Virus record (IMG/VR): IMGVR_UViG_3300023179_000012
Reading direction: 5' to 3' (one strand)
Length of the DNA stretch: 64,000 bases
Origin: a virus
A model generated the notes under the pieces. That model was not told where the DNA came from. It was given only the letters and a program-made list of their open reading frames with translations, and searched no databases. Both the position numbers and the translations under genes were made by a program. Positions within the stretch are counted from its first letter, which is position 1. Every line of letters begins with the position of its first letter. This document shows positions 1 through 64,000 of the stretch, one piece after another.

Positions 1-387
1 AACAGCTACCTTTTTCTTTAAAAATACTCCTGTTTCTCTAAATGTTGTAACTAGCGCATCAATCGATGCTCCTACCAACACCATAAGAAACGATTTAACA
101 TACTTATGTATCATAGGCTCTAAAATATTTGGCACAACAGGGATATCGACCACTAAGAAAACACTATCATAAAACTTATTAAGAAGATCTAAAGCTAGAG
201 CTTTTTTATCTGGACCTTCTAAGTCTTTACCAATAATTTCTATTATTTGAATAACAGATGCTGTTGCTAATTGTAAAATCTTCCAAGCTTCTGATATAGC
301 GAATCTTTTAACTTCCTGAAGTTTTTCTTTTGTTTTTAGTATTAGTTTTTCTACTTCTAGTTTTATTAGTTCTTGGCTTGTTGTCAT
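1..387 (-). CDS. hypothetical protein, runs off the window start
   Basis: Not in ORF track; I read an open frame from ATG at 387 (MTTSQELIKLEVEK...AWKILQLATASVIQ) to base 1 with no stop. Confidence 0.75.
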   Translation of the reverse strand, partial: MTTSQELIKLEVEKLILKTKEKLQEVKRFAISEAWKILQLATASVIQIIEIIGKDLEGPDKKALALDLLNKFYDSVFLVVDIPVVPNILEPMIHKYVKSFLMVLVGASIDALVTTFRETGVFLKKKVAV

Positions 388-658
388 TTTTAACTTCTTC
401 CTTTGGTTCTTGAGGACTATTAACTTGACTATTCCACCATGATTGCTTAACAGATGATCTGCCTTTGATATATTTGTATAGAATGAAGATCTGTCCACTT
501 ATTAGTATACACGATTCTACCGCGTGGGAGACTATCTCTATAAGTTGATCTTTATTTTCACTCTCTTTAATTAATCCAGTTAAATATAGTCCACTAAAAA
601 TAAAACTAACTAGAGTAAACCAGAACTCACTAGTTTTATATCCGGCTTTCATTTTCAT
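308..658 (-). CDS. putative holin-like membrane protein
   Basis: GYKTSEFW followed by two hydrophobic segments; C-terminus overlaps next gene. Confidence 0.45.
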   Translation of the reverse strand: MKMKAGYKTSEFWFTLVSFIFSGLYLTGLIKESENKDQLIEIVSHAVESCILISGQIFILYKYIKGRSSVKQSWWNSQVNSPQEPKEEVKNDNKPRTNKTRSRKTNTKNKRKTSGS

Positions 659-691
659 AGTATTTTTTTAATAATTATGTTTAAATTTTAA

Positions 692-880
692 TTATTTACC
701 ATAATAGTATGATGGATCATCGAACCTGTTATCAAATTTAGATTGTATGTTACTAATTGTTGGAACATTACTTACATAAGTATTTATAGTAGAATACTGG
801 CCAGTTTTTGTACAGGATACTAATACTGTGCCATTCTTTACTACCACCCCACTAACAGCGGCTTGGATATCATTTGCCAT
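692..880 (-). CDS. hypothetical protein
   Basis: ORF tiling, GGAG RBS upstream. Confidence 0.65.
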   Translation of the reverse strand: MANDIQAAVSGVVVKNGTVLVSCTKTGQYSTINTYVSNVPTISNIQSKFDNRFDDPSYYYGK

Positions 881-890
881 GATTTACTCC

Positions 891-1214
891 TTATGTGTTT
901 CTTTCTATTCTTTCTTCTAATGCTTCTAATGTTTTACCGAGAGTTGCTATTTGCACTTTTAACTCATTCATAACTTCTATTACTTTTTGTAGAGTAACAG
1001 ATAGTGCTATTTGTGTTTCTTTATTAGTTGCTAATCTCTCCATAATAAATTGACGGTCTTGACAATATGGAGAATCATTATGAATCATTTTACTAATCTC
1101 TTCTTTAGTAACTACTTTGCGTCCAATACCTACCCAAAACCCTATTAGGGTAATTACTACGCCTATGCTAACAGAAGCAACAGATTGCCAAAAATTGACA
1201 ATAGATTCATTCAT
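891..1214 (-). CDS. membrane-anchored coiled-coil protein
   Basis: One TM helix plus C-terminal heptads; start MNESIV at 1214 preferred (GGAG RBS, promoter at 1253-1263). Confidence 0.6.
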   Translation of the reverse strand: MNESIVNFWQSVASVSIGVVITLIGFWVGIGRKVVTKEEISKMIHNDSPYCQDRQFIMERLATNKETQIALSVTLQKVIEVMNELKVQIATLGKTLEALEERIERNT

Positions 1215-1252
1215 AGAGTTAGCTCCACAAGTAAATAAAGATATAATCAATG

Positions 1253-1263
1253 TATTTATACAC
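1253..1263 (-). promoter_or_regulatory. putative late promoter GTGTATAAATA
   Basis: Motif recurs in intergenic positions upstream of several genes; contains T4-late-like TATAAATA. Confidence 0.55.
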
Positions 1264-1268
1264 TATTT

Positions 1269-1298
1269 AAAAAAATAAGCCATAGATCTCTCTATGGC
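1269..1298 (-). terminator. rho-independent terminator
   Basis: GCCATAGA-GAGA-TCTATGGC followed by TTATTTTTTT downstream of the 1333..1863 gene. Confidence 0.8.
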
Positions 1299-1332
1299 CT
1301 ATCTTTAGATAGCATTATAGTAGCTTATATTA

Positions 1333-1863
1333 TCAGCCACCTGTCTTAGCAGCATAATCTACTGATACTGGAACTGGTTGACCAAGCTTATATGTTAATT
1401 GGCCAGGAGCACTTCTGCTTGGTGTGGCTGCATAGTCACTAGCAAGACTATCAACAGCAACAACTGGAAAACCACTGTCAAATGCGCCAGTATATCTGTT
1501 GTACTTGTTCGCTCTAATAGCTGTGGTTAATCTACGAGTTCTTAAAACTTCAAGCTTATGAATACTTCTAATTTGACCGGGTACATCGGCGCCGCTTCTT
1601 AATACTGTGTTACTTACACCCGAAAGTGTTGTTGTTACTCTTAGAGCAATTGGACCAGGATTATTATAGGCAAAAGTACCAGCACTAAGAGCTTTGTCTG
1701 TATCTGTACCATTGATTGGAAAAGTTCCAATTGGACCCCCATTGGTATTACCGAGATGAATACTTTCTAGTACTGTTGATGAGCCACCATTAACGACAGA
1801 TCCACCATTATTATTGGTAGAAGTCGAAGTGACTGCTGACCCGCTTACTTGTTGAATGGCCAT
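1333..1863 (-). CDS. probable virion structural protein
   Basis: G/S/T/N/A-rich, AGGAG RBS, own late-type promoter and terminator. Confidence 0.5.
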   Translation of the reverse strand: MAIQQVSGSAVTSTSTNNNGGSVVNGGSSTVLESIHLGNTNGGPIGTFPINGTDTDKALSAGTFAYNNPGPIALRVTTTLSGVSNTVLRSGADVPGQIRSIHKLEVLRTRRLTTAIRANKYNRYTGAFDSGFPVVAVDSLASDYAATPSRSAPGQLTYKLGQPVPVSVDYAAKTGG

Positions 1864-1901
1864 AAATTCTTCTCCTGTGTAAATTGATCAATATACATTA
1901 A

Positions 1902-1911
1902 TACTATACAC
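1902..1911 (-). promoter_or_regulatory. putative late promoter GTGTATAGTA
   Basis: Recurrent motif, intergenic, ~40 nt upstream of start. Confidence 0.55.
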
Positions 1912-1958
1912 AGTAATTAGATTTTTTACAGAAATTACCAAATTAATTGGCCGTAATT

Positions 1959-2600
1959 TTATTTATGCTGAAAGTATGTTGTAATAGCATTAGTATTAGT
2001 AAATCTGATTGATTCTATTTTATTTTTTTTAAGCAGAGAAACGTGTTCTTTGGTCCAAATGTTGGCAGTAAAAATTGGTTGAATATTTGTTTTTTGTTTT
2101 AGTAAATTGTATGCTATGATATTATCATGAATATCATCAAGCATATGACCAGTAGAAACATAAATTGTACAAATGGACGCTTCTAAAAGCAGATTACAAG
2201 CCTTGATTAAAGACTGATGTGTGAATATTCTATATTCTAAATAATAATTTAATTGTACATTATGTTTTTGACAAATAGCAAGGTTATTAGAGATATCTAG
2301 TCTAAGTTTATCATATTTTTTATTGCTAAGATAATTATTTTGAAAAACAATATCTATTTTTTCAGCACCATTTTCAATAGCATTATTAATGGCGTCATTT
2401 CTAGTTTTAATATCAGACAAACCAAAAGGATAATCAATAGCATTAGCTATAATTTTATTACCAATTAGTGGCTTACACATTTTTGTATAATAAAATGGTA
2501 CAGACACCGCATCTATATTATTAGCAACCTTTTCGAGATTAGTCTTTATATCTAATTCCGAAAGATCTAAATCATAAATTGCATATTCAAAATATTTCAT
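1959..2600 (-). CDS. DeoC (deoxyribose-phosphate aldolase)-fold protein lacking catalytic lysines
   Basis: IDYPFG, AIENGAEKIDIV and STG motifs match DeoC; the KTSTG lysine is replaced (YVSTG). Confidence 0.7.
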   Translation of the reverse strand: MKYFEYAIYDLDLSELDIKTNLEKVANNIDAVSVPFYYTKMCKPLIGNKIIANAIDYPFGLSDIKTRNDAINNAIENGAEKIDIVFQNNYLSNKKYDKLRLDISNNLAICQKHNVQLNYYLEYRIFTHQSLIKACNLLLEASICTIYVSTGHMLDDIHDNIIAYNLLKQKTNIQPIFTANIWTKEHVSLLKKNKIESIRFTNTNAITTYFQHK

Positions 2601-3271
2601 AATTTTTTACTAAGATTTTGTAATGATTCTATACTTGGAAATCTCTTACTACCAAGTACACCGTCAGCAAAATTATAGTTGACTGCTTCTTGTGCAGTTA
2701 ATATCCAATCGCATTTATTTGCCAATTGAGATATAATATGTTTTTTGGCTATCATTCTCTTCAAATTTTTTGATTTTGCCAGATCGCTTGAGATATATTT
2801 ATCTGTAAAAATATCAATCATTTTCTCGCTCTCTTTTTCACTCCATTGAACCCAACTCAATGCTGCTTTATGATCATTATCCACACTAATAGAGCCATAA
2901 TGAATTAGAACATGGGTATTCGGCATTAAGACTCTAACATCAGCAGCCTGTAAAATAACACTACTAGCAGACTCGACGCTACCATATGCTAGAATAATAA
3001 TTTTTGATTTTGATAATCTTATAGTATCATAAATACCCATTCCGTCGCTCCACACACCACCGGGAAGGTGCATATGCACAAGAATAGGTTCTATAGAAAT
3101 AGAATTTAAATATCTGATATTTTTTTCAAACATAATTGCTGATCGATACTCTACGCCCTGTTCGTCTTCGGCATCAAAATAAGAATGTAAAAATATTTCT
3201 CTATTTTTGATATCAATATTATATTGATGAATATTAAATAAATCAGTATCGACTGATATTTTTTGAGTCAT
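2597..3271 (-). CDS. clpP: ClpP-family protease
   Basis: HLPGG...GMGIYD, ESASS (catalytic Ser), VLIH, DWILTAQEA. Confidence 0.9.
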   Translation of the reverse strand: MTQKISVDTDLFNIHQYNIDIKNREIFLHSYFDAEDEQGVEYRSAIMFEKNIRYLNSISIEPILVHMHLPGGVWSDGMGIYDTIRLSKSKIIILAYGSVESASSVILQAADVRVLMPNTHVLIHYGSISVDNDHKAALSWVQWSEKESEKMIDIFTDKYISSDLAKSKNLKRMIAKKHIISQLANKCDWILTAQEAVNYNFADGVLGSKRFPSIESLQNLSKKL

Positions 3272-3275
3272 ATAA

Positions 3276-3728
3276 TTAGATTATGCTTTCTTTAATTAAA
3301 AAGTTATAGATAGAATCATTCACATCTCTTAACACCACAGAATCTTTAAATGCTTTTCCAACAGAAACTCTGAATCGATATCTAGTAAAAATATCCAGGG
3401 TCTCTACTCCATCAACATTCTCTATAATATTAGCTATGGGCGCTGATATTGTAAATGTAGTATGTCCTGTCCAAAAATTAAAAATTTTGCTTGAAACAGT
3501 ATTTTCTGTTAATGGTATTAAACCTAGTGGTGTTAAAGCAAACTGATCCTTAATCTTTTTAACAAATACGCTTGGTTCTTCATCTTCCTGAATATCTTCG
3601 TCCTCAATATTATCTGTATGGTTTAAATTTTCTTCTGAGAATTTTTCTTCAATATCATCATAACCCAAAGGATCTCGCCATTTCTCCCATACTATTATTT
3701 GTGATTTATCCATTTTTATATTTGGCAA
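3276..3728 (-). CDS. hypothetical protein
   Basis: ORF tiling. Confidence 0.7.
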   Translation of the reverse strand: MPNIKMDKSQIIVWEKWRDPLGYDDIEEKFSEENLNHTDNIEDEDIQEDEEPSVFVKKIKDQFALTPLGLIPLTENTVSSKIFNFWTGHTTFTISAPIANIIENVDGVETLDIFTRYRFRVSVGKAFKDSVVLRDVNDSIYNFLIKESII

Positions 3729-4155
3729 ATACCTGAGATGGTTTAATAACTGCCGCAGAATTTGAAATCGTATTGGGCTTATCTTTATCTTTGGATGTTT
3801 TCATTAGAAAATGAAGATTAAAAATTCTATTTAGTAAACTTTCATTATGGGGTTGTTTTATCTGATTAACAAGAATATCAAGGATTTGATCTTCAAGTTT
3901 ACCACTTGTTATTATATAGAAAAACTCAGACACAACAAGAGCATATTCTATTTCTGTTATATTCTTATTTTTTAAAATATCATCAAAAAATACTTGAATT
4001 TCGATCTCATAATTTTTATTCAACGATATCAACACGTCTGCAAAAGAATCTTTATTAGAAGCTAGATCTTTATTTAAAACGGTCTGTTTATTATAGGGTT
4101 TGGTAGGATTATTTTTTGAAAATAAAAGACCTTTTAAAAAATTTATGATCTTCAT
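3706..4155 (-). CDS. hypothetical protein
   Basis: ORF tiling. Confidence 0.7.
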   Translation of the reverse strand: MKIINFLKGLLFSKNNPTKPYNKQTVLNKDLASNKDSFADVLISLNKNYEIEIQVFFDDILKNKNITEIEYALVVSEFFYIITSGKLEDQILDILVNQIKQPHNESLLNRIFNLHFLMKTSKDKDKPNTISNSAAVIKPSQVFAKYKNG

Positions 4156-4595
4156 ATAATCATCTTGTCTAGAATATACTGAACCAATCTTGAGTGATCC
4201 GTCATAGTTTGTAAGAAATCTGGTGCGGAAGGTTTGTCTAGTTCAACCCAGTAAAATTGATTTGATGGTAATTTTTGGTGAAGTATAATGCCGCATAATA
4301 GAACTATGTCGCTATCTGTATCAAAGTTATATAGTTCTTTTTCATTGGTAACAATATTCATCAAGAGATAGTTTTGAATATCCATAAAAGATATGATAAT
4401 CTCTTCATAAAATTTAATAGCATCATTGGCAAATAAGTTTTTGATATACAACCTAATCTCATTATATAAAAACTTTGGGGTTTCTATCTTAGAAAAGGGC
4501 AATTTAATTTTATTTTTTTCTGATGACGCTATATAAACTTTATTGTTTTGATTATCCGCAGACAATATAGCGTAGCAGCAAACGATATTGCTCAT
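4152..4595 (-). CDS. hypothetical protein
   Basis: ORF tiling, 4-nt overlaps with neighbours. Confidence 0.7.
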   Translation of the reverse strand: MSNIVCCYAILSADNQNNKVYIASSEKNKIKLPFSKIETPKFLYNEIRLYIKNLFANDAIKFYEEIIISFMDIQNYLLMNIVTNEKELYNFDTDSDIVLLCGIILHQKLPSNQFYWVELDKPSAPDFLQTMTDHSRLVQYILDKMII

Positions 4596-5236
4596 AATAG
4601 CTCTCTAATTTTTTGCAGAGAATTCTTGATGCTTTGTCTTATAGCCTCTCTGGTAACTCCGTGCAAATTACCAATTTTTTCCAGAGTTAAATTCTCAAAG
4701 AAGTATAAACGTATATATTCTTTTTGCTTATCAGACAATAAATCAGAGGACAGAATATTTTTAATTAACTCTTTAATATTATTGTTGTCCTCATTATCAG
4801 CTAAAATATCCGCAGGATCTTTTTGTCTTGTATCCGCTAATATGTCTCCAATTTCCAGACCCTCATCCATGTTAAGATGATTTAGTGAATATTGACAGTC
4901 TTTCTTTTTCTTACTATGTTTGGTTTTGTAGTTCTTAGTTACATAAGTTTTGATTGCCCAAATTCCGCATTGGTTTCGGTAAGAGTAAAGAGATTTATTT
5001 CTAATATCATCAGAGGAATTATCTCTCCATCTCCAATCCCCCATCATAATAGCGTTTGCTACAAAGGCTATAGCGTCCTCATTATGGAGCATGGTTTTAG
5101 AGAAGTTTCCTGCAAATTTAGAACCCATCTTTGCTATAATCTTTTGTGCAAGTGTTAGATAAAAATCTAGCGACTCAAAATTAACAGTCTTATGGTCTTT
5201 ATAAGATATCTTTGGTTTACCTATTGATGGTATCAT
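4592..5236 (-). CDS. RNA polymerase sigma70-family sigma factor
   Basis: Region-4 HTH LSDKQKEYIRLYFFENLTLEKIGNLHGVTREAIRQ; region-2-like EDAIA...KSLYSY. Confidence 0.85.
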   Translation of the reverse strand: MIPSIGKPKISYKDHKTVNFESLDFYLTLAQKIIAKMGSKFAGNFSKTMLHNEDAIAFVANAIMMGDWRWRDNSSDDIRNKSLYSYRNQCGIWAIKTYVTKNYKTKHSKKKKDCQYSLNHLNMDEGLEIGDILADTRQKDPADILADNEDNNNIKELIKNILSSDLLSDKQKEYIRLYFFENLTLEKIGNLHGVTREAIRQSIKNSLQKIRELL

Positions 5237-5289
5237 TATTTTCCTTTGTTTAAAGTCCTAAAATCCAATTCGTCTAATTATCTAATCAA

Positions 5290-6264
5290 TTATTTTGTAA
5301 GATTGTTCCACTGACCCGGATCTGGTCTATCTTTATCTCCAGGCTTTGCTGGCTTATATGTTTTACCCATTCTTTCTTTTTTCTTACGAATGTTATCCCA
5401 AAGCCCAGGTTTGTCTCCAGATTTTGCTGGAACCGCTGGGGCTGTTGGTCCCGCAGGTGGTGGTGATGGTTCTTGAGTTGTCATTGGAGGAGCAAACGGT
5501 GGCATCTTCTTTTTTTTCTTGTCTTTGGCTTCGCTAGACATATCATCGTCTTCTGATGGTACAAACATTACAAAATTGTGAACGGTGATCATATAATCCT
5601 CTGTTACGGCGATTTTACCCTGTAACCAACTTTCTGTCAAATTTTCTTTTACTGATTCTTGATCTAACGCATTCAATATATTTTGTGCGTGTATCATAAT
5701 AGATTTAATCGATCCAACGCTCATCTCATAAAAGTCGTTTTTATATTCCATCATTTCTTGTTCGATGGATTCTTTTTCCATTTTATCTACTTGTGTAAAA
5801 TCTTGCCCTTTAGATTTTTTGATTTGCATTAGTTTTTGTTTAAGTAATTCTAATTCAATTTCTTTTTCTAGTTTTTCTATTTCCATTTCTAGTGCATCTT
5901 CTTGTTCATCTTCCATTTCCATATCATACGCATCATCTTCTTCATAATTGTAAGCTTTGGCCGTTTTAATTCCAAGTTTTTCTTTGGTGGCTTTAGGTAG
6001 TGCTGCAACGAATTCTGGTCCTTTTCTTTTAGCCATATTGTATAGTTTCTTTAGAAAAGTATCATAACTCATTTGGCCTTTCATGCGTCCAAAATTACTT
6101 ATAGCATCTGGAATATCAACTGGACTAACGATAGGGAATGAGCGAGTTTCTGGAAATAAGAAATCGCTATCTTTGAGATCGCTGCGCTTAATGCCTTTGT
6201 ATGTCTTTTGGGCAGCATCAACCGATTCTTTAATACCATTTAAAATATCGTTAAATCTTGTCAT
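5290..6264 (-). CDS. modular phage protein, probably head-associated
   Basis: Short modules (FLFPETRSFPI; SWLQGKIAVTEDY; KPGLWDNIRKKKERMG) separated by acidic or Pro-rich linkers. Confidence 0.55.
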   Translation of the reverse strand: MTRFNDILNGIKESVDAAQKTYKGIKRSDLKDSDFLFPETRSFPIVSPVDIPDAISNFGRMKGQMSYDTFLKKLYNMAKRKGPEFVAALPKATKEKLGIKTAKAYNYEEDDAYDMEMEDEQEDALEMEIEKLEKEIELELLKQKLMQIKKSKGQDFTQVDKMEKESIEQEMMEYKNDFYEMSVGSIKSIMIHAQNILNALDQESVKENLTESWLQGKIAVTEDYMITVHNFVMFVPSEDDDMSSEAKDKKKKKMPPFAPPMTTQEPSPPPAGPTAPAVPAKSGDKPGLWDNIRKKKERMGKTYKPAKPGDKDRPDPGQWNNLTK

Positions 6265-6913
6265 TATAATATTCCTTTAGTTTTTGGTTGAGCTTATTAA
6301 ATACCAATTTGGTAAATTGTAGTGAAGCTTTGTTATCAGAAGGATAATGAGCACCCTGCATTACCCTGGCTCTTGCTGTTTCTAACACAATATTATCCAA
6401 TTCTTTTTGATCAATTTCTGGATATAGATTTTTTAATATACTAGCCACTAAACTACTATACACCGTATGTCCAGAAGGATAGGATGGTGTGTGAATAGTA
6501 TCAGTAATTATTAGATCAATTTTTATATTATAGAATTTGGCCAACTGTATTGGTCTTGGTCTATTCCAAAAGCCTTTGGTGTTCAATATTAATGGACGCA
6601 CTACATCATAAAAAAGATCTATATAATTTTGTGGATATCTTATTTTATATTTTTGTAATAAAAGTATAAATGGCGTATCTAAATCTTTATCAATATTATA
6701 TATTAATTCAATATCTTTTTTGGATCTATTTTTTGTAGCCTGAGCCACTAATTTCAGTTCTTTTATTGTTGCAGTATCGTCATTTTTGGGTGGCGCAGAT
6801 AAAATTTGTTTATAGTCAAAATCTATTAGGGTGGAGACAGGTTTCTCTAAGAAAAGGGTATCGTATCCTAGATTATTTATCTTTTTATCTAATAGCAATT
6901 GGTTTAAATTCAT
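6251..6913 (-). CDS. PAP2-family acid phosphatase
   Basis: KxxxxxxRP, PSGH and RxxxxxHxxxD motifs intact. Confidence 0.9.
   Translation of the reverse strand: MNLNQLLLDKKINNLGYDTLFLEKPVSTLIDFDYKQILSAPPKNDDTATIKELKLVAQATKNRSKKDIELIYNIDKDLDTPFILLLQKYKIRYPQNYIDLFYDVVRPLILNTKGFWNRPRPIQLAKFYNIKIDLIITDTIHTPSYPSGHTVYSSLVASILKNLYPEIDQKELDNIVLETARARVMQGAHYPSDNKASLQFTKLVFNKLNQKLKEYYNDKI
6454..6464 (-). promoter_or_regulatory. possible internal late promoter GGTGTATAGTA
   Basis: Perfect motif match but inside coding sequence, ~190 nt upstream of the 6264 start. Confidence 0.3.
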
Positions 6914-6922
6914 TGTTTTAGT

Positions 6923-7354
6923 CTAGTCCATCAATGGGCCGTCAACAATCCAAGCATCACACGTTCTTTCCCCAGCACACTTAAAATCAAATAATTCACA
7001 ATAGCCAAGATTAGCTTTTGCAACAATTTCTTTAGCGAGATCTTCTTCTTTAATAGATGTTGAAGCTATGCCCTTTTCAATACATTGTCTCATTTTTTCT
7101 TTAATAACAAAAGCTGCACAATTACCACATCTCATAGTTTTAGCTTTTTCTATAGATGTTTTAAATAGATCAGCTTTTTGTTGCCAAAATTTTTCGTTAT
7201 CTAAATCTGGATTAGCAGGACCATAGTTGGCCTTATCTACACAAATTTTTCTATTAGCTAAATTTAAACCTATATCTTGTGTCGCTGGAGGACACTCTAC
7301 ATTGGTCTGTACTTGTTCTAATAATTCATCTGCTCGTGATTTAAACATTATCAA
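6923..7354 (-). CDS. Cys-rich hypothetical protein
   Basis: RCGNC...GYC...KC...TCDAW. Confidence 0.7.
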   Translation of the reverse strand: MIMFKSRADELLEQVQTNVECPPATQDIGLNLANRKICVDKANYGPANPDLDNEKFWQQKADLFKTSIEKAKTMRCGNCAAFVIKEKMRQCIEKGIASTSIKEEDLAKEIVAKANLGYCELFDFKCAGERTCDAWIVDGPLMD

Positions 7355-7887
7355 ACCTGTAATGTTAGGAAGTTATCAATACCCATTTCTTCGATTAACT
7401 TTAAAAATCCTTCATAAAGTTCAATACCGTCTTCACTACCTTGTAATAATTCAATAAGCATATTTGCAGTAATTTCATCTCCAACTGCTCTGGCAGCAAC
7501 AATGGTGGCTCTTTCAACAGCAGATGCTTGACGAACACTATCAAGATTATACTGAATCATAGCAACCATATCATGTCTTTTCCAGACAGGAGGACTTACT
7601 ATTAATGGTTGGTAGTCAGCATCAAAAAATTCTAATCTTTTAATATTAATTGCAGCGTGTGTTTGTTCTTGGATAGAATCTTCCTTAATAATTGCTGCTA
7701 ATTTTTTATAACCCCATCTTTGAAGATGTTCAGCTTGGGCAGTTAAGGATGTTGTTTGTTGCCAGTGTATGTTAAGGGATTGTTTTAGTAATTCAATTAC
7801 TGTATTACTTGAATAACCTTCTACATTTTGTGCTTTGCTTTGCATTTTATCCTCTTGTTTTTTTAGTAGTTCATTAATATCTGGCAT
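7351..7887 (-). CDS. bacterioferritin-fold protein with degenerate ferroxidase centre
   Basis: WGYKKLA, EQTHA and IKRLEFFD align to Bfr helices; ~23-aa N-terminal extension. Confidence 0.75.
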   Translation of the reverse strand: MPDINELLKKQEDKMQSKAQNVEGYSSNTVIELLKQSLNIHWQQTTSLTAQAEHLQRWGYKKLAAIIKEDSIQEQTHAAINIKRLEFFDADYQPLIVSPPVWKRHDMVAMIQYNLDSVRQASAVERATIVAARAVGDEITANMLIELLQGSEDGIELYEGFLKLIEEMGIDNFLTLQV

Positions 7888-7899
7888 TATATTTTCTCC

Positions 7900-8574
7900 T
7901 TACCATGCTTTGCATGACCAGTAACGAGCCTTCCATCTTGGACCCGGATCAGTATCACAATGATGTCTGGCTCTAAAACTTTTACGACGCTCAGGAATAT
8001 TTTTTTTGATTTTCATATTTGGATCACCAAAACGAACAATCACAACATTACCACTCTCATTTTTTGTATAGACCGCAAATTTTTTTGGTCCATTTGATGT
8101 TCTGAATGGTTTATTTAAGGTAACTTTTCTACCTTGATACTCTTCTGCTTTACCCATAAAAACTAGTGGTTTACCATCTTTATTGGTATAAATATTTTTC
8201 ATATCATAATAAAATATTTCGCCAGTTCTTGGATCTTTATACATATAACTGGCCAATACAAAATCAGACACATCATATTCTTCCGTGGCTTCCCCAAAAT
8301 CAATATAATCTTCTGGTTTTGGGATAACTAGATTATCAGGAGATAATGTTTCTTCATAGCCAAGACAATCAACACAATTGCCGTATCCAAAAGTATAGGA
8401 CAAAACCCCAATAACACTTTCCAATAGTGTTCCTTTGGTTTTGCGGGTTTGGCCCAAACAAACAGCAATTCTTTGTTTATTATCTGGAAAATCTTTCTTC
8501 ATAACCTCGTCGCCCATGCAGCGAGATACGAAAGTATTATTGTCTTCGCCCTTTTTTCTTGATGGTATTGGCAT
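7900..8574 (-). CDS. modular phage protein with DUF6321-like C-terminal domain
   Basis: EYQGRKVTLNKPFR...KKFAVY...RFGDPNM...RKSFRARH...YWSC. Confidence 0.6.
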   Translation of the reverse strand: MPIPSRKKGEDNNTFVSRCMGDEVMKKDFPDNKQRIAVCLGQTRKTKGTLLESVIGVLSYTFGYGNCVDCLGYEETLSPDNLVIPKPEDYIDFGEATEEYDVSDFVLASYMYKDPRTGEIFYYDMKNIYTNKDGKPLVFMGKAEEYQGRKVTLNKPFRTSNGPKKFAVYTKNESGNVVIVRFGDPNMKIKKNIPERRKSFRARHHCDTDPGPRWKARYWSCKAW

Positions 8575-8578
8575 TATT

Positions 8579-9655
8579 TTATCCGAAAAGATTGTTATAA
8601 ATAATATTAGAAGTATTGGTCCAAGTTAGATTTTTAGCGGTCTCTAATCCAGCGGGATTAGTTCTTATATTATTCTTATACACAAATCTCATGTGTTCAA
8701 CCATTTGTTGTAATTGATTATCGCCAATTTCAGCCCAATTACCATAACCATCGAAAAATTTATTATCAATAGCGGGAGAAAGAGAATCAATATTAACGAG
8801 ATAACTATTCTCATTATTAGCATATTCTGTATGAGCCGAATAATTTGTCAAAATAACGGGCTTATTTAAAGCAAACAATTCGGGAACCTCATTATTCCAT
8901 CCTTCTGCTCTGGCTGGAAAAATTCCACAGTCCGATAATGCTATCAACTTTGCAACATCCGCATGGGAATTGATTCTAGGTAGAATTCTAATCTTGGATC
9001 CAAGCCTACTATTTTTATACATATTAATCCACATACCATTTTCTTCTTGACTTAAAAACGGATTGTGGTTTAACATCCACAGCTCAACATTATCATCCTC
9101 ATTAAATGCATTATTAAATGCTTCTAATAATATATCGTGTCCTTTTCTAATTTCCCATTTACCAATATTTAAAAATACATATTTATTACTATCTTTTTGC
9201 ACAGTATTATTGACTTCGTTATTAAACTTTGATGGGTCTATTCCAAGAGGGCTAATATATATTGGTATTTTAATACCATTATTAATTAACACTTCTTTTG
9301 CCCATTTAGAGGCGACAAAAATAAGATCAAGATTATTGATCATTCCTATTTCTTTGGGTTTTAATTTGTCAACTTCAAAAAATGTTAATGCTGCGTATTT
9401 ATTTTTACCAATTCTAGTAGCTAAATCAAATTGATGCCATATTTTAAAGCAAACATTATCATTAGAAAAATTTTCTTGCTTATTCATATCTTCAATGATT
9501 TGTTTTTCGTACTCATTACTATCTAACTGGATATTACCAATAGGAAATAGGCAAATATCTGTTTTTTCTCTTAAGCCTTTGTAGATATTATACGAAGTAA
9601 TACCATATCCTGTGAATCCTAGTGGACACATTAAATTAAGCTTTTGCATTTTCAT
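8579..9655 (-). CDS. GT4 (GT-B) glycosyltransferase
   Basis: NIGKWEIRKGHDILL; PARAEGWN...E. Confidence 0.9.
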   Translation of the reverse strand: MKMQKLNLMCPLGFTGYGITSYNIYKGLREKTDICLFPIGNIQLDSNEYEKQIIEDMNKQENFSNDNVCFKIWHQFDLATRIGKNKYAALTFFEVDKLKPKEIGMINNLDLIFVASKWAKEVLINNGIKIPIYISPLGIDPSKFNNEVNNTVQKDSNKYVFLNIGKWEIRKGHDILLEAFNNAFNEDDNVELWMLNHNPFLSQEENGMWINMYKNSRLGSKIRILPRINSHADVAKLIALSDCGIFPARAEGWNNEVPELFALNKPVILTNYSAHTEYANNENSYLVNIDSLSPAIDNKFFDGYGNWAEIGDNQLQQMVEHMRFVYKNNIRTNPAGLETAKNLTWTNTSNIIYNNLFG

Positions 9656-10766
9656 AAATCCTATTGTGAGTATTGTTTACTTGTATAAATGTTGTTTTTT
9701 TACCGAAATCTTTAATTTTTGTAGCACCAATGTAGGTACAAGCACTACGCAAGCCACCATATATATCTTGAATAGTATCCAAGGCTTTTCCTTTGTAAAG
9801 TACTGTTACGCATTTACCTTCTGCTGTTCTGTAATTTGCTACTCCGTTATGGTGTTTATCCATAGCATTTTTGCTACTCATTCCATAGTATTTTAATGAT
9901 ACTTTTCTTTTTTCAGTAGTATATCCGGGGTCTACTGGTTGCCAAAAATGACTTTCTGGTAATCCTGCCCTATATTCATATACCCATTCACCTTCACATT
10001 CATCACATCCAGCAAACATACTACCAAGCATTACAAAGTCGCTGTTACCACCAAACGCCTTACAAATATCTCCAACAACTTTGCATCCACCATCGGAACA
10101 AATATGGCCACCAAGACCATGAGCAGCATCAGCACATTCCATTACAGCACTCAACTGTGGGTATCCAACGCCGGTTTTTAAACGAGTGGTACACACACTA
10201 CCAGAACCAATACCAACCTTGACTATATCTACCTTGCCATGAATAATTAATTCTTCAACCATTTCTGGAGTAACAACATTACCGGCCATAATAATAATTT
10301 CTGGATATAATTTTCTAATATGAGAAACTGTTTTAACAAATTTTTCCGTATATCCATTGGCAATATCCACACAAATATTTGGAAGAGAGACTCCGTGGTT
10401 TGTGAGGGCAATAAAAATTTCTGTTAATTTTTCTATATCTTTATGAGAAGTACCAACAGAATAAAATATTAAATTTTTATTAACTATATTCGGATCAGTA
10501 TATAAACTGACATAATGAGCAGGACTATAATGTTTATGTAGACAGGTGATCGCTTGATTTTTTGCTAATATCTTGCCCATTTCTAAAGTACCAACAGTAT
10601 CCATATTAGCAACCATTATTGGTACCGATATCAATTCTCTAGGAGAATATTTAAAATTAAAAATTCTAGATATACAAACCTCTGATCTACTATTTAGAGT
10701 GGATCTTTTTGGCCTAATCAAAACATCATCAAAATCTAACTTAGTTTCATTAATTATTTTTTGCAT
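9636..10766 (-). CDS. guaC: GMP reductase
   Basis: LDFDDVLIRPKRSTLNSRSEV, KVGIGSGSVCTTR, SDGG, YGMSS. Confidence 0.95.
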   Translation of the reverse strand: MQKIINETKLDFDDVLIRPKRSTLNSRSEVCISRIFNFKYSPRELISVPIMVANMDTVGTLEMGKILAKNQAITCLHKHYSPAHYVSLYTDPNIVNKNLIFYSVGTSHKDIEKLTEIFIALTNHGVSLPNICVDIANGYTEKFVKTVSHIRKLYPEIIIMAGNVVTPEMVEELIIHGKVDIVKVGIGSGSVCTTRLKTGVGYPQLSAVMECADAAHGLGGHICSDGGCKVVGDICKAFGGNSDFVMLGSMFAGCDECEGEWVYEYRAGLPESHFWQPVDPGYTTEKRKVSLKYYGMSSKNAMDKHHNGVANYRTAEGKCVTVLYKGKALDTIQDIYGGLRSACTYIGATKIKDFGKKTTFIQVNNTHNRIYENAKA

Positions 10767-11289
10767 TGAAGAAGTACCACCTTCTATGAGTTTCTATGTT
10801 TTCAGAATTATTAATATGTTCCAAATAGTGTTTGATTTCTTCCCAATTTGAAAAAATCATCTGATGAGGAACTGTGCCGAATAACCAGTCTGGTGTTTTA
10901 TTTTTTCCTTGGACCATATGTACTATAATAGGTTTTTTCTGACGGTTAGCCCAAAAAATTTCTTCATATGTGCCACAAGGATGAATATCTAAGTCAAGAT
11001 TTACTATTAAAAAGTCGCTTATGTCAACGAGCCTTAAATCAACTGCTCGTATGGTTTTCATCATATTGGATAACTCATCATATCTGCTCATTTGTTTAAG
11101 TTTGGTTTTTATCTGATGGGTATCGTGATCTTCTAAACCAATATCTGTTGGCTTGCTAATAGGATTAAAAACAACTACTCCTAATTCTTCTAGAAATGGA
11201 GTTATCGCATCTCTCCATCCTGTGCCTCTGTCGGCAACTCTGTCCATTGCACCAGCAAGATAAACCCTTTGATTATTTAACCTATTCAT
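10750..11289 (-). CDS. nucleoside 2-deoxyribosyltransferase-like / nucleotide N-hydrolase
   Basis: VYLAG, FNP, DLRLVDISD, GTYEEI. Confidence 0.8.
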   Translation of the reverse strand: MNRLNNQRVYLAGAMDRVADRGTGWRDAITPFLEELGVVVFNPISKPTDIGLEDHDTHQIKTKLKQMSRYDELSNMMKTIRAVDLRLVDISDFLIVNLDLDIHPCGTYEEIFWANRQKKPIIVHMVQGKNKTPDWLFGTVPHQMIFSNWEEIKHYLEHINNSENIETHRRWYFFNAKNN

Positions 11290-11297
11290 CTTTGCTC

Positions 11298-11840
11298 CTA
11301 AGATTTTTTAAACATCCAACAACTACGATCAATAAATGTTAAATTGTCTCGCCCAAATTTTTCATCTACCGCCTTAACTACTCCTGGCCACCATTTATTA
11401 TAATCGTGTCCACTTATATAGCCTCCAGGTTTAACTTTATCGAACCATAACTCTATATCTTTTGATACTGCTTCAAAAGTGTGTTCCATATCCAGAAACA
11501 CAACGTCACAAGAATTATTCTCGAAATCCAATACTGCTTCATCCGATAATTTTTTGATTGGATTAAATTTTCTATCGCCCATATTTTCTAAAAAAAGACT
11601 GTATATATCAGTAGTTATTATGCTTTTATGATTTGTGTTTAATTCATTCTTTGAACCAAGCCAACTATCAACAATAAAAACTTTCACTCTATCCCCAGCA
11701 ATATCACAAAGATATGAAGAACTTTTACCTAGCCAAGCCCCACATTCCACAAATGTACCATCATCAGGAATTTGTGATACTAGAAAGTCATATGTTTGTG
11801 TGAACCCAAACCATCCTTTAATTTCTGTATGATTTTTCAT
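11298..11840 (-). CDS. class I SAM methyltransferase (Methyltransf_24-like)
   Basis: VECGAWLGKS, VFLDMEH, KPGGYISGHDY. Confidence 0.85.
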   Translation of the reverse strand: MKNHTEIKGWFGFTQTYDFLVSQIPDDGTFVECGAWLGKSSSYLCDIAGDRVKVFIVDSWLGSKNELNTNHKSIITTDIYSLFLENMGDRKFNPIKKLSDEAVLDFENNSCDVVFLDMEHTFEAVSKDIELWFDKVKPGGYISGHDYNKWWPGVVKAVDEKFGRDNLTFIDRSCWMFKKS

Positions 11841-11841
11841 T

Positions 11842-12699
11842 TTAGCCCAATAACATAATCTGTGAAGGATTCAAATACATATGAAATCCATCCATGTTCG
11901 TAGATATATTATAATGAAAAGTAACGTGTTCACAATCGTAGCCAAAATATTGACCACCTACGAAGTATGAGGTTTTGTATATGCACAAACCACCAAATCC
12001 ACTATTTATTCTAATCGGAAGTGACCCTGGTGGCAAAATCCACATTCCAAACCATAACATTTGGTTATAGTTGTAAACTTCTGTTAATTCATTAAATTGT
12101 AAATCTTCCCACCATGAAGATCTAAATGCCCAGCAATCATAATTCCATAAACTTGGTTTGTGAGGATACATAAACGGCTTAATCTCAAAACTATTACCAC
12201 AAATTGCTGCAATATGATTTTGATTATGTAACCATCCAAAACTGTTTAATACTCCATCAGTACTAAAGTCTTGGAAATCCGTATCGATAACAATAGAATA
12301 ATCGTAATGACTAAGATTAGTTTTCACATAATCTTTGAGTATATTACGATATTCGGCTAGCGCTTCTGTTCTTGCTCTATCTTTTACAGTACCGAATTGT
12401 GGTCGGTTGAAGTTTTGAGATAGAATAGTTATATTATTGTTCTGCTTAGATAGGTCTAATAATTTTTGTTTAGTATTATCTGACGAGTCGTTTTCAAAAA
12501 TAACCAATTTGTATTCTAAACAATGTTTTTCAACAAAATTAATAATTTTTTGAACATTTTTTTCTATCACATTTTCAAGATTTCTACATAATCCTAAGAC
12601 TACTATTTTTTTAGACTTAAGATGTTCTATACCATCATCTATGGTTTTTTTATAAGCGTCTTTGTAAAGATTAGGAACGGCGAGTAAGTTGTCTATCAT
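11842..12699 (-). CDS. glycosyltransferase (CAP59-like GT-A)
   Basis: IFENDSSD, LAEYRN, IDTD, NSGFGG, DCEHV. Confidence 0.7.
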   Translation of the reverse strand: MIDNLLAVPNLYKDAYKKTIDDGIEHLKSKKIVVLGLCRNLENVIEKNVQKIINFVEKHCLEYKLVIFENDSSDNTKQKLLDLSKQNNNITILSQNFNRPQFGTVKDRARTEALAEYRNILKDYVKTNLSHYDYSIVIDTDFQDFSTDGVLNSFGWLHNQNHIAAICGNSFEIKPFMYPHKPSLWNYDCWAFRSSWWEDLQFNELTEVYNYNQMLWFGMWILPPGSLPIRINSGFGGLCIYKTSYFVGGQYFGYDCEHVTFHYNISTNMDGFHMYLNPSQIMLLG

Positions 12700-13325
12700 C
12701 TTTTTACTTTCTGTAGTGTTTCTTTTATGTAGTTTACTCTTAACGGGTTATACGGAAACATTCCGCATGGATGACAAACAAAGTCACCTTCTTGCCAATG
12801 AGATCCGGGTAATCCGGGTCCATTACCCGGCTTATTCCACACACATGAATTAAAAGATCTTAAGGGCGCCACAGTTAGCGTATCTCCTATCACATGACGT
12901 ATCGCATATAACCAAGTTTGCCACTGACAAACCAAGGGCTTCCAATCTTTTTCATTATCTGTAATAGATTGCAATAAAGATTTGCTTTTGAAAGTATTTT
13001 TCATAACAATAGAACCACAATTAATATGATTCCAAGGCACAATACCCTCTTCGCAAACAGTGATATGCGGACCCAAACATTTTAAGTCTTCTAATTTTTG
13101 TGTCATATCTGTTATTATAGTATCAGCATCCATATACCATAATATATCATAATTATTTAATAATGGTATTAAACTGTTCATATGTATCATAATATCTTCG
13201 TATGGCTGATCGTTCATTATAAGTGAATAATTATGTCTTAAACAATACTCTAATTTATTTGGCATTGTGATAGAAGACATATCATGTATCTCTTTGGACA
13301 CATTAGTAAATATAGCTATTCTCAT
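12696..13325 (-). CDS. GT34 (GMA12/MNN10-like) glycosyltransferase
   Basis: KLEYCLRHNY, WYMDAD, INCGSIV. Confidence 0.75.
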   Translation of the reverse strand: MRIAIFTNVSKEIHDMSSITMPNKLEYCLRHNYSLIMNDQPYEDIMIHMNSLIPLLNNYDILWYMDADTIITDMTQKLEDLKCLGPHITVCEEGIVPWNHINCGSIVMKNTFKSKSLLQSITDNEKDWKPLVCQWQTWLYAIRHVIGDTLTVAPLRSFNSCVWNKPGNGPGLPGSHWQEGDFVCHPCGMFPYNPLRVNYIKETLQKVKR

Positions 13326-13326
13326 A

Positions 13327-13803
13327 TTATCTCTTTAGGTTTAGATAGCTTGGTTTATCAGAATATATAAAATCTAGAAATTGTTCTTTTAGTTGATCTT
13401 CTGTGGCAGGCTTATATATTTGTATATTTGGTAAGCACTTTAGTATCTTTTCATCATCTTCTGCCCAATGACTAATACCATCGTGACTATAATCCTTATC
13501 TCTACCACTACCAACTAATTTGACAGGAACGGCTTCGTAGTCAATATAATTGCGTATAAATTCAAATGGCCTATATAATAGAAAAGGGGTGATAGAATAG
13601 CATATTGGTATTTTTTTACTTTCTGCTAATCCTATACCAATGCCGATCATTAATTGTTCTGCCGCACCAGTATTAAAAAATCTATCAGAAAATGTTTCTT
13701 TGCATTTGTCTAGAACCCCAAAACCAAGATCAGCAGTTACTAAGAAAATATCTTGATTTTTTTGCATTTCCTCAAAAATCATCGACCCAAACAATTTTCT
13801 CAT
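13327..13803 (-). CDS. transketolase-like TPP enzyme, pyrimidine-binding subunit
   Basis: TADLG, FFNTGAAEQ, DGISH. Confidence 0.9.
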   Translation of the reverse strand: MRKLFGSMIFEEMQKNQDIFLVTADLGFGVLDKCKETFSDRFFNTGAAEQLMIGIGIGLAESKKIPICYSITPFLLYRPFEFIRNYIDYEAVPVKLVGSGRDKDYSHDGISHWAEDDEKILKCLPNIQIYKPATEDQLKEQFLDFIYSDKPSYLNLKR

Positions 13804-14426
13804 ATTTTACCATAATCCTCTGGTTTCAATACATAATAGTGGCTTAAGAGTCCTTTGGCAAATCCGTAGTCTGGTATAGACGATTCTCTAATGTTGATAT
13901 TGGGCAAAAACGCTCTTAGTCTGTTTTTCAAGTTTTCTGTATCGATATAGTCATATGCACCCATACCATTGATATTAACATAAACGTGGAGATTATCTAA
14001 ACGATGTTTATGAATAAAAGCAAGAGACTCCCATATTGATCCCTCTGCACATTCACCGTCAGAAATTAAACACCAGACATTTTTTGATCTGTTAGCCAAA
14101 GCATGACCAACAGCAATTGGCAATCCAGAGCCTAAACTTCCAGTTGAACAATATAGTTTATTAGCAATATCTTTACCAGGATGTATTCCGTGCTTGTGCA
14201 AAAGTTCTACAGGATTAATACCGTATTTGGCTTCCAGTATACAATAAAGAGCCAAACCAGAATGACCGTTGCTTAATATAAAAACATCGTCTTCATTTTT
14301 TAAATCGTAAATTTCTTCTATTATTGGTAATGAACTTAGACAACTACTAAGATGACTAAGTTTTTCTTGGTATGTAATATCTATAAGTCTTTGTCTGATA
14401 TTCATGAAATTTTTGAGTAAAACCAA
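13800..14426 (-). CDS. transketolase-like TPP enzyme, N-terminal subunit
   Basis: LSNGH, TGSLGSGL, SDGECAEGSIWE. Confidence 0.9.
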   Translation of the reverse strand: MVLLKNFMNIRQRLIDITYQEKLSHLSSCLSSLPIIEEIYDLKNEDDVFILSNGHSGLALYCILEAKYGINPVELLHKHGIHPGKDIANKLYCSTGSLGSGLPIAVGHALANRSKNVWCLISDGECAEGSIWESLAFIHKHRLDNLHVYVNINGMGAYDYIDTENLKNRLRAFLPNINIRESSIPDYGFAKGLLSHYYVLKPEDYGKI

Positions 14427-15160
14427 TCACTCACCTCTTTAGGAAACAATTCATTAACTCGTTCTTTTCTTCTATTCCATCCATGAGCCACATGATAACT
14501 TCTCAGCGGCTTATCGTCTAAAAAGACCTTATCGTTTTTAACAACTGTTTGATTAACTCTGCCTAAACTAGAGCAATTATAATAGCATTGAAATTTATCT
14601 GAATGAAAATCATAGTCACCATCTAATATTTTAGTTTTATATTGTTGATTATGCCATAATATATTAAATACATCATTTTCATAAACTGGTAATAGATTAG
14701 ACAATTTCATTGATAGGTTTTCGTATTCATCCCAAAAACCTTTATTTGTACTAGCTATTAATCCTCCTTGAACATAATGCTGTTCGTTTACCTCTGGTAT
14801 CTGATAAGTAAAGAGATTTTGTCTTTTTAGTTTAACGTTTTGCACAATGTTGAAATTTGCACAAGCAGCAATGTCGTAATCTGCTTCTAAAATCTCATAG
14901 CATCTATCGAAAAAATAAAAATCAGAATCAATATTAACTAATAAATCATAATCATTGTATAATAATTTAGCAAAACTTGCTTTACAATTAGTATTATTTA
15001 ACCACGGCTTTTGACTAAATAGAGTATTTATAGTCTGACTATCAAATACTATCATATCAATATCAGGATGAAAATATTTAAAGCTCTTATAAAAGCTATC
15101 AAAATCTATATTAGTATTCCTGTAATTATCAGTTATCCAGGTATAGAATGCGATTTTCAT
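14402..15160 (-). CDS. putative GT-A glycosyltransferase
   Basis: IDSD (DxD), ENDVFN, YHVAHG. Confidence 0.6.
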   Translation of the reverse strand: MKIAFYTWITDNYRNTNIDFDSFYKSFKYFHPDIDMIVFDSQTINTLFSQKPWLNNTNCKASFAKLLYNDYDLLVNIDSDFYFFDRCYEILEADYDIAACANFNIVQNVKLKRQNLFTYQIPEVNEQHYVQGGLIASTNKGFWDEYENLSMKLSNLLPVYENDVFNILWHNQQYKTKILDGDYDFHSDKFQCYYNCSSLGRVNQTVVKNDKVFLDDKPLRSYHVAHGWNRRKERVNELFPKEVSDWFYSKIS

Positions 15161-15861
15161 TTATACACAAACAATCCGTCGTTACTTTTGTCTTCGGTCT
15201 TATATCCATGATTAATAAACTTGTTTTTCATCATGCTTCTACATTGATCAAAGTGAGAACAATACTGTGGATATGTATGAACTTCTACAAAAAGATTATC
15301 CACAATTGGATAGATATAGTCTAAAAATTCATCTGTTATAACTTTAAATTCTGAGCCTTCAATATCCATCTTTAATAGATCTATATGCTCTATGTTATTT
15401 TCACTAATAATGGTTTGTAGTCTTCTGCCGTTTACAGTCACAAAATTATTTGTTGGACTAACAGCACTATTTGATGTTGTATTATGGTTTACAATATAAA
15501 ACCTAATTTCTTCATCCTCATTCCATAAAGCATAATTTATTGGTTTAATATTATCGAGTTTAGAAGAAGACACCACATGATTTAGAATACTAAAATGTGA
15601 TGGAGTAGGTTCTATAGCATAAATAGCTTTGCTTGATGGTGAACAAAAAACGGAAAATAAACCAACATTAGCACCAGCGTCTACCACAACAAGATCTTTT
15701 TTACCATCAAAAAAGAAGTCATAAATTCTATCCCTATTAATTTGTTCATTAAGAATAGTATTGATATATGATTGTGGTGAGAAAAAATGTGCTACTGCTT
15801 GAGGCTCTGATATTTTAATTTGTACGGGTATTTGATTACTAGCAATCATATCAAGAATCAT
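15157..15861 (-). CDS. FkbM-family methyltransferase
   Basis: VDAGANVGLFS, LLKMDIEGSE. Confidence 0.92.
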   Translation of the reverse strand: MILDMIASNQIPVQIKISEPQAVAHFFSPQSYINTILNEQINRDRIYDFFFDGKKDLVVVDAGANVGLFSVFCSPSSKAIYAIEPTPSHFSILNHVVSSSKLDNIKPINYALWNEDEEIRFYIVNHNTTSNSAVSPTNNFVTVNGRRLQTIISENNIEHIDLLKMDIEGSEFKVITDEFLDYIYPIVDNLFVEVHTYPQYCSHFDQCRSMMKNKFINHGYKTEDKSNDGLFVYK

Positions 15862-16679
15862 AGTGTTTTCCTTTGTGTTATTAAGTCTTGTACGCCTTGT
15901 TTAAGTGAAAATCTTGGAACAAATCCATACTTTTCTTTAGCATATTTTATATCGCATAACCATGTATTGTTTTCAAAAGGCTTGGCCAACCCCTGACTAA
16001 TCTTAATACAATCTGGTTGATTTCCAAAAATATTAATAAAGATATTAAGTACTTCAAAATTAGATGTTTGTCTACCCGTGCCAAAATTTACTATATCACC
16101 ATTATAACCATTATGCAATAGTAAATCTAGGCCAAAAATAAAATCGTTGATATAAATAAAGTCATGATATCCTTCTGATAGTACCATTTCTGTGTTATTT
16201 ACAAAAGCCTCGTAAAGTTTTGAAAAGAGTCGATATGATTTTTCGTATTTACCATATAAACTATATGGTCTTGCAACTATAATTGGTAAATCATATTCTA
16301 TTGCTGCTGATTGACACATTAATGTTGCTGCCGCTTTTGTACCAGCATAATAAGATACAGGCTCTAATAAGTCGGTTTCTTTGCTAGGAAAATCTTTTTT
16401 ACCATACTCTGCCGATGATCCTATCTGAACGAGTTTAGTTTTTGTTTGTTTGACATATTCTATTAGCTTATGAACTAATCCAACATTAGTATCAAACATA
16501 GTTTCAAAATCATATATGCTTGCTGCTGTATTAATAATAAAATCTGGATTTTCCGCTAACTTATCATCTATATGATCGTTTCTAGATAGCGTAATGATAG
16601 AATATTTATTGGTATAATACTCAATTAAATTTTTACCAACAAACCCATTGGATCCGGTAATTAATATTTTCTTTACCAT
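15858..16679 (-). CDS. NAD-dependent sugar epimerase/reductase
   Basis: TGSNGFVG, GSSAEYG, YAGTK. Confidence 0.9.
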   Translation of the reverse strand: MVKKILITGSNGFVGKNLIEYYTNKYSIITLSRNDHIDDKLAENPDFIINTAASIYDFETMFDTNVGLVHKLIEYVKQTKTKLVQIGSSAEYGKKDFPSKETDLLEPVSYYAGTKAAATLMCQSAAIEYDLPIIVARPYSLYGKYEKSYRLFSKLYEAFVNNTEMVLSEGYHDFIYINDFIFGLDLLLHNGYNGDIVNFGTGRQTSNFEVLNIFINIFGNQPDCIKISQGLAKPFENNTWLCDIKYAKEKYGFVPRFSLKQGVQDLITQRKTL

Positions 16680-17692
16680 ATAAATTTGTGTTTATAATAG
16701 CGCACTATTTGCTTGAGTTCTTGATCAAAACTAGCATTAGGCTTCCACCCTAATGATTTTAATTTAGAATCATCTAAGGAGTATCTTACGTCCTGACCAC
16801 TCCTTTTAACATCATAATCGATATACTTATTAATATCTATTGATTCTATTTTTTTATTTAAATATACTGAGATAATTTTTTTGACCGTATCTATATTTTT
16901 TTGTTCTAGATTACCAGAAATATTAAAGATTTCATTATAACAATTAGATTCTATAATACTTGACACAGCACTAGACGTATCTTTTGCGTGTAACCAATTT
17001 CTAATGGGTTCGCCATGATTATGTAGTGGGATTTTTCTACCAAGGTTGAGATATTTAATTGTCTTGGGTATAAGTTTTTCTACATATTGTCCCATACCAT
17101 AATTATTAGTTGGTCTAACAATAATATAAGGAATACTATACGTTCTGCTCCACGCTTGTATTAACATATCCGCAGCGGCTTTTGTTGCCGAATAAGGATT
17201 GGATGGTTTGAGCAAATCCTGCTCTGTATGAGATCCTTCTATGATATCCCCATATACTTCGTCAGTACTAAAATGTACAAGTTTTGGCAACTGTCCATTT
17301 TCTGTACGGTATTCGCGTAATAATTCTAGTATTCTTTGAACACCATTTATATTTGATTGAATAAAATCTTTACTACTAATAATACTATTACCAACATGAG
17401 TTTCAGCAGCAACGTTGATTATATAATCGCAGTCATATAAAAATTCTAGATCATTAATATCTAATTGGTTAAATGAAAAGTTTTTATATTTGCTAAATGT
17501 TTGAAGTAATTCGGCGTTTGCCGCATAAGTAATTTTGTCAATTCCTTTGACAAACCAACCTTTCTTTAAACAGTCGTTGGTTATGTAGGATCCTATAAAT
17601 CCCAAACATCCAGTGATATAAACAACCTTGGGTTTTTTCATTTCACTGCTTTGGGTTATAAACATAAACAGGGATATTGTACCAAATATCAC
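16673..17692 (-). CDS. rmlB: dTDP-glucose 4,6-dehydratase
   Basis: AAETHV, STDEVYG, PSNPYSATK, TNNYG, RNWLH. Confidence 0.9.
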   Translation of the reverse strand: MIFGTISLFMFITQSSEMKKPKVVYITGCLGFIGSYITNDCLKKGWFVKGIDKITYAANAELLQTFSKYKNFSFNQLDINDLEFLYDCDYIINVAAETHVGNSIISSKDFIQSNINGVQRILELLREYRTENGQLPKLVHFSTDEVYGDIIEGSHTEQDLLKPSNPYSATKAAADMLIQAWSRTYSIPYIIVRPTNNYGMGQYVEKLIPKTIKYLNLGRKIPLHNHGEPIRNWLHAKDTSSAVSSIIESNCYNEIFNISGNLEQKNIDTVKKIISVYLNKKIESIDINKYIDYDVKRSGQDVRYSLDDSKLKSLGWKPNASFDQELKQIVRYYKHKFIW

Positions 17693-18188
17693 TAATAAGA
17701 TTTTCTATAAATTGCCAATTACCACCAGCAAGACCACTACCGAATTTTGGACAATGAATCTCTATATTTTTTTCTGATGAGTTTTGTAAACCCGCGACTG
17801 TGTTTCTAATATCTATCATGGACTTCATTAAATATTCATAATTTAGTGGTCTAGGATTATTTTTAGCAATAGTTTTGTTTTGGGCAATCATGTTAGCAAC
17901 TATTAACTCGTGCCTATATGATGGGTTTTTTAATACTGTAATATATTGAACATGGCCTAATTTAGCCTTGTTACCTAGTAAGTGAAAATTCTCTTTTACT
18001 ATCGGAAATCTATTTGCTATATAAGCAGCAAATCCAGCGCCAAATAAATTAATATTGTTGCATACATGGGGGATGATAACACTTGAACCAAGATGGTCAG
18101 AATTGATTCTTTGTTTTGAGGATTCTATTATATCTTCTGATAAATAAACAAAAGACTTCGACGGTGATGATAGTTTATGCTTTAGCAT
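17643..18188 (-). CDS. macro domain (ADP-ribose processing) protein
   Basis: IPHVCNN..FGAGFA, ANMIAQ, PKFGSGLAGGNW. Confidence 0.85.
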   Translation of the reverse strand: MLKHKLSSPSKSFVYLSEDIIESSKQRINSDHLGSSVIIPHVCNNINLFGAGFAAYIANRFPIVKENFHLLGNKAKLGHVQYITVLKNPSYRHELIVANMIAQNKTIAKNNPRPLNYEYLMKSMIDIRNTVAGLQNSSEKNIEIHCPKFGSGLAGGNWQFIENLISDIWYNIPVYVYNPKQ

Positions 18189-18191
18189 TTT

Positions 18192-18425
18192 TCACCATTT
18201 GCCTAAAGGACATTTTTGGTCTGCCCATGCAAGTTTATTCATAAAGATTCTTTGTTTATTAATATTACAACCGCAATCTAAGCATATGCTTTTGGTCTTG
18301 TCAAAATGGTCACAATTATCACATATCGAGAATCTTTGATTAATTAACGCTTGACTACTTTTAGGCATTCCACAATGAACATGCCAAATAAATGATTTAA
18401 TAAAAGTAAACAATCTTGTAATCAT
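18192..18425 (-). CDS. Cys-rich small protein (DUF6171-like)
   Basis: CDNC...CLDCGC...CPLGKW. Confidence 0.65.
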   Translation of the reverse strand: MITRLFTFIKSFIWHVHCGMPKSSQALINQRFSICDNCDHFDKTKSICLDCGCNINKQRIFMNKLAWADQKCPLGKW

Positions 18426-18429
18426 TATT

Positions 18430-19083
18430 TTACTCCCAAGTTTTAGATTTACGACCCGACCAATTAATCATAGTCGGCCCAAGGTGAATAACAAAGCTGC
18501 CATCTATAATTTTTCTATTATTAGGTCCGAAGTTAAATTTAGCAAACCATCTGTCCACTCTAGCAGCATTAGGAAACTGAGGATACTCTAGTTGTCTATT
18601 AATAATATGGTCAGCAGATAAATTAATTAATTGAAAATATCCAGGAGTATAATGCATCGCTCTTTCTAATCGAGGATTTGGTTTAACTCTACCTTCAATA
18701 ATATCTTTCAACTCGTTTGAGGAATGAACAATATGTCTTCTCATTCCATAAATATTATTTTTATCTAAATTAAGCTCTTGAATTGTAGACTTTAAATTTA
18801 ACGGATAAATACAATCGGCATCTCCTATAAGCAGCCAATCTTTATCTTGTATATGTTTTAATCCCTCATTTAATCCTGCTCCTTTATTAAAATCGCATTT
18901 ATTGTCAAAAAAGATATCTGTTTCTATAGTTTTTATGTTTGAGTATTGTCTACAAACATTTTGAGTATGATGATCGGTTGTTGATGTTACTACTGTGATT
19001 TGGTCAAATATAGAGGCGTTTTGTTTTAATGTTTCGTTTAGGTAATCGCCAAAATTTACGCTAACACAAAGAAAATTAATCAT
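18430..19083 (-). CDS. GT2-like glycosyltransferase
   Basis: FNKGAGLN, GDADC; paralog of neighbour. Confidence 0.75.
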   Translation of the reverse strand: MINFLCVSVNFGDYLNETLKQNASIFDQITVVTSTTDHHTQNVCRQYSNIKTIETDIFFDNKCDFNKGAGLNEGLKHIQDKDWLLIGDADCIYPLNLKSTIQELNLDKNNIYGMRRHIVHSSNELKDIIEGRVKPNPRLERAMHYTPGYFQLINLSADHIINRQLEYPQFPNAARVDRWFAKFNFGPNNRKIIDGSFVIHLGPTMINWSGRKSKTWE

Positions 19084-19784
19084 ACAAATTTCTCACTTTT
19101 TCTACCGTACCAATTTACACAGGTTTTTCCTAGATGTAAGCAATAAAATTCATGAAGCAAAGTTCTGAATGGTCTTGTGAAAGTACCTCTTGAAAAAATA
19201 GTATCAATATACCTACAACTTCTTCCTTCTGGATATACAACTTTTTTATCTTTAAAAACATCAGCATCAAAATTAAATAATTGACAATATCCAGGGAAAT
19301 AATGGACCGATCTATTTTCTTGATTCTTAAACTGTTCTGGCGATACATCTGATGATTTTTCATTATTCATTACATGAACCATTTCTGGCAATATTGCTGG
19401 TGAAGAAACCATTTTTCTATACATGCAATGTAAATTAGTTTTTTTTAGGTCGTTAAAAATGCCTCTCAGCCTTCGCGGATATACACAATCGGCATCACCA
19501 ATTAAAATCCAGTCTTTGTTAGGAATTTGCGATAAACCATAATTGATTCCGCCGCCTTTATTAAAAATACTACTTCCCCATTTTCCACCTTGATAAAAGG
19601 CTTCTGTCAATAATAGATGAATATTAGAGTGATCATCCAAACTATGAATAGTTTTTGATATAGCCTGATCTCTAGCAGATGATACCACATAAATATTATC
19701 AAATACAGGTTGATTATATTTCAACGTGTAAGATAAATAATCATTATAGTTGACTGATACTATTAGTAGGTTTAGCTTTGACAT
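19080..19784 (-). CDS. GT2-like glycosyltransferase
   Basis: FNKGGGIN, GDADC; paralog of neighbour. Confidence 0.75.
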   Translation of the reverse strand: MSKLNLLIVSVNYNDYLSYTLKYNQPVFDNIYVVSSARDQAISKTIHSLDDHSNIHLLLTEAFYQGGKWGSSIFNKGGGINYGLSQIPNKDWILIGDADCVYPRRLRGIFNDLKKTNLHCMYRKMVSSPAILPEMVHVMNNEKSSDVSPEQFKNQENRSVHYFPGYCQLFNFDADVFKDKKVVYPEGRSCRYIDTIFSRGTFTRPFRTLLHEFYCLHLGKTCVNWYGRKSEKFV

Positions 19785-19992
19785 TTTTAACTGGAATTAT
19801 ATTGTTGTCTTCATTTAGCATCAACAAGGGGCAAATATCAACCATAGTATCGTCTTTCATCCACTTTGGATTTCCAGTTTGAAGATCGTAACAAAGTTTA
19901 GTATTATTATTCTTAAAATCAGAAGTTAATACAAAAATTTTATTATCTATCTTGAAACAATCCCCGTGCTCTAATTCCTCTAAATATTTCAT
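19744..19992 (-). CDS. hypothetical protein
   Basis: ORF tiling. Confidence 0.65.
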   Translation of the reverse strand: MKYLEELEHGDCFKIDNKIFVLTSDFKNNNTKLCYDLQTGNPKWMKDDTMVDICPLLMLNEDNNIIPVKNVKAKPTNSISQL

Positions 19993-20000
19993 AATGAATT

Positions 20001-20201
20001 CTAATAATAGTCCTTATAGTTGTATTCGTCAATATCATCCAAAAGTTCGTCTTCGATTATTTCTCTAATCTTATTTTTAAAAGCCTTGTTTGCTTTATTT
20101 ACAAACTTTTGTTCTTCAGATATAATCTTTTTTTGTTTTTTGCTAATTTTATTATTCTGAGACTTACGATCATCCCTGTCAAAATTATCTGAGGTTTTCA
20201 T
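20001..20201 (-). CDS. hypothetical protein
   Basis: ORF tiling. Confidence 0.6.
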   Translation of the reverse strand: MKTSDNFDRDDRKSQNNKISKKQKKIISEEQKFVNKANKAFKNKIREIIEDELLDDIDEYNYKDYY

Positions 20202-20950
20202 TTTCTTTTGTTTTTATTGATCCATTCCACAAATTTGCTAACTCTGGTATGACCTGACTCTTCATTGTACTTGCCTGACGGAGACTTGTCAACAGCCATA
20301 ATACAAGAATTTATACCAGCTAATCGATTATCAATAAATAATCCTCCTCCGCTGTCTCCACTACATATAATAAATTCTAACGATGTTCTAGTTTTGTCTC
20401 CAATTCTTGATGGACTACATATAAGTAAATCTTGTTCTAAACCATCAATAATATTAGATCCTGCTCGTTTTTTACCATCGTGCGATACTGCCCCAATATT
20501 AAATGTACCATGAAAACCATAACCAGCTATACTACATAATTTACCAGTTTCATTATCTTCTGTATATAAGGCTGGATAAAATTTTAAGTTGAATGGTTCT
20601 TTACTATACCCTATCGCAATATCGGCTATCCCAAATCTTTCTTTATTGAAATTTTCATGAATAATAAAACTTGAAATACAAAATTCATTATCGTTTAATT
20701 TTACTATACAAGATGTGCTATCTTCAACAACATGAGCCGCCGTTAAAACATGATGATCATCAATTAATACTGCTGATGCCCCAAAAATTTTCCCATCTTC
20801 ATAACGACCAGATAATTCAACAACGTAGGCAAAATCTTTACCATAAGAGATATATTTATGATCAGCAACCTGTGGATCTATTGTTCCAGAAATGCTTTGT
20901 ACAGAAAATAACATAATACATAAAGTAGTCAATATTTTTAATAGCATCAT
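20198..20950 (-). CDS. trypsin-like (S1) serine protease with signal peptide
   Basis: LTAAH, DIAI, GDSGG triad; hydrophobic N-terminus. Confidence 0.92.
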   Translation of the reverse strand: MMLLKILTTLCIMLFSVQSISGTIDPQVADHKYISYGKDFAYVVELSGRYEDGKIFGASAVLIDDHHVLTAAHVVEDSTSCIVKLNDNEFCISSFIIHENFNKERFGIADIAIGYSKEPFNLKFYPALYTEDNETGKLCSIAGYGFHGTFNIGAVSHDGKKRAGSNIIDGLEQDLLICSPSRIGDKTRTSLEFIICSGDSGGGLFIDNRLAGINSCIMAVDKSPSGKYNEESGHTRVSKFVEWINKNKRK

Positions 20951-20959
20951 ACCACCCCG

Positions 20960-21268
20960 TCAGTGAGGTTTATTTTTTACCTTATCTAAATACACTTCAC
21001 AATCTTCTTTTACATCTTTATTCCAACTTTTATAATCCAATAAGTGGCCAAATAGTAAGTGACACGGATCATCGCACAAGGTAATAAGATTACTTGGGTC
21101 TAATTCTCTGTCGGGATTACGGTGAACAGGTTCAATATGATGAACTTCTACTTTTTTATTTCTCCCACAAGCCGCACAAGTTGGTTGACTACTAAGATGT
21201 TCCTTTCTTACTTTGCTCCATTTAGGAGATCTATAGGCAAAACGTAAAAATTTTCTAATGCCGAACAT
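20960..21268 (-). CDS. small HNH endonuclease
   Basis: CAACG...VHHIEP...NLITLC...CH. Confidence 0.85.
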   Translation of the reverse strand: MFGIRKFLRFAYRSPKWSKVRKEHLSSQPTCAACGRNKKVEVHHIEPVHRNPDRELDPSNLITLCDDPCHLLFGHLLDYKSWNKDVKEDCEVYLDKVKNKPH

Positions 21269-21274
21269 AAATAG

Positions 21275-22000
21275 TTATCCTAGAAAAAAGTCTAAAGCTT
21301 TAGTATCTTCTATATCATTCGCGTTTATATATGGCCAATAGTGTTTGAACTTTCTTCTTCTGCTGTGATCGGCATTACGCCTTAAACATTTGCCACGAAA
21401 TTCATGATGACTTTTGGTAAAATAATGATTGAGTTGAGCAATAGAGTAATCGACAGGCGAATTGAATGATCCAGTTCTTTTTTCTTTATTTAAATTATAC
21501 CATTCGCCATCAACACAATGGCCGTGTTGATATCTATTGCTTGGTAGTTTTACAATAGTTTTAATATGTTTATTGGCTTCAAAAGATTCTGGCGCTCTCT
21601 TTGTGAATCTTTCTAAAACCTTATAATTATTATCTATTGGTTGAATATGTCCATTACAGCCAAATATCGCCCAATTAATACCAATAGCATTACATTCTTC
21701 ATATTCCATCAAAAAATCTTTTAGATTATGATGCTTATTTAAAACTAAAAATTCATCCACATCAAAAATTGCCGCCCAATCATATCCTTGGCTCAGGTTT
21801 CTGATAAAATGATTGTAGGCTAGCATTTGCATACCCCTACCATTCCAGGGAATAGTCGTAACATTCTCATCATTAATATTTGATATCCAGTCATTTTCAA
21901 ATATAAAGATATGATCGAAACCTATTTTTTTATTATAGGACATCCACTCATGAATATAATTTTCCTCACCATGTGCTATACAAACTAAAGCTGTTTTCAT
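21275..22000 (-). CDS. GT92/GT2-like glycosyltransferase
   Basis: YIHEWMSY...GFDHIFIFEN, FDVDEF, LNHYFTKS. Confidence 0.8.
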   Translation of the reverse strand: MKTALVCIAHGEENYIHEWMSYNKKIGFDHIFIFENDWISNINDENVTTIPWNGRGMQMLAYNHFIRNLSQGYDWAAIFDVDEFLVLNKHHNLKDFLMEYEECNAIGINWAIFGCNGHIQPIDNNYKVLERFTKRAPESFEANKHIKTIVKLPSNRYQHGHCVDGEWYNLNKEKRTGSFNSPVDYSIAQLNHYFTKSHHEFRGKCLRRNADHSRRRKFKHYWPYINANDIEDTKALDFFLG

Positions 22001-22005
22001 TTTAT

Positions 22006-22278
22006 TTAGTCTATATCGTATTTGATATCAGTTGATGGTTGAAAATTTTCATACCTTTGAAAGTCAATAGATTTATTTATATTTAAGTATTGCAAATTTT
22101 TTTTAGTTAATTCTATCCATTCGTCAGAAGTATCTATTGAAGTAACTATGCCGTGAGTATAATTCAAAATAATTTGAGTGCTTGCTCCAACCCCAAATTC
22201 CAATATATTTGTAGATTTAATTGCTAATTCTTTTAGTATCAAAAAATCATTTGTTGATATATCTCCAATATAATCCAT
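22006..22278 (-). pseudogene. truncated class I SAM methyltransferase
   Basis: ILEFGVGAST motif I, but the ORF stops at KYDID after 90 aa. Confidence 0.5.
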
Positions 22279-22289
22279 TCTTTGGTGTC

Positions 22290-23291
22290 CTATAAAACTT
22301 TAGATGCTATTAAACACCCCTTAGATACAGAATGTAAAGGATCAGCCGCATGAACAACTTCTTTAACAGGTAATGGGAACTCATTCTCTGTTAATTTTTT
22401 AGTAAAATTCTCAATATAGCCTTTAGCCTGCGATGTTCCACCGGCCACCACAATTTTAATGGGATTCTTAAATTTTGGAAGAGCCTTATGGTTGCTTAGT
22501 GCAAAAGCTAGTTGTTTTGTTGTATAATCAATTAATCTTTCATAATATGCTGAAACGGCAGAAAGCACAGGATTATCATTTGGTTCACCAATTTTAAAAT
22601 CGCCACCCTCTTTCTCCGCTTGAACAACACTATCTGGTTCACCAGTGGCTACAGCACTCATACGATCAATCCAATCGCCAGACTTTGTGGTGCTAAAGAC
22701 TACTGTTGGTTCACCACTAAGCATAACACAAACATTCGTCATACCAGCACCGCAACTAATACCGATGCCAGTATAATCATCGTTTTCTAGTTCAGCATAA
22801 CATAGTGCTTCTGCCTCGTTAATAGAACGAGCATCATAACCACATTCTGCCAAAACGGTCTTGACTACATCTTCATGATAACCAACATCAAAATCTTCAT
22901 CTTCTTGATCTACAGGTTGTGCTGGTACACAAAATACTAATTTTTCACCGGGCTCTGATGCTGTTCCTACTACTTCTTTTAGAATAAAAGCTAGTATCCT
23001 TTTGGCGTCTTTTTCTTTCGCTGACACTACACCACGATACATGGGTCTTTTTGCAGCGTCGTTTCTTTCCACAGCTTTTTCTAGAGCATCTTTACCAAGA
23101 ATAATAAAAGAGCCGTCGTTATCTTTGATAAAAACTTTTCCAGCCAATCCTTTTTCAATCATTTTTGTTGCAACAGGGGTTGTTGGTTTGATTATGTAAA
23201 AGGCATCTCTAAAGTCTTTGTATTCAATATTTCCGTTGTTTTCTTGAGACAATACAATATAACTAGTGCCTACGTCTAAACCTTTTGACAT
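22290..23291 (-). CDS. actin-fold (MreB/MamK/ParM-like) ATPase
   Basis: GLDVGT, INEAEA, SCGAGMTN, VVAGGTS, VSKG. Confidence 0.85.
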   Translation of the reverse strand: MSKGLDVGTSYIVLSQENNGNIEYKDFRDAFYIIKPTTPVATKMIEKGLAGKVFIKDNDGSFIILGKDALEKAVERNDAAKRPMYRGVVSAKEKDAKRILAFILKEVVGTASEPGEKLVFCVPAQPVDQEDEDFDVGYHEDVVKTVLAECGYDARSINEAEALCYAELENDDYTGIGISCGAGMTNVCVMLSGEPTVVFSTTKSGDWIDRMSAVATGEPDSVVQAEKEGGDFKIGEPNDNPVLSAVSAYYERLIDYTTKQLAFALSNHKALPKFKNPIKIVVAGGTSQAKGYIENFTKKLTENEFPLPVKEVVHAADPLHSVSKGCLIASKVL

Positions 23292-23294
23292 AAT

Positions 23295-23606
23295 TTACCC
23301 CTTTAGATTTTTAAGTTTATTAACTGAATTATTGATGTTTTCTTCTGTCTTTTTAATATCTCCAAGAGTATCATACTTTCTTTCTAATCCATCTGTCTTA
23401 ATGTCTACAACAAATTTTTTATCATCAATAGATAAGGCGCTTTTGGCTGGAGCCACAGTTTGGTTTTTGGTAAAAAAGGACTGCGGCCTATTTTCATATA
23501 CACCATTAGCTATATTTAGTCTACCTATAATATAGCCAATAAATCCGCTGACTATATTCAGTATGACTAAAATTGTAATAATCAGTATTTCATTATTTAT
23601 TGACAT
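23295..23606 (-). CDS. single-pass membrane protein
   Basis: N-terminal TM helix. Confidence 0.65.
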   Translation of the reverse strand: MSINNEILIITILVILNIVSGFIGYIIGRLNIANGVYENRPQSFFTKNQTVAPAKSALSIDDKKFVVDIKTDGLERKYDTLGDIKKTEENINNSVNKLKNLKG

Positions 23607-23976
23607 TTTTTAACCATTCTTTATATTTTGTTTTATTATAACCACTAAAAATCGACACTTCCTTTTTGTCTTTTAAAAATCTAGAGTCTGGTAAAGTAGT
23701 AACTCTATACTGTTTTTTCATATCTTTGTGTTGATCAACATCCACATAACAAACTATTTTACCGTCTAGTTCTTTGGTAAAAACCCCATTATTAATATCT
23801 GCTTTAAGGTTCACACAATGAGGACACCATTTTGCACCAAAAATTATTAGTAGTGGTTGATCACTGGATTCTGATAGTGCTATACCATCTAATATATTAT
23901 CGACCATAGGATAATCTGCCCAACAATAATTTGATCCAATACCAACTAAGACTATTGCTAAAAACCATTTAAACAT
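23593..23976 (-). CDS. thioredoxin-family protein with signal peptide
   Basis: WCPHC; hydrophobic N-terminus. Confidence 0.85.
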   Translation of the reverse strand: MFKWFLAIVLVGIGSNYCWADYPMVDNILDGIALSESSDQPLLIIFGAKWCPHCVNLKADINNGVFTKELDGKIVCYVDVDQHKDMKKQYRVTTLPDSRFLKDKKEVSIFSGYNKTKYKEWLKNVNK

Positions 23977-24718
23977 TGTAATACTCCTTCAATTGTTCAA
24001 GATCTAAAGTTTTTATGTATTCATAAAGATCATAGTTATTCTTAGCCATGTTATGACTTGGTACACTATTGATACCCCTACTATGATCCAAATGCACGAT
24101 ATAAGTATTAATCCATTGTACTTTTAGGCCAAATTTATTTAATCTATAACCTAGTTCCCAATCTTCTGGGCCATATGAAACAAAGTTTTCGTTCATACCT
24201 CCGTATTTAATGTATTGTTCTCTATTAAGAAACTGACATAATCCATGATTGCAAGCCTTGAGTTGACAATCAGAACCTTCTATAATGCCCCAATCCAATT
24301 CGATTTTAGAAACTTTATCTGGAAAAACATTTATCAGATAGTCTCCTTTGGCGTAAGGATAAATCAAGTCAAAAGACTTATCGTTGACTAGACTATAACA
24401 AAATTCATATGCTTTTGGATGCAGTAATATATCAATATCATAATTTACAACAACTTTTGTTGTTGCTTTGTGTAGCATCCTGTTAAGGAATTTAGTTTTG
24501 TGAAATAGTTGTTCGGAACTATCCACAAATATATAGTCTATGTTTGCTCCGTTGGTATCTATAGACTCAAGAACACCGGGTATATTCTGACTACTATCAT
24601 TTTCTAAAATAATGATATTGTGTGGACAGTGGTGACAAAGGTATCTTAGGCTTTTAACAGCATTAATGTATCTGTCTGACGAATCTATTCTGACAGGAAT
24701 TAAAAAAGTGATATCCAT
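23969..24718 (-). CDS. GT2/GT7-like glycosyltransferase
   Basis: YDID, GGMNENFVSYGPED, HLDH. Confidence 0.8.
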   Translation of the reverse strand: MDITFLIPVRIDSSDRYINAVKSLRYLCHHCPHNIIILENDSSQNIPGVLESIDTNGANIDYIFVDSSEQLFHKTKFLNRMLHKATTKVVVNYDIDILLHPKAYEFCYSLVNDKSFDLIYPYAKGDYLINVFPDKVSKIELDWGIIEGSDCQLKACNHGLCQFLNREQYIKYGGMNENFVSYGPEDWELGYRLNKFGLKVQWINTYIVHLDHSRGINSVPSHNMAKNNYDLYEYIKTLDLEQLKEYYNV

Positions 24719-24721
24719 AGA

Positions 24722-25615
24722 TCACGGAATATCTCCTATTATTCTACCCTTTTGAGTACGTCTAACAAAACCTTTTCTAACAAGGTATGGCTCGATACTA
24801 TTTTCTATAGTTTCAATAGCAATACCAGTTAAAGATGATATTGATCTTAATCCAAGAGGATTACCTTTATTATTTTTTAGAATATCCAAATAGATTCTAT
24901 CATAATTATCTAGACCATAACTATCTATACCCTGCATACTAAAAACCTCATCAACAGACACTTGCTCATTGTGACAAGTTTTATAATTTTTATACCATTG
25001 TAGTCTAGCATTTAATATACGAGGAGTACCCTTACTTCTTTTTGCAATTTCCAAAAGGTCTGTATCACTCAAGACTAATCCTAGTTTCGCAGAATTCAAT
25101 CCTGCTAGTTTAGCTAGTTCATTTTCACTATAGAAAGATAGATGTTCCTTGATTGCAAAACGATCATAAAATGGTTGACTTAAACTGCCACCACTGGTTG
25201 TTGCTCCTATCAAAGTAAAATATGGAATCTCAATTTCTTCTGGTTCTTTTTCTAGAACAATATTGATTTTAAAATCTTCCATTACAGGATAAAGAAATTC
25301 TTCTACAAGTTTTGGTAGTCGATGGATCTCATCAATAAAAAATACAGATTTTTTAGTCATTCTCAATAGGTATGGAATAACATTCTTAACGCTTCTCAGA
25401 TTAGCAGCATTAACTGTATAAAGATTAACACCCATTTCTGATGCTATAGCACCCGCTATTGTAGTTTTACCAAGGCCAGGAGGCCCATCTATTAAAACGT
25501 GAGGTAGAACGCTGTCTGTTTTTTTACAACCTTCTGTAGAAATTTTTAGTCTTGAAACAACATCGTTTTGTCCAATGATTTGATCAAAAGATGATGGTCG
25601 TTTAATGTTGCTCAT
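24722..25615 (-). CDS. ruvB: Holliday junction helicase RuvB
   Basis: RPSSFDQIIGQ, GPPGLGKTT, FIDEIHRL, GTPRI, EPYL, TQKGR. Confidence 0.95.
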   Translation of the reverse strand: MSNIKRPSSFDQIIGQNDVVSRLKISTEGCKKTDSVLPHVLIDGPPGLGKTTIAGAIASEMGVNLYTVNAANLRSVKNVIPYLLRMTKKSVFFIDEIHRLPKLVEEFLYPVMEDFKINIVLEKEPEEIEIPYFTLIGATTSGGSLSQPFYDRFAIKEHLSFYSENELAKLAGLNSAKLGLVLSDTDLLEIAKRSKGTPRILNARLQWYKNYKTCHNEQVSVDEVFSMQGIDSYGLDNYDRIYLDILKNNKGNPLGLRSISSLTGIAIETIENSIEPYLVRKGFVRRTQKGRIIGDIP

Positions 25616-26075
25616 TCAACTCTCCTAAATTTTGCAAAATAAATTTTTTGAAAGAACCAATGTTACTATCTGGATTTTTTTCGTATCCCTTAGTTGTGAT
25701 ACATTTTGACTCTTCTTCTGTAAAGCCATATCCTGTGAGTAGTTTAACACAACTGCTAAGAAGATCAACGGGGATTTCTATTTTTTCTTTTAGAGACTCT
25801 GCTATAACTTCTGGCTCTATAACGGGTTTTTGTTCTACTATTATTGGCTGATGTGATGGTTGTTTATTATTTTGGGTTTTTGGTTCATAGAGAATTTTTA
25901 ATGACTGTATTCTTTTAGGTGAAAAAACAGTACCACAGTCACAAACAACTTTAAAGTTTTTCGTTTGTGTTTCTCTCAATGAAAGCCAGTGTGTCGTAGA
26001 ACAATTAGTATTAGGACACCTGTATTTAATATGAGCATCTATCTCAATCGGTTTCTGGCGCTTCTTCTGTATCAT
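25602..26075 (-). CDS. zinc-ribbon protein with RuvA domain-III-like C-terminus
   Basis: CPNTNC...CDCG; LLTGYGFTEEES...FKKFILQNL. Confidence 0.5.
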   Translation of the reverse strand: MIQKKRQKPIEIDAHIKYRCPNTNCSTTHWLSLRETQTKNFKVVCDCGTVFSPKRIQSLKILYEPKTQNNKQPSHQPIIVEQKPVIEPEVIAESLKEKIEIPVDLLSSCVKLLTGYGFTEEESKCITTKGYEKNPDSNIGSFKKFILQNLGELNEQH

Positions 26076-26472
26076 TATTTTCGTTTTCTTTTACCCAAAA
26101 TACAAAGTCATTAGACTCGTCATCAAATGCTGTTTCAACTAATCCCTTTTGAACTAAACCAACAATGATATTACTAACCATTCTATCATTAAGACGGCTC
26201 ACAATATCTGTAAAAATTTTATCATTTAACATATATCTAATTTTTTTAGTCTTTTTATGTTTTTGTTTTTTTATTAGTTCTTTAACTATAACCAAAGATT
26301 CCTGATGAGATAAAACTTTTTCAAATTCTTCTTGTTCATTTTCTACTACGTCATCTATCAGTACATCCAAATTATCTGGATTATTCCAGACTCCGAAGTT
26401 ATTATAGACTATTGCTCTAGCCTTGTCTGTGAAATTGTCTAAATCTGGAATAACATACCATGTATCACTCAT
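26044..26472 (-). CDS. hypothetical protein (paralog of 41349..41816)
   Basis: Shared DD.SNDFVF motif. Confidence 0.7.
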   Translation of the reverse strand: MSDTWYVIPDLDNFTDKARAIVYNNFGVWNNPDNLDVLIDDVVENEQEEFEKVLSHQESLVIVKELIKKQKHKKTKKIRYMLNDKIFTDIVSRLNDRMVSNIIVGLVQKGLVETAFDDESNDFVFWVKENENNDTEEAPETD

Positions 26473-26480
26473 TATTATTT

Positions 26481-26885
26481 CTAATTGAGAATATCAAATA
26501 GTCCTTTATAGTATTTGGGTTGGTTAATAAAATGAACAGCATGAGATTGTAAATGCGCTTTATATGCTGAGTTTATAGGATCAGCAACCCAATATTTTGT
26601 TTTCCAAATTGGTTCGTTAGCATAATTGGATCCCAAGTACTGGAGTTTATCTTTATCTCCAGTACTGGGATTCCAACTATTCACAGGAAACACTATCATC
26701 TTATCGAAGTCATATTTTTTTTTGAAAATATCGTTTATCATTTTGCTGATCCATTCAGACAACGGAGAATCTTGATTTACATCAAATTTGAAATAAAATT
26801 TATAAGGATCATGTTTATCATCATAATCGTTATTATAGTAATCGTCATCATATCCGTCATCTTCGTCATCATATGGATCGTGCAT
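26481..26885 (-). CDS. hypothetical protein with acidic N-terminus
   Basis: ORF tiling. Confidence 0.7.
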   Translation of the reverse strand: MHDPYDDEDDGYDDDYYNNDYDDKHDPYKFYFKFDVNQDSPLSEWISKMINDIFKKKYDFDKMIVFPVNSWNPSTGDKDKLQYLGSNYANEPIWKTKYWVADPINSAYKAHLQSHAVHFINQPKYYKGLFDILN

Positions 26886-26888
26886 TTT

Positions 26889-28013
26889 TTATCCTACACA
26901 AAATTGGTCGCCCAGTTGAGCAGCAAGGTCTTTGGCCGCACTACTCAGAAAGCGATTGTTGCTGAAATACAACGCTGTGGACGCTTGATTAAGGTACTCC
27001 ACGACCGTTTTTAAAAGTTTGGTCTGCTGACCGCTCAGATTTAAACAATCGCCTCCGCGACACGCTGGTTGAACCATTTGAGGATCGCCATAAGCCTTTT
27101 CCGGCAAGCCATCGTCATCATCATACTGATCATCATTATTGTAAGACTTATTATGAGGATCATTTACTAGTGTGCTAAGAATCTGCTTCGCAACATCTAT
27201 TGGTACTGGCAGACCATTTTCATCAGCCTTCTTATAAGCCTTAGCATAGCCTTTGTACCATTCGTCGCTGCACTTAGCGGGATCAATAACAATGTTAGTT
27301 GTTTGACCAGTAAGAGCAGATTGCAAATCGGTCACATTAATTGGTTGACCAGTTGATCCTGGCAGAATACTGGTAAAGTACGGAGCCTTCTTTTCCCAAC
27401 CCTTACGCCACCAAGTATAAGGAACACGATAAATCTGATTAGCTTTGATCGCTCTTGGATCACCACCGAAATAATTTACCAGTTTTTTCTGTAGACCATT
27501 CCAGTACGTCTTATTCTTGCCAACAAGTTTTCGAGATTGGTCATCAAAAATCCAGTAGCACTGATAACCATTACGAGTATCAACTACCCAACTAGGCTTA
27601 ACCGGAAAGTTGTTAATCTTGTTAAGAAATCGTTTCTTGTGCTGCATCACAACACTAGGCTTAAAATATTTACCCTCGCTGTCTCTACCAGCATCCATAT
27701 CACAAAAGCAACAAGTAAACTGATCAATATGGAAAAGTTTACGACCACCATTAACATAAAAGTAAACATCAGAACCTTTATTTTTATTAGCATCTATAGC
27801 CTCGTCAAGATTATTAGTATGACTCATGCTACTAATCTTTTTACGAGGATTGCCGTTATAAACAAAAATATGCTTTTGCTTAAAAGAATCCAAAAACTTT
27901 TTACTACCAGCCTTATATGGAACTAGTGTTTTCTGATCAAACGGATTAAAGCCAAGATTATCACTAAACATTGCTCTACCTATTTCCTCTGTTAACATAT
28001 ACTGGGGTGGCAA
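26889..28013 (-). CDS. RepB-like DNA primase (AEP superfamily)
   Basis: YFYVNG, FCDMD, PSWVVDTRNGYQCYW, GGDP, YRVP; true start probably downstream (MFSDN). Confidence 0.8.
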   Translation of the reverse strand: MPPQYMLTEEIGRAMFSDNLGFNPFDQKTLVPYKAGSKKFLDSFKQKHIFVYNGNPRKKISSMSHTNNLDEAIDANKNKGSDVYFYVNGGRKLFHIDQFTCCFCDMDAGRDSEGKYFKPSVVMQHKKRFLNKINNFPVKPSWVVDTRNGYQCYWIFDDQSRKLVGKNKTYWNGLQKKLVNYFGGDPRAIKANQIYRVPYTWWRKGWEKKAPYFTSILPGSTGQPINVTDLQSALTGQTTNIVIDPAKCSDEWYKGYAKAYKKADENGLPVPIDVAKQILSTLVNDPHNKSYNNDDQYDDDDGLPEKAYGDPQMVQPACRGGDCLNLSGQQTKLLKTVVEYLNQASTALYFSNNRFLSSAAKDLAAQLGDQFCVG

Positions 28014-28039
28014 CCTCTACCACCATTAGCAATATAAAA

Positions 28040-28123
28040 TAGCGGGAGGGAATCGAACCCTCTCAAATAGCGTGTGTATCATTCGATACCAGAGGCTATT
28101 ATCTTAGTCTCCAGACTCCACTA
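28040..28123 (-). ncRNA. tRNA-like RNA without an anticodon loop
   Basis: Perfect T-arm GAGGG-TTCGATT-CCCTC, 6-bp acceptor-like stem, extended arm capped by a GAAT tetraloop. Confidence 0.55.
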
Positions 28124-28133
28124 ATTCTTTTAA

Positions 28134-29009
28134 TCAATAACCATACTTGTTATTGTAATCGTCCTCATCATCATAATCTTCTTCTTCCTCTTCATCATCA
28201 AACTGATCCCAGTAATCGTCACGGATATCATAGTCCTCATCCTCGTCATCATAGCCAGCATACTCATCCTCTGAGAATGTTGCCGAATACAGTGGCTTGA
28301 GAAGTTCTCCTTGATATTCGCCAACCACAAGATATTCGCATGTGCGAAGTTTCTCACAGTTACAATCAGTAGGAACACTCACAACGTCCTTGGGATTAAT
28401 CTTGACGATCACAATCTTATCGCCATTCTCAAGACTACCATAACTAGCCACATAGTTCAATGCACCAGCATGAAGTCCATCAGAACAACCTCGACTACGA
28501 TCATCGTCAACCTTTGCTCGTGTCATCTTGCAAACATTACCAACACTGTTATCAAATACTCCACGATACTTATCCTTGTAGTCACTCCTGACTGCCTTAT
28601 AAGCAAGGAAACAACCATCCTCGGTAATGGGCAGATGCTCATGCTCAAGGAAATCATAAAGTTCTTTTTGACTTTGCATACTAGGATTCTCCATGAGATT
28701 ATGAAGGAAATTAACGAGAGGATAGAAAGGCAGACCCTTGCTCATAAACTCAAGAATACGCTTGCTAATACTTCCGTGAACTTCTTCACCCTCATACAAA
28801 ACCTTACCATTCTTGATCTCCACAAGACCATCACTAAAAGTAGCAACAGCCTTTTCCACATCCACAATCTCCAAGAGTTCATCAGCGTTTGCTGTTGGCA
28901 ACGCCTCAAGAATCATCTTGTAATTAATATGATCCGGCAAAACCTGATACGTCCTGTTATTAAGAACAAGCGTAAGATTACCATCAACCCACATAAAAGG
29001 AACACTCAT
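28134..29009 (-). CDS. rIIB: RIIB lysis-inhibition protein
   Basis: FLAYKAV, CSDGLH, INPKDVVSVP, KLRTCEY. Confidence 0.92.
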   Translation of the reverse strand: MSVPFMWVDGNLTLVLNNRTYQVLPDHINYKMILEALPTANADELLEIVDVEKAVATFSDGLVEIKNGKVLYEGEEVHGSISKRILEFMSKGLPFYPLVNFLHNLMENPSMQSQKELYDFLEHEHLPITEDGCFLAYKAVRSDYKDKYRGVFDNSVGNVCKMTRAKVDDDRSRGCSDGLHAGALNYVASYGSLENGDKIVIVKINPKDVVSVPTDCNCEKLRTCEYLVVGEYQGELLKPLYSATFSEDEYAGYDDEDEDYDIRDDYWDQFDDEEEEEDYDDEDDYNNKYGY

Positions 29010-29035
29010 TTTATTTCTCCTGTTTTCCTGTGAAA

Positions 29036-31678
29036 TTAACCAATAATTTGACCGAATTGAACCTTCAACATATTAACATCGCTAATCGTAGTAAACCAAC
29101 CGTTGTTATCACGATAGTAGTAGCCTCTGTTAGAATCATTTTGCTTGAGAGGATTAATATTCTTCAATTCTCTCAGGTTGCCACTGACTTGCGTAACACA
29201 CATAATATACTTGAACATCGGATTACTGTCAAGTTCCACTTTAATCATTTTTCTAAGATCAGCGATCTTCGGAGCAACATACTCGTTATCAGAATCTGCC
29301 TTCTTAAAAATTTTCTGGTATTGTGAAACCTTGTCTTTATCATAGATGCTCTCAACGATACGATTGATCTGATTATAGATAACATTAGTATCTTTAATCT
29401 TGGCACTATCCAGACCATTGATTCCAAAATCGCTCAACAGTTTGGTCATGTGACCATAGTAATCATCCTTCTTAAATTTAGCGATATCAAACTCATTACG
29501 ATGAATAGTATCCGCAAAGAACTCCAGAATCATCAGACTATCCAGAGTTTGCACAATATTCTTGTTATTGATGAACTCGGCATATTCAAGCCCGAACATA
29601 TTGAGCATATGGAATAGGAACTGACGATCAATATAACCATTACCATAACTATGGTTCATCTTATCGTCTGAGTTATACTCATTCCTGCACTGTTCAACAA
29701 GACTATTAAACTGATAAATATCCTTGAACTTGCTATCGTTAAGTTTCTTCAAGCGAGTCTTGAACCAAGTGTTAAAGTCCACAAGGTTGTACCCTTCCTT
29801 TATTAAACGATCCACCACACCATGCTTGATAGCATAAATATTTGTGTCATCAAATATCTTGTATTTTTCAAAGAAGTCTTTGTGACTATACAAACCATTG
29901 ATGGAAGGATAATCAGTAGTAGCAGTACCATATCTTAGGATAGGAATGTACACAATCTCATCTTCGTCCTCTAGATCATTAAGACGATCTGTACTAAGAC
30001 TACGCATATAGGAAGCATCATTATAGTCATAATTGAGTGGACTAGTATTCTTCTGATCACCAAAGATCAAGAAAATATCTTGGTCACTAACACTGCCCTT
30101 ACTGCCCTTACTACCCTTGGCTTTAGGTGTTGACTTAATAAGATCACGATATTCGGACACATCAAGAATATTCTTTTCGCCAACATCAGCAACAAGATCA
30201 GCAAAGTTATTCTTCACATCAGTATGATCTTTAGTATTAACAAGCAGATAAGCAAAACAATCGTACTGATTGCAATACCTAGTCACAATCTTTTTAGCGG
30301 TTTCTGCTGCACTAATATCGCACCAGAAAAATCTAATGTTTCCAGACTTTTTGTTGCTATTCCAATAGGAATATCCCTTACCAGTAAGAGTATCGTGATG
30401 AATTCGATCTGTCATATAAACCATGCGACGAGAACGATAGCCCGCTGTTCTATAGTTGAACACATACAGATTCTCGTCTTTCTTGAGTTTATACTCAATA
30501 TCTTCGCCACTATTAATAGGATGAATCTTTCCAGATGCGTCAGTCCAACTAGCACCAACGCCCCAACCACCAGCAAGATCATTCATCTGATAATAAGTGG
30601 TAATCGCTTCTACCTTGGTTGTAGCAGCAGCAATCTTATCACTAAAATTCTTCTTGAGTTCCAAGAAAATATCTTGTGTCTTTTCTCTAAGAGCCTTTAC
30701 AACACTCTTAGTATACTGCAAACCTTCTCGACTAACATCCATTTCAAGTTCACCAATATTGAAATCAAGTTCAAGATAAAGACCCTGACCAATGATTTCG
30801 CCAACGAAAGCCTTCCACGAAGCAATATCGGCCTTATTGAAAGCACGATTCCACTTAGCAATATGATCTGGTGTTTCGGCCTTTTCCTCACCAACAAGAT
30901 GAGAAACCTCAACAGGATAAGCAATATTACCCATCAGAGCAATAACGCCGCTCTGAATACGATGATGATGACTTGGAAACTTCATGTTGTCATTATTGAG
31001 TCGGCAAACACGCCACCCATCACCATCAATCACAACATTTCGCTGACTATATTCCTTGGTAAAATCCCAATGAACGCCACCATTAATAATGGGCTTCATT
31101 CGGAAATAATGAAAAACTCTAATAGCCTTCTGACTAAATTCTTGGAAATCATATTGCTTAACAGCAAAACTAATCTCCAAACCATTAGGCTCAGAAGTAT
31201 CCGTAGAATGAATAAGATTCAGTGTGGGAACACCAGCATCATCAATAGCCGCAATATAAGTATACTGCTTACCATTGAAATAAGAAGTTGTGGTAAAACT
31301 CTTGGTATAAGCAAACGGACTCTTAGAGCCTAGACCAAGACAACCCACAAAATCATTGCTATCATTCTTGTTAGAAGCACCATAAGTGGTATACAGACTC
31401 TCCATATCCTTCTGACTAAGACCAGTGCCATAATCACGCACACTGAAATTAGGATCAGCAGCAGTAGGCAACTTTACAAGAAAAGGATTCTTGTTGCCCG
31501 CACTAACATGAGAGTCATAAGCATTTGTGGCAAGTTCACGAATAACTGCCATTACCTTGTCGGAATAAAGAGAGTCCGACAAAATCTTAAACATTTTACT
31601 GGTTTGAGCAATCGTAAACTGATTCGACGCACTAATACCAGCACTGTGAACCTCAACGGTTCGGTCTGCCAACTTCAT
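29036..31678 (-). CDS. rIIA: RIIA lysis-inhibition protein (HSP90-like ATPase N-terminus)
   Basis: LSDSLYSDK, RELATNAYD, RDYGTGL, GLGSKSPFAY; adjacent to rIIB. Confidence 0.92.
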   Translation of the reverse strand: MKLADRTVEVHSAGISASNQFTIAQTSKMFKILSDSLYSDKVMAVIRELATNAYDSHVSAGNKNPFLVKLPTAADPNFSVRDYGTGLSQKDMESLYTTYGASNKNDSNDFVGCLGLGSKSPFAYTKSFTTTSYFNGKQYTYIAAIDDAGVPTLNLIHSTDTSEPNGLEISFAVKQYDFQEFSQKAIRVFHYFRMKPIINGGVHWDFTKEYSQRNVVIDGDGWRVCRLNNDNMKFPSHHHRIQSGVIALMGNIAYPVEVSHLVGEEKAETPDHIAKWNRAFNKADIASWKAFVGEIIGQGLYLELDFNIGELEMDVSREGLQYTKSVVKALREKTQDIFLELKKNFSDKIAAATTKVEAITTYYQMNDLAGGWGVGASWTDASGKIHPINSGEDIEYKLKKDENLYVFNYRTAGYRSRRMVYMTDRIHHDTLTGKGYSYWNSNKKSGNIRFFWCDISAAETAKKIVTRYCNQYDCFAYLLVNTKDHTDVKNNFADLVADVGEKNILDVSEYRDLIKSTPKAKGSKGSKGSVSDQDIFLIFGDQKNTSPLNYDYNDASYMRSLSTDRLNDLEDEDEIVYIPILRYGTATTDYPSINGLYSHKDFFEKYKIFDDTNIYAIKHGVVDRLIKEGYNLVDFNTWFKTRLKKLNDSKFKDIYQFNSLVEQCRNEYNSDDKMNHSYGNGYIDRQFLFHMLNMFGLEYAEFINNKNIVQTLDSLMILEFFADTIHRNEFDIAKFKKDDYYGHMTKLLSDFGINGLDSAKIKDTNVIYNQINRIVESIYDKDKVSQYQKIFKKADSDNEYVAPKIADLRKMIKVELDSNPMFKYIMCVTQVSGNLRELKNINPLKQNDSNRGYYYRDNNGWFTTISDVNMLKVQFGQIIG

Positions 31679-31723
31679 TTCCTGTTCTCCAAAAAAGTGT
31701 TTAATCGTTCCTGTGATACGGTG

Positions 31724-31751
31724 ATTCTACCACACTAGCATCGGTTGTCAA
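31724..31751 (-). promoter_or_regulatory. sigma70-like promoter with CCGAT box
   Basis: TTGACA-ACCGATGCTAGTGTGG-TAGAAT, upstream of rIIA. Confidence 0.75.
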
Positions 31752-31990
31752 GCCCCATCAACTTTAGACCTTATGCTGTAGAAACCCAACAATACTGTAA
31801 TTACTCCTAAAAATCTAATTGGTCCAATTGGTAATAAAAACCACCAAGCACCAATAAACATAGTTAAAAATCCCAAAATCATATTTATCCAATTTGGTAT
31901 AAAAGGAATTTTAGATATGACAAAACAAATTGGGCCAGCAAGTAAAACAAGAATAAATATTAATCCAGCCATCAATGCTAAACTAGCCAT
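31748..31990 (-). CDS. small membrane protein
   Basis: Three hydrophobic segments. Confidence 0.65.
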   Translation of the reverse strand: MASLALMAGLIFILVLLAGPICFVISKIPFIPNWINMILGFLTMFIGAWWFLLPIGPIRFLGVITVLLGFYSIRSKVDGA

Positions 31991-32280
31991 TAGTTTTCCT
32001 CATCATCTTGCCATTCGTCCTCATCTGGAACCCATGTTTGATCAGCATCATAATCTTCTTCATCTTCCAGGTCTTCTTCTTCTGAGATCATAATAGTAAA
32101 ATTATTTAATATTTCTAACATTAGATCAACTTTAAAACTAATATCATTTATTTGTTTTTTAATCTCATTAATATCTTTAGTGAGTTTTTTTTGATCCTTG
32201 ATAATATCCTCATCTTGCTTATATAAGTCTTTATGTGATTGATCAATCTTCTTGTAGATATCATCAAAGTCTCTAGACAT
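31990..32280 (-). CDS. coiled-coil hypothetical protein
   Basis: ORF tiling. Confidence 0.65.
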   Translation of the reverse strand: MSRDFDDIYKKIDQSHKDLYKQDEDIIKDQKKLTKDINEIKKQINDISFKVDLMLEILNNFTIMISEEEDLEDEEDYDADQTWVPDEDEWQDDEEN

Positions 32281-32289
32281 TGTTTTCTC

Positions 32290-32601
32290 CTATTTTAAGA
32301 GTCGATATTCACGAATATCGCCATTTTGGTTTATTTTTTGATCCTCGTAAGGTGAGGCGACTCTTCTGTAAAACTCTTGTTTTATATTCTCTAATACACC
32401 AGTTATCATCGCTATCTTATTATAAGAAGGAGATCCCATTAGTCCTCCTAAAACTCTACTAAAACTATAATTAATTCGACCAAGATGACTCGCCATATCA
32501 TTGGGATTATTTAGGCTACTTTTAGTATCCTTAATAGATGTAATTAAAATATCTATAGCAGTATCTAAATCTGGTCTTTCATTTTCATTAATATAAGGCA
32601 T
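32290..32601 (-). CDS. conserved phage hypothetical protein
   Basis: MPYI...EFYRRVASPYEDQKINQNGD. Confidence 0.7.
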   Translation of the reverse strand: MPYINENERPDLDTAIDILITSIKDTKSSLNNPNDMASHLGRINYSFSRVLGGLMGSPSYNKIAMITGVLENIKQEFYRRVASPYEDQKINQNGDIREYRLLK

Positions 32602-32606
32602 AATAG

Positions 32607-33140
32607 TTAATCCTCACAAGAACAATTATATTTTAAACAATAACCACATTTTGGGCCAGGGTCAGGATTACCCCAAGCGTTGCTTTCACCATCAAAACTT
32701 TCTTTACCAGTATCTATGCACACAAGTTTTGATTTTCCTTTTCTTTTGATTAGACCAATATTATACCAATGGCAATCCCAAAATTTTAGTCCTGTTTTTT
32801 CTATAATTTCATCTACAAGTTTTTGTATATCTCTCATTGAGATTTTAGTATTTGCTTTGTATGTTTTTGCATACTCAGTAACATAGCCCCAGTCACTATC
32901 TTCATAAAAAATTACGCCATCTTCTTCCGCAAAACTGAGTTTACATACTTTACTATAGATTTTCGGGGCCAGATCAAATTTGCTTAATTTTTTTTGTATA
33001 GTATAAGCCTGTTGTGCCTTTTTTTTATTTCGAAACTCTTTGAATAATAAACCCTTCTTATCTTTAATAGGGTAAACTTGACAATATCCACCCTCATCAA
33101 ACCAGTCACTATAGTCTATAAGATAGTCAGTATTAATCAT
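32607..33140 (-). CDS. protein-kinase-like fold protein
   Basis: GGYCQVY, FKEF, DCHWYN catalytic loop, IDTG. Confidence 0.7.
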   Translation of the reverse strand: MINTDYLIDYSDWFDEGGYCQVYPIKDKKGLLFKEFRNKKKAQQAYTIQKKLSKFDLAPKIYSKVCKLSFAEEDGVIFYEDSDWGYVTEYAKTYKANTKISMRDIQKLVDEIIEKTGLKFWDCHWYNIGLIKRKGKSKLVCIDTGKESFDGESNAWGNPDPGPKCGYCLKYNCSCED

Positions 33141-33537
33141 AAATTTTATCTATAATAGTAGAACCCATAATTTCTTGAGCAACATGAATTGCTTCGTTTA
33201 GATCCGTTGTTTCACACAATTTAATTGGGCCTTTTGGAATATCAATCCAATATGATCCATATACTCCATAAAAAACATTTTCTAGAGAATGATCGTGCAT
33301 TAGAAATTCTGTGGCATCATGGAAGATATCCAAATACCATTCGCCATCCTCATCCTGAACTTCTTTTACCGTATCAACTAATACAAAACGAAAGTTTGGA
33401 TGTTTAAAATCTGGATCACTATGAACAATACCCCGATAAAACCTATTTGGTATATTTACCATAACTAGCGTATCCTTTCCAATCTCCAGATAAAAATTCT
33501 TCTCTATTAGAATAGAGGGCAACAACCTTGTCATCAC
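33133..33537 (-). CDS. hypothetical protein
   Basis: ORF tiling; real start probably downstream. Confidence 0.6.
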   Translation of the reverse strand: MMTRLLPSILIEKNFYLEIGKDTLVMVNIPNRFYRGIVHSDPDFKHPNFRFVLVDTVKEVQDEDGEWYLDIFHDATEFLMHDHSLENVFYGVYGSYWIDIPKGPIKLCETTDLNEAIHVAQEIMGSTIIDKIYD

Positions 33538-33805
33538 TATTATAAGGATTATCCATTAGTTTTAAAGCATACAGATCATTTCTATCATTTAGTAGACCAT
33601 AAGCAACAGGATAATTAAAAATAGATTGTAGTTTTTGATTTTCTGTTTTTAACTTGGCAACTTCGCTTTCACAACTTAGCCAACGCTGATTATCTTCTTT
33701 GAGTTTGTTCAACTCGTCTTTGGCATTATTAACCACAAAACGATCAGCACCATTTGCCCAAGCAAATTCTATAAGAAACTCAATAGGATCAGAATGTTCA
33801 TTCAT
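33443..33805 (-). CDS. hypothetical protein
   Basis: ORF tiling, AGGA RBS. Confidence 0.65.
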   Translation of the reverse strand: MNEHSDPIEFLIEFAWANGADRFVVNNAKDELNKLKEDNQRWLSCESEVAKLKTENQKLQSIFNYPVAYGLLNDRNDLYALKLMDNPYNSDDKVVALYSNREEFLSGDWKGYASYGKYTK

Positions 33806-33823
33806 AATTATTCCTTAATTAAG

Positions 33824-33896
33824 TAGGAGTGGTGGGAGTCGAACCCACACTGTACGGATTTTAAGTCCGTTGTCTCTGCCATTGGACTACACTCCC
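33824..33896 (-). tRNA. tRNA-Leu(UAA), short variable loop, no encoded CCA
   Basis: Cloverleaf GGGAGTG/CACTCCT, ACGGA-CTTAAAA-TCCGT, GTGGG-TTCGACT-CCCAC, A73. Confidence 0.95.
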
Positions 33897-33901
33897 AAAA
33901 A

Positions 33902-33976
33902 GTAATCGACTATAATAGTCTTGGATTGAGGTTGATTATGTTGTGCCTCTATCTCTGACATATTATAGCCGACTAC
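33902..33976 (-). ncRNA. structured RNA between gene and tRNA, carrying a sequence antisense to the upstream RBS
   Basis: 16-bp stem with 2 G-U pairs; inner part contains CATAATCAACCTC. Confidence 0.6.
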
Positions 33977-33985
33977 AAATTAGAT

Positions 33986-34270
33986 TCAACCGTTGTTGTG
34001 AGCCTTCTTTAGACGGCGAACAATCTCAGCCATAGCCTCGATATTATCGACTGTCTTAGTAGGCTTCGCACGTTCCATAGCAGGAAGTTCCTCACCCTTC
34101 TTAGCCAGAGCAGCCTTTGTACGAGCATAACGAGCCATCGTACTAGCGACCTTCTGACCAGTCTTTGTAGCGATTTCAGCATAAGTCTTGGACGAATAAA
34201 CCGCCTCAAGAAACTGCTCATCACTGCAACGAACACGCTTCTGCTTCTCAACATTAGTAACTTCAGCCAT
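33986..34270 (-). CDS. small basic putative HTH DNA-binding protein
   Basis: TYAEIATKTGQ HTH-like segment; GGAGG RBS gives start MAEVTN at 34270. Confidence 0.6.
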   Translation of the reverse strand: MAEVTNVEKQKRVRCSDEQFLEAVYSSKTYAEIATKTGQKVASTMARYARTKAALAKKGEELPAMERAKPTKTVDNIEAMAEIVRRLKKAHNNG

Positions 34271-34347
34271 AATCAACCTCCAAATTAAAATCCAAACTTA
34301 CTTCACGGTTTCGGTCACGCGACCTCATCCACCCGTGTTGTACTATC

Positions 34348-34375
34348 ATTCTATCATAGGTTATCGGCTTGTCAA
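34348..34375 (-). promoter_or_regulatory. sigma70-like promoter with CCGATA box
   Basis: TTGACA-AGCCGATAACCTATGA-TAGAAT. Confidence 0.8.
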
Positions 34376-34418
34376 CCCTCGACCTTGAATTTATTTTCGT
34401 TTGTGACAAGATTCCTTA

Positions 34419-34712
34419 TTAAATATTATTTAGTCCAGACTCAGCGATTTGATTTTTATAATTCAATTCGTCTTTACTCATAATAGCAAGAGCGTCTGTT
34501 AAAACTTTATTATGAACTTTTAGATTGGCAATTATCTCGTTAGCCTGATTTAGTGCTTTTGTTAGATGATAAACCTTATTGACTAGTTCATCTGTTACAA
34601 AATTTTTCATTATCATAAAAAGTATCCATAGTTTGGAGATACTATTAATTACACTTTTTGTTTTTATTACCAAAAATTCTTTTCCAGTTTTTATCCCAGG
34701 TTTTTTGGTCAA
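34419..34712 (-). CDS. hypothetical coiled-coil protein
   Basis: ORF track; start uncertain. Confidence 0.5.
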   Translation of the reverse strand: MTKKPGIKTGKEFLVIKTKSVINSISKLWILFMIMKNFVTDELVNKVYHLTKALNQANEIIANLKVHNKVLTDALAIMSKDELNYKNQIAESGLNNI

Positions 34713-34762
34713 CCCGTCTTGGCCTTCTTTTAGATCCCTTGCCGTTTTGGCTCATACAATTA

Positions 34763-35071
34763 TTACCTAAGTATTTTATCTATTTCTAAAGATTCAAAAG
34801 TCTCTGCATTTTGCTTGATTCTATCTTCAGATATTTTTTCTCTAATTAATAGCGTGGCTGAGTTATTATGGTTTAGAATTTCTTGTAGATTTCTAATAGA
34901 ACAAGTCACTGATTCATTTATTACAGTTCTTAATTCTTTATATGTTGATATCTCGGTATTAAGTCTACTAATTAGATCATTGATATGAAGAACAATTTTT
35001 GGATCTTCATTGTATTTATTTACTAGTCTTTGACTAATCCATTGTAAAAATTGTAAATCTTTGTTTAACAT
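34763..35071 (-). CDS. hypothetical protein
   Basis: ORF tiling. Confidence 0.6.
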   Translation of the reverse strand: MLNKDLQFLQWISQRLVNKYNEDPKIVLHINDLISRLNTEISTYKELRTVINESVTCSIRNLQEILNHNNSATLLIREKISEDRIKQNAETFESLEIDKILR

Positions 35072-35142
35072 GAGTAGCCTCGTTTTTGGTTTAGACTACT
35101 TTATAGTATCATCTGGATGGTCAGTTGTAAAACTAGATAATT

Positions 35143-35859
35143 TTAACTTTCAAGTACAAAACTCCAGTATCGACTATCTTCTTTATTTTGCAAAGCATCC
35201 CAGTAGATTGAACGAGCAATATATGATGGAACCTTATGCTTGCCACAGTTTACAACCCAATGACGCTCCATCTTCTTATAAGAATCAGTACCACTCTTGC
35301 TCTTATTGTACTTTAAATGTTCCATATCGTAAAGACGCAACTGATGAACATCTCCGCACAAAACTCTTGCCTCATTAGGATGAATCATTTCAAGAGCAAA
35401 ACTAACCTTAGCCAGACCAATGCCATTAATCTTGTTTACGATTTCATCACGCTTCTTGACATGACCCTTTTTGGTAGTAAAATAAAAATCTTTAGGATTA
35501 TCCCAAAACTTTGTGGCAAAATCCCAAATATATTTTGTACGATTATTGTGTAGACCCACACCACTTTTGTGGAGTTTTTCTCTCAGAATATTCTCATCAC
35601 CAAGCCATTCATCAAAATTCTTGATAGCATTATATCCGGCACAATTGCCTTTCCATGTAGTGTGAACGCTGCAATATGCAAAAAGATAACGACGGAAAAT
35701 ATCCTCCATGTTTTGTGGACGCACACTCTCCCAATATTCTTTATAAGATACCACCTTATCTTTAGCAAAAGTAGCAAAGAAAGTATCGGCTTTCGTCTTG
35801 TCAAGAGTTGTATTTTGAATCTGAATAACAGTGTTTTCAACAATCATGGTTTTCTCCAA
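35143..35859 (-). CDS. HhH-GPD DNA glycosylase (archaeal OGG-like)
   Basis: LHKSGVGLHNNRTKYI, INGIGLAKVS HhH, GDVH. Confidence 0.7.
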   Translation of the reverse strand: MEKTMIVENTVIQIQNTTLDKTKADTFFATFAKDKVVSYKEYWESVRPQNMEDIFRRYLFAYCSVHTTWKGNCAGYNAIKNFDEWLGDENILREKLHKSGVGLHNNRTKYIWDFATKFWDNPKDFYFTTKKGHVKKRDEIVNKINGIGLAKVSFALEMIHPNEARVLCGDVHQLRLYDMEHLKYNKSKSGTDSYKKMERHWVVNCGKHKVPSYIARSIYWDALQNKEDSRYWSFVLES

Positions 35860-35872
35860 TGGGTATGCTGTG

Positions 35873-35901
35873 ATTCTACACTACTGGTATCGGTTTGTCA
35901 A
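35873..35901 (-). promoter_or_regulatory. sigma70-like promoter with CCGATA box
   Basis: TTGACA-AACCGATACCAGTAGTG-TAGAAT. Confidence 0.8.
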
Positions 35902-35912
35902 GACTCGTTTCT

Positions 35913-37226
35913 TTAAACGGTTCTCGCAGCACCATGTAGAATTTTAAATGTTGGAAAACGCAAACTAATACCACCTTCTTGATTTTTAGTTTCCTCAAAA
36001 TATTGGACTGTGATAATTTGTCCAAGAATCTTTTTAGGGTTTTGATAAAACTCTTGTCTTTGGTCAATAGCAAATCCACTACCAACCCTAACAATATTAT
36101 CCTTGTGCTTAATCATCACGCAACTAAGCATGGTTTCTTCATGTTCTCTTCCATTCAAGACATATCTAAATGGCCCCATTTCAACATCTACTACTTCATA
36201 CTCATCATCAAAAAACTTTTTAACTTTGAGTAGGTCTTTACTTCGCTTGCCTTTATATGGTTCATCAGCACGAAGCATCACGCCTTCCCAACCATCATTC
36301 TTTGCCGTAACAGTCCACTCAGCAAAATGCTCATCATCTTCAATCAATTCTTGATAAAGAACAGTAAGACATGGACATTCGTTGTTTTTCATAACTTCAG
36401 AAAGGTTATTATAGCGGATAGAATAAGGACGATTCTTTTCTCCTGTTTTGCTATAAAACTCATCGTGAGAGATCATATCAAAAATCTTAAAAGACGGATT
36501 CGGAATAGTATGATCTTTCTTCTTGAGTTGTTTCATAACCCCTTGAAAATCTTCATTACCATCTTCGTCTACTAGACAAAGTTCACCATCAAATACTATA
36601 TTTGTAATGCCAAGAGCCTTAATACCATTAGCAACAACGCCAAGAGTATCAAATTCTTTTCCCGTGCGGGAATACAAAGTAGCGTTCCCATCAGAATCAA
36701 CAACAGCAATACATCTAGCACCGTCGATCTTGCGACTAACATACCATCCATCCTTCCAGTCTACAAGTTTAGGCTCATACTTATCTGCCAGAGCAACACT
36801 AAACTCTGGAATAAGGTCACGAATTGCCTTGTTTATAATCTTGTCACCAGCACGGGTTTTCAAATCCTTATCAATTACACAGTGGATAAGTTCCTCGTAT
36901 TCAGAATACTGTTCAACGAAACTATTCACAGCAGCAATAGCATCATGCCCAGTAATTTTACGACTCTTGAGATCATCCAGCAAAGTAAAGAAATTTTTAT
37001 ATTCATTCTTTCGTGCAACCAGATGATTCTTTTTCTTTAGATTGTCGCTAGTAATATTATACTGCCACAATGGATGGTAGGTATAGAGAAGAATTTTCTT
37101 GGTAAACACAGCACCAGTATTATTGATATGACAATAATCTTGAATAATTCCTTCCTTGTCCTTTGTGCTGCTAGTAGCCCTCAAATCACGAACCATTCCC
37201 CAAACATAATCAAAATCGTGAGTCAT
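35913..37226 (-). CDS. lig: ATP-dependent DNA ligase
   Basis: RKIDGAR, FDGEL, FKIFD, WEGVMLR, LLKVK, SLRFP. Confidence 0.95.
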   Translation of the reverse strand: MTHDFDYVWGMVRDLRATSSTKDKEGIIQDYCHINNTGAVFTKKILLYTYHPLWQYNITSDNLKKKNHLVARKNEYKNFFTLLDDLKSRKITGHDAIAAVNSFVEQYSEYEELIHCVIDKDLKTRAGDKIINKAIRDLIPEFSVALADKYEPKLVDWKDGWYVSRKIDGARCIAVVDSDGNATLYSRTGKEFDTLGVVANGIKALGITNIVFDGELCLVDEDGNEDFQGVMKQLKKKDHTIPNPSFKIFDMISHDEFYSKTGEKNRPYSIRYNNLSEVMKNNECPCLTVLYQELIEDDEHFAEWTVTAKNDGWEGVMLRADEPYKGKRSKDLLKVKKFFDDEYEVVDVEMGPFRYVLNGREHEETMLSCVMIKHKDNIVRVGSGFAIDQRQEFYQNPKKILGQIITVQYFEETKNQEGGISLRFPTFKILHGAARTV

Positions 37227-37252
37227 CTAAAGTCTCCTTGTGTGAATAATCC

Positions 37253-37281
37253 AGTATACCACACACTTATCGGCTTGTCAA
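37253..37281 (-). promoter_or_regulatory. sigma70-like promoter with CCGATA box
   Basis: TTGACA-AGCCGATAAGTGTGTGG-TATACT. Confidence 0.8.
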
Positions 37282-37704
37282 GTCGTTCAACTGTAATTTA
37301 TTTAAATGTTCGCTAACTATATGAGCAGAAATAATTTTGATCAAGCGATATTTTTGATTTTCATTTAATCCTTCTTTTTGACACAGATATTCTAAAGCAT
37401 TAATAATACCATCAATATTATCATTAAATTTACCAAGACCAGTATTACATCTATCACATAACCATCCTCTAAAACTATCATTAGTATGATTATGGTCTAG
37501 TACCCATTTTTTTGGTATTATATGACAACATTCACAATCATTAGGTTTTGGTGGGGCTTTTTTATGAAGTTTATTTCTTATTTTAGTATGTTTTTTGATA
37601 CAGGATCGGCATCTGCTATCTAGATTGTCTTTATGAGATATGTGTTTAGGAAAAGATTTCAGATTCTTTCTTTTCTTACAATATAAACATACTTTACGCG
37701 GCAT
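37267..37704 (-). CDS. endonuclease VII-family HNH nuclease
   Basis: LDHNH...RGWLCDRCNTGLGKFND. Confidence 0.88.
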   Translation of the reverse strand: MPRKVCLYCKKRKNLKSFPKHISHKDNLDSRCRSCIKKHTKIRNKLHKKAPPKPNDCECCHIIPKKWVLDHNHTNDSFRGWLCDRCNTGLGKFNDNIDGIINALEYLCQKEGLNENQKYRLIKIISAHIVSEHLNKLQLNDLTSR

Positions 37705-37706
37705 AA

Positions 37707-38408
37707 TTATTTTTGATCTTTTTGATCAATCTCATTATACATTTTTGATCTTTCCTGATTAGATTCTCCTTTATCTAAATCGGTATGATCATAATCCATA
37801 ATGTCTGTGTCAGGAGTTACCCATCTCATGTTTCTTTCTGCTGTCCATAGAGTTTCATTATATTTTCTGTGGATCACCAAATCTTTTTTAATTGTAAAAG
37901 AGGGATCGTGCATAACTAATCTATTGTTAGGCTGAATAGCAAAGTTACCATTATCCATTTTAATAAAATGTCCACATTTATGTTGCGATGGAAATTCACT
38001 AAGAGTAAAATCTGTGTCCCCACTATCTGTTGATCCTGCCCAATCAAGAGTAAACAAATAGCGACCAGTATATTCTACTCGTCGGCGTGAAATAAACTTA
38101 CAAGTATGATTTCTTAATACCGGATAAGAAGTAACTGAAACATGATAACTAAATGAATCCCACAAAACCAATTCATCTAATTCCTGTTGTGGACTATCTT
38201 CTTTCCAACAAAAAGCATGGATCGGCATCCTCCACCATAAACCACCATCCTCCATAATAAAATGGAAAAGTGGTGCTTGTGCTGGTATTGAAGTCATGCC
38301 AAAAATATAACATGGAAACTTTTTATCAAAAGAATCTTCTTGGTTTCTCAAAAAGTTGCCACGAACATATCCACCAATTACTGGTATAGGAGTATTTAAA
38401 TATGACAT
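37707..38408 (-). CDS. conserved phage hypothetical protein
   Basis: YLNTPIP, WWRMPIHAF, HKCGH, QPNNR. Confidence 0.7.
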   Translation of the reverse strand: MSYLNTPIPVIGGYVRGNFLRNQEDSFDKKFPCYIFGMTSIPAQAPLFHFIMEDGGLWWRMPIHAFCWKEDSPQQELDELVLWDSFSYHVSVTSYPVLRNHTCKFISRRRVEYTGRYLFTLDWAGSTDSGDTDFTLSEFPSQHKCGHFIKMDNGNFAIQPNNRLVMHDPSFTIKKDLVIHRKYNETLWTAERNMRWVTPDTDIMDYDHTDLDKGESNQERSKMYNEIDQKDQK

Positions 38409-38417
38409 AATAATTCC

Positions 38418-39662
38418 TTAAAAAAGCTCCTTAATTACTTTACCGCTGTTTGCTATCTTCATTGGTCGGCCATTTTTAGATGTGAAGGTTGTTTCAAGAG
38501 ATATTCCTAAACTACTTAAGACGCTAGCCATTAAATCTTGAGAACTATATGGTTCTGTGATAACTTCTTTACCATCCTCATTTGTTTTTCCAACAACCAC
38601 ACCGCCCTTAAATCCAGCCCCACCAACCACAACACTCCAACTTCTAGCCCAATGATCACGACCACCATTACCATTTATATTTGGTGTGCGACCAAACTCT
38701 CCCATCCATATAATAGCAGTATCTTGTAGAAGTCCACGGTCATCTAGATCTTCTACTAAAGCACTCATAGCCTTATCTAATTCTGGAAGTTTATTGTTTT
38801 CTAGTGTTTCAAAGATGTTGGCATGATTATCCCAACCGCCCAAATCTACTTCTATAAAAGGAACACCAGCCTCTACTAATCTTCGTGCCATTAAACAACC
38901 TCGACCAAAACCAGTATTACCATATCGTTCCCTAACTTCTGCTGGTTCTTTTGATACTTTAAATGCTTCCATCTGTTTACTAGTCATTAATTTAACTGTT
39001 TTACTTAGAACCTTTAGATGATCACTAGCAAAATCTCCTCGTTTTTGAGATATGAATTGATCTTCTATAGATTTCAACATTGTTAATCTTTGATTGAGTC
39101 TTTGCTGATCTATACCCATATTTAGATCACGAATATTTCCATTGCTATCAACAACAAATGGAGCATAACTCATTCCTAAAAATCCTGGCCCAACACTACC
39201 TCCACCAACACTAACAAACGGAGGAATCTCTAACGATGGAATCTGATCCATTAATTCATGAGATATAACGCTTCCATAACTAGGATAATCAATAGTAGGA
39301 GAAGGAACATATCCTGTGTGCATATAATATCGACCACGACCATGATCTGCTTCTCTGGTACTCATACTTCGTACAATACTTAACTTATCCATATTTTTAG
39401 CAAGCAAAGGAAGATGCTCACAGATTTGAATTCCATCAATATTAGTATTGATAGGTTTAAATGGCCCTCCTGTTACTGATCCAGGTTTTAAGTCCCACAA
39501 ATCAATAGTGCTTGGGCCACCACTCATCCATAAAAGAATAGCACTCTTATGTCGTTTTTTTAAGTCAGAAGAATTTGCTAGTAAAGTATTGGTAAAATTA
39601 GTTGCTGGAATTGCTAAAGATGAAGCCGCTGCTAAATGACTTAAAAAATGTCGTCTATTCAT
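38418..39662 (-). CDS. DUF1501-family protein with Tat signal
   Basis: MNRRHFL, LWMSGGPSTIDLWDLKP, GCLMARRLVEAGVPF, GWDNH, MGEFGRTP, GRDHW. Confidence 0.92.
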   Translation of the reverse strand: MNRRHFLSHLAAASSLAIPATNFTNTLLANSSDLKKRHKSAILLWMSGGPSTIDLWDLKPGSVTGGPFKPINTNIDGIQICEHLPLLAKNMDKLSIVRSMSTREADHGRGRYYMHTGYVPSPTIDYPSYGSVISHELMDQIPSLEIPPFVSVGGGSVGPGFLGMSYAPFVVDSNGNIRDLNMGIDQQRLNQRLTMLKSIEDQFISQKRGDFASDHLKVLSKTVKLMTSKQMEAFKVSKEPAEVRERYGNTGFGRGCLMARRLVEAGVPFIEVDLGGWDNHANIFETLENNKLPELDKAMSALVEDLDDRGLLQDTAIIWMGEFGRTPNINGNGGRDHWARSWSVVVGGAGFKGGVVVGKTNEDGKEVITEPYSSQDLMASVLSSLGISLETTFTSKNGRPMKIANSGKVIKELF

Positions 39663-39802
39663 TTCTTTTTCTTTTTTGATGGATTTTCTAGTTTATCTAA
39701 TTTTTTTTGTAATTTATTGAAATATTTATCTTCTGCCAATTTTTTTGGGTCATGGTCTTGTTGCTTCTTAAATTTCTTTAGTACTTTTTTCCAGAACTTC
39801 AT
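39659..39802 (-). CDS. small Lys-rich protein
   Basis: 47-aa ORF, not in track (MKFWKKVLKK...SKKKKK); TGA overlaps the DUF1501 ATG. Confidence 0.5.
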   Translation of the reverse strand: MKFWKKVLKKFKKQQDHDPKKLAEDKYFNKLQKKLDKLENPSKKKKK

Positions 39803-39804
39803 AA

Positions 39805-40158
39805 TGGATGCGGCGGGAATCGAACCCGCGTCCTAGCATACTTCAAATTATATCTTCTACAAGTTTATTATGTTCATAAGTTTTATGAAAGATTAAAGAA
39901 CAAACAACATTCATCTTTCCGTACCAACTAATCTCATGCTAGAACCCGTTGGCTATTCTAGCAGCCGAAGGATTTTACATCAATCTTTTGAACGCTACCT
40001 TCATCGCTTTCTAAGATTGTTGCTGTTATTTAATTAAGCAGCAAGGGCTAACTGAGTATTGCCAGTTAAAGCATTTAATCGACTTTTAAAGTGGCCGGTC
40101 GATTAACCACTACTTGCTAATATAATCTTCTTTATGTAGTCGAAACCTTTACGCACCC
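39805..40158 (-). ncRNA. ssrA: tmRNA
   Basis: Acceptor GGGTGCG/CGCATCC with G3-U70, T-arm, PK1 GTGG/CCAC plus TTAATCGAC/GTCGATTAA, tag frame GNTQLALAA* at 40034-40063. Confidence 0.97.
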
Positions 40159-40355
40159 TTATTATTATACACAAAATCCCTGTTTTGTAAAGTCTCTAGT
40201 TTGAGATAGAGATATTCAAAAAAGACTTTATACATAATCTTTTCTTTCCTCAATAGTTTAATCTCCTCATACTGAATAAGATTAAAACCAAAAGACATAG
40301 ATAAAAGACCAATTATTGTTACATAATATGGCATATGTTTGGATCTGTTAGACAT
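40149..40355 (-). CDS. small membrane protein overlapping the tmRNA 5' end
   Basis: TM helix; last codons overlap the late promoter and tmRNA. Confidence 0.55.
   Translation of the reverse strand: MSNRSKHMPYYVTIIGLLSMSFGFNLIQYEEIKLLRKEKIMYKVFFEYLYLKLETLQNRDFVYNNKGA
40163..40172 (-). promoter_or_regulatory. putative late promoter GTGTATAATA
   Basis: Motif ends 4 nt before the tmRNA 5' G. Confidence 0.55.
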
Positions 40356-40370
40356 TATTTTCTTTCTAAG

Positions 40371-40642
40371 TAGGGCGTGTAGGAGTCGAACCTACCTTTT
40401 GAATACCTTATCTTACCACTATAACTTTCGTTACCCAATGGTTTGTGGTCTGGACTTTATCTTTACCATAACTTTCGTTTTAGGTACTGCCTGTCAAGTC
40501 TCTACACCTTACTATTTTAATAGTCTTGGCTCGGTATTAGCATTTTAAAGCCTTCACCGAATTTAAGCAGTTCTACTCTACTGGTTTCCCAGTAGGCACT
40601 CATAATTTTAAGAGTATGTGCAACTACCGGCTGCAACGCCCC
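40371..40642 (-). tRNA. intron-containing tRNA, predicted anticodon UAU (Ile)
   Basis: Exons 40610-40642 and 40371-40411; spliced loop CTT^ATAA, stem ATACT/GGTAT, canonical T-arm, atypical D-arm and variable region. Confidence 0.8.
40412..40609 (-). ncRNA. group I intron (IC3, trnL-like), ~198 nt, no ORF
   Basis: P AAATTCGGTGAA, Q AATACCGAGCC, R GTAGAGACTTGA, S AAGATAAAGTCC; P1 CUU/GAG; terminal G; GAAA-capped helices. Confidence 0.92.
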
Positions 40643-40673
40643 ATATTGTGAAAGATCAACCACCAACACTCGT

Positions 40674-40702
40674 ATTATACCTTATCGACCAATCCCTGTC
40701 AA
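40674..40702 (-). promoter_or_regulatory. sigma70-like promoter with TCGATA box
   Basis: TTGACA-GGGATTGGTCGATAAGG-TATAAT, upstream of the tRNA. Confidence 0.75.
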
Positions 40703-41250
40703 CCCTTGAGAAATTTTTCGTAATAGTGGCGATAAATACTCATAATGATACCACTAGTTGTTCCAACATTTAAAGACCTAACACTTCCATAAGTAGGAAT
40801 AGTCAAAACACAAGCACAAGCCATAAGAATTTTCTCTGACAATCCAGAATTTTCTTCTCCAAAAATAAAAATTGGCTCATCAATATTAGAAAAATCAAAA
40901 CTAAAAGGATCAAATGTCATGTCTTTGTATTCTGGAATATTATTTTCAATAGCAATTAATGTTCGGCCACTTAATGAATGTGATCTAATAAAATCTTCTT
41001 CAGTTTTATGATAATACATAGGAGTATAGTGGTGAGTTCCTACGCTTCCTCTTTTATCCCATTTCTTTTTACCAACATAATGAACGCTACGAAATCCAAA
41101 AAAATTAGCATTACGAACCATAGTGCTAAGATTAAAATCTCCACCAATATTTACCATAGCAACACTAGCAGGAATACTTTTGTCCTGACAATAGTTCGCA
41201 ATATTCTCGACTGCTAAATCTTTAAGACTGTCTATTACGTTCATCTTCAA
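40699..41250 (-). CDS. SpoU/TrmH-family RNA 2'-O-methyltransferase
   Basis: NLSTMVRNA, IFGEENSGL, IPTYGSVRSLNV. Confidence 0.92.
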   Translation of the reverse strand: MKMNVIDSLKDLAVENIANYCQDKSIPASVAMVNIGGDFNLSTMVRNANFFGFRSVHYVGKKKWDKRGSVGTHHYTPMYYHKTEEDFIRSHSLSGRTLIAIENNIPEYKDMTFDPFSFDFSNIDEPIFIFGEENSGLSEKILMACACVLTIPTYGSVRSLNVGTTSGIIMSIYRHYYEKFLKG

Positions 41251-41467
41251 GTTCTTTTAATTCTTTTTCCAAAATTTCTCTTTGCTTATACATTTCTACA
41301 CAATTGTTGCAGAAATCGGAACTGATATATTCTCTAATATCAGCGATCTTATTTTTGATCTCCCATATTTTTACGTCTAGATCTGGTACGTTTGGCATTG
41401 GTTTTTTTCGCTTTCTTTTTGGCTGAAAAAACAAAGTCATTGGAACTATCATCCCAAACACAATCAA
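41222..41467 (-). CDS. hypothetical protein
   Basis: Real start probably MPNVPDL. Confidence 0.5.
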   Translation of the reverse strand: MIVFGMIVPMTLFFQPKRKRKKPMPNVPDLDVKIWEIKNKIADIREYISSDFCNNCVEMYKQREILEKELKELEDERNRQS

Positions 41468-41816
41468 TTAAATCTTGACCAGCAAGTTTAGCCAAACCAA
41501 CATTGTGAATCCAAATCGCAGTCTTTTCGTAAATATCTTCGTTAGCATCCTCATTAAGAATGGGTCTATTTTTATCATCAAAACCAACACACTCTGATTT
41601 GATCAAATTAATCATTTGTTGAAGAGTGATATACTCGTCAAGATTTTCTGTATTTTCATCGTCAGACAGACTATTTGCTGCTGCAACTCTCATTTCAGCA
41701 GCGTAGGCTTCCAAATTGGTAATGGTATAAAGTTCTTCGTCCATTTTTATTCTCCAATTATTTGATATATTTAGATACACCGCCGACAGATTCAGACTGA
41801 TCTTTAATTTGGTCAA
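41349..41816 (-). CDS. hypothetical protein (paralog of 26044..26472)
   Basis: Real start probably MDEELY; DDSSNDFVF. Confidence 0.65.
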   Translation of the reverse strand: MTKLKISLNLSAVYLNISNNWRIKMDEELYTITNLEAYAAEMRVAAANSLSDDENTENLDEYITLQQMINLIKSECVGFDDKNRPILNEDANEDIYEKTAIWIHNVGLAKLAGQDLIDCVWDDSSNDFVFSAKKKAKKTNAKRTRSRRKNMGDQK

Positions 41817-42027
41817 TCGTATCTTGTAGAGTGGTCTGCCCTCTTGGTAGCCATTTTAAATCATTATACAACGCTGTCAATACCTGTGGAAGCCAGTGTT
41901 GATAAGCAATTTCATATTTATCTGGAAAGTATTCTTTAAGAATAGTTTCTATTGTTGATAAAGATTTTTTTATATCTTCTCTCAGATCAGATATAATTTC
42001 AAGTTGATGTTGATCTTGCTGTTTCAC
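41758..42027 (-). CDS. hypothetical protein
   Basis: ORF tiling. Confidence 0.6.
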   Translation of the reverse strand: MKQQDQHQLEIISDLREDIKKSLSTIETILKEYFPDKYEIAYQHWLPQVLTALYNDLKWLPRGQTTLQDTIDQIKDQSESVGGVSKYIK

Positions 42028-42430
42028 GGGGAGCGTCTTTCCTTTTTAGTTTAAGGATTTTATGCTTTGTTTTGTAAATACCAGTATCAGGGTTCTGATA
42101 ATCATGTCCCATATAAATATGGGCAAATCCAGCGTTCTTATCAAGTCCCCATGCTTGAATACCTTTATCATCAACTTTTTCTACCAAAAACTTACCTCTA
42201 TAACCCATAGGAATAAGTTCGCCCTCATGAATAAAATATGGGCCTCCACCAACCTTGATCTTATCTCCTTTTTGTAGTTGACTCCAATGGAAATTAGATT
42301 CAACCTTCATAGTTCTCTTTTCAGTATTTGTAATCTTGAAAGAAAAGATATGATTGCAACTCTTGCAAACGTAGGCTCTAGGCCCACTAAGTTCATTACA
42401 GTTCGGACAAGTCTTTTTACCTTTTGGCAT
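41999..42430 (-). CDS. zinc-finger-containing hypothetical protein
   Basis: CPNC...CKSC at N-terminus. Confidence 0.7.
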   Translation of the reverse strand: MPKGKKTCPNCNELSGPRAYVCKSCNHIFSFKITNTEKRTMKVESNFHWSQLQKGDKIKVGGGPYFIHEGELIPMGYRGKFLVEKVDDKGIQAWGLDKNAGFAHIYMGHDYQNPDTGIYKTKHKILKLKRKDAPRETARSTST

Positions 42431-42459
42431 TTTTTGATTCTCCTGTGAAGTATAATCCT

Positions 42460-42487
42460 AGTATACCACAGTTATCGGTGTTGTCAA
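42460..42487 (-). promoter_or_regulatory. sigma70-like promoter with CCGATA box
   Basis: TTGACA-ACACCGATAACTGTGG-TATACT. Confidence 0.8.
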
Positions 42488-42497
42488 GCGGGTTTCT

Positions 42498-42755
42498 TTA
42501 GAAGTTCTGTCCGTTTTTATCAGAGTCGGGGATAATAGTTAATTTGCCCGGAACATAATGACAAAAATAACTACTATGAATTCTCTTCTTGGTTAACATA
42601 TCTTCTTCAATTTCTACATAAACATTAATACGATATCTATTATCCCAAACATTAATAATCTTAGTTATTAAATGATGTTTGGGTTTTTCAACTTGTTTAA
42701 ATAGCAGGCTCTCAATTTCTAGATCCACTAAAGTTCTCCTTAAAAATTGAATCAA
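42498..42755 (-). CDS. hypothetical protein
   Basis: ORF tiling. Confidence 0.6.
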   Translation of the reverse strand: MIQFLRRTLVDLEIESLLFKQVEKPKHHLITKIINVWDNRYRINVYVEIEEDMLTKKRIHSSYFCHYVPGKLTIIPDSDKNGQNF

Positions 42756-43005
42756 TATTAGTCATAAGAACAAAACGGTCTGTTCCACGGTTATCACTAA
42801 TATACATTGTGTCACACTCAAATTCATCTCCAGTATTTCCATCGTGAATAATTACTGGGCTTTGCCAATTAAAATTACCAATATTTTTGAGTTCGTTAGC
42901 CTGTTTATGCAAAAAATCGTATAGTTCCAGCCAAGTTAGTTTATTCATATCATCTACGTTTTTCTCTGTAAAGAATGATGTAACCCCAACCATGTTCGTT
43001 GGCAA
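42712..43005 (-). CDS. hypothetical protein
   Basis: ORF tiling. Confidence 0.55.
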   Translation of the reverse strand: MPTNMVGVTSFFTEKNVDDMNKLTWLELYDFLHKQANELKNIGNFNWQSPVIIHDGNTGDEFECDTMYISDNRGTDRFVLMTNIDSIFKENFSGSRN

Positions 43006-43107
43006 AAGTATTGATAGAAATAATTTCTATACCATCATTTACTTCTAGCCAATTATTAATTTCTGAACTATCTGTTTTAATCTTTATATCAAAAATTTTT
43101 ACCTTCA

Positions 43108-43326
43108 TCATCGTGATCTCCTATTTGCTCTGTTAAGTTTACGAATAGTCTCAGTGGCATTTGCTGGAACCATTACCAGACTAGGGGCAGTTTTATGTCC
43201 CCAATCCATAAAGCCCACAGCATGATTTTCTACACTACAATTTTTACAAACAATTTGTCTACCAGTTTCAACCAGAAATTCATAACGATCAAAATCTATA
43301 CTGTCATTACAATAAGTGCAGTTCAT
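43108..43326 (-). CDS. DksA/TraR-type C4 zinc-finger protein
   Basis: CTYC...IDFDRYE...CKNC. Confidence 0.6.
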   Translation of the reverse strand: MNCTYCNDSIDFDRYEFLVETGRQIVCKNCSVENHAVGFMDWGHKTAPSLVMVPANATETIRKLNRANRRSR

Positions 43327-43345
43327 ATCGACCTCCTGTGAGGGT

Positions 43346-43373
43346 ATTATATCACAGTTATCGACCTTGTCAA
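43346..43373 (-). promoter_or_regulatory. sigma70-like promoter with TCGATA box
   Basis: TTGACA-AGGTCGATAACTGTGA-TATAAT. Confidence 0.8.
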
Positions 43374-43844
43374 CTCCAAACTTGAGTCATACGACACAAC
43401 ATATCCATTATTATCGCAAAAATTACCATCATCCATACTATAATAGATGTTTTTTAATCCTACAGCACCCAATAATTTATTACAATTCTCACAGGGTTTA
43501 CTACCTAAAATAATTCCTTTTCTATTAATACGCAGGATACATATACTCCAATTAGGGTCAATGGTATTGTACATATCAAGCAATTTAGAAACAAGATGAG
43601 ATTCAGCATGATAAAAAGGATACTCCTTATATTTGGGAAGATTAAAATCTTCGCCTATTCTGTAAGCCCGTGCATGAGTTTTAATCGGGTTATTTTGGGT
43701 AAAACAAATCATTTTGTTGCCATCAAAGGCAGCAGCATAATGATAACAACGAATAAGAGGATTAGGGTTCCAATTTGCATAGGCTTTACGAATCGTTTTG
43801 TTTAGTATTTTCATCTTTTTTAACCAAAATTCTAGCACCCTCAA
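43347..43844 (-). CDS. cytidine/dCMP deaminase-family protein
   Basis: HAE and KPCENC zinc motifs. Confidence 0.8.
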   Translation of the reverse strand: MRVLEFWLKKMKILNKTIRKAYANWNPNPLIRCYHYAAAFDGNKMICFTQNNPIKTHARAYRIGEDFNLPKYKEYPFYHAESHLVSKLLDMYNTIDPNWSICILRINRKGIILGSKPCENCNKLLGAVGLKNIYYSMDDGNFCDNNGYVVSYDSSLELTRSITVI

Positions 43845-43952
43845 TAGTTGTAATCATATCATGCTCATCTTGTAAAGATTTTAATGGTAACTTATTTGGT
43901 TCTTTTTGAGAAGATACAAAGTCAGTTAGTCTAATTCTCTGTGGTTCTTTCA

Positions 43953-44366
43953 TCATGTTTTTCTCTCTTGGTTATGATATTCAAGACCTCGTTTCAGGAA
44001 ATGTTCTTCATGTTTGGTAAATCCAAAATATTTACGAGCAAATTCTAGAACAGTTTCTGGCTTAAAACAAGAACAAGAATAAACATCTAAACTAATAAAA
44101 TTAACTGCTTCAATAGCATGAATTTGTATTCCGCTTTCAATCAAACCAACCCATCCACTAACACCATATTTATCAGCATAAATCTCACGACCATGATCTG
44201 TCGGCCCATGAATAACGATTGGTGGAGTCATTCTTGTCATACCAATCTCATCTACAAGACGCTCTAAAAATCTATAGACTAATTCAAGATCGTCCGCTGT
44301 TCCTGGCTTAGTATTATACATATCCAGAAAATAACTGTAACCGAAAGGTTTTGTTTTTGTATTCAT
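43953..44366 (-). CDS. speD: S-adenosylmethionine decarboxylase proenzyme homolog
   Basis: GVSGWVGLIES, IH, LDVYSC. Confidence 0.8.
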   Translation of the reverse strand: MNTKTKPFGYSYFLDMYNTKPGTADDLELVYRFLERLVDEIGMTRMTPPIVIHGPTDHGREIYADKYGVSGWVGLIESGIQIHAIEAVNFISLDVYSCSCFKPETVLEFARKYFGFTKHEEHFLKRGLEYHNQERKT

Positions 44367-44375
44367 AATGATCCT

Positions 44376-44519
44376 TTAGTGTGCTAATAGATATAAACCT
44401 ATATTAGAAAATGCGTAACCACAGTAGGCATAAAACATACCATAATTACCATTTCTTAACTGTTCAAATGCTACATAAGTATAAATTAAACCAGTTAATA
44501 CGATCAGTGGTTTGCTCAT
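44376..44519 (-). CDS. small membrane protein
   Basis: 47-aa ORF, not in track (MSKPLIVLTGLIYTYVAFEQ...GYAFSNIGLYLLAH). Confidence 0.65.
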   Translation of the reverse strand: MSKPLIVLTGLIYTYVAFEQLRNGNYGMFYAYCGYAFSNIGLYLLAH

Positions 44520-45433
44520 GCTGCTACTCCTTTGCAGATTTCTTCAAATCTCTCTATAGCATAATCTTTGGCTTTGAGTTCCATGTCAACATCAAAATCT
44601 AATCCATAAGTATTAAAAGGAGTTTCTGCATAATCAGCATGGGCGCGTGGATTATTACCCGGTTTACTTTCACTGTAATGAAATAGTGGCTTATGTCCAT
44701 GCCAAGTATCATGGCAAGCCTTAATTGCAGTTTCTTCGTCTAGTTTATCTGGATGACACTTATGATGAAGATAATCAAATGTGATTGGAATATTGGTTCG
44801 TGCATGAAAGTGAGTGATAAGTTCTAGAACACTCCAACAATTAAGTTTATCATCATTTTCGATTACAAGTCTTGCTTTGCAATTATCGTCAAGTCTATCA
44901 AAATTACGCTTAAATCTTTCGATAATTTCGATATGAGTACCATTCTTATTATGAACGTGCATATTCATTGGTGAAGAATAATTTGCCGGGAGTCCAATAC
45001 GATCAAAGAAACTGCTATAAAAATTCAATTCGACAATAGTTTTATCTATAGCCTTATCGTTCATCGAAGCCAATACATTAAATTCGCTAGGATGACTAGA
45101 AACGCGGACGCCAGTGCGGGAAATAGTCTGTGAAATATTCGTAAACTGATTCTCAATATCCTCATAATTTGGTAAATCCTCCAATTTAACATTTGCTTCA
45201 TCATAAGTAATTAATGGAAAAATATCGCTACTAACACGATAAACATAATTATTTTCGGCACAAAATTCAATCGTCTTATCTGTAACCATAAGATTGTTTT
45301 GAATTCTAGAACCAAGAATTTCCAGTGCTTCTTCTCTAGGCAACGAACTAAAACGCTTATAGGTCATAGTCTGATGACTAAAACCTTGCTCTTTGAGTTT
45401 CAAACTAATGCAGCAAAGACCGTATCTGTTCAT
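44516..45433 (-). CDS. uvsE: UV damage endonuclease
   Basis: YRVSSDIFP, SSHPSEF, IENDD, FDYLHH, HYSES, RAHAD, ELKAKD. Confidence 0.95.
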   Translation of the reverse strand: MNRYGLCCISLKLKEQGFSHQTMTYKRFSSLPREEALEILGSRIQNNLMVTDKTIEFCAENNYVYRVSSDIFPLITYDEANVKLEDLPNYEDIENQFTNISQTISRTGVRVSSHPSEFNVLASMNDKAIDKTIVELNFYSSFFDRIGLPANYSSPMNMHVHNKNGTHIEIIERFKRNFDRLDDNCKARLVIENDDKLNCWSVLELITHFHARTNIPITFDYLHHKCHPDKLDEETAIKACHDTWHGHKPLFHYSESKPGNNPRAHADYAETPFNTYGLDFDVDMELKAKDYAIERFEEICKGVAA

Positions 45434-45451
45434 AGAATCTCCTTGGTTGCA

Positions 45452-45479
45452 AGTATATCACAGTATCGGTCAAAGTCAA
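45452..45479 (-). promoter_or_regulatory. sigma70-like promoter with CCGATA box
   Basis: TTGACT-TTGACCGATACTGTGA-TATACT. Confidence 0.75.
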
Positions 45480-45691
45480 GCCGCACCTTGAGGAATTTCT
45501 TCAACAGATAGAACTTTGACCAGAGCAAATTCTATAGAAGGGAAATGTAGTTTAAAACTATAGAGTGCTTCTTCGGATGAAGATCCATCATGTACTTCAT
45601 TAATCAATAAATTTTGTTTTGATAAATCACCGTTCTTAAATACCTGTGCTGTAATATTAAATAGTTTCATTGTTCCACCCAAGAGCCTCAC
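45476..45691 (-). CDS. hypothetical protein
   Basis: Real start probably MKLFNIT. Confidence 0.55.
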   Translation of the reverse strand: MRLLGGTMKLFNITAQVFKNGDLSKQNLLINEVHDGSSSEEALYSFKLHFPSIEFALVKVLSVEEIPQGAA

Positions 45692-46304
45692 TAATAATAG
45701 GTAGTTGTTGTTTAAAAATATCTTTACATTGATTAGCGATTATCATGTGTTCTTTTTGAGTGCCATGACCAGAACGTAGATTAATATAATGTATCCAATT
45801 TCTTATACTACCACTCATATAAAGCCTTGTTGGTGTTGCTAACGGCAGAACAAATCTAGCACACTCTTTTGCTATACCATCTTTAATCATTCCATTATAA
45901 ATGGCTTTACTTTTTGCAAAATGTTCTCTGATCTTACTATTCCAGCGAAATCGTACTTCGTCATCAATATTGTCTATACTGTTTTGACGATTCTTATTAT
46001 CTTGGCGACGAAGTTCAAACATTGGAATTTCATCTGCTAATAGTGTTGTATCAGCATATCTTTGACTAAATTCTTGAAATGTAAAACTTCTATGACGTAA
46101 AATTTGAGCAGCCAATCCTCTGGTGGTATTGATTTCTAATGTCATAAAAGCCATTTCAAAAATACTCCAATGTTGATGATTAATGCAATATGCTAACAGC
46201 TTGGCGTAATCATCCCGATTTTGTCCACTAGGATTAGATACCCTTGCACAATAACTCATCAATTTTTCTGCATCTGGAGTTACACTGATTAGTTTAACAC
46301 TCAT
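45657..46304 (-). CDS. thyX: flavin-dependent thymidylate synthase
   Basis: CARVSNP, HWSIFE, RHRSFTFQEFSQRY, HGTQKEH. Confidence 0.96.
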   Translation of the reverse strand: MSVKLISVTPDAEKLMSYCARVSNPSGQNRDDYAKLLAYCINHQHWSIFEMAFMTLEINTTRGLAAQILRHRSFTFQEFSQRYADTTLLADEIPMFELRRQDNKNRQNSIDNIDDEVRFRWNSKIREHFAKSKAIYNGMIKDGIAKECARFVLPLATPTRLYMSGSIRNWIHYINLRSGHGTQKEHMIIANQCKDIFKQQLPIISEALGWNNETI

Positions 46305-46809
46305 TAAATAAGTATACCTTTCTAATATGTTCTAAAAATTCTTTTGATGTAAGTGAATTCTTCATTATATTACAGATTTTGCAGCATGGTTGAATATTTG
46401 TTTTAATATATCCCTTATTGCTATCTATTCTATCAATAGTATTGTGTGGATATTGTATACCCTTAATGTATTTAATATCTCGTAATTCTGGTTTTTTGCC
46501 ACAATAAATACAATCTTTTGTTATTATTTCATAAACATCTTCTGGTTTTAAATTAAAATGAATATCTCTTTTTAATGCACTCTGCTTATATGAATTATGT
46601 CTACCATTAGTAAAAGCTTTTTCTGTCGTTCTTGTTCTTCCGTTTTTTCTAGCCTGTTCGGCTCTTAAACATCCACAAGTTTTTAATCTTTTTATGTTCT
46701 CATATGTTCCACGGTGTTTTTTTGAACAAATGGGACAGATACCCATAGCCATTTTTCTGTTTCTATTTTGTGTTTTTTGGTATTCATAGTATGTCTTAAT
46801 AATTTCCAT
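46294..46809 (-). mobile_element. free-standing HNH homing endonuclease
   Basis: TCGC, CIYCG, IDRIDSNKGY..NIQPCCKICN; inserted immediately upstream of thyX. Confidence 0.8.
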
Positions 46810-46836
46810 TGTTTGGCTCCTATCGGTTAGATACTA

Positions 46837-46848
46837 ATTATATACACC
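46837..46848 (-). promoter_or_regulatory. putative late promoter GGTGTATATAAT inside an RBS-occluding hairpin
   Basis: Motif variant lying mainly in the loop of hairpin 46810-46863. Confidence 0.55.
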
Positions 46849-46868
46849 AATATATGCCAAACATCTAA

Positions 46869-47228
46869 TTATATTTGATCTTCCGTATAGGATATTTCAA
46901 ATTCTTCTAGCGGACAAAGTTCTTCATCCCAAAAACCATTTTTTATTCCTCTGCCAAGTATATGACCAGCTTTAATCCATATGTTTTTATAATCCTCTAT
47001 AGACATTCTTTTTATAATCCTACCCCAATCACATATTGTGGCATCAAAAACTTCTGTGCCATTATCAAACCATTCATTTGATTTAGATATAAATTTAACG
47101 TATTTCATCTTTTTTATCGTCATCTCTAAGTCCTTCCATAATTTTATTTTTAAATGACATAACAAAATCATTTGTTTGATAACGGCCTTTATGAAAACCA
47201 AAAGTATTTGATGTGTTATGATTTTCAT
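46869..47228 (-). CDS. hypothetical protein
   Basis: Real start probably downstream. Confidence 0.5.
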   Translation of the reverse strand: MKIITHQILLVFIKAVIKQMILLCHLKIKLWKDLEMTIKKMKYVKFISKSNEWFDNGTEVFDATICDWGRIIKRMSIEDYKNIWIKAGHILGRGIKNGFWDEELCPLEEFEISYTEDQI

Positions 47229-47832
47229 CTAGTGGATATTCTACAGAAAATTTTCTAGCAATCTCACATGATGGTAATTCTATTCCATTTTCTAACATAA
47301 AAGGCAAAGCCTTACACAGAATAAAACTATCTTCTGGTGAATTACAAAATCCAATTTTAGCGGATGTTTCTATGAATTTTTTACTTCTTAAACTAAAACC
47401 GCCGTTTCCAACTCTGCATACTGATGAACGACACTTATTGGGTAAGGGAGCGTCTGGCCTCCAAGGCGCTCCAATATAATCGTATTGTAAAAAGACATCA
47501 TCCCACAGATGAGGATTACAAATAAAACCATCTTCTTGATAAACCAAACAAAATTCTGTCGTGATATAGTCTTTTAAAGTCAATACCATAAACTGGCTAT
47601 ATCCTTTGTATCCAAAACAACAGGTTCGTTTAAACTCTATTAGATCATGTTTGTGTCGATCAACTTCTGGAGTAATAATTACATATTTACCAAATTGTAT
47701 ATATTGATGAATATATTCCGCATACTTAATAGGCCAAAATAAATTACCTATCGGCGCATAATGATAGAATGATGGATTGGAATTTTGTCTTCCATCAACA
47801 CAAACTAAAGTAACATCTGGTAATGATATCAT
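47095..47832 (-). CDS. DUF5672-like glycosyltransferase-associated protein
   Basis: YQEDGF, YDYIGAPW, VGNGGFSLRS, FGFH. Confidence 0.75.
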   Translation of the reverse strand: MISLPDVTLVCVDGRQNSNPSFYHYAPIGNLFWPIKYAEYIHQYIQFGKYVIITPEVDRHKHDLIEFKRTCCFGYKGYSQFMVLTLKDYITTEFCLVYQEDGFICNPHLWDDVFLQYDYIGAPWRPDAPLPNKCRSSVCRVGNGGFSLRSKKFIETSAKIGFCNSPEDSFILCKALPFMLENGIELPSCEIARKFSVEYPLDENHNTSNTFGFHKGRYQTNDFVMSFKNKIMEGLRDDDKKDEIR

Positions 47833-47976
47833 TTTGAATTCTTAGAAAAGAGAGTGACCATTTTTATCCATATCGGTTTAAAAAAATATGCTGTGATAAC
47901 ACTAGAAATACCACCAACAATACCGTTTGCTACTGCCACTGGTACAACAAAACAGGTATAAACAATATTTTTCTTT

Positions 47977-48225
47977 TTAGTAGTCACTTATTTCTGCTTT
48001 TTTAATATCTAAACTTTCCCGATGTATTTTCTGATGCTCTAACCACTTATTATCTGTCATATGATTATATATGTCAAATGCTAATTTACTAACACTCTTA
48101 CTAATACCACTAGCCTCTGGAGTATCCAGTTTAGCCCAATAATAAATAGTATTATCTCCGTCTTTTTCTTTTACGGTTTCATAGCCCTTTTCTTTGGCCC
48201 ATTTTTTGATTTCACTCCATAGCAT
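47977..48225 (-). CDS. hypothetical protein
   Basis: ORF tiling. Confidence 0.6.
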   Translation of the reverse strand: MLWSEIKKWAKEKGYETVKEKDGDNTIYYWAKLDTPEASGISKSVSKLAFDIYNHMTDNKWLEHQKIHRESLDIKKAEISDY

Positions 48226-49043
48226 TATTCACCTATTAGTTTATCGAGTTCTGTTAGTGCTTCAATGGATTTCATTTTTAAACAAATGGTATGTGAATCT
48301 GTTCCACATTCATTGAGATTAATACGAATATTAGGGATATCTATTGATTTTGACAATGTTTCACATTCAATTCTAACAGATGGTATTTGAGAACCAGCCC
48401 CTATTTCTAGTATGGCAATTTTTTTATCTTTTAATGATTTCAACCACTTATTATATCTGCTATATTGAGATATAACATGGTCGCGGTTAAAATACTTATC
48501 ACCAAACATAAGAACATTAGGTCTTACTATTGTACCACACCTTGAACAAAAAGGCAAGTCTCCCATCAGTCTCATTGTACTATAATCTAGATCCACATTA
48601 GTGGTAAAACGAAAGTTGTTTTCATTACAGTTTTTAGAACACTGTAGCCTATAAATATTTCCATGAATCTCTATAAGTTTATCTTGATCAAATCCCGCTT
48701 TTTGAAATTGTTGATCAACATTTGATGTGTAAATAAAATAATCATGATTAGTTTTTTCTGTCCATTTTTTTAGTATATCGAATCCATAATGAGGATTAGT
48801 TTTTTTATATAAAATTGATCTGTGATAATAAAATCCCCATGCTAATCTTGGGTCATCAATAAATAATTGAGGGTTTGCTAACTTATAAAAATTAAGCCCT
48901 AGTCTTTCATAAAGTGGATAGTGTTTCCAGAATCCATTATTGCTTCTGAAATCTGGTAATCCAGAATCAACACCTATGCCCGCACCAGCACCTATAAATA
49001 TAGCAGAACATTCTTGTATTATTCTGGTGGCTTCTGCTATCAT
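48225..49043 (-). CDS. Sir2-family NAD-dependent deacylase
   Basis: GAGAGIGVDSGLPDFR, TSNVD, EIHG, RPNVLMFGD. Confidence 0.92.
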   Translation of the reverse strand: MIAEATRIIQECSAIFIGAGAGIGVDSGLPDFRSNNGFWKHYPLYERLGLNFYKLANPQLFIDDPRLAWGFYYHRSILYKKTNPHYGFDILKKWTEKTNHDYFIYTSNVDQQFQKAGFDQDKLIEIHGNIYRLQCSKNCNENNFRFTTNVDLDYSTMRLMGDLPFCSRCGTIVRPNVLMFGDKYFNRDHVISQYSRYNKWLKSLKDKKIAILEIGAGSQIPSVRIECETLSKSIDIPNIRINLNECGTDSHTICLKMKSIEALTELDKLIGE

Positions 49044-49083
49044 ATAAACTCCTATTAGAGTTATATGAAAAGCAGTAAACTGG

Positions 49084-49290
49084 TCAAGTTTTAGGATTAT
49101 TAGTGTCCCACACCTGACGATGTTTTAAAGCAATAATTTCTACTCGTTGTTGTTTTATGGTATCGCTTTGATAGATAATCAGATCGCAAAGATCTTTGAT
49201 AAGATTTTTTGCATCATTGTCTGAGCATGATTTTAATATTTCTTTTACATTGTCCATACAATCATACTTATGGGGTAATCTCTCTTTCAT
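49084..49290 (-). CDS. hypothetical protein
   Basis: ORF tiling. Confidence 0.55.
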   Translation of the reverse strand: MKERLPHKYDCMDNVKEILKSCSDNDAKNLIKDLCDLIIYQSDTIKQQRVEIIALKHRQVWDTNNPKT

Positions 49291-49652
49291 TTTTGTAATT
49301 GTTCGTCTGCTAGTTTTTGTCGTTTATATGAATAGCCAGCAGAAAATCCGTTCATAAACGCTTCTTCAAATTTTTTAATATCATCAATATCACGATAGTA
49401 ATCTTCTCTTTTTCTTAGCCATACTAGAAAAAGTTTTTGTTCATCTGATAGATAATCAAAATTTTGATATATTTCATCATAAGAATAAATAAATTTTTCA
49501 TTGGTATTAATATCTATACAACTAAATTCAACATTAGTAGGTTTACCTTTTTCATAGGTAACAGTATAACCATATACTTTAAGATTTCGACCATAATAAT
49601 CATAAACATATGTACTATCACGAATATTTAATGCTTCTTTAATTGAGATCAT
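49287..49652 (-). CDS. hypothetical protein
   Basis: ORF tiling. Confidence 0.6.
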   Translation of the reverse strand: MISIKEALNIRDSTYVYDYYGRNLKVYGYTVTYEKGKPTNVEFSCIDINTNEKFIYSYDEIYQNFDYLSDEQKLFLVWLRKREDYYRDIDDIKKFEEAFMNGFSAGYSYKRQKLADEQLQK

Positions 49653-50256
49653 GTTTTTTGTACCTTTGATAAATCTTATTTATGCCACTAATTAATTCTG
49701 CATCTAAATTATTTAAGATATAAGAATCATCGTTATCTGTAATGTATGCCTGCATTTCATCATTTACAACCTCCTTGGTATATCCTTTATCAAGAATATA
49801 TTTACGGATTTTTCTAAAACGAGACTCATTCTTTTGAATAAATTTATCAATTTCTTGCTTATATTTAGGCGAATAGCCATACATAGCATGGCACAATTCG
49901 TGTCTCAATGTGCTTTTATTTTGAGCGCCTATAATATAGAAACTATCATTTCTATAACGTAAAAGATGTAATAATTCTATTTCTTGTTCAGTTAATGGAT
50001 CGAACAGCCCGTGTTTAAAAGGAATTAGAACAGTGCTAGGAAAGTTAAATCCAACCCATGTATCGCTGTATAAATCGCCTCCGTACTCAACACTGTACCA
50101 ATGTTTGACCGCTCCTAGTGTGAAAATTTTGCCTTGAAAATCTAGATTAGCACTCTCATAATATTCTTGAAAACGAATAAAAGTTTCTCCTAATTCTCTT
50201 TGTGAGTCAGCACTAATCCACACGCTGTTATATGGTTGTTTTTTTAGTTTAAGCAT
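49639..50256 (-). CDS. hypothetical protein with HExxH motif
   Basis: HELCH, DEMQAY. Confidence 0.65.
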   Translation of the reverse strand: MLKLKKQPYNSVWISADSQRELGETFIRFQEYYESANLDFQGKIFTLGAVKHWYSVEYGGDLYSDTWVGFNFPSTVLIPFKHGLFDPLTEQEIELLHLLRYRNDSFYIIGAQNKSTLRHELCHAMYGYSPKYKQEIDKFIQKNESRFRKIRKYILDKGYTKEVVNDEMQAYITDNDDSYILNNLDAELISGINKIYQRYKKHDLN

Positions 50257-50833
50257 ATTTTGTTTTCAAATTTAAGATCTCTGATCTGTCTTTATCAAAT
50301 ATATAATAACTATAGTATGGATTTTCAGCCAGCAACAAATCCGAATAACCTCTTTTTATAGTTGTAACACCTTCATCACAATCGTATGTTTCAATTATAA
50401 TATCGTTTCTTGTTTTTCGTAATTTAAAAATGGCTTTCCAAACTGTTCCATGCCATATAACTTTTGTAGGAGTCAACAAAGCATTTGCTTGGCTTTCCAT
50501 TTGGCTAAATTCAGAAGAAGGATTTGTATCATGTACAACTATAGTGCCATTATTGTTTAATATTAATAGGCTATTATTTATATCTTTCTCCACTTGTTCT
50601 GCTGTGTGTAGTCCGTCTATAAAAATAATATCAAAAGTATTAGTATTTATTTGAAAAAATTCATCACTAGTCATATTAAAATCATAGTGATCAATTTTAG
50701 AGGGGTCTACGCTGATTTTTGTCTTACAATCTATTTTATCAAAACATATATGTTTTCTAGCAACACCGATTTCTAGATATGATTTATATTCATTATCTTT
50801 AATTAGTTGATTGATAATTGAAATTCTATTCAT
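50249..50833 (-). CDS. class I SAM methyltransferase
   Basis: YLEIGV, IFIDGLH, VVHD. Confidence 0.85.
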   Translation of the reverse strand: MNRISIINQLIKDNEYKSYLEIGVARKHICFDKIDCKTKISVDPSKIDHYDFNMTSDEFFQINTNTFDIIFIDGLHTAEQVEKDINNSLLILNNNGTIVVHDTNPSSEFSQMESQANALLTPTKVIWHGTVWKAIFKLRKTRNDIIIETYDCDEGVTTIKRGYSDLLLAENPYYSYYIFDKDRSEILNLKTKYA

Positions 50834-50841
50834 AAACTAAT

Positions 50842-51573
50842 TTAGTTCCATAGATAATGTCTGATTTTAATAAGTTCAATCAACATATCTGTATCTTCTT
50901 CATCATATTGTTGTTCTAAATCATATGCTTTCTTATACAATTTTTGTTGTTTATTAAACTTTTTTTTATCTAGTATTCCATCAATATCACAAAGAATAGG
51001 ATCGCTAAGAGGGTCTTGTCGTTTTGGTCTAATAAATTTCCACCATTCATATAATTCTTTGATTTTACGACTTGCTTTAGCCTGCTCTGTTAATCGACCT
51101 TGATACTTTAGGTGAACCGCCCATCTAAAATAATCGTCTTGTGCTTCTTGACAGCGGCCTTTTACGAAATTATATTTTTTACTACTATCATACCTCATGG
51201 AAAGAGGTAGTTCTAATTCTACAAAATCTACTAACTCATTAAATAAACCATGAAGTATACGATAATCAAGATCATAATATTCTCCTAATTTTAGTCCTGT
51301 ATTTAGATATTGGAGTTTATCAATGAATCTATTACGAATATAAATTCTGATAGTATGATAAAGATCAAATGGAAAATAAACTATGTCTTGTAGTCTATTA
51401 AGAAAGGTTTCGCTTAACCAATATCTGAAAGGTTTATTTTTTTTCTGATTATCGTGCCACTCATCCCATTCTTTCCATTCAAGAGCGTATGGCTTATTTG
51501 AACCTCTAATCCAATTAGCAAATTTACTACAATTCCAATAATGAATTCTTGATTTTATCATTTTACCAAACAT
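50842..51573 (-). CDS. conserved phage hypothetical protein
   Basis: ORF tiling. Confidence 0.7.
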   Translation of the reverse strand: MFGKMIKSRIHYWNCSKFANWIRGSNKPYALEWKEWDEWHDNQKKNKPFRYWLSETFLNRLQDIVYFPFDLYHTIRIYIRNRFIDKLQYLNTGLKLGEYYDLDYRILHGLFNELVDFVELELPLSMRYDSSKKYNFVKGRCQEAQDDYFRWAVHLKYQGRLTEQAKASRKIKELYEWWKFIRPKRQDPLSDPILCDIDGILDKKKFNKQQKLYKKAYDLEQQYDEEDTDMLIELIKIRHYLWN

Positions 51574-52960
51574 TTGTATATGTGCCTTCTTTTAATTTTG
51601 GTTCGTATGGTTTTATTGTCCAACCGAGTTTCATTAGGTCGGATCTTATTTCATCCGTAGCAACACTTTCTTCTACATAACCCTCTTTATTTACCATGCC
51701 AGAACAATACCAATCAAGATAGACTTCTCCATTATCTCTTAAATCTGCAACTAATCCTCCAGCAAAACGCCACGAACAAGTCCATTCTTCCTTATCGTAA
51801 AAAAATCTATTATTGCATAGTGCAGCATATAGATTTTGACTATATATTATGCTATATTTACATTTGTCTGCTATCCAATCACTCTTACAAAGATCAAGTT
51901 CTAAATTTGGTTTCATCGGTAAATTACAACAGGTTGAAGAATCCATTGAGTAAAAGGTCTATTTATTACTGTTTGTGTTTTACAAAATAGTCTTTGTTGT
52001 TCAACTACCACATTTTGCTGAATGGTATAAGGAACCCACTGATAAACTACTATTGGTTGAGGTTGTTGAACATAAACAATCTGAGTTGGTATAGCGGGTT
52101 GAATACGTTCTTGATATGCTACCCACTCTTGAGCGTATCCATTTGATCCGATACTAATCAGCATTAGCATTACAAAGCATCTTGCTAAGTTTTTCATATT
52201 ATCTCCTTAATTTTTACTTTTCCCACACCATTCTGGAAAATCAGTAGTTTCTAAATTTCCAAGTAAAAGAGTGGATGGTTTGGTTGACAAGTTACGAATC
52301 GCATAGCATTTGTGACCATCTGAATCGTGACCACAATCTATTATATCGTATTCTGTTACACTATGCAACATTTGAATTAATTGTTCTATACTAGTCATTC
52401 TACATCATATAATTCTGGAAAAAGATCAAGATATAAATCAGCAAACAGAGCATTGTCTCCATCATTAATTTCTAAACCATAAATAGGACTATCTTCTTGG
52501 CTATACTCGTCCATTACGCATCATTTCAAAAGTTCCACAACATATCTTGCGGTATCTGGAATATTATTTCCACCAAGATAATAACTACCAACAAAATCGT
52601 ATATTCGTTTTTGGTTACTTTCCTTGGTGAACTCGTTATAGTATTTTGAATCATACTCCATGTAAATGTATGATCCAACACTATCCAAAAAACTTGAGAT
52701 TCGTCTAAAAATTTCTGTGTTCATTAGATTGGCTCGTAATGGTTGAATTCTTTATATTCGTTCAGTTTAAAACATTGGGTCATTGTGTCCATCAACTTAT
52801 TTGCTTGGAGAGTAAGCAACACCTTGATGCCCTGTATGGTATTTACAATCTCGTCTTTCTCCAAATCATGCTCAAGAATTCCCTCGCTCAATGTTTCAAG
52901 ATTTGCTGACAGAGAATATAGTGAGGAAATTTCATCCTCAAGATCAAATCGGTCTTTCAT
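51563..52960 (-). other. run of small hypothetical ORFs (51563-51946, 51913-52197, 52207-52398, 52521-52724, 52724-52960)
   Basis: Tiled minus-strand ORFs; 51913..52197 has a signal peptide. Confidence 0.6.
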
Positions 52961-53627
52961 ATTTTATCTCCACAATTCCAGAGTTAATAGTAATAAAAGA
53001 ACAGGAATTTTCTGTCCAACAGCCACAGTTATGGTATTGTACCATATCGGATAGTTTTGTCAATACTGAGTGCGTATGCCCACAGATAACAATATCACAA
53101 TCTTTGTCTTTACAATATTCTATTGCAAGATCCGCTATCTGTTCTGAACATCGTAAAAATGTTTTACTATTTCTTTTTGTTAAATTAGAATAGTAGTATT
53201 CGTTATTATGAAACCTATCGTATCTTTGAATTAGTCTATAAATTTTATCAGCAAACTTTGTGAATATTGGATATTTGGAAATAAAGTTATCAAAAATATC
53301 TCCATGCAAAATAACTATCTTTTTATCTCCGCTATTAGTAAAATATTCATCAACAAAATCCACACCAATAAGATGGCTAACTAATTCTGCTGGCCCGTCG
53401 TGATTACCACTAATCCAAACTACCTTTATATTATCGGACAGTTGGCGTAGTTTCTTTAATATTTTCCAGTGATCTTTGCGTAATCGTCTAAAATCCCAAC
53501 TGTCAAATAAGTCCCCATTAATAATTAGAGTTTGAGTAGATACTTTATCAAGAAATTTAGATAGTTGCTCAACCTGACAAACATCACTACCCAAATGAAC
53601 GTCACTAATTATAACAATTTCATTCAT
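52944..53627 (-). CDS. LpxH-like metallophosphoesterase
   Basis: SDVHLG, NGDLFD, GNHD, HGD, GHTH. Confidence 0.88.
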   Translation of the reverse strand: MNEIVIISDVHLGSDVCQVEQLSKFLDKVSTQTLIINGDLFDSWDFRRLRKDHWKILKKLRQLSDNIKVVWISGNHDGPAELVSHLIGVDFVDEYFTNSGDKKIVILHGDIFDNFISKYPIFTKFADKIYRLIQRYDRFHNNEYYYSNLTKRNSKTFLRCSEQIADLAIEYCKDKDCDIVICGHTHSVLTKLSDMVQYHNCGCWTENSCSFITINSGIVEIKYERPI

Positions 53628-53800
53628 CGTGATTTTTTAATTAGCCATTCAATACAAGTAATTAACATTTCGCAGCATACGAAATAGAAGATTATATTTT
53701 GTATCATTTTACTTTTGTGCTACCTTTAATGTATCTTGGAAAATAAGGACAGTGAACACATTTTCTACCACAGCAAACTTTTCTACTAATAAGAAATTCT

Positions 53801-55108
53801 CTACTTAATGGTTGGGTCATTCCAAACTTTCTCTAAATAGTCTAGGGCGAACTTTACTGTATCGTCATCATAAAAACAATCATAATCGCCACCAGATATT
53901 TCTTTATACTTTTCGGGCCAAACTTGATACAGAACATTCATTATCGTCTGACCGTAGCGAAGTTCATTCTCATTTTCGTTATAAATTTTATCAGCACAAT
54001 TTAAAAACTGTTCAAAAGTTATCATGAATGTTTTTTCTTTTTGGGGGATTTGTGCATTTGTTTGAAATAAATTTGTTCTTCAAATCCTTCCTTTACTTTC
54101 AAGAGTTTTTCATCTTATTTAACTTTTTATTTTTGATTTTGAGACTAATAGATTTGTATCCATAAAAATCCATGATAAATGGTAAAGCAGCCAATATCGT
54201 TACGCACAATATTCCAAGTATACAAAAGACATACCATAAAAAGTAAAAATGTAGTTTGTGTAAGGAATCATCTGTCCTGTAAAAGAGTTATCGTATGCTG
54301 GCATAATTAGTCCTTAAATTGTTCTCAAGTAGTGGCTCTTAACTATACCACAGTTATCGGCATTGTCAAGTCTAGACTTGAGTTTCGTTTAAATCTACTA
54401 CTATTTCAGCACCGTCTAACACCCAAATATCCCAAGTATCATGAGGATCACTTCCTGGCAATTGCTTGCGTTTAATATTAAATTTTACATCGAAAATACC
54501 GCTAATTTTTTGCTCACGATATAAGAAATATATAATGGAGTTTTTAATATCATCAGCACTCATCTCTACTCTAGTTTGATTTTTTTGTTTCATAATTTTC
54601 CTTTAGATATTCTACAATCATTCCACTAGCCTGATTAACATTACAACCACCATGATCGTACTGAAATCTTATAATACTAAAAATAGTGTCTTTTTGTTCT
54701 GGTGATAATTTTCCTTTTCCTAAATCAAGATATTCATATCCAATATAATTAGCAACATTTTTTGCAAATTCACCGAATGTCATTTGGATTCTCCAAATAT
54801 CCGCCTATTTCTGGTTCTCCATATTCATTATAATCTGTTTCCATCTGTTCCTTGTGCCATTGTATCACAGTCTCTAGTGCCGTGTCAAGGTCTTTAAAAT
54901 AATGTAGTCTGGAAGGCCCAAGAACATAAGAGTAGATTTGAACCCCTGTGATTTTGCACTCACAATTTTTATCACTCCAGTAATCTCCAAAGTCTAAACC
55001 AATATAGCCTTCGCTACTTTTACAATGACCGTCTGAGTGTTCAAAATAGTGATCATATGCTTCTTTTAAGAGTCTACGAATTTTTAGAAGTTTTTCTTTA
55101 TTTGTCAT
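53801..55108 (-). other. run of small hypothetical ORFs (53801-54025, 54372-54593, 54571-54783, 54770-55108)
   Basis: Tiled minus-strand ORFs. Confidence 0.6.
54342..54369 (-). promoter_or_regulatory. sigma70-like promoter with CCGATA box
   Basis: TTGACA-ATGCCGATAACTGTGG-TATAGT. Confidence 0.75.
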
Positions 55109-56076
55109 GATAATATCTTAAACCAATAGTCTATCATTTCATCAAGAATAGATTGTAAAGTATAATCAGGTTGCCAACCTGTCGCTTGTTTTAATTTAGA
55201 AGAATCTCCCCTCAAATATAATAATTCTTGTGGTCTTAATAGTCTAGTATCAGTTTTTACAAAATCTTTATAGTTAAGTGAGAGTTTATTAAAAACATAG
55301 TCTACCAGATATTGTATGGTATAAGACTGTCCGGTTGAGCATACAAAATCGTTTGGTGATTCTTGATTAAGGATTAACCACATCGCTTTTACATAGTCTT
55401 TAGCGTGTCCCCAATCTCTAGATGAATCTAAGTTGCCAAGAATTAAACTAGAAGATAAACCAAGTTTAATTTTTACCGCCTCTTTACAAACTTTATTAGT
55501 GACAAAATTTGTACCTCGTCGTGGAGATTCATGATTAAATAAAATGCCATTAGAGATAAACATATCATATGAATAACGATAGTTTTTGCAAAGATTGTAT
55601 GAGAATAATTTAGAACAACCATAAGGAGAAACAGGATTCATTGGAGTTGTTTCTCTTTGGTAATCATCAGAATCAATAGAGTTGCCAAACATTTCAGATG
55701 ATGATGCTTGATAAACTCTAGTGTCGGGTTTGATTAACCTAACCGCTTCTAATAAGTTCAATGTGCCTATAGCATTAACTTGAGTAGTATAAATTGGTTG
55801 ATCAAAAGATATTCGTACATGAGACTGTGCTGCTAAATTATAAATCTCATCTGGTGACACATTCTTTATTATTGATAAGAGAGATGAAGAATCTAATAAG
55901 TCTCCATAATATAAGTTAATTTGATCTCTGATATGATCAATTCTATATGTTTGATTTTCAGCAACAGAATTACGTTTTAGAATACCATAAACAGAATATC
56001 CTTGCTCAAGTAAAAATTCAGATAGATAAGAACCATCTTGACCATTTATACCGGTTATTAATGCTTTTTTAGTCAT
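55105..56076 (-). CDS. gmd: GDP-mannose 4,6-dehydratase
   Basis: ITGINGQDGSYL, LAAQSHV, QASSSEMFG, LFNHESPRRG, RDWGHAKDYV. Confidence 0.96.
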   Translation of the reverse strand: MTKKALITGINGQDGSYLSEFLLEQGYSVYGILKRNSVAENQTYRIDHIRDQINLYYGDLLDSSSLLSIIKNVSPDEIYNLAAQSHVRISFDQPIYTTQVNAIGTLNLLEAVRLIKPDTRVYQASSSEMFGNSIDSDDYQRETTPMNPVSPYGCSKLFSYNLCKNYRYSYDMFISNGILFNHESPRRGTNFVTNKVCKEAVKIKLGLSSSLILGNLDSSRDWGHAKDYVKAMWLILNQESPNDFVCSTGQSYTIQYLVDYVFNKLSLNYKDFVKTDTRLLRPQELLYLRGDSSKLKQATGWQPDYTLQSILDEMIDYWFKILS

Positions 56077-56578
56077 AAATATTCTATGCCATCCAAAGGA
56101 TCATTGTCATAGGGATATTTAAATGGTCCCAAAGCCTTACATCTTTTCTCTTTGATAAAGTTTATCACATCAACGAAACAATTTTCACAAATATCAATGT
56201 CATATTTATAACCATCATGTATACTACCATATCCCCAACAAGCACTAAGTTCAGCCCATGATGGCCCCATATTCATTGTGGTTGCTGATTTTCCGCAAAC
56301 ATCACAATTAACATCATCAATCTCTTGAACGATTTTATCTTTAAAAGTTTTCATTTATTATACCAAGTTACATCTTTATATTTTGGATAATCGACCGGCC
56401 AATACCTTTTGTCAGTATTGTCTGGTGGATAGTATGGTTGAGAATATTGTAGTTGTTCAACTTTTGTAATTAGTTCTTTAACTTGAAGTTCCAGATTAAG
56501 TAGTGATCGTAAAACAACATCAATCTTTTGTTGCTTTGGTGCTTTCTTTTTAGTCTTAACTTTCTTTTTCTTTTTCAT
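56073..56578 (-). other. two small hypothetical ORFs (56073-56354 with Cys motifs; 56351-56578)
   Basis: ORF tiling. Confidence 0.6.
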
Positions 56579-56871
56579 ACTAATATTTTTCCTATTCCTT
56601 CTAGAATATCTTTTCGTACACCTTTACTCATATTACTTAATAGAATATGGTTTTTGAAAAAGATTTCACCTTTCTCCTTTACTATAATCCCAAAAGCATT
56701 TTGTGTCCATGCCTTACTTAATGAATGAACATCTTTAAAGTCAATCTCAACATTAAAACCAAGATCAATTTCTTCTAGAATGGATTGTCTTAATTCAGAT
56801 GCTACTTTGGTACTGCTTAAATTTGTTCCATACATATCTTTGATATCATAGTAAATTAGTGGGCCTTTCAT
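56575..56871 (-). CDS. STAS-like (DUF4325-like) protein
   Basis: VEIDFKDVHSLSKAWTQNAFG. Confidence 0.6.
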   Translation of the reverse strand: MKGPLIYYDIKDMYGTNLSSTKVASELRQSILEEIDLGFNVEIDFKDVHSLSKAWTQNAFGIIVKEKGEIFFKNHILLSNMSKGVRKDILEGIGKILV

Positions 56872-57728
56872 ATAGTATCACCTAACTGCATTAGTAGTTT
56901 TTTATTATGGTTTCCTTGATAATGAACACTTAGTAGTCTAACTTGTTTATTATTTATATCTTCAATATAATATTTGTTGTGGAGTTTATTGATATTTTTA
57001 ATTCTATTTTTTAGTTTGTATGTTTGTTCTCCTAGATAACCATAGGAACGAGATAATTGATGGTCAAATACACAATCTTCGTTATTTATTAGTAATGGTA
57101 TATTTAAATCATGCACATCAACTATTTTTTCGGAGTGTAATAAATAATACAGGGTCATATCGCATATTCCACCAGCAATTTTATTGTTTCTATGCCATAG
57201 TATTTTATCTTGGATTAAATTAAATTTAGTCTTATACTTATAAATATCAAAACATAAATCAATAAATTTATTACAAAAATCTAGATCTAATAAAGCATTA
57301 TGAATTGATCCAACCATATTGAATTGATTATTATATTGACAGTGTTTTTGTAAAGAATAGCATACGTTCTTTGGAAAGTTTATTTTTGAAATATCCTCAA
57401 GAATAAGACAATCACTATCTATATGGAATACTGTAGATATGTTAGTTTGTAATAATAATTCCTTGATATAAAAAATTCTCAAAAAACATTTTAGTTCATA
57501 TCTAGAATTATTTGTTGAGTAATTAACAAAACTACGAGTAAATTCTTTAATACTATTATTAGTTAGATTATCTATATGATAGTGTTTTACTTTCACGTTG
57601 TCTATAAAAATAGAGTTATTTGTATTATCTCCAATGAGAATAATTTCATTCTTTATTGAATTTAAACGAATACATTTTTGGAAATATTCTTGATTACCAA
57701 TATGAAAAACAACGAGTGGTATATTCAT
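56868..57728 (-). CDS. putative glycosyltransferase
   Basis: CFLRIF, HIDSD, CDMTL, HYQG. Confidence 0.6.
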   Translation of the reverse strand: MNIPLVVFHIGNQEYFQKCIRLNSIKNEIILIGDNTNNSIFIDNVKVKHYHIDNLTNNSIKEFTRSFVNYSTNNSRYELKCFLRIFYIKELLLQTNISTVFHIDSDCLILEDISKINFPKNVCYSLQKHCQYNNQFNMVGSIHNALLDLDFCNKFIDLCFDIYKYKTKFNLIQDKILWHRNNKIAGGICDMTLYYLLHSEKIVDVHDLNIPLLINNEDCVFDHQLSRSYGYLGEQTYKLKNRIKNINKLHNKYYIEDINNKQVRLLSVHYQGNHNKKLLMQLGDTI

Positions 57729-58787
57729 CTACCAATGCCTTATAACATTGGCTATAATAAATCCACAAGTTATAAAATTAACTAATATAATACTTAGTTT
57801 GATAGTAAATGCCGTCCATGCTTCATATTGAGTAAGTATAGGAATATCTGGGGCATCATAATCGTCCTGACCAACTCTATGATCTATCGCTCTGGCTAGT
57901 ATGAGTAGTTTCCTATTCATTTTACTGTTTAAGTTTTACCATTACAAATGTTCCAATAAAAGCACCAGATGCTAATGGAATTAGATAATATATGTTTTTA
58001 CTATATGATACAACACCAAATGCCAATAAACTATAAATTACTGATGTAAGAAAAGCAGCGGTAACAGCGTGTCTATTATTGACTGATATGATATACCAAG
58101 CATATAACATATCTATAATAACATATGTAAAAAAAATCATACTTGCAGTTATCAAAGAAAAATCATCCATTAGTTTTATTCCTACAACTATCACAAAGAG
58201 TAGTTATCCATCCTCCTTTATTTGGTTTGCCAGCATTACCACAAACTTCACAAACTTTATAACTATATTCTTCTGCCATACCAACAACACCATCTACATA
58301 ATCATCACCACCACTATAATAGATTCTTAATCCACCATACTTCTCTTTTACTTGATCAAATTTTACATGAGAGTAAGCAAGTTCTTCTTTAATCTTTTCT
58401 GGTTGATCTGCTAGAATTCTTTTCCTATCCTCTATGTTTTCTTCGTGTTGAAATATACGCCAACAAACAGATGACAATAATTCATACCATCCGTTTCCTA
58501 CTTCGCATCCCCAACACATACACGATTCCATGCAACTTTTATTCCTATTGGAGAATAAGTCGGGATACTTTTCATAAAGTTTATCTTGGAGTTCGGCGTC
58601 CATTTTACTTAGTCTTATACTTTTTCTGTTTTTGAAGTGTAGAAAGAATACTCATATATTTTTCAGCATCACTTTTAGTATTAAATTCAGTCACAATAGA
58701 CTGACCATCGCTCTTTGGCAGATTAATAGGCTGACCATTCTGAGTAACAACAAACTTACCATTCTTTTCAATAACACCAAGACTCAT
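57729..58787 (-). other. small hypothetical ORFs (57729-57920, 57922-58194 membrane, 58163-58603, 58605-58787)
   Basis: ORF tiling; 58163..58603 has QVKEKYGGLRIY. Confidence 0.6.
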
Positions 58788-58825
58788 AATTATCCTCTGA
58801 GTTAAAAGTAAGAAACCACAAACGT

Positions 58826-58853
58826 ATTATACCAGACTATCGGCATTTGTCAA
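58826..58853 (-). promoter_or_regulatory. sigma70-like promoter with CCGATA box
   Basis: TTGACA-AATGCCGATAGTCTGG-TATAAT. Confidence 0.8.
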
Positions 58854-60626
58854 ATCAGACTGTACCATTTTTCCATCACGCACAACATAAATCTTTGCAT
58901 TACCACTATATCTAATATAACTTCGTCCACCATCAATCATATTACCATTATTGAAACTCTTAAAATCATGGTGAGATTTACTATATTGAAGATCGCCGTT
59001 ATCATCTTCTATCATACCAAATGTAAATCTCTCTACTGCGTCAGCACTAAAAATAACGTATGATCCATCTTCATAGTTTGGCGCTATACCAAAATATCTG
59101 TTACCAAACTTTGGATGAGGAGAATTCCTATAGAAAATATCCACAGGACGATCACTAGCGTTATAGTCTGTGGTACAAACATAACTGATTGGAACACCGT
59201 CCTTATCAGAATAATGTTCGATAACCTTCTCAATACTTGTAACAGGGAAGTGTTTAATCATTTTCAGTTCTCAAATATTCGTCAATATCAATCTTAAACT
59301 TATCTGTTTCACCTAAAACTACAGCAGCATGGTATAGAATATGATCGCGTGGATCATTTCCATCGACAATATATTCTTCATAACTCAGTTGCTCACTATC
59401 ACTGTCCCAAATATATCTAGCACATTCCATAGCAGCATCAGTATAAAATAGTTCGGTTTGAGTTTTCATTAAATATTCTCCACATTTTTTTCAATAATAT
59501 TAGCAATAGTCGTGAACTTACACCCAGTATCATTTAGTATAGATAGATTCTTATTATCCTTATATTCACCATATTTATCTTTTACTTTATAGATAAACTC
59601 ACCAGTAGAGTCCTTAATTCCTGCCCATTTTTTAACAACGCTAGGTAGCGATCCAGACTGGTTATTGAAAATAACAAATCCATAATTATTGGCAAAGTTT
59701 TTTTCAACCATTTTTTCAATACCGCCAATTGACCCATTAATTAGTTTTTTGGTACGGGTTTTGAGAGTTTTCTTGTGGTTCTTTTTCATTTCATAATTAT
59801 ACAATTCACAAAGAACCCCCAAACAACAATGCCTAACTTGATTCTTTTTATTATACTGCTTGAGGTAGCCTTCGCCCCTTTTATATTTACCACTCCTAAG
59901 AGCCTTAACCCATTTTTTAGCAATTTCTTTTTTCATCGTCTGTTAACCTTTCTTGCTGGATCACGCCTTTTAGGTTTATTATAATGAGTAACACGAATAG
60001 TTTGTTCAAAAGTATATGGATACATATTATTGATTCTCATCTCTGGAATAAGATAAGGATCAGACGGGATTTTGGTTTCAGAATATCCAAAACTTTCCAC
60101 AAACCAACCAATACTACCCAAAGTATTTTTAATCCAGTTATTCTCAGCCATACTGAGTCCATTTCCTTTCGGTAATAATGTCCTTAAACTTTTCGCCAGC
60201 AGGAGTAAGTTGAACCATACCATCTACGCAGAAAATACAACCATCTTTATCGCCGGGATTATCATACCTATCCCCACCTTCTTCATCATAACTATCGAAA
60301 TATAGAGTCAAACCAGTGTTCTTATTAAAGGAATTTTTTAGAGCGACTACAAGTTCCTCATACTCTTGAAAAATATCCTCCACAATCTGATCTTCGCTCA
60401 AGCCAAGTCGGATAACAGGATTGGACTTATCATTGGATACCGCATCATACAAAGCATCATTAACCATATCTGGATCATCCCAACCTAGCCAGCGACCAAA
60501 TATTCCCCAACCCACATCTTTAAAATACTTAGATTTTTCAATAGCCTTGATTTCGTCTGGACAGATTTTCTTCAAATCCTTGTATTCGATAACAAAACTT
60601 CCAACAGCAAAACTACCCATTCCCAT
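58827..60626 (-). other. run of hypothetical ORFs (58827-59261, 59254-59469, 59469-59936, 59933-60151, 60144-60626)
   Basis: ORF tiling; 59469..59936 has WVKALRSG...CCLGVLCE. Confidence 0.65.
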
Positions 60627-60653
60627 ATTTTTTTCTCCAAGGGCGACAACACC

Positions 60654-60681
60654 ATTGTACCTTGTTATCGGCAGTTGTCAA
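60654..60681 (-). promoter_or_regulatory. sigma70-like promoter with CCGATA box
   Basis: TTGACA-ACTGCCGATAACAAGG-TACAAT. Confidence 0.8.
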
Positions 60682-60695
60682 CAGCACCTTTAGGA

Positions 60696-61244
60696 TTATT
60701 TAGTGCTTCGTGGATGACCCTTGGGCAACAAATCATTATCCTGTTTATAGTTAGGATTTGATGGGCGACCATTTCTCAGTAAGTATAAAAACGCATTAAC
60801 TCTTGCTATTGCCCAACCATCCCTACTCATTTTAGGAGCATGACTAGTGCTAAATGCTCCTGCTCCCCTTCTGTATACCGCTTTTAACATACCAAGAGTA
60901 GCCTTACTTCCTTTATCTTTTTTATTATGCTCAGTAACAAGTGATTGTAATCTTTTAATTACCGATTCATCAAGCGAAATGTTTCCCTTGTCATCTTTTG
61001 CACTATCTGGCTTGTTTTTCTTTGATCCTTTTTTCTGATCCTTTTTAGGAGCTGGAGTTTTTCTTGGATCATTTGGCCCAGGTTTTCCATATTGTAATGC
61101 TTCTGCTGTTTCGCCTTTACCGTGCTTACAATGCTGGCGACAACTAAAGCCTGGAACTTGATTTGATTTGCCACAATTACAATAACTCATATCCTTTGCG
61201 GATAAGTATTCTTTTATTGCTTCTAAATATTTATTTGTTTGCAT
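60696..61244 (-). CDS. basic modular phage protein, probably head-associated
   Basis: LKAVYRRGAGAFSTSH...WAIARVNAFL; late-type promoter upstream. Confidence 0.6.
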   Translation of the reverse strand: MQTNKYLEAIKEYLSAKDMSYCNCGKSNQVPGFSCRQHCKHGKGETAEALQYGKPGPNDPRKTPAPKKDQKKGSKKNKPDSAKDDKGNISLDESVIKRLQSLVTEHNKKDKGSKATLGMLKAVYRRGAGAFSTSHAPKMSRDGWAIARVNAFLYLLRNGRPSNPNYKQDNDLLPKGHPRSTK

Positions 61245-61259
61245 AGTGTCCTCGCTTCA

Positions 61260-61270
61260 TATTATACACC
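61260..61270 (-). promoter_or_regulatory. putative late promoter GGTGTATAATA
   Basis: Recurrent intergenic motif, 15 nt upstream of start. Confidence 0.55.
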
Positions 61271-61293
61271 ATCAAAATTTTCATTAAATACTA

Positions 61294-62022
61294 CTAATAG
61301 TCTATTGGTGATAATTTATTATTAGATCTTAGTAATCGAAATTTAAAGTTGTCAAATAATTTTAAAGTATTATAAGAGTTATCAATAGTATATTTTAAGT
61401 ATTTTTCTGAATGATATGTTTGGGGATTTACTATTAGATGATCGTATCTACTACAATAAGTTTTTAGTCCTTGGGTATCTAGTATAGCAAATCTGTCATT
61501 GTATCCATTCCAATGATTAAAATTTGGAATACATATATTATATTTTGTTGATAATATTTGATTATCTAGAGGTTTTTCGAATAAACAATCTGGTCTACAA
61601 AAAAGATACTTTGCATAGGAGGTATTTAGAGAACTTAATATTTCATATATCTTTTTTAATCCATATAGTTGTCTTATTCCATGTTTTGTCAATAGTTCAG
61701 ATTCATTACCCCAATCTTTTGTATACCCACATTTTGATAAAGTTTTTTCTACCCAAGTGTCCAAATTTTTAATGCTCTCGCAATTTGTATCTAAAATAAC
61801 TTTTTGTGTAAAGATAAAATATTTATTAATAGATTTATAATCTATAGGATGATTTTCTTTGGTTGATGGTCTAAAATAATAACTATTATTATAGGTTACT
61901 ATAAAATAATCAATTATATATTTTTGACTCAGACTATCCGTAATATGTTTAGTAAAAAGTTTATAGAGTAAATTGTTATAATTTTTAACTTGACCAAAAA
62001 AACATATGGCAAGATGATTCAT
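61294..62022 (-). CDS. glycan-related hypothetical protein
   Basis: ICFFGQ, CRPD, GYNDRFAI, SEKYL. Confidence 0.55.
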   Translation of the reverse strand: MNHLAICFFGQVKNYNNLLYKLFTKHITDSLSQKYIIDYFIVTYNNSYYFRPSTKENHPIDYKSINKYFIFTQKVILDTNCESIKNLDTWVEKTLSKCGYTKDWGNESELLTKHGIRQLYGLKKIYEILSSLNTSYAKYLFCRPDCLFEKPLDNQILSTKYNICIPNFNHWNGYNDRFAILDTQGLKTYCSRYDHLIVNPQTYHSEKYLKYTIDNSYNTLKLFDNFKFRLLRSNNKLSPIDY

Positions 62023-62864
62023 AGTTTGTTTACTCTTTTAATAATTTGTTTACAAGTTCCTTCTAAAGTAAAATAATCTTCATAAAGTGTTTGTCCTATG
62101 TATAACATTTTTCTATATTGTTCATTAGAAATATTAACTAATGTATCATATATTTTAGATGTATCAGATATAATTATGGCAAATTCTGTCCAGTTTAATT
62201 CATCGCACCAAGGTAAAAAGAGTTTATCTGTTACAATTACTGGCACACACCCTAATTGAAAAGACTCATATAATCTAAAAGAATTTAATCCATATCCTCT
62301 TGGACATAATAAGAATTTGCTTCTCATAGCATAATATATATATTGAAAATAATTTTGTTTATCAATATATTGTGACCATTTTTTAGTATTAATACTAATA
62401 TTAGGTTTATTTTTTAAATGATCAACCATTCTCTGTCTAATTCGATGAGTAATTGACCCATGAAAAGAACATAACAAATCTCTACTAGATACACGATAGC
62501 ATTTTTTATCATCATCTGGTATTTTTGAACAAACAAGTGGAATAGGTATACCTCCAGAATTACCACCAGCACAAAATTTTTGAGTTTTTTTTGGCAGTTT
62601 TTCTAGAATAGCATCATCATGTTGAGATACTGTAAAATACAGTAAATCATCATTAAGTTCATCTAATATTTTTTGTAATCCATTTAACTTTTTTTGTAAA
62701 TAACATTCTGTCCAATAAACTGGTATAAAAACTTTTGTTGTTAGTATTTGATTATTTATTAAATATTTATAGAAAAATTCTTCTAGGTACTCATTTTTAT
62801 GATATGGAGGATAAGGCAAATGAAAAGAGGTCGGTCTATATATTGATAATTTATCGGTTATCAT
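62019..62864 (-). CDS. exostosin-family (GT47) glycosyltransferase
   Basis: SKFLLCPRGYGLNSFRLYESFQLGCVPVI. Confidence 0.88.
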   Translation of the reverse strand: MITDKLSIYRPTSFHLPYPPYHKNEYLEEFFYKYLINNQILTTKVFIPVYWTECYLQKKLNGLQKILDELNDDLLYFTVSQHDDAILEKLPKKTQKFCAGGNSGGIPIPLVCSKIPDDDKKCYRVSSRDLLCSFHGSITHRIRQRMVDHLKNKPNISINTKKWSQYIDKQNYFQYIYYAMRSKFLLCPRGYGLNSFRLYESFQLGCVPVIVTDKLFLPWCDELNWTEFAIIISDTSKIYDTLVNISNEQYRKMLYIGQTLYEDYFTLEGTCKQIIKRVNKL

Positions 62865-63468
62865 ATAGATTTCTAATCATATCTAATGTTTTAATTTTAT
62901 TTTCTACTCCTACAATCCAATTAGCATGATGTAAAACTATATTTGATGGTATGGTTATTTTTTTATTAGTTGATAACCCAGCAACAAAACCAGTAGTAAA
63001 AAATCTTCTAGATAATTTTTTATGTTTACACATACGAAGAAATCTATTCAGAGTCTTTTGATCACATCCTTGAAAATTAATTTTCATTTTTTCAAACATA
63101 CTCAATGTTTTTGAATTAGCTTTACAAATAAAAACTCCTGAATTATAACTATGAATATCATCTTGACAAGCGATATCATTATCTCCAATTTCAGTTAATA
63201 AAATATCTTTAAGGTTAATATCAAAAAATTGAACATCAACGTCACAGTAAAAAAAGTAGTCGTTAAAATTTTCTAAACACGCTTGAATAAATATTTCTAT
63301 TTTTTTAGCAGTAATTTTACCCCAGCCAGTAGAATAGTAACTAGCAGTTGGACAGTCTTGTTGTTGATATTCAAGGATATGAGGCGTAAAGTCTTTTGAT
63401 AATGTTTTTAAAAAATAATTTTCATATAAGATTTTATGAGATGGTGTGTATAGTGAGTAGATGTTCAT
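62851..63468 (-). CDS. nucleotide-diphospho-sugar transferase (GT77-like)
   Basis: YCDVDVQF, YNSGVF, CDQKTLN, HHANW. Confidence 0.8.
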   Translation of the reverse strand: MNIYSLYTPSHKILYENYFLKTLSKDFTPHILEYQQQDCPTASYYSTGWGKITAKKIEIFIQACLENFNDYFFYCDVDVQFFDINLKDILLTEIGDNDIACQDDIHSYNSGVFICKANSKTLSMFEKMKINFQGCDQKTLNRFLRMCKHKKLSRRFFTTGFVAGLSTNKKITIPSNIVLHHANWIVGVENKIKTLDMIRNLYDNR

Positions 63469-64000
63469 TTATCTTAATGTAGATTTGAATCTACCAATAA
63501 TTGAGCCTTGATATGTTAATGGAGGATTCCACCAATACACTTTATGATTATGCAAGAAATGTTGTGCGGACAACTCCCAATCTGAGACTAAATTAAAAGG
63601 AAACCATGTGGAAGATAAATCTTCTACTGTTTTATATCTTAGTAAAGTAGAAGCACCGCCTCTAGATGATGGATTGGGTTTTAGATAGTATTTATTTATA
63701 TTTGGAATTTGTTTGGTCAAACTTGGAAAATCATTAAAATAAATAGCATCCCAATGATCTGGAGTTTGAGATAAATTAGAAAAGAAAAGATTCTCAAAAT
63801 CTTCACAAAGTATCACATCATCTTCAAAAATAATACAATAGTCAAAATTATGAGATAGTAATTCTTTAAATACCATACCAAATTTAATGGTTACAGAAAT
63901 TTCAGCAATAGTTAGTATTGGTTTATGATGCCTTAATCCTTTGTTGCCCCATAAACTAACCTTTTGATTCCACTTATTTGGATTAGACTGTTTAGGTTGA
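63469..64000 (-). CDS. GT25-like glycosyltransferase, 5' end outside the window
   Basis: IIFEDD, DWEL; frame stays open from 63999, so the true start is beyond the window. Confidence 0.75.
   Translation of the reverse strand, partial: QPKQSNPNKWNQKVSLWGNKGLRHHKPILTIAEISVTIKFGMVFKELLSHNFDYCIIFEDDVILCEDFENLFFSNLSQTPDHWDAIYFNDFPSLTKQIPNINKYYLKPNPSSRGGASTLLRYKTVEDLSSTWFPFNLVSDWELSAQHFLHNHKVYWWNPPLTYQGSIIGRFKSTLR

Follow-up and report, generated by a model that had tools for sequence, protein, structure and literature searches.

The window studied here is a 64,000-nt stretch of DNA from the IMG/VR virus record IMGVR_UViG_3300023179_000012. It encodes rIIA, rIIB, a DNA ligase and a clamp-loader-like gene, whose presence indicates that the source is a T4-like phage of uncultured lineages. 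On the minus strand lies a compact unit that would form one early transcript, with boundaries that we infer: a strong promoter, a structured leader, a very strong ribosome-binding site (RBS), an open reading frame (ORF) for an HTH-like protein, a long hairpin and tRNA-Leu(UAA). The feature of interest is the apex of that hairpin, which repeats in antisense the RBS and start codon of the ORF that precedes it.

The unit opens with an early-type promoter of the sigma-70 type (34348-34375), in which TTGACA (34375-34370) and TAGAAT (34353-34348) are 16 nt apart. It matches at 11 of 12 positions, has a TG extension, and is preceded by an A-rich tract. A promoter had been proposed at this place in the earlier note, and its conservation in all relatives, including a homologue of only 47% identity (L086), bears that out. 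Transcription would start near 34341 on the minus strand, giving a leader of about 70 nt. Between 34304 and 34337 the leader is predicted to fold into an outer stem (CACGG/CCGUG) and an inner hairpin (GGUC-GCGU-GACC), as had also been suggested. The inner stem shows compensatory changes in four of its five pairs among 27 relatives, the outer stem occurs in the variants CACGG/CCGTG and GCGAG/CTCGC, and leader hairpins and RBS are conserved throughout the relatives.

[quoted passage not shown] The 13 nucleotides GAGGTTGATTATG, from 34280 to 34268, span SD, spacer and start codon and are the target sequence considered below. The mRNA had been described as starting with GAGGTTGATT-ATG; this is indeed the RBS with its start codon, but it is not the start of the mRNA, since the leader precedes it. 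When the leader is folded alone, the SD is predicted to lie in an open loop.

The ORF (33986-34270, minus strand; stop codon TGA at 33988-33986) is followed by a 75-nt hairpin (33902-33976), a TTTTT spacer (33897-33901) and a 74-nt tRNA-Leu gene with anticodon UAA (33823-33896), all on the same strand. Between ORF and hairpin there is no convincing terminator and no conserved promoter. A promoter-like TTGAAT-16-TATAAT (33962-33989, minus strand) overlaps the stop codon and the 5' arm of the hairpin. Considered as an internal promoter for the tRNA, it was found in only two of 46 distinct relatives (the window and L056), so that it is not the conserved function here; it is probably incidental. 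The tRNA-Leu(UAA) gene of many relatives is interrupted by a group I intron, and for this reason ARAGORN overlooks it. The tRNA alone showed DNA similarity to isolated phages.

The ORF encodes a basic protein of 94 aa. Family matches are weak, with Sigma70_r4_2 at E = 0.008 and PHROG transcriptional regulators at E of about 1e-3. The AF2 model (pLDDT 79.9) has helices at residues 17-26, 30-37, 41-57 and 77-92, which make up a three-helix HTH-like core and a C-terminal helix. In a Foldseek search against the PDB the best rows were HTH DNA-binding domains, none of them below E = 0.18, and neither the family nor the structure searches detected an RNA-binding domain. The description of the product as a DNA-binding protein is thus plausible. 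An analogy with type I toxin mRNAs had been drawn as well. It holds for the mechanism only: the product is helical and HTH-like rather than toxin-like, and no antisense promoter or RNA family was found on the opposite strand.

The 94 nt past the stop codon have a predicted folding energy of -29.8 kcal/mol (z = -6.1), and none of 200 shuffles was as stable. In the predicted structure the lower stem pairs 33976-33961 with 33917-33902; these 16-nt arms are 88% complementary and both mismatches are G-U compatible, so that they form the 16 pairs originally described, two of them G-U. Above a middle part with internal loops, an apical stem pairs GAGG (33949-33946) with CCTC (33931-33928) and closes a 14-nt loop. 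The sequence CATAATCAACCTC, which we call the anti-RBS, lies at this apex (33928-33940, minus strand), 46 nt past the ORF stop codon. It is the exact complement of 34280-34268. Nine of its nucleotides are in the loop and its CCTC is in the apical stem. The fold thereby reproduces the arrangement first proposed, in which an internal GAGG masks CCTC and leaves CACAACAUAAUCAA in the loop. The perfect 13-nt inverted repeat itself was also borne out, and all of the coordinates first given for the locus were correct.

We collected relatives of the locus to see which of these features are held. The protein has 687 homologues, and our set comprised 118 IMG/VR loci, which have 61-95% identity to the queries used and lie on contigs of up to 244 kb, together with seven contigs of more distant homologues. 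The loci fall into hairpin types, and those of the window's kind are here called type 1. In an alignment of 31 distinct type-1 hairpins, 95.1% of cells were standard-paired, and compensatory, two-sided changes were present in 14 of the 19 lower- and mid-stem pairs. Not one of 500 shuffles reached any of the five measures used, and registers that had been slid paired at 27-56%. With a covariance model (R1) we obtained a single hit of 74.5 bits in the window and a single hit in each related type-1 genome, which disposes of extra copies of the hairpin in these genomes. Rfam 15 gave no match at 33898-33980 even at E <= 1. On the strength of its covariation, the hairpin is a real and conserved RNA structure.

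What the apex does in this alignment differs from what the stems do. The apical GAGG and TCAACCTC are invariant across the 31 sequences while the stems vary, and in L122-125, where the internal partner is now AAGG, AATCAACCTC is retained. Invariance of GAGG and TCAACCTC is what would be expected if CCUC must fit both the internal GAGG and an SD that is itself constrained by the ribosome. Nothing in the TIR complements the other half of the loop, CACACAA, although its conservation equals that of the anti-RBS half, and pairing with the RBS leaves this half unexplained; at a guess, it may serve only as a non-pairing spacer. By eye we saw no YUNR seed motif in the loop, and the hairpin loop and the leader-hairpin loop showed no consistent complementarity of the kind a kissing pair would need.

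The position of the hairpin is equally regular. In almost every relative a hairpin of 70-90 nt follows the stop codon, and its stem ends 4-7 nt before tRNA-Leu(UAA); the spacer in the window is 5 nt (TTTTT), in agreement with the earlier statement that the tRNA follows within 6 nt. This regularity is one of several observations that speak for another view of the hairpin, namely that it is only a structure of the mRNA end or of its processing (it might stabilise the 3' end produced by RNase P, be a site for RNase III or act as a leaky terminator in front of the tRNA) and that its likeness to an anti-RBS has no regulatory effect. The clearest covariation lies in the lower stem, and plain hairpins without an anti-RBS stand at the same place in L081 and L117. 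In the window, L011, L056, L037/L040 and L122-125 a run of T comes after the stem; it is absent in most relatives, which have a mixed spacer of 4-7 nt, and the longer T-runs of L037/L040 and L122-125 have no adjacent tRNA. A scan for intrinsic terminators did not call the stem of the window, which is followed by U5 but is long, with a base rich in A and U. Moreover, anti-RBS 8-mers that are enclosed by pairing segments were inert in reporters (PMC12697547). Such a view leaves unexplained why TCAACCTC, and mostly AATCAACCTC, are invariant against the changing rest of the hairpin, as well as several results on complementarity that are given below. We rate it as unlikely, though it deserves to be weighed seriously.

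The more distant homologues, with 47-73% identity, are without an anti-RBS. Promoter, leader and tRNA are all present in L081 (73%), together with a plain hairpin of 17 bp; in L082-85 (50%) the tRNA directly follows the stop codon; and in L086/87 (47%) the tRNA is missing and the hairpin is G+C-rich and resembles a terminator. These homologues show that the anti-RBS module is not essential to the gene, and since they lack it, the anti-RBS would be an add-on to an mRNA-end hairpin. Ending the mRNA before the tRNA, or protecting it there, thus appears to be the older and basic job of the hairpin, with the anti-RBS a later addition.

The 13-nt match is longer than chance would give. For each of 184 ORFs in the window we measured the longest stretch of the TIR that finds an exact complement in the 120 nt on the 3' side of the ORF; the mode was 5 nt and the maximum outside this gene 10 nt, against 13 nt here, a contrast to be read with the caveat that a scan of many windows would also yield such matches, which makes the comparison with relatives the real test. 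GAGGTTGA occurs in the window at these two places only. In three related phage genomes, GAGGTTGATT was found at the TIR, at its antisense copy and, in two of the three, at one further site. One of these extra sites has no start codon nearby; the other is at the end of an ORF, about 13 nt before the next ATG.

These counts bear on the idea that the hairpin is a stand-alone sRNA, cut out between ORF and tRNA, whose main targets are other phage or host mRNAs with strong SDs. Display of a C-rich anti-SD on a stable hairpin resembles the staphylococcal sRNAs cited in PMC3868564, and RNase P would set the 3' end of such an RNA. As trans targets in the related phages, however, we found at most one extra GAGGTTGATT site per genome, neither of the two being a clear TIR, and GAGGTTGA is unique to this gene in the window. 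We consider a dedicated sRNA very doubtful. The arrangement could also be read at the level of DNA, as a place where inversion or recombination occurs or as what is left of an inverted duplication, because perfect 13-bp inverted repeats bracket the whole ORF; leader and hairpin have in fact been reassorted by recombination in L043, L013 and L078. Against this stand the absence of inverted ORF copies (none in 124 loci, all of them collinear), the absence of an adjacent recombinase gene, and a match that tolerates bulges and G-U pairs and differs in extent among clades. We find this reading hardly credible.

Across the relatives, complementarity between element and TIR has a defined extent. We anchored the CCTC of each element on the GAGG of the SD (with G as position 1) and scored pairing per position in 25 distinct type-1 TIR/element pairs. 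TIR positions 1-8 were paired in 96-100% of these pairs, positions 9-12 in 72-92%, and position 13, the G of the ATG, in 48%. Past position 13, pairing fell to the background level of 4-32% at four of the five positions checked; the exception, 56% at position 17, plausibly reflects base composition. Among 68 distinct loci, the contiguous Watson-Crick complement between leader or TIR and 3'-UTR was 13 nt long in 15 loci, 12 nt in six, 11 nt in six, 10 nt in one and 9 nt in 22; loci without an anti-RBS module had complements of 5-6 nt. Complementarity is therefore kept in relatives for the core, with clade-specific shifts; the exact 13-mer including the anti-start codon is confined to the 15 loci just mentioned.

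The shifts themselves are instructive. In type 3 (L004, L010 and L072), CAACCUCCAA(G) stands opposite UUGGAGGUUG. In the type-2 locus L008, CAUAGUCAACC faces GGUUGAUUAUG with one G-U pair, and in most type-2 loci UAACCAAUC faces GAUUGGUUA, which lies in the leader at about -25 to -14. A large subclade around L045 has lost the CAUAAU part and kept 8 nt, with CCUCAAAUCAUU opposite AAUGAUUUG(G)AGG and a bulged 9-nt extension. In the window, AATCCAA (33927-33921), immediately 3' of the anti-RBS, is the complement of TTGGATT in the leader (34289-34295, minus strand; RNAduplex), and the two could possibly form a second, lineage-specific helix.

Two further comparisons support maintained pairing. Over 26 clade representatives, own TIR/element duplexes reached -20.5 kcal/mol against -18.6 for permuted ones (0 of 20000 permutations), and for type 1 alone the values were -22.0 and -20.9 kcal/mol (169 of 20000), with p-values that are too optimistic in both cases, as the permutation treats related clades as independent and there are fewer independent events than rows. 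We take this result as support, not proof. In addition, 34 of 38 distinct type-1 ORFs share the target 13-mer, and with it the spacer TTGATT, despite a mean ORF nucleotide divergence of 14%; in types 2 and 3, which pair elsewhere than at the spacer, spacer and 13-mer are variable.

Among the lineages, altered RBS sequences include GGAGGATTTTATTATG and GGAGGTGATTTATG. Relatives that carry an altered RBS (GGAGGATTTTATTATG in L002/L029 and others; GGAGGATTATTATG in L068) are uncompensated, with duplexes of -6.6 to -14.4 kcal/mol. Covariation of both 13-mers had been put forward as a check. True compensatory double changes are few because the RBS is almost invariant, and L002/L029 and L068 lack clean compensation; the hairpin stems covary and the core is invariant. 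Taken together, the alignments show that complementarity is maintained in the relatives, with the exception of L002/L029, L068 and most of type 2, and that the sequence constraint on the apex fits pairing with the RBS. A hairpin serving only as an mRNA end would account neither for the sharp stop of complementarity at position 13, nor for diverged types that complement other parts of the leader, nor for own pairs that beat permuted ones.

A constrained apex might instead be a site for a protein. The apical sequence (GAGGCACACAA...AAUCAACCUC) could bind the HTH-like product or a host RNA-binding protein, or the 13-mers could be half-sites of a DNA operator, with complementarity to the RBS being secondary. 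This would give a role to the CACACAA half, conserved as it is without a TIR partner, and an HTH-like product could autoregulate. A fixed motif, however, would not shift register as this one does, covering UUGGAGGUUG in type 3 and the leader at about -25 to -14 in type 2 and gaining a bulged 9-nt extension in the L045 subclade. The G-U-compatible changes and the bulges point to RNA pairing, and the product has no detected RNA-binding domain. We think a protein site improbable.

Predicted energies place limits on the strength of the interaction. Full-length nested folding with RNAfold gave a TIR-hairpin pairing probability of about zero in 20 of 24 transcripts, and only L056 had the pairing in its minimum free energy structure. 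We set this result aside because loop pairing with a closed lower stem is a pseudoknot, which nested folding cannot score, and used the duplex energy together with the opening energies in its place. So corrected for accessibility, the interaction came to -8.6 kcal/mol in the window and to between -6 and -12.5 kcal/mol in most CAUAAU-type and type-3 loci. Net predicted binding was weak in the L045 clade (-1 to -3.4 kcal/mol) and in most type-2 loci (about 0 to +5 kcal/mol).

The interpretation towards which we lean, if narrowly, is that the hairpin carries a 3'-UTR anti-RBS of the icaR or hok kind, with the mRNA that bears it as its target, either in cis or once processed. The early transcript would carry the promoter-driven leader, the ORF, the hairpin and tRNA-Leu(UAA) together. 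The hairpin would have two roles, the older one at the mRNA end and a second one in the clade of the window, where its apex would have acquired the anti-RBS (CAU)AAUCAACCUC, able to pair with the SD, the spacer and the AU(G) upstream on its own transcript. As soon as transcription has passed the 3' hairpin, the loop (CAUAAUCAA), with nine nucleotides displayed, could seed on UUGAUUAUG; the SD would then displace the internal GAGG to give 13 pairs, extended in the lineage of the window by AAUCCAA with UUGGAUU (34295-34289). Such pairing would compete with 30S binding and exclude the ribosome, and would thereby lower translation of the HTH protein or limit it in time; it might also alter decay of the mRNA. 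Repression seems more likely than stabilisation, because the modelled duplex covers both the SD and the AUG.

Processing could enter this scheme in more than one way. RNase P would be expected to cut at 33896/33897, leaving the hairpin and 5 nt as a protected 3' end of the mRNA. The lower stem, with 16-25 bp and internal loops, has a geometry compatible with an RNase III processing hairpin of the T7 R1.1 type, so that the long stem is a plausible RNase III substrate; a cut in the lower stem could release a fragment. Action could accordingly be intramolecular, intermolecular or through a released fragment. A bolder version makes processing a timer, in which RNase P, possibly with RNase III in the lower stem, frees or unmasks the apex, so that maturation of a TTA-reading tRNA coincides with shut-off of an early regulator. 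A single RNA element would then link tRNA supply to the early-to-late switch; we regard this version as a long shot.

Apart from icaR, hok and some others, few bacterial or phage 3'-UTRs are documented to pair with the RBS of their own mRNA, and most of these cases are known from a single sequence. Here uncultured T4-like phages from lakes supply over 120 natural variants, from which one can read where the pairing is conserved and where it drifts; small synthetic constructs would thus be enough for a direct test of the mechanism. If the proposed anti-RBS action is real, it would show how a phage can uncouple the amount of protein from the amount of RNA when an mRNA and a tRNA are transcribed together, and a compact, portable anti-RBS hairpin design would join the regulatory repertoire. 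If the element is inert, it would serve as a warning that conserved anti-RBS complementarity in a closed hairpin can be functionless.

The nearest known system is icaR of Staphylococcus aureus, in which the 3'-UTR motif UCCCCUG pairs with the SD of its own mRNA, blocks ribosome loading and creates a substrate for RNase III, with action in cis or in trans left open (PMC3868564; Ruiz de los Mozos et al. 2013). As in icaR, a pyrimidine-rich motif complementary to the SD would lie in the 3'-UTR of the same transcript, given the boundaries taken here, and the mRNA is predicted to encode a DNA-binding regulator. The icaR motif is 7 nt long and lies 260 nt past the stop codon in a long 3'-UTR, whereas the present one is 8-13 nt long, reaches the start codon, lies 46 nt past the stop codon, and is placed at the apex of a long covarying hairpin that adjoins a tRNA gene. 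The icaR pairing is proven experimentally, the present one is predicted from sequence, and the two are not homologous.

In hok mRNA, the 3' element fbi pairs with tac at the extreme 5' end and keeps the mRNA untranslated until processing of the 3' end changes its state (PMC9841398, summarising Thisted 1995 and Franch 1997). The likeness is that of a 3'-end element complementary to the 5' region of the same mRNA. In hok, however, ucb masks the SD indirectly, a membrane toxin is encoded and the antisense RNA Sok is part of the system; here the 3' element is complementary to SD and start codon themselves, the ORF encodes an HTH-like protein, and we see no sign of an antisense gene. Phages themselves offer a parallel in the early gene 1.1/1.2 mRNA of T7 (Saito and Richardson 1981): its unprocessed 3' end can reportedly pair with an upstream ribosome-binding region, an inhibition reported to be relieved by RNase III processing at the 3' hairpin. 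That mRNA has defined intergenic RNase III sites and is not known to carry a tRNA, whereas RNase III cleavage of the present hairpin is only possible.

A duplex between the two ends can also protect an mRNA instead. The hbs mRNA of Bacillus subtilis forms a 14-bp A/U-rich 5'-3' duplex of about -19 kcal/mol, which modulates leader cleavage by RNase Y and stabilises the mRNA (PMC5737220; Braun et al. 2017). It shares with the present unit a small basic DNA-binding protein (predicted here), a structured leader, an exceptionally strong SD and high expression (which we would expect here). The hbs duplex is not described as covering the SD; the present one would cover SD and AUG and so must compete with ribosomes. 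More generally in B. subtilis, 8-mers resembling the anti-SD that lie hundreds of nucleotides downstream, some of them in 3'-UTRs, repress the RBS by pairing with it, so that initiation is inhibited and the mRNA decays more readily (PMC12697547; Gill et al. 2025 preprint). Genes are as a rule depleted of such sequences, and enclosure between pairing segments shields their effect (PMC12697547). The present anti-RBS is conserved rather than depleted, yet it sits inside a closed stem, that is, in a shielding context. The present element is homologous to none of these systems. The principle is already known from icaR and hok; what distinguishes the present case is that it is phage-borne, that its anti-RBS is placed on the apex of a covarying hairpin, and that this hairpin adjoins a tRNA.

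The 3'-UTR hairpin moves together with the HTH gene and not with the tRNA, because several related phage loci keep the type-1 hairpin and its anti-RBS without an adjacent tRNA. There, a T-run follows the hairpin; in L122–L125 an ORF comes next, and in L037/L040 the tRNA lies 542 nt beyond the hairpin. The parts of the module have also been reshuffled among relatives. L043 has an L042-clade leader together with an L001-clade hairpin, and the hairpin type of L017 sits behind other leaders in L013 and L078. These combinations point to recombination inside or around the 282-nt ORF.

The surrounding gene neighbourhood is older than the hairpin module, since the window (35143–35859, minus strand) and the relatives of 50% identity share a gene for an Ogg-HhH (8-oxoguanine glycosylase-like) protein, placed two or three genes upstream from the HTH gene in each; in L082 it occupies 90–770. 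Farther upstream in the window, about 6 kb from the HTH gene and hairpin, we also observed a phage-encoded tmRNA with the tag GNTQLALAA (39802–40158, minus strand, 132 bits) and a group I intron (40432–40621, minus strand, 58 bits).

The leader carries a conserved TTGG-containing motif (GTTTGGATT, GATTGGTTA, CTTGGAAA), which is located 15–25 nt 5' of the SD, at 34286–34296 in the window and at the equivalent position in relatives, and is kept in nearly all leaders. The motif resembles TTTGGAGG of the SD region, and in type-2 loci it is this motif to which the hairpin is complementary.

A promoter-like site, TTGAAT-16-TATAAT (33962–33989, minus strand), overlaps the stop codon of the HTH gene and the 5' arm of the hairpin. 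Such a site is present only in the window and L056. If it is active, transcripts beginning within the hairpin would bear the unmasked anti-RBS as a pre-tRNA leader.

In many relatives, a group I intron (RF00028, 52–57 bits) interrupts the anticodon loop of the tRNA-Leu(UAA) behind the hairpin, as in L013 (1913–2106), L023 (1917–2110), and L045 (1906–2093); ARAGORN called no tRNA at the intron-split tRNA-Leu(UAA) of relatives. The tRNA-Leu(UAA) of the window (33823–33896) has no intron. Depending on the locus, the slot 3' of the hairpin holds either of two forms of this tRNA: a long form of 85–86 nt with a long arm, found downstream of the hairpin in L006 and L017, and a short form of 74 nt without the long variable arm, found in the window and in L001. 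In bacteria, a tRNA with a Leu anticodon but without the long arm is unusual.

Follow-up and report, generated by a model that had tools for sequence, protein, structure and literature searches.

The Split tRNA Gene and Its Neighbours

The window (the whole stretch of viral DNA that was analysed, 64,000 nucleotides of IMG/VR record IMGVR_UViG_3300023179_000012) has a G+C content of 32.6%. Its minus strand holds a tRNA gene at 40642..40371, which is split by a group I intron at 40609..40412. The 5′ exon (40610..40642, minus strand, 33 nt) consists of an acceptor strand, the D-arm, the 5′ strand of the anticodon stem, and the loop bases C32, U33, and U34, and ends with ACUCUU. The intron (40412..40609, minus strand, 198 nt) is IC3-like, can be modelled from P1 to P10, and has no open reading frame (ORF); it starts with AAAAUUAUGAGUG (in a longer reading, AAAAUUAUGAGUGCC) and ends with GUGGUAAG, where the terminal omega G is position 40412. 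The 3′ exon (40371..40411, minus strand, 41 nt) begins with AUAAGG (longer reading, AUAAGGUAU) and supplies A35, U36, A37, and A38, the 3′ strand of the anticodon stem, a 7-nt variable region, the T-arm, the second acceptor strand, and A73. CCA is not encoded by the split gene. The minus strand of the window (1-64000) also carries 80 of the 80 non-overlapping ORFs of at least 100 amino acids.

A sigma-70-type promoter of the form TTGACA-17 nt-TATAAT is predicted by pattern match at 40674..40702 (minus strand), ~30 nt upstream of the tRNA 5′ end; 12 of its 12 hexamer bases fit. Directly upstream of the tRNA gene there is a gene for a SpoU-family RNA 2′-O-methyltransferase (40699..41250, minus strand; Pfam PF00588, 83.5 bits against a cut-off of 29.7). 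Directly downstream, at a distance of 212 nt, lies a phage tmRNA gene with the tag GNTQLALAA (39802..40158, minus strand; 132 bits), and a promoter-like site for the tmRNA is found at 40191..40164 (11/12 match). Many related viral contigs show the same succession of SpoU gene, tRNA-Ile(UAU), and tmRNA. The SpoU-type enzyme (of the TrmH, TrmL, or RlmB subfamily) may modify tRNA-Ile(UAU) or the tmRNA. The space between the tRNA and the tmRNA also contains a conserved ORF of 68 amino acids (40149-40355, minus strand), which looks membrane-spanning by eye.

Detection of the Intron and the tRNA

Are such genes recognised by standard tools? When the region was searched alone, the Rfam model Intron_gpI (RF00028) scored 58.4 bits at 40621..40432 (minus strand, E 2.8e-14), against a curated cut-off of 50 bits; on two other carriers the model scored 58.7 and 56.2 bits. 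This search with a group I model had been proposed in the initial annotation, which recognised the group I sequence elements, the 3-bp P1 (CUU/GAG), and the terminal G. The identity of the intron is established by this score, by direct reading of the sequence, and by the alignment of 30 introns described below.

Scans of the whole window with Rfam, one at the gathering threshold and one at E <= 0.001, missed the intron both times, probably on account of speed filters. ARAGORN run on the window reported the tRNA-Leu(UAA) and the tmRNA only, leaving the split gene unseen, and with its intron options it made no tRNA call on the unspliced region. Given that both ARAGORN and the whole-window Rfam scans are blind here, annotation pipelines would overlook the tRNA and the intron alike. 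Phage tRNA inventories and analyses of codon supply thus undercount AUA decoders and other U34 tRNAs, because standard tRNA finders skip such genes.

The Joined tRNA and Its Uninterrupted Alleles

Where exactly is the gene interrupted? The region was spliced in silico across a grid of junctions and the products were judged by ARAGORN. Removal of exactly 40609..40412 gives a product that ARAGORN calls tRNA-Ile(tat), with a length of 75 nt, the loop CUUAUAA, and the anticodon UAU; the joined exons themselves amount to 74 nt (33 + 41). The insertion point therefore lies between anticodon positions 34 and 35, after U34. Running a tRNA finder on the spliced sequence was the other check proposed beforehand, and its outcome agrees with the loop and anticodon read from the sequence at first.

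The predicted joined anticodon arm was then used as a query against IMG/VR. It is present in 75 contigs, and 71 of the matches are uninterrupted tRNA-Ile(tat) genes; tRNA-Ile(UAU) itself is thus common in phage contigs. In 17 contigs the uninterrupted gene is identical to the joined exons of the window at 74 of 74 positions. Four intron-less loci (L179, L185, L201, and L163) are syntenic with the window and are without exactly the 198 nt; in L179, L185, and L201 the exons are 100% identical to those of the window. The syntenic contigs have the SpoU-type gene upstream and the tmRNA downstream, and their alignments with the window break at 40411 and 40609. The boundary is ambiguous by one base (an A on either side), which leaves the product unchanged. 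At the DNA level, the 198 nt is a clean presence/absence polymorphism at the predicted boundaries. The insert between two tRNA halves, as first described, has its exact ends fixed by the 74/74 intron-less alleles and the syntenic loci, and splicing at 34/35 to the loop CUUAUAA agrees, at the level of DNA, with both the ARAGORN call and these alleles; the exact boundaries and the sequence of the joined product are established in this way.

Probable Decoding of AUA

What is the likely function of the spliced product? The joined loop (C32 U33 U34 A35 U36 A37 A38) has seven nucleotides, with U33 and a purine at 37, and is the same in the 71 uninterrupted genes. Other parts of the molecule are less regular. 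As noted from the outset, the D-arm and the variable region are odd: a single base links the acceptor to the D-stem, the D-loop is short, two bases precede the anticodon stem, and the variable region is 7 nt long. The first acceptor pair is G1.U72. The Rfam tRNA model skips the D-arm and gives the identical intron-less allele 28.4 bits (cut-off 29), while ARAGORN calls the same allele tRNA-Ile(tat). Among homologues, compensatory changes are seen in all four stems (D, T, acceptor, and anticodon).

Isoleucine codons in the window are AUA in 32% of cases, or 26 per 1000 codons. The tRNA inventory was taken from a complete relative, the 186.8-kb phage genome G001 with terminal repeats, which is 83-93% identical to the window and serves as a stand-in for its genome. 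In G001 the tRNA-Ile(UAU) is accompanied by 11 further tRNAs, the majority of which have U34 and suit codons that end in A (Lys UUU, Glu UUC, Gln UUG, Arg UCU, Thr UGU, Gly UCC, and Leu UAA). No second tRNA-Ile and no TilS-type domain were found in G001. A set of U34 tRNAs together with AUA-rich genes fits a phage that supplies decoders for codons that are rare in its host. A-ending codons are strongly preferred in the window in general (AAA 74%, GAA 77%, CAA 77%, and AGA 56%).

It has been established in Mycoplasma mobile that the anticodon UAU reads AUA without lysidine (PMC3575796), and a suppressor of a tilS deletion in Bacillus subtilis uses tRNA-Ile(UAU) as its AUA decoder (PMC3919564). 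As in these two cases, UAU would here take the place of a lysidine-modified CAU for the reading of AUA; in contrast to them, where the tRNA gene is uninterrupted and cellular, the gene in the window is phage-borne and split by a ribozyme, and its D-arm is atypical. It is a reasonable inference that the spliced tRNA would be a TilS-independent decoder of AUA. U34, whether unmodified or xm5-modified, could also read AUG.

Alternatively, the intron may splice and yet give a product that is not an isoleucine-charged AUA decoder. Such a tRNA might receive a different amino acid, or serve as decoy or bait for host anticodon nucleases or some other tRNA-directed factor. The non-canonical D-arm and variable region, and an Rfam tRNA score just under the cut-off, would be compatible with this; so would the fact that the gene always adjoins the tmRNA and the SpoU-type methyltransferase gene. 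However, the loop from C32 to A38 and A73 match the bacterial tRNA-Ile pattern, as in E. coli tRNA-Ile1, at every base except 34. The anticodon arm is shared by more canonical members of the family, which encode CCA; AUA occurs often in the phage genes, and the remaining phage tRNAs suit further codons ending in A. A product other than an isoleucine-charged AUA decoder is, on this evidence, quite unlikely. The isoleucine identity of the spliced tRNA is a prediction from two features, the anticodon loop and A73.

Structure and Covariation of the Ribozyme

The intron carries an internal guide sequence, 5′-UUAU-GAG-3′ (40599..40605, minus strand). GAG (40601..40599) pairs with the exon CUU to form P1, and UUAU (40605..40602) pairs with AUAA of the 3′ exon to form P10. 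P1 is a helix of 3 bp between the exon bases CUU and intron bases G9, A10, and G11, with a U.G pair at the splice site, and P10 is a helix of 4 bp. The catalytic core (40452..40502, minus strand) consists of the 5′ strand of P7 (40502..40496), the 3′ strand of P3 (40492..40486), P8 (40485..40465), J8/7, and the 3′ strand of P7 (40457..40452). The helices P1, P2, P3, P4, P5, P6, P6a, P7, P8, P9, P9b, and P10 were assigned by hand. The minimum-energy fold recovers P2, P3, P4, P5, P6a, and P9b, the centroid adds part of P8, and the z-score is -3.06. P5 is a short hairpin, and in a comparison by eye, IC3 seed rows share core strings with the intron of the window. The subgroup assignment, made from these core strings, is IC3-like.

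Covariation was examined in an alignment of 30 distinct introns, with the window intron included. Under the P1-P10 model, 93.3% of the cells pair, against 31-43% when the partners are slid; 34 pairs have changed on both sides, and the observed values were reached by 0 of 500 shuffles. P3 and P8 show compensatory changes among the 30 introns. All six pairs of P7 are invariant in 30/30 introns, so that this helix is neutral as covariation evidence. Thus, covariation supports the core helices other than P7, and the P3/P7 pseudoknot is part of the model. A direct repeat, AACGAAAGUUAU, in P8 and P9b was considered as a feature of this copy and rejected, being common to many family members.

The U.G pair of P1 is invariant in the 30 related introns (30/30), and the guide changes with the host. 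The first P10 pair is UA in 18 introns, GU in 7, GC in 3, and CG in 2, and is unpaired in 0. Next to the splice site, two P10 pairs change in step with the anticodon from one tRNA class to another (Leu, Lys, Arg, Thr, Ala, and Ile). The guides are UUAU-GAG for Ile, UUU-GAG for Leu, UAG-GAG for Lys and Arg, UAC-GAG for Thr, and AUGC-GAG for Ala. These substitutions, read from the alignment, argue strongly that the ribozyme family works and that its guide is fitted to the tRNA in which each member sits, and the family would represent a natural set of retargeted ribozymes.

A Family of Introns in Phage tRNA Genes

How widespread is this type of intron? IMG/VR was scanned with a 16-nt core motif, which gave more than 120 loci, and host genes were assigned by brute-force splicing with ARAGORN and a P1/P10 score. 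Of 124 stretches, 73 could be placed in tRNA genes, mostly at 34/35 after CUU. The majority of the 73 interrupt tRNA-Leu(UAA), and the others lie in Lys(UUU), Arg(UCU), Thr(UGU), Ala(UGC), Ser(UGA), and Ile(UAU), in a sample that is biased to close relatives through retrieval of all members by one exact core motif. The case is thus less singular than the initial annotation implied: the family occurs in many U34 phage tRNAs, with at least six classes besides Ile (Leu, Lys, Arg, Thr, and Ala, and less surely Ser).

Within the GenBank phage collection, the closest match interrupts a tRNA-Leu(UAA) gene in an unannotated 735-kb record of an uncultured huge phage (L001, LR756501.1); identity is 81% across the 169 matched nt of the core. 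The tRNA gene, which has a long variable arm, lies at ~1430-1720 of this locus, and its intron of 205 nt, at 34/35, belongs to the same family as that of the window. An Rfam scan of the 3.2-kb locus did not report this evident intron. The other matches in the phage database (HTVC120P, Deep1-GF2-KM23-C739, pYD6-A, and probably Atu_ph07) were dropped, since they lie between or inside protein genes rather than in tRNAs. A narrow and exact search of genome contigs with the Ile-type guide pattern gave no bacterial carrier; its sole match, a Dehalococcoidia metagenome-assembled genome, is without the intron core and was rejected as a chance match.

Further tRNA-Ile(UAU) genes also carry the intron. 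The second carrier, L125, lies in the G001 genome; two further lineages, L075 (204 nt, 78.6% identical) and L202/L203 (205 nt), have introns that keep the guide UUAU-GAG and sit in a different, more canonical subfamily of tRNA-Ile(UAU). In an unrooted FastTree analysis of 32 introns, L202/L203 not among them, which was read by its topology, the Ile introns of the window, L125, and L075 cluster beside a Lys(UUU) intron within the diversity of Leu(UAA) introns. The initial annotation had proposed that a trnL-type ribozyme moved into a different tRNA that shares its CUU target. The trnL-type kinship is supported by the closest match in a tRNA-Leu(UAA) and by the nesting in the tree among introns of phage Leu(UAA) and Lys(UUU) genes; more than one donor tRNA and either direction of transfer would fit the tree.

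The window itself has a tRNA-Leu(UAA) gene 6.5 kb from the tRNA-Ile gene (33896..33824, minus strand). As first noted, this gene is uninterrupted and has the same CUU^A site, and its loop, CUUAAAA, is the classic target of the intron family. The resident P10 guide UUAU would mismatch this tRNA at position +2.

Comparison between carriers bears on whether the intron of the window still works. Its insertion may instead have inactivated this copy, so that a dead intron now lies in a decaying tRNA pseudogene. In favour of this it can be said that P1 has just 3 bp, that splicing of the gene in the window is predicted from sequence, and that ARAGORN and the whole-window Rfam scans are blind to it. 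Against this, 59 of the 59 modelled pairs are standard in the window intron, and its P7 core is among the positions invariant in all 30 introns, itself included. The intron is 98.5% identical to that of L125 despite flanks at 83-91%, and the exons of the two differ solely by compensatory pairs (four differences forming two pairs, in the acceptor and T stems). Taken together, these identities suggest that exons and intron are both under selection. In addition, the perfect promoter match is retained, and the tRNA is the sole tRNA-Ile in the relative G001, a genome type rich in AUA codons. Decay of this copy is therefore highly unlikely.

Intron-less alleles with flanks at 90-92% identity have exactly the exons of the window. 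Presence of the intron therefore does not track the surrounding sequence, which suggests that it was either gained laterally in recent times or lost precisely. The existence of both states in near-identical contexts makes gain and loss of introns in phages directly testable.

Proposed Splicing Pathway and Possible Mobility

The rules of group I splicing lead to the same junction as the alleles, with the U34.G9 pair, P1 between CUU and GAG, the terminal G, and P10 between UUAU and AUAA; the guide 5′-UUAUGAG-3′ pairs continuously with the joined 5′-CUUAUAA-3′. The initial annotation had named one outcome that would overturn it, the junction CU^GAUAA with the anticodon GAU, for which nothing speaks except the G that precedes AUAA; its probability is negligible, because the intron would have to end in A and leave its terminal G in the exon, P1 and P10 together form an unbroken run of seven pairs with CUU^AUAA, and intron-less alleles in 71 contigs read CTTATAA at exactly this place, so that together with the syntenic breaks it is excluded at the DNA level.

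The best explanation, to which we assign a probability of roughly 85%, is that a large AT-rich phage has here a functional tRNA gene into which a self-splicing group I intron without an ORF, of the kind known from anticodon loops of bacterial tRNAs, is inserted between U34 and A35. The gene would be transcribed from its own predicted promoter. The intron would fold and pair GAG with the exon CUU, with U.G at the 5′ splice site, and UUAU with AUAA of the 3′ exon. Free guanosine would then attack after U34, and the freed exon end would attack after the terminal G, giving a 74-nt tRNA with the loop CUUAUAA and the anticodon UAU. Because P1 is only 3 bp, splicing probably needs the anticodon stem, as in Anabaena, where such a dependence is indicated by the title of Zaug 1993 (cited in PMC3984707). 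CCA would be added by a host enzyme, the tRNA would most likely be charged by the host IleRS, and AUA would be read without lysidine. Splicing activity, isoleucine charging, AUA decoding, and movement of the intron are what we infer from these sequences.

Is the intron a burden, a benefit, or neither? Under the explanation preferred above, it is most probably selfish and near-neutral, an element that spread between those phage tRNA genes which share C32 U33 U34 and whose P10 guide was adjusted for each anticodon. No homing endonuclease ORF is found inside the intron, whose 198 nt are all ribozyme. In three related lineages, an HNH-like ORF of 164-188 amino acids is convergent with tRNA-Ile(UAU) and stops one base short of the 3′ end of that gene (L125:8407-8973, plus strand; L202:1580-2074, minus strand, and likewise L203; L116:255-767, minus strand). 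Its match to Pfam HNH_3 is weak, but the motif can be readily made out by eye, and the product resembles a free-standing homing nuclease that would target the spacer between tRNA and tmRNA. The window lacks this ORF. In L125 and L202/L203 it lies beside an intron-bearing tRNA and in L116 beside an intron-less tRNA-Ile(UAU), and on the latter ground a strict linkage between HNH gene and intron was rejected. Collaborative homing of a free-standing nuclease and an ORF-less intron is, on the basis of this arrangement, a lead and not a finding.

It is also conceivable, though in our estimate rather unlikely, that the intron is not neutral cargo and that the family is actively moving among U34 phage tRNAs, its P10 guide being retuned for every anticodon. 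The intron might gate or time translation through ribozyme folding of the only AUA decoder; a decoder for ~26 per 1000 codons would then depend on the folding of a ribozyme. Alternatively, it might shield the tRNA gene from an HNH endonuclease of competing phages that is directed at tRNA genes, an idea prompted by the HNH-like gene one base from tRNA-Ile(UAU) in the three lineages. If this were the case, intron and nuclease would spread together by collaborative homing.

Comparison with Known tRNA Introns

The closest known type is the Leu.3Ug intron of tRNA-Leu(UAA). The two share insertion at 34/35 after C32 U33 U34, P1 between CUU and GAG with U-1.G, and the terminal G. Both are small and ORF-less, and by eye against the seed alignment they share the core strings AAAUUCGG, CCGAGCCAAG, GGUGUAGAGACU, and AGUCCAG as well as the ending GUGGUAAG. 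They differ in the host tRNA, which is Ile(UAU) here, and in the P10 guide (UUAU versus UU(U)); the carrier is a phage here, as opposed to a bacterium or plastid. The study by Williams (bioRxiv 10.1101/2020.01.27.920355) raised the bacterial tRNA intron classes from 4 to 21, and its seed alignment has 3Ug introns in Leu, Arg, Lys, Thr, and Ser; the 22 tRNA settings of that alignment hold no entry for an Ile(UAU) class.

The Azoarcus intron, listed as the seed row Aol6.Ile2.5Ug, is a small IC3 intron in the tRNA for AUA; the IC3-like intron of the window is also small, lies in a predicted AUA decoder, and has a P1 of 3 bp and a very similar P3-P8 core. However, the Azoarcus intron is inserted after position 36 of a CAU anticodon, which still needs lysidine from TilS, whereas the intron described here lies at 34/35 of UAU, for which no lysidine would be needed. 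The P9 region also differs.

Have introns been seen in phage tRNA genes before? According to a 2014 review, phages have many tRNA genes, yet every phage group I intron known at that time lay in a protein gene (PMC3984707). Introns in the tRNA genes of Lak megaphages were described in 2019 by Devoto, whose report states that none had been reported earlier in phage tRNAs (PMC6784885). The resemblance lies in the phage tRNA setting and in the checking of ends against insert-free alleles; the Lak introns are called 'enigmatic' there, in passages that name no class, whereas the intron of the window is a clear group I ribozyme. A literature search for group I introns in phage tRNA genes found no description of one. 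The novelty lies in the choice of Ile(UAU) as host tRNA and in the occurrence in a phage; in bacterial tRNA genes, introns of subgroup IC3 at the 3Ug site are well known, and with a textbook mechanism the surprise is limited.

The 205-nt Azoarcus intron is often cited among the smallest natural group I introns. Some members of the phage family may be shorter: the tRNA-Lys(UUU) introns of L120, L028, L023, L063, and L053 are predicted, with ends taken from splice-site scoring only, to be 181-185 nt long with a shortened P8.
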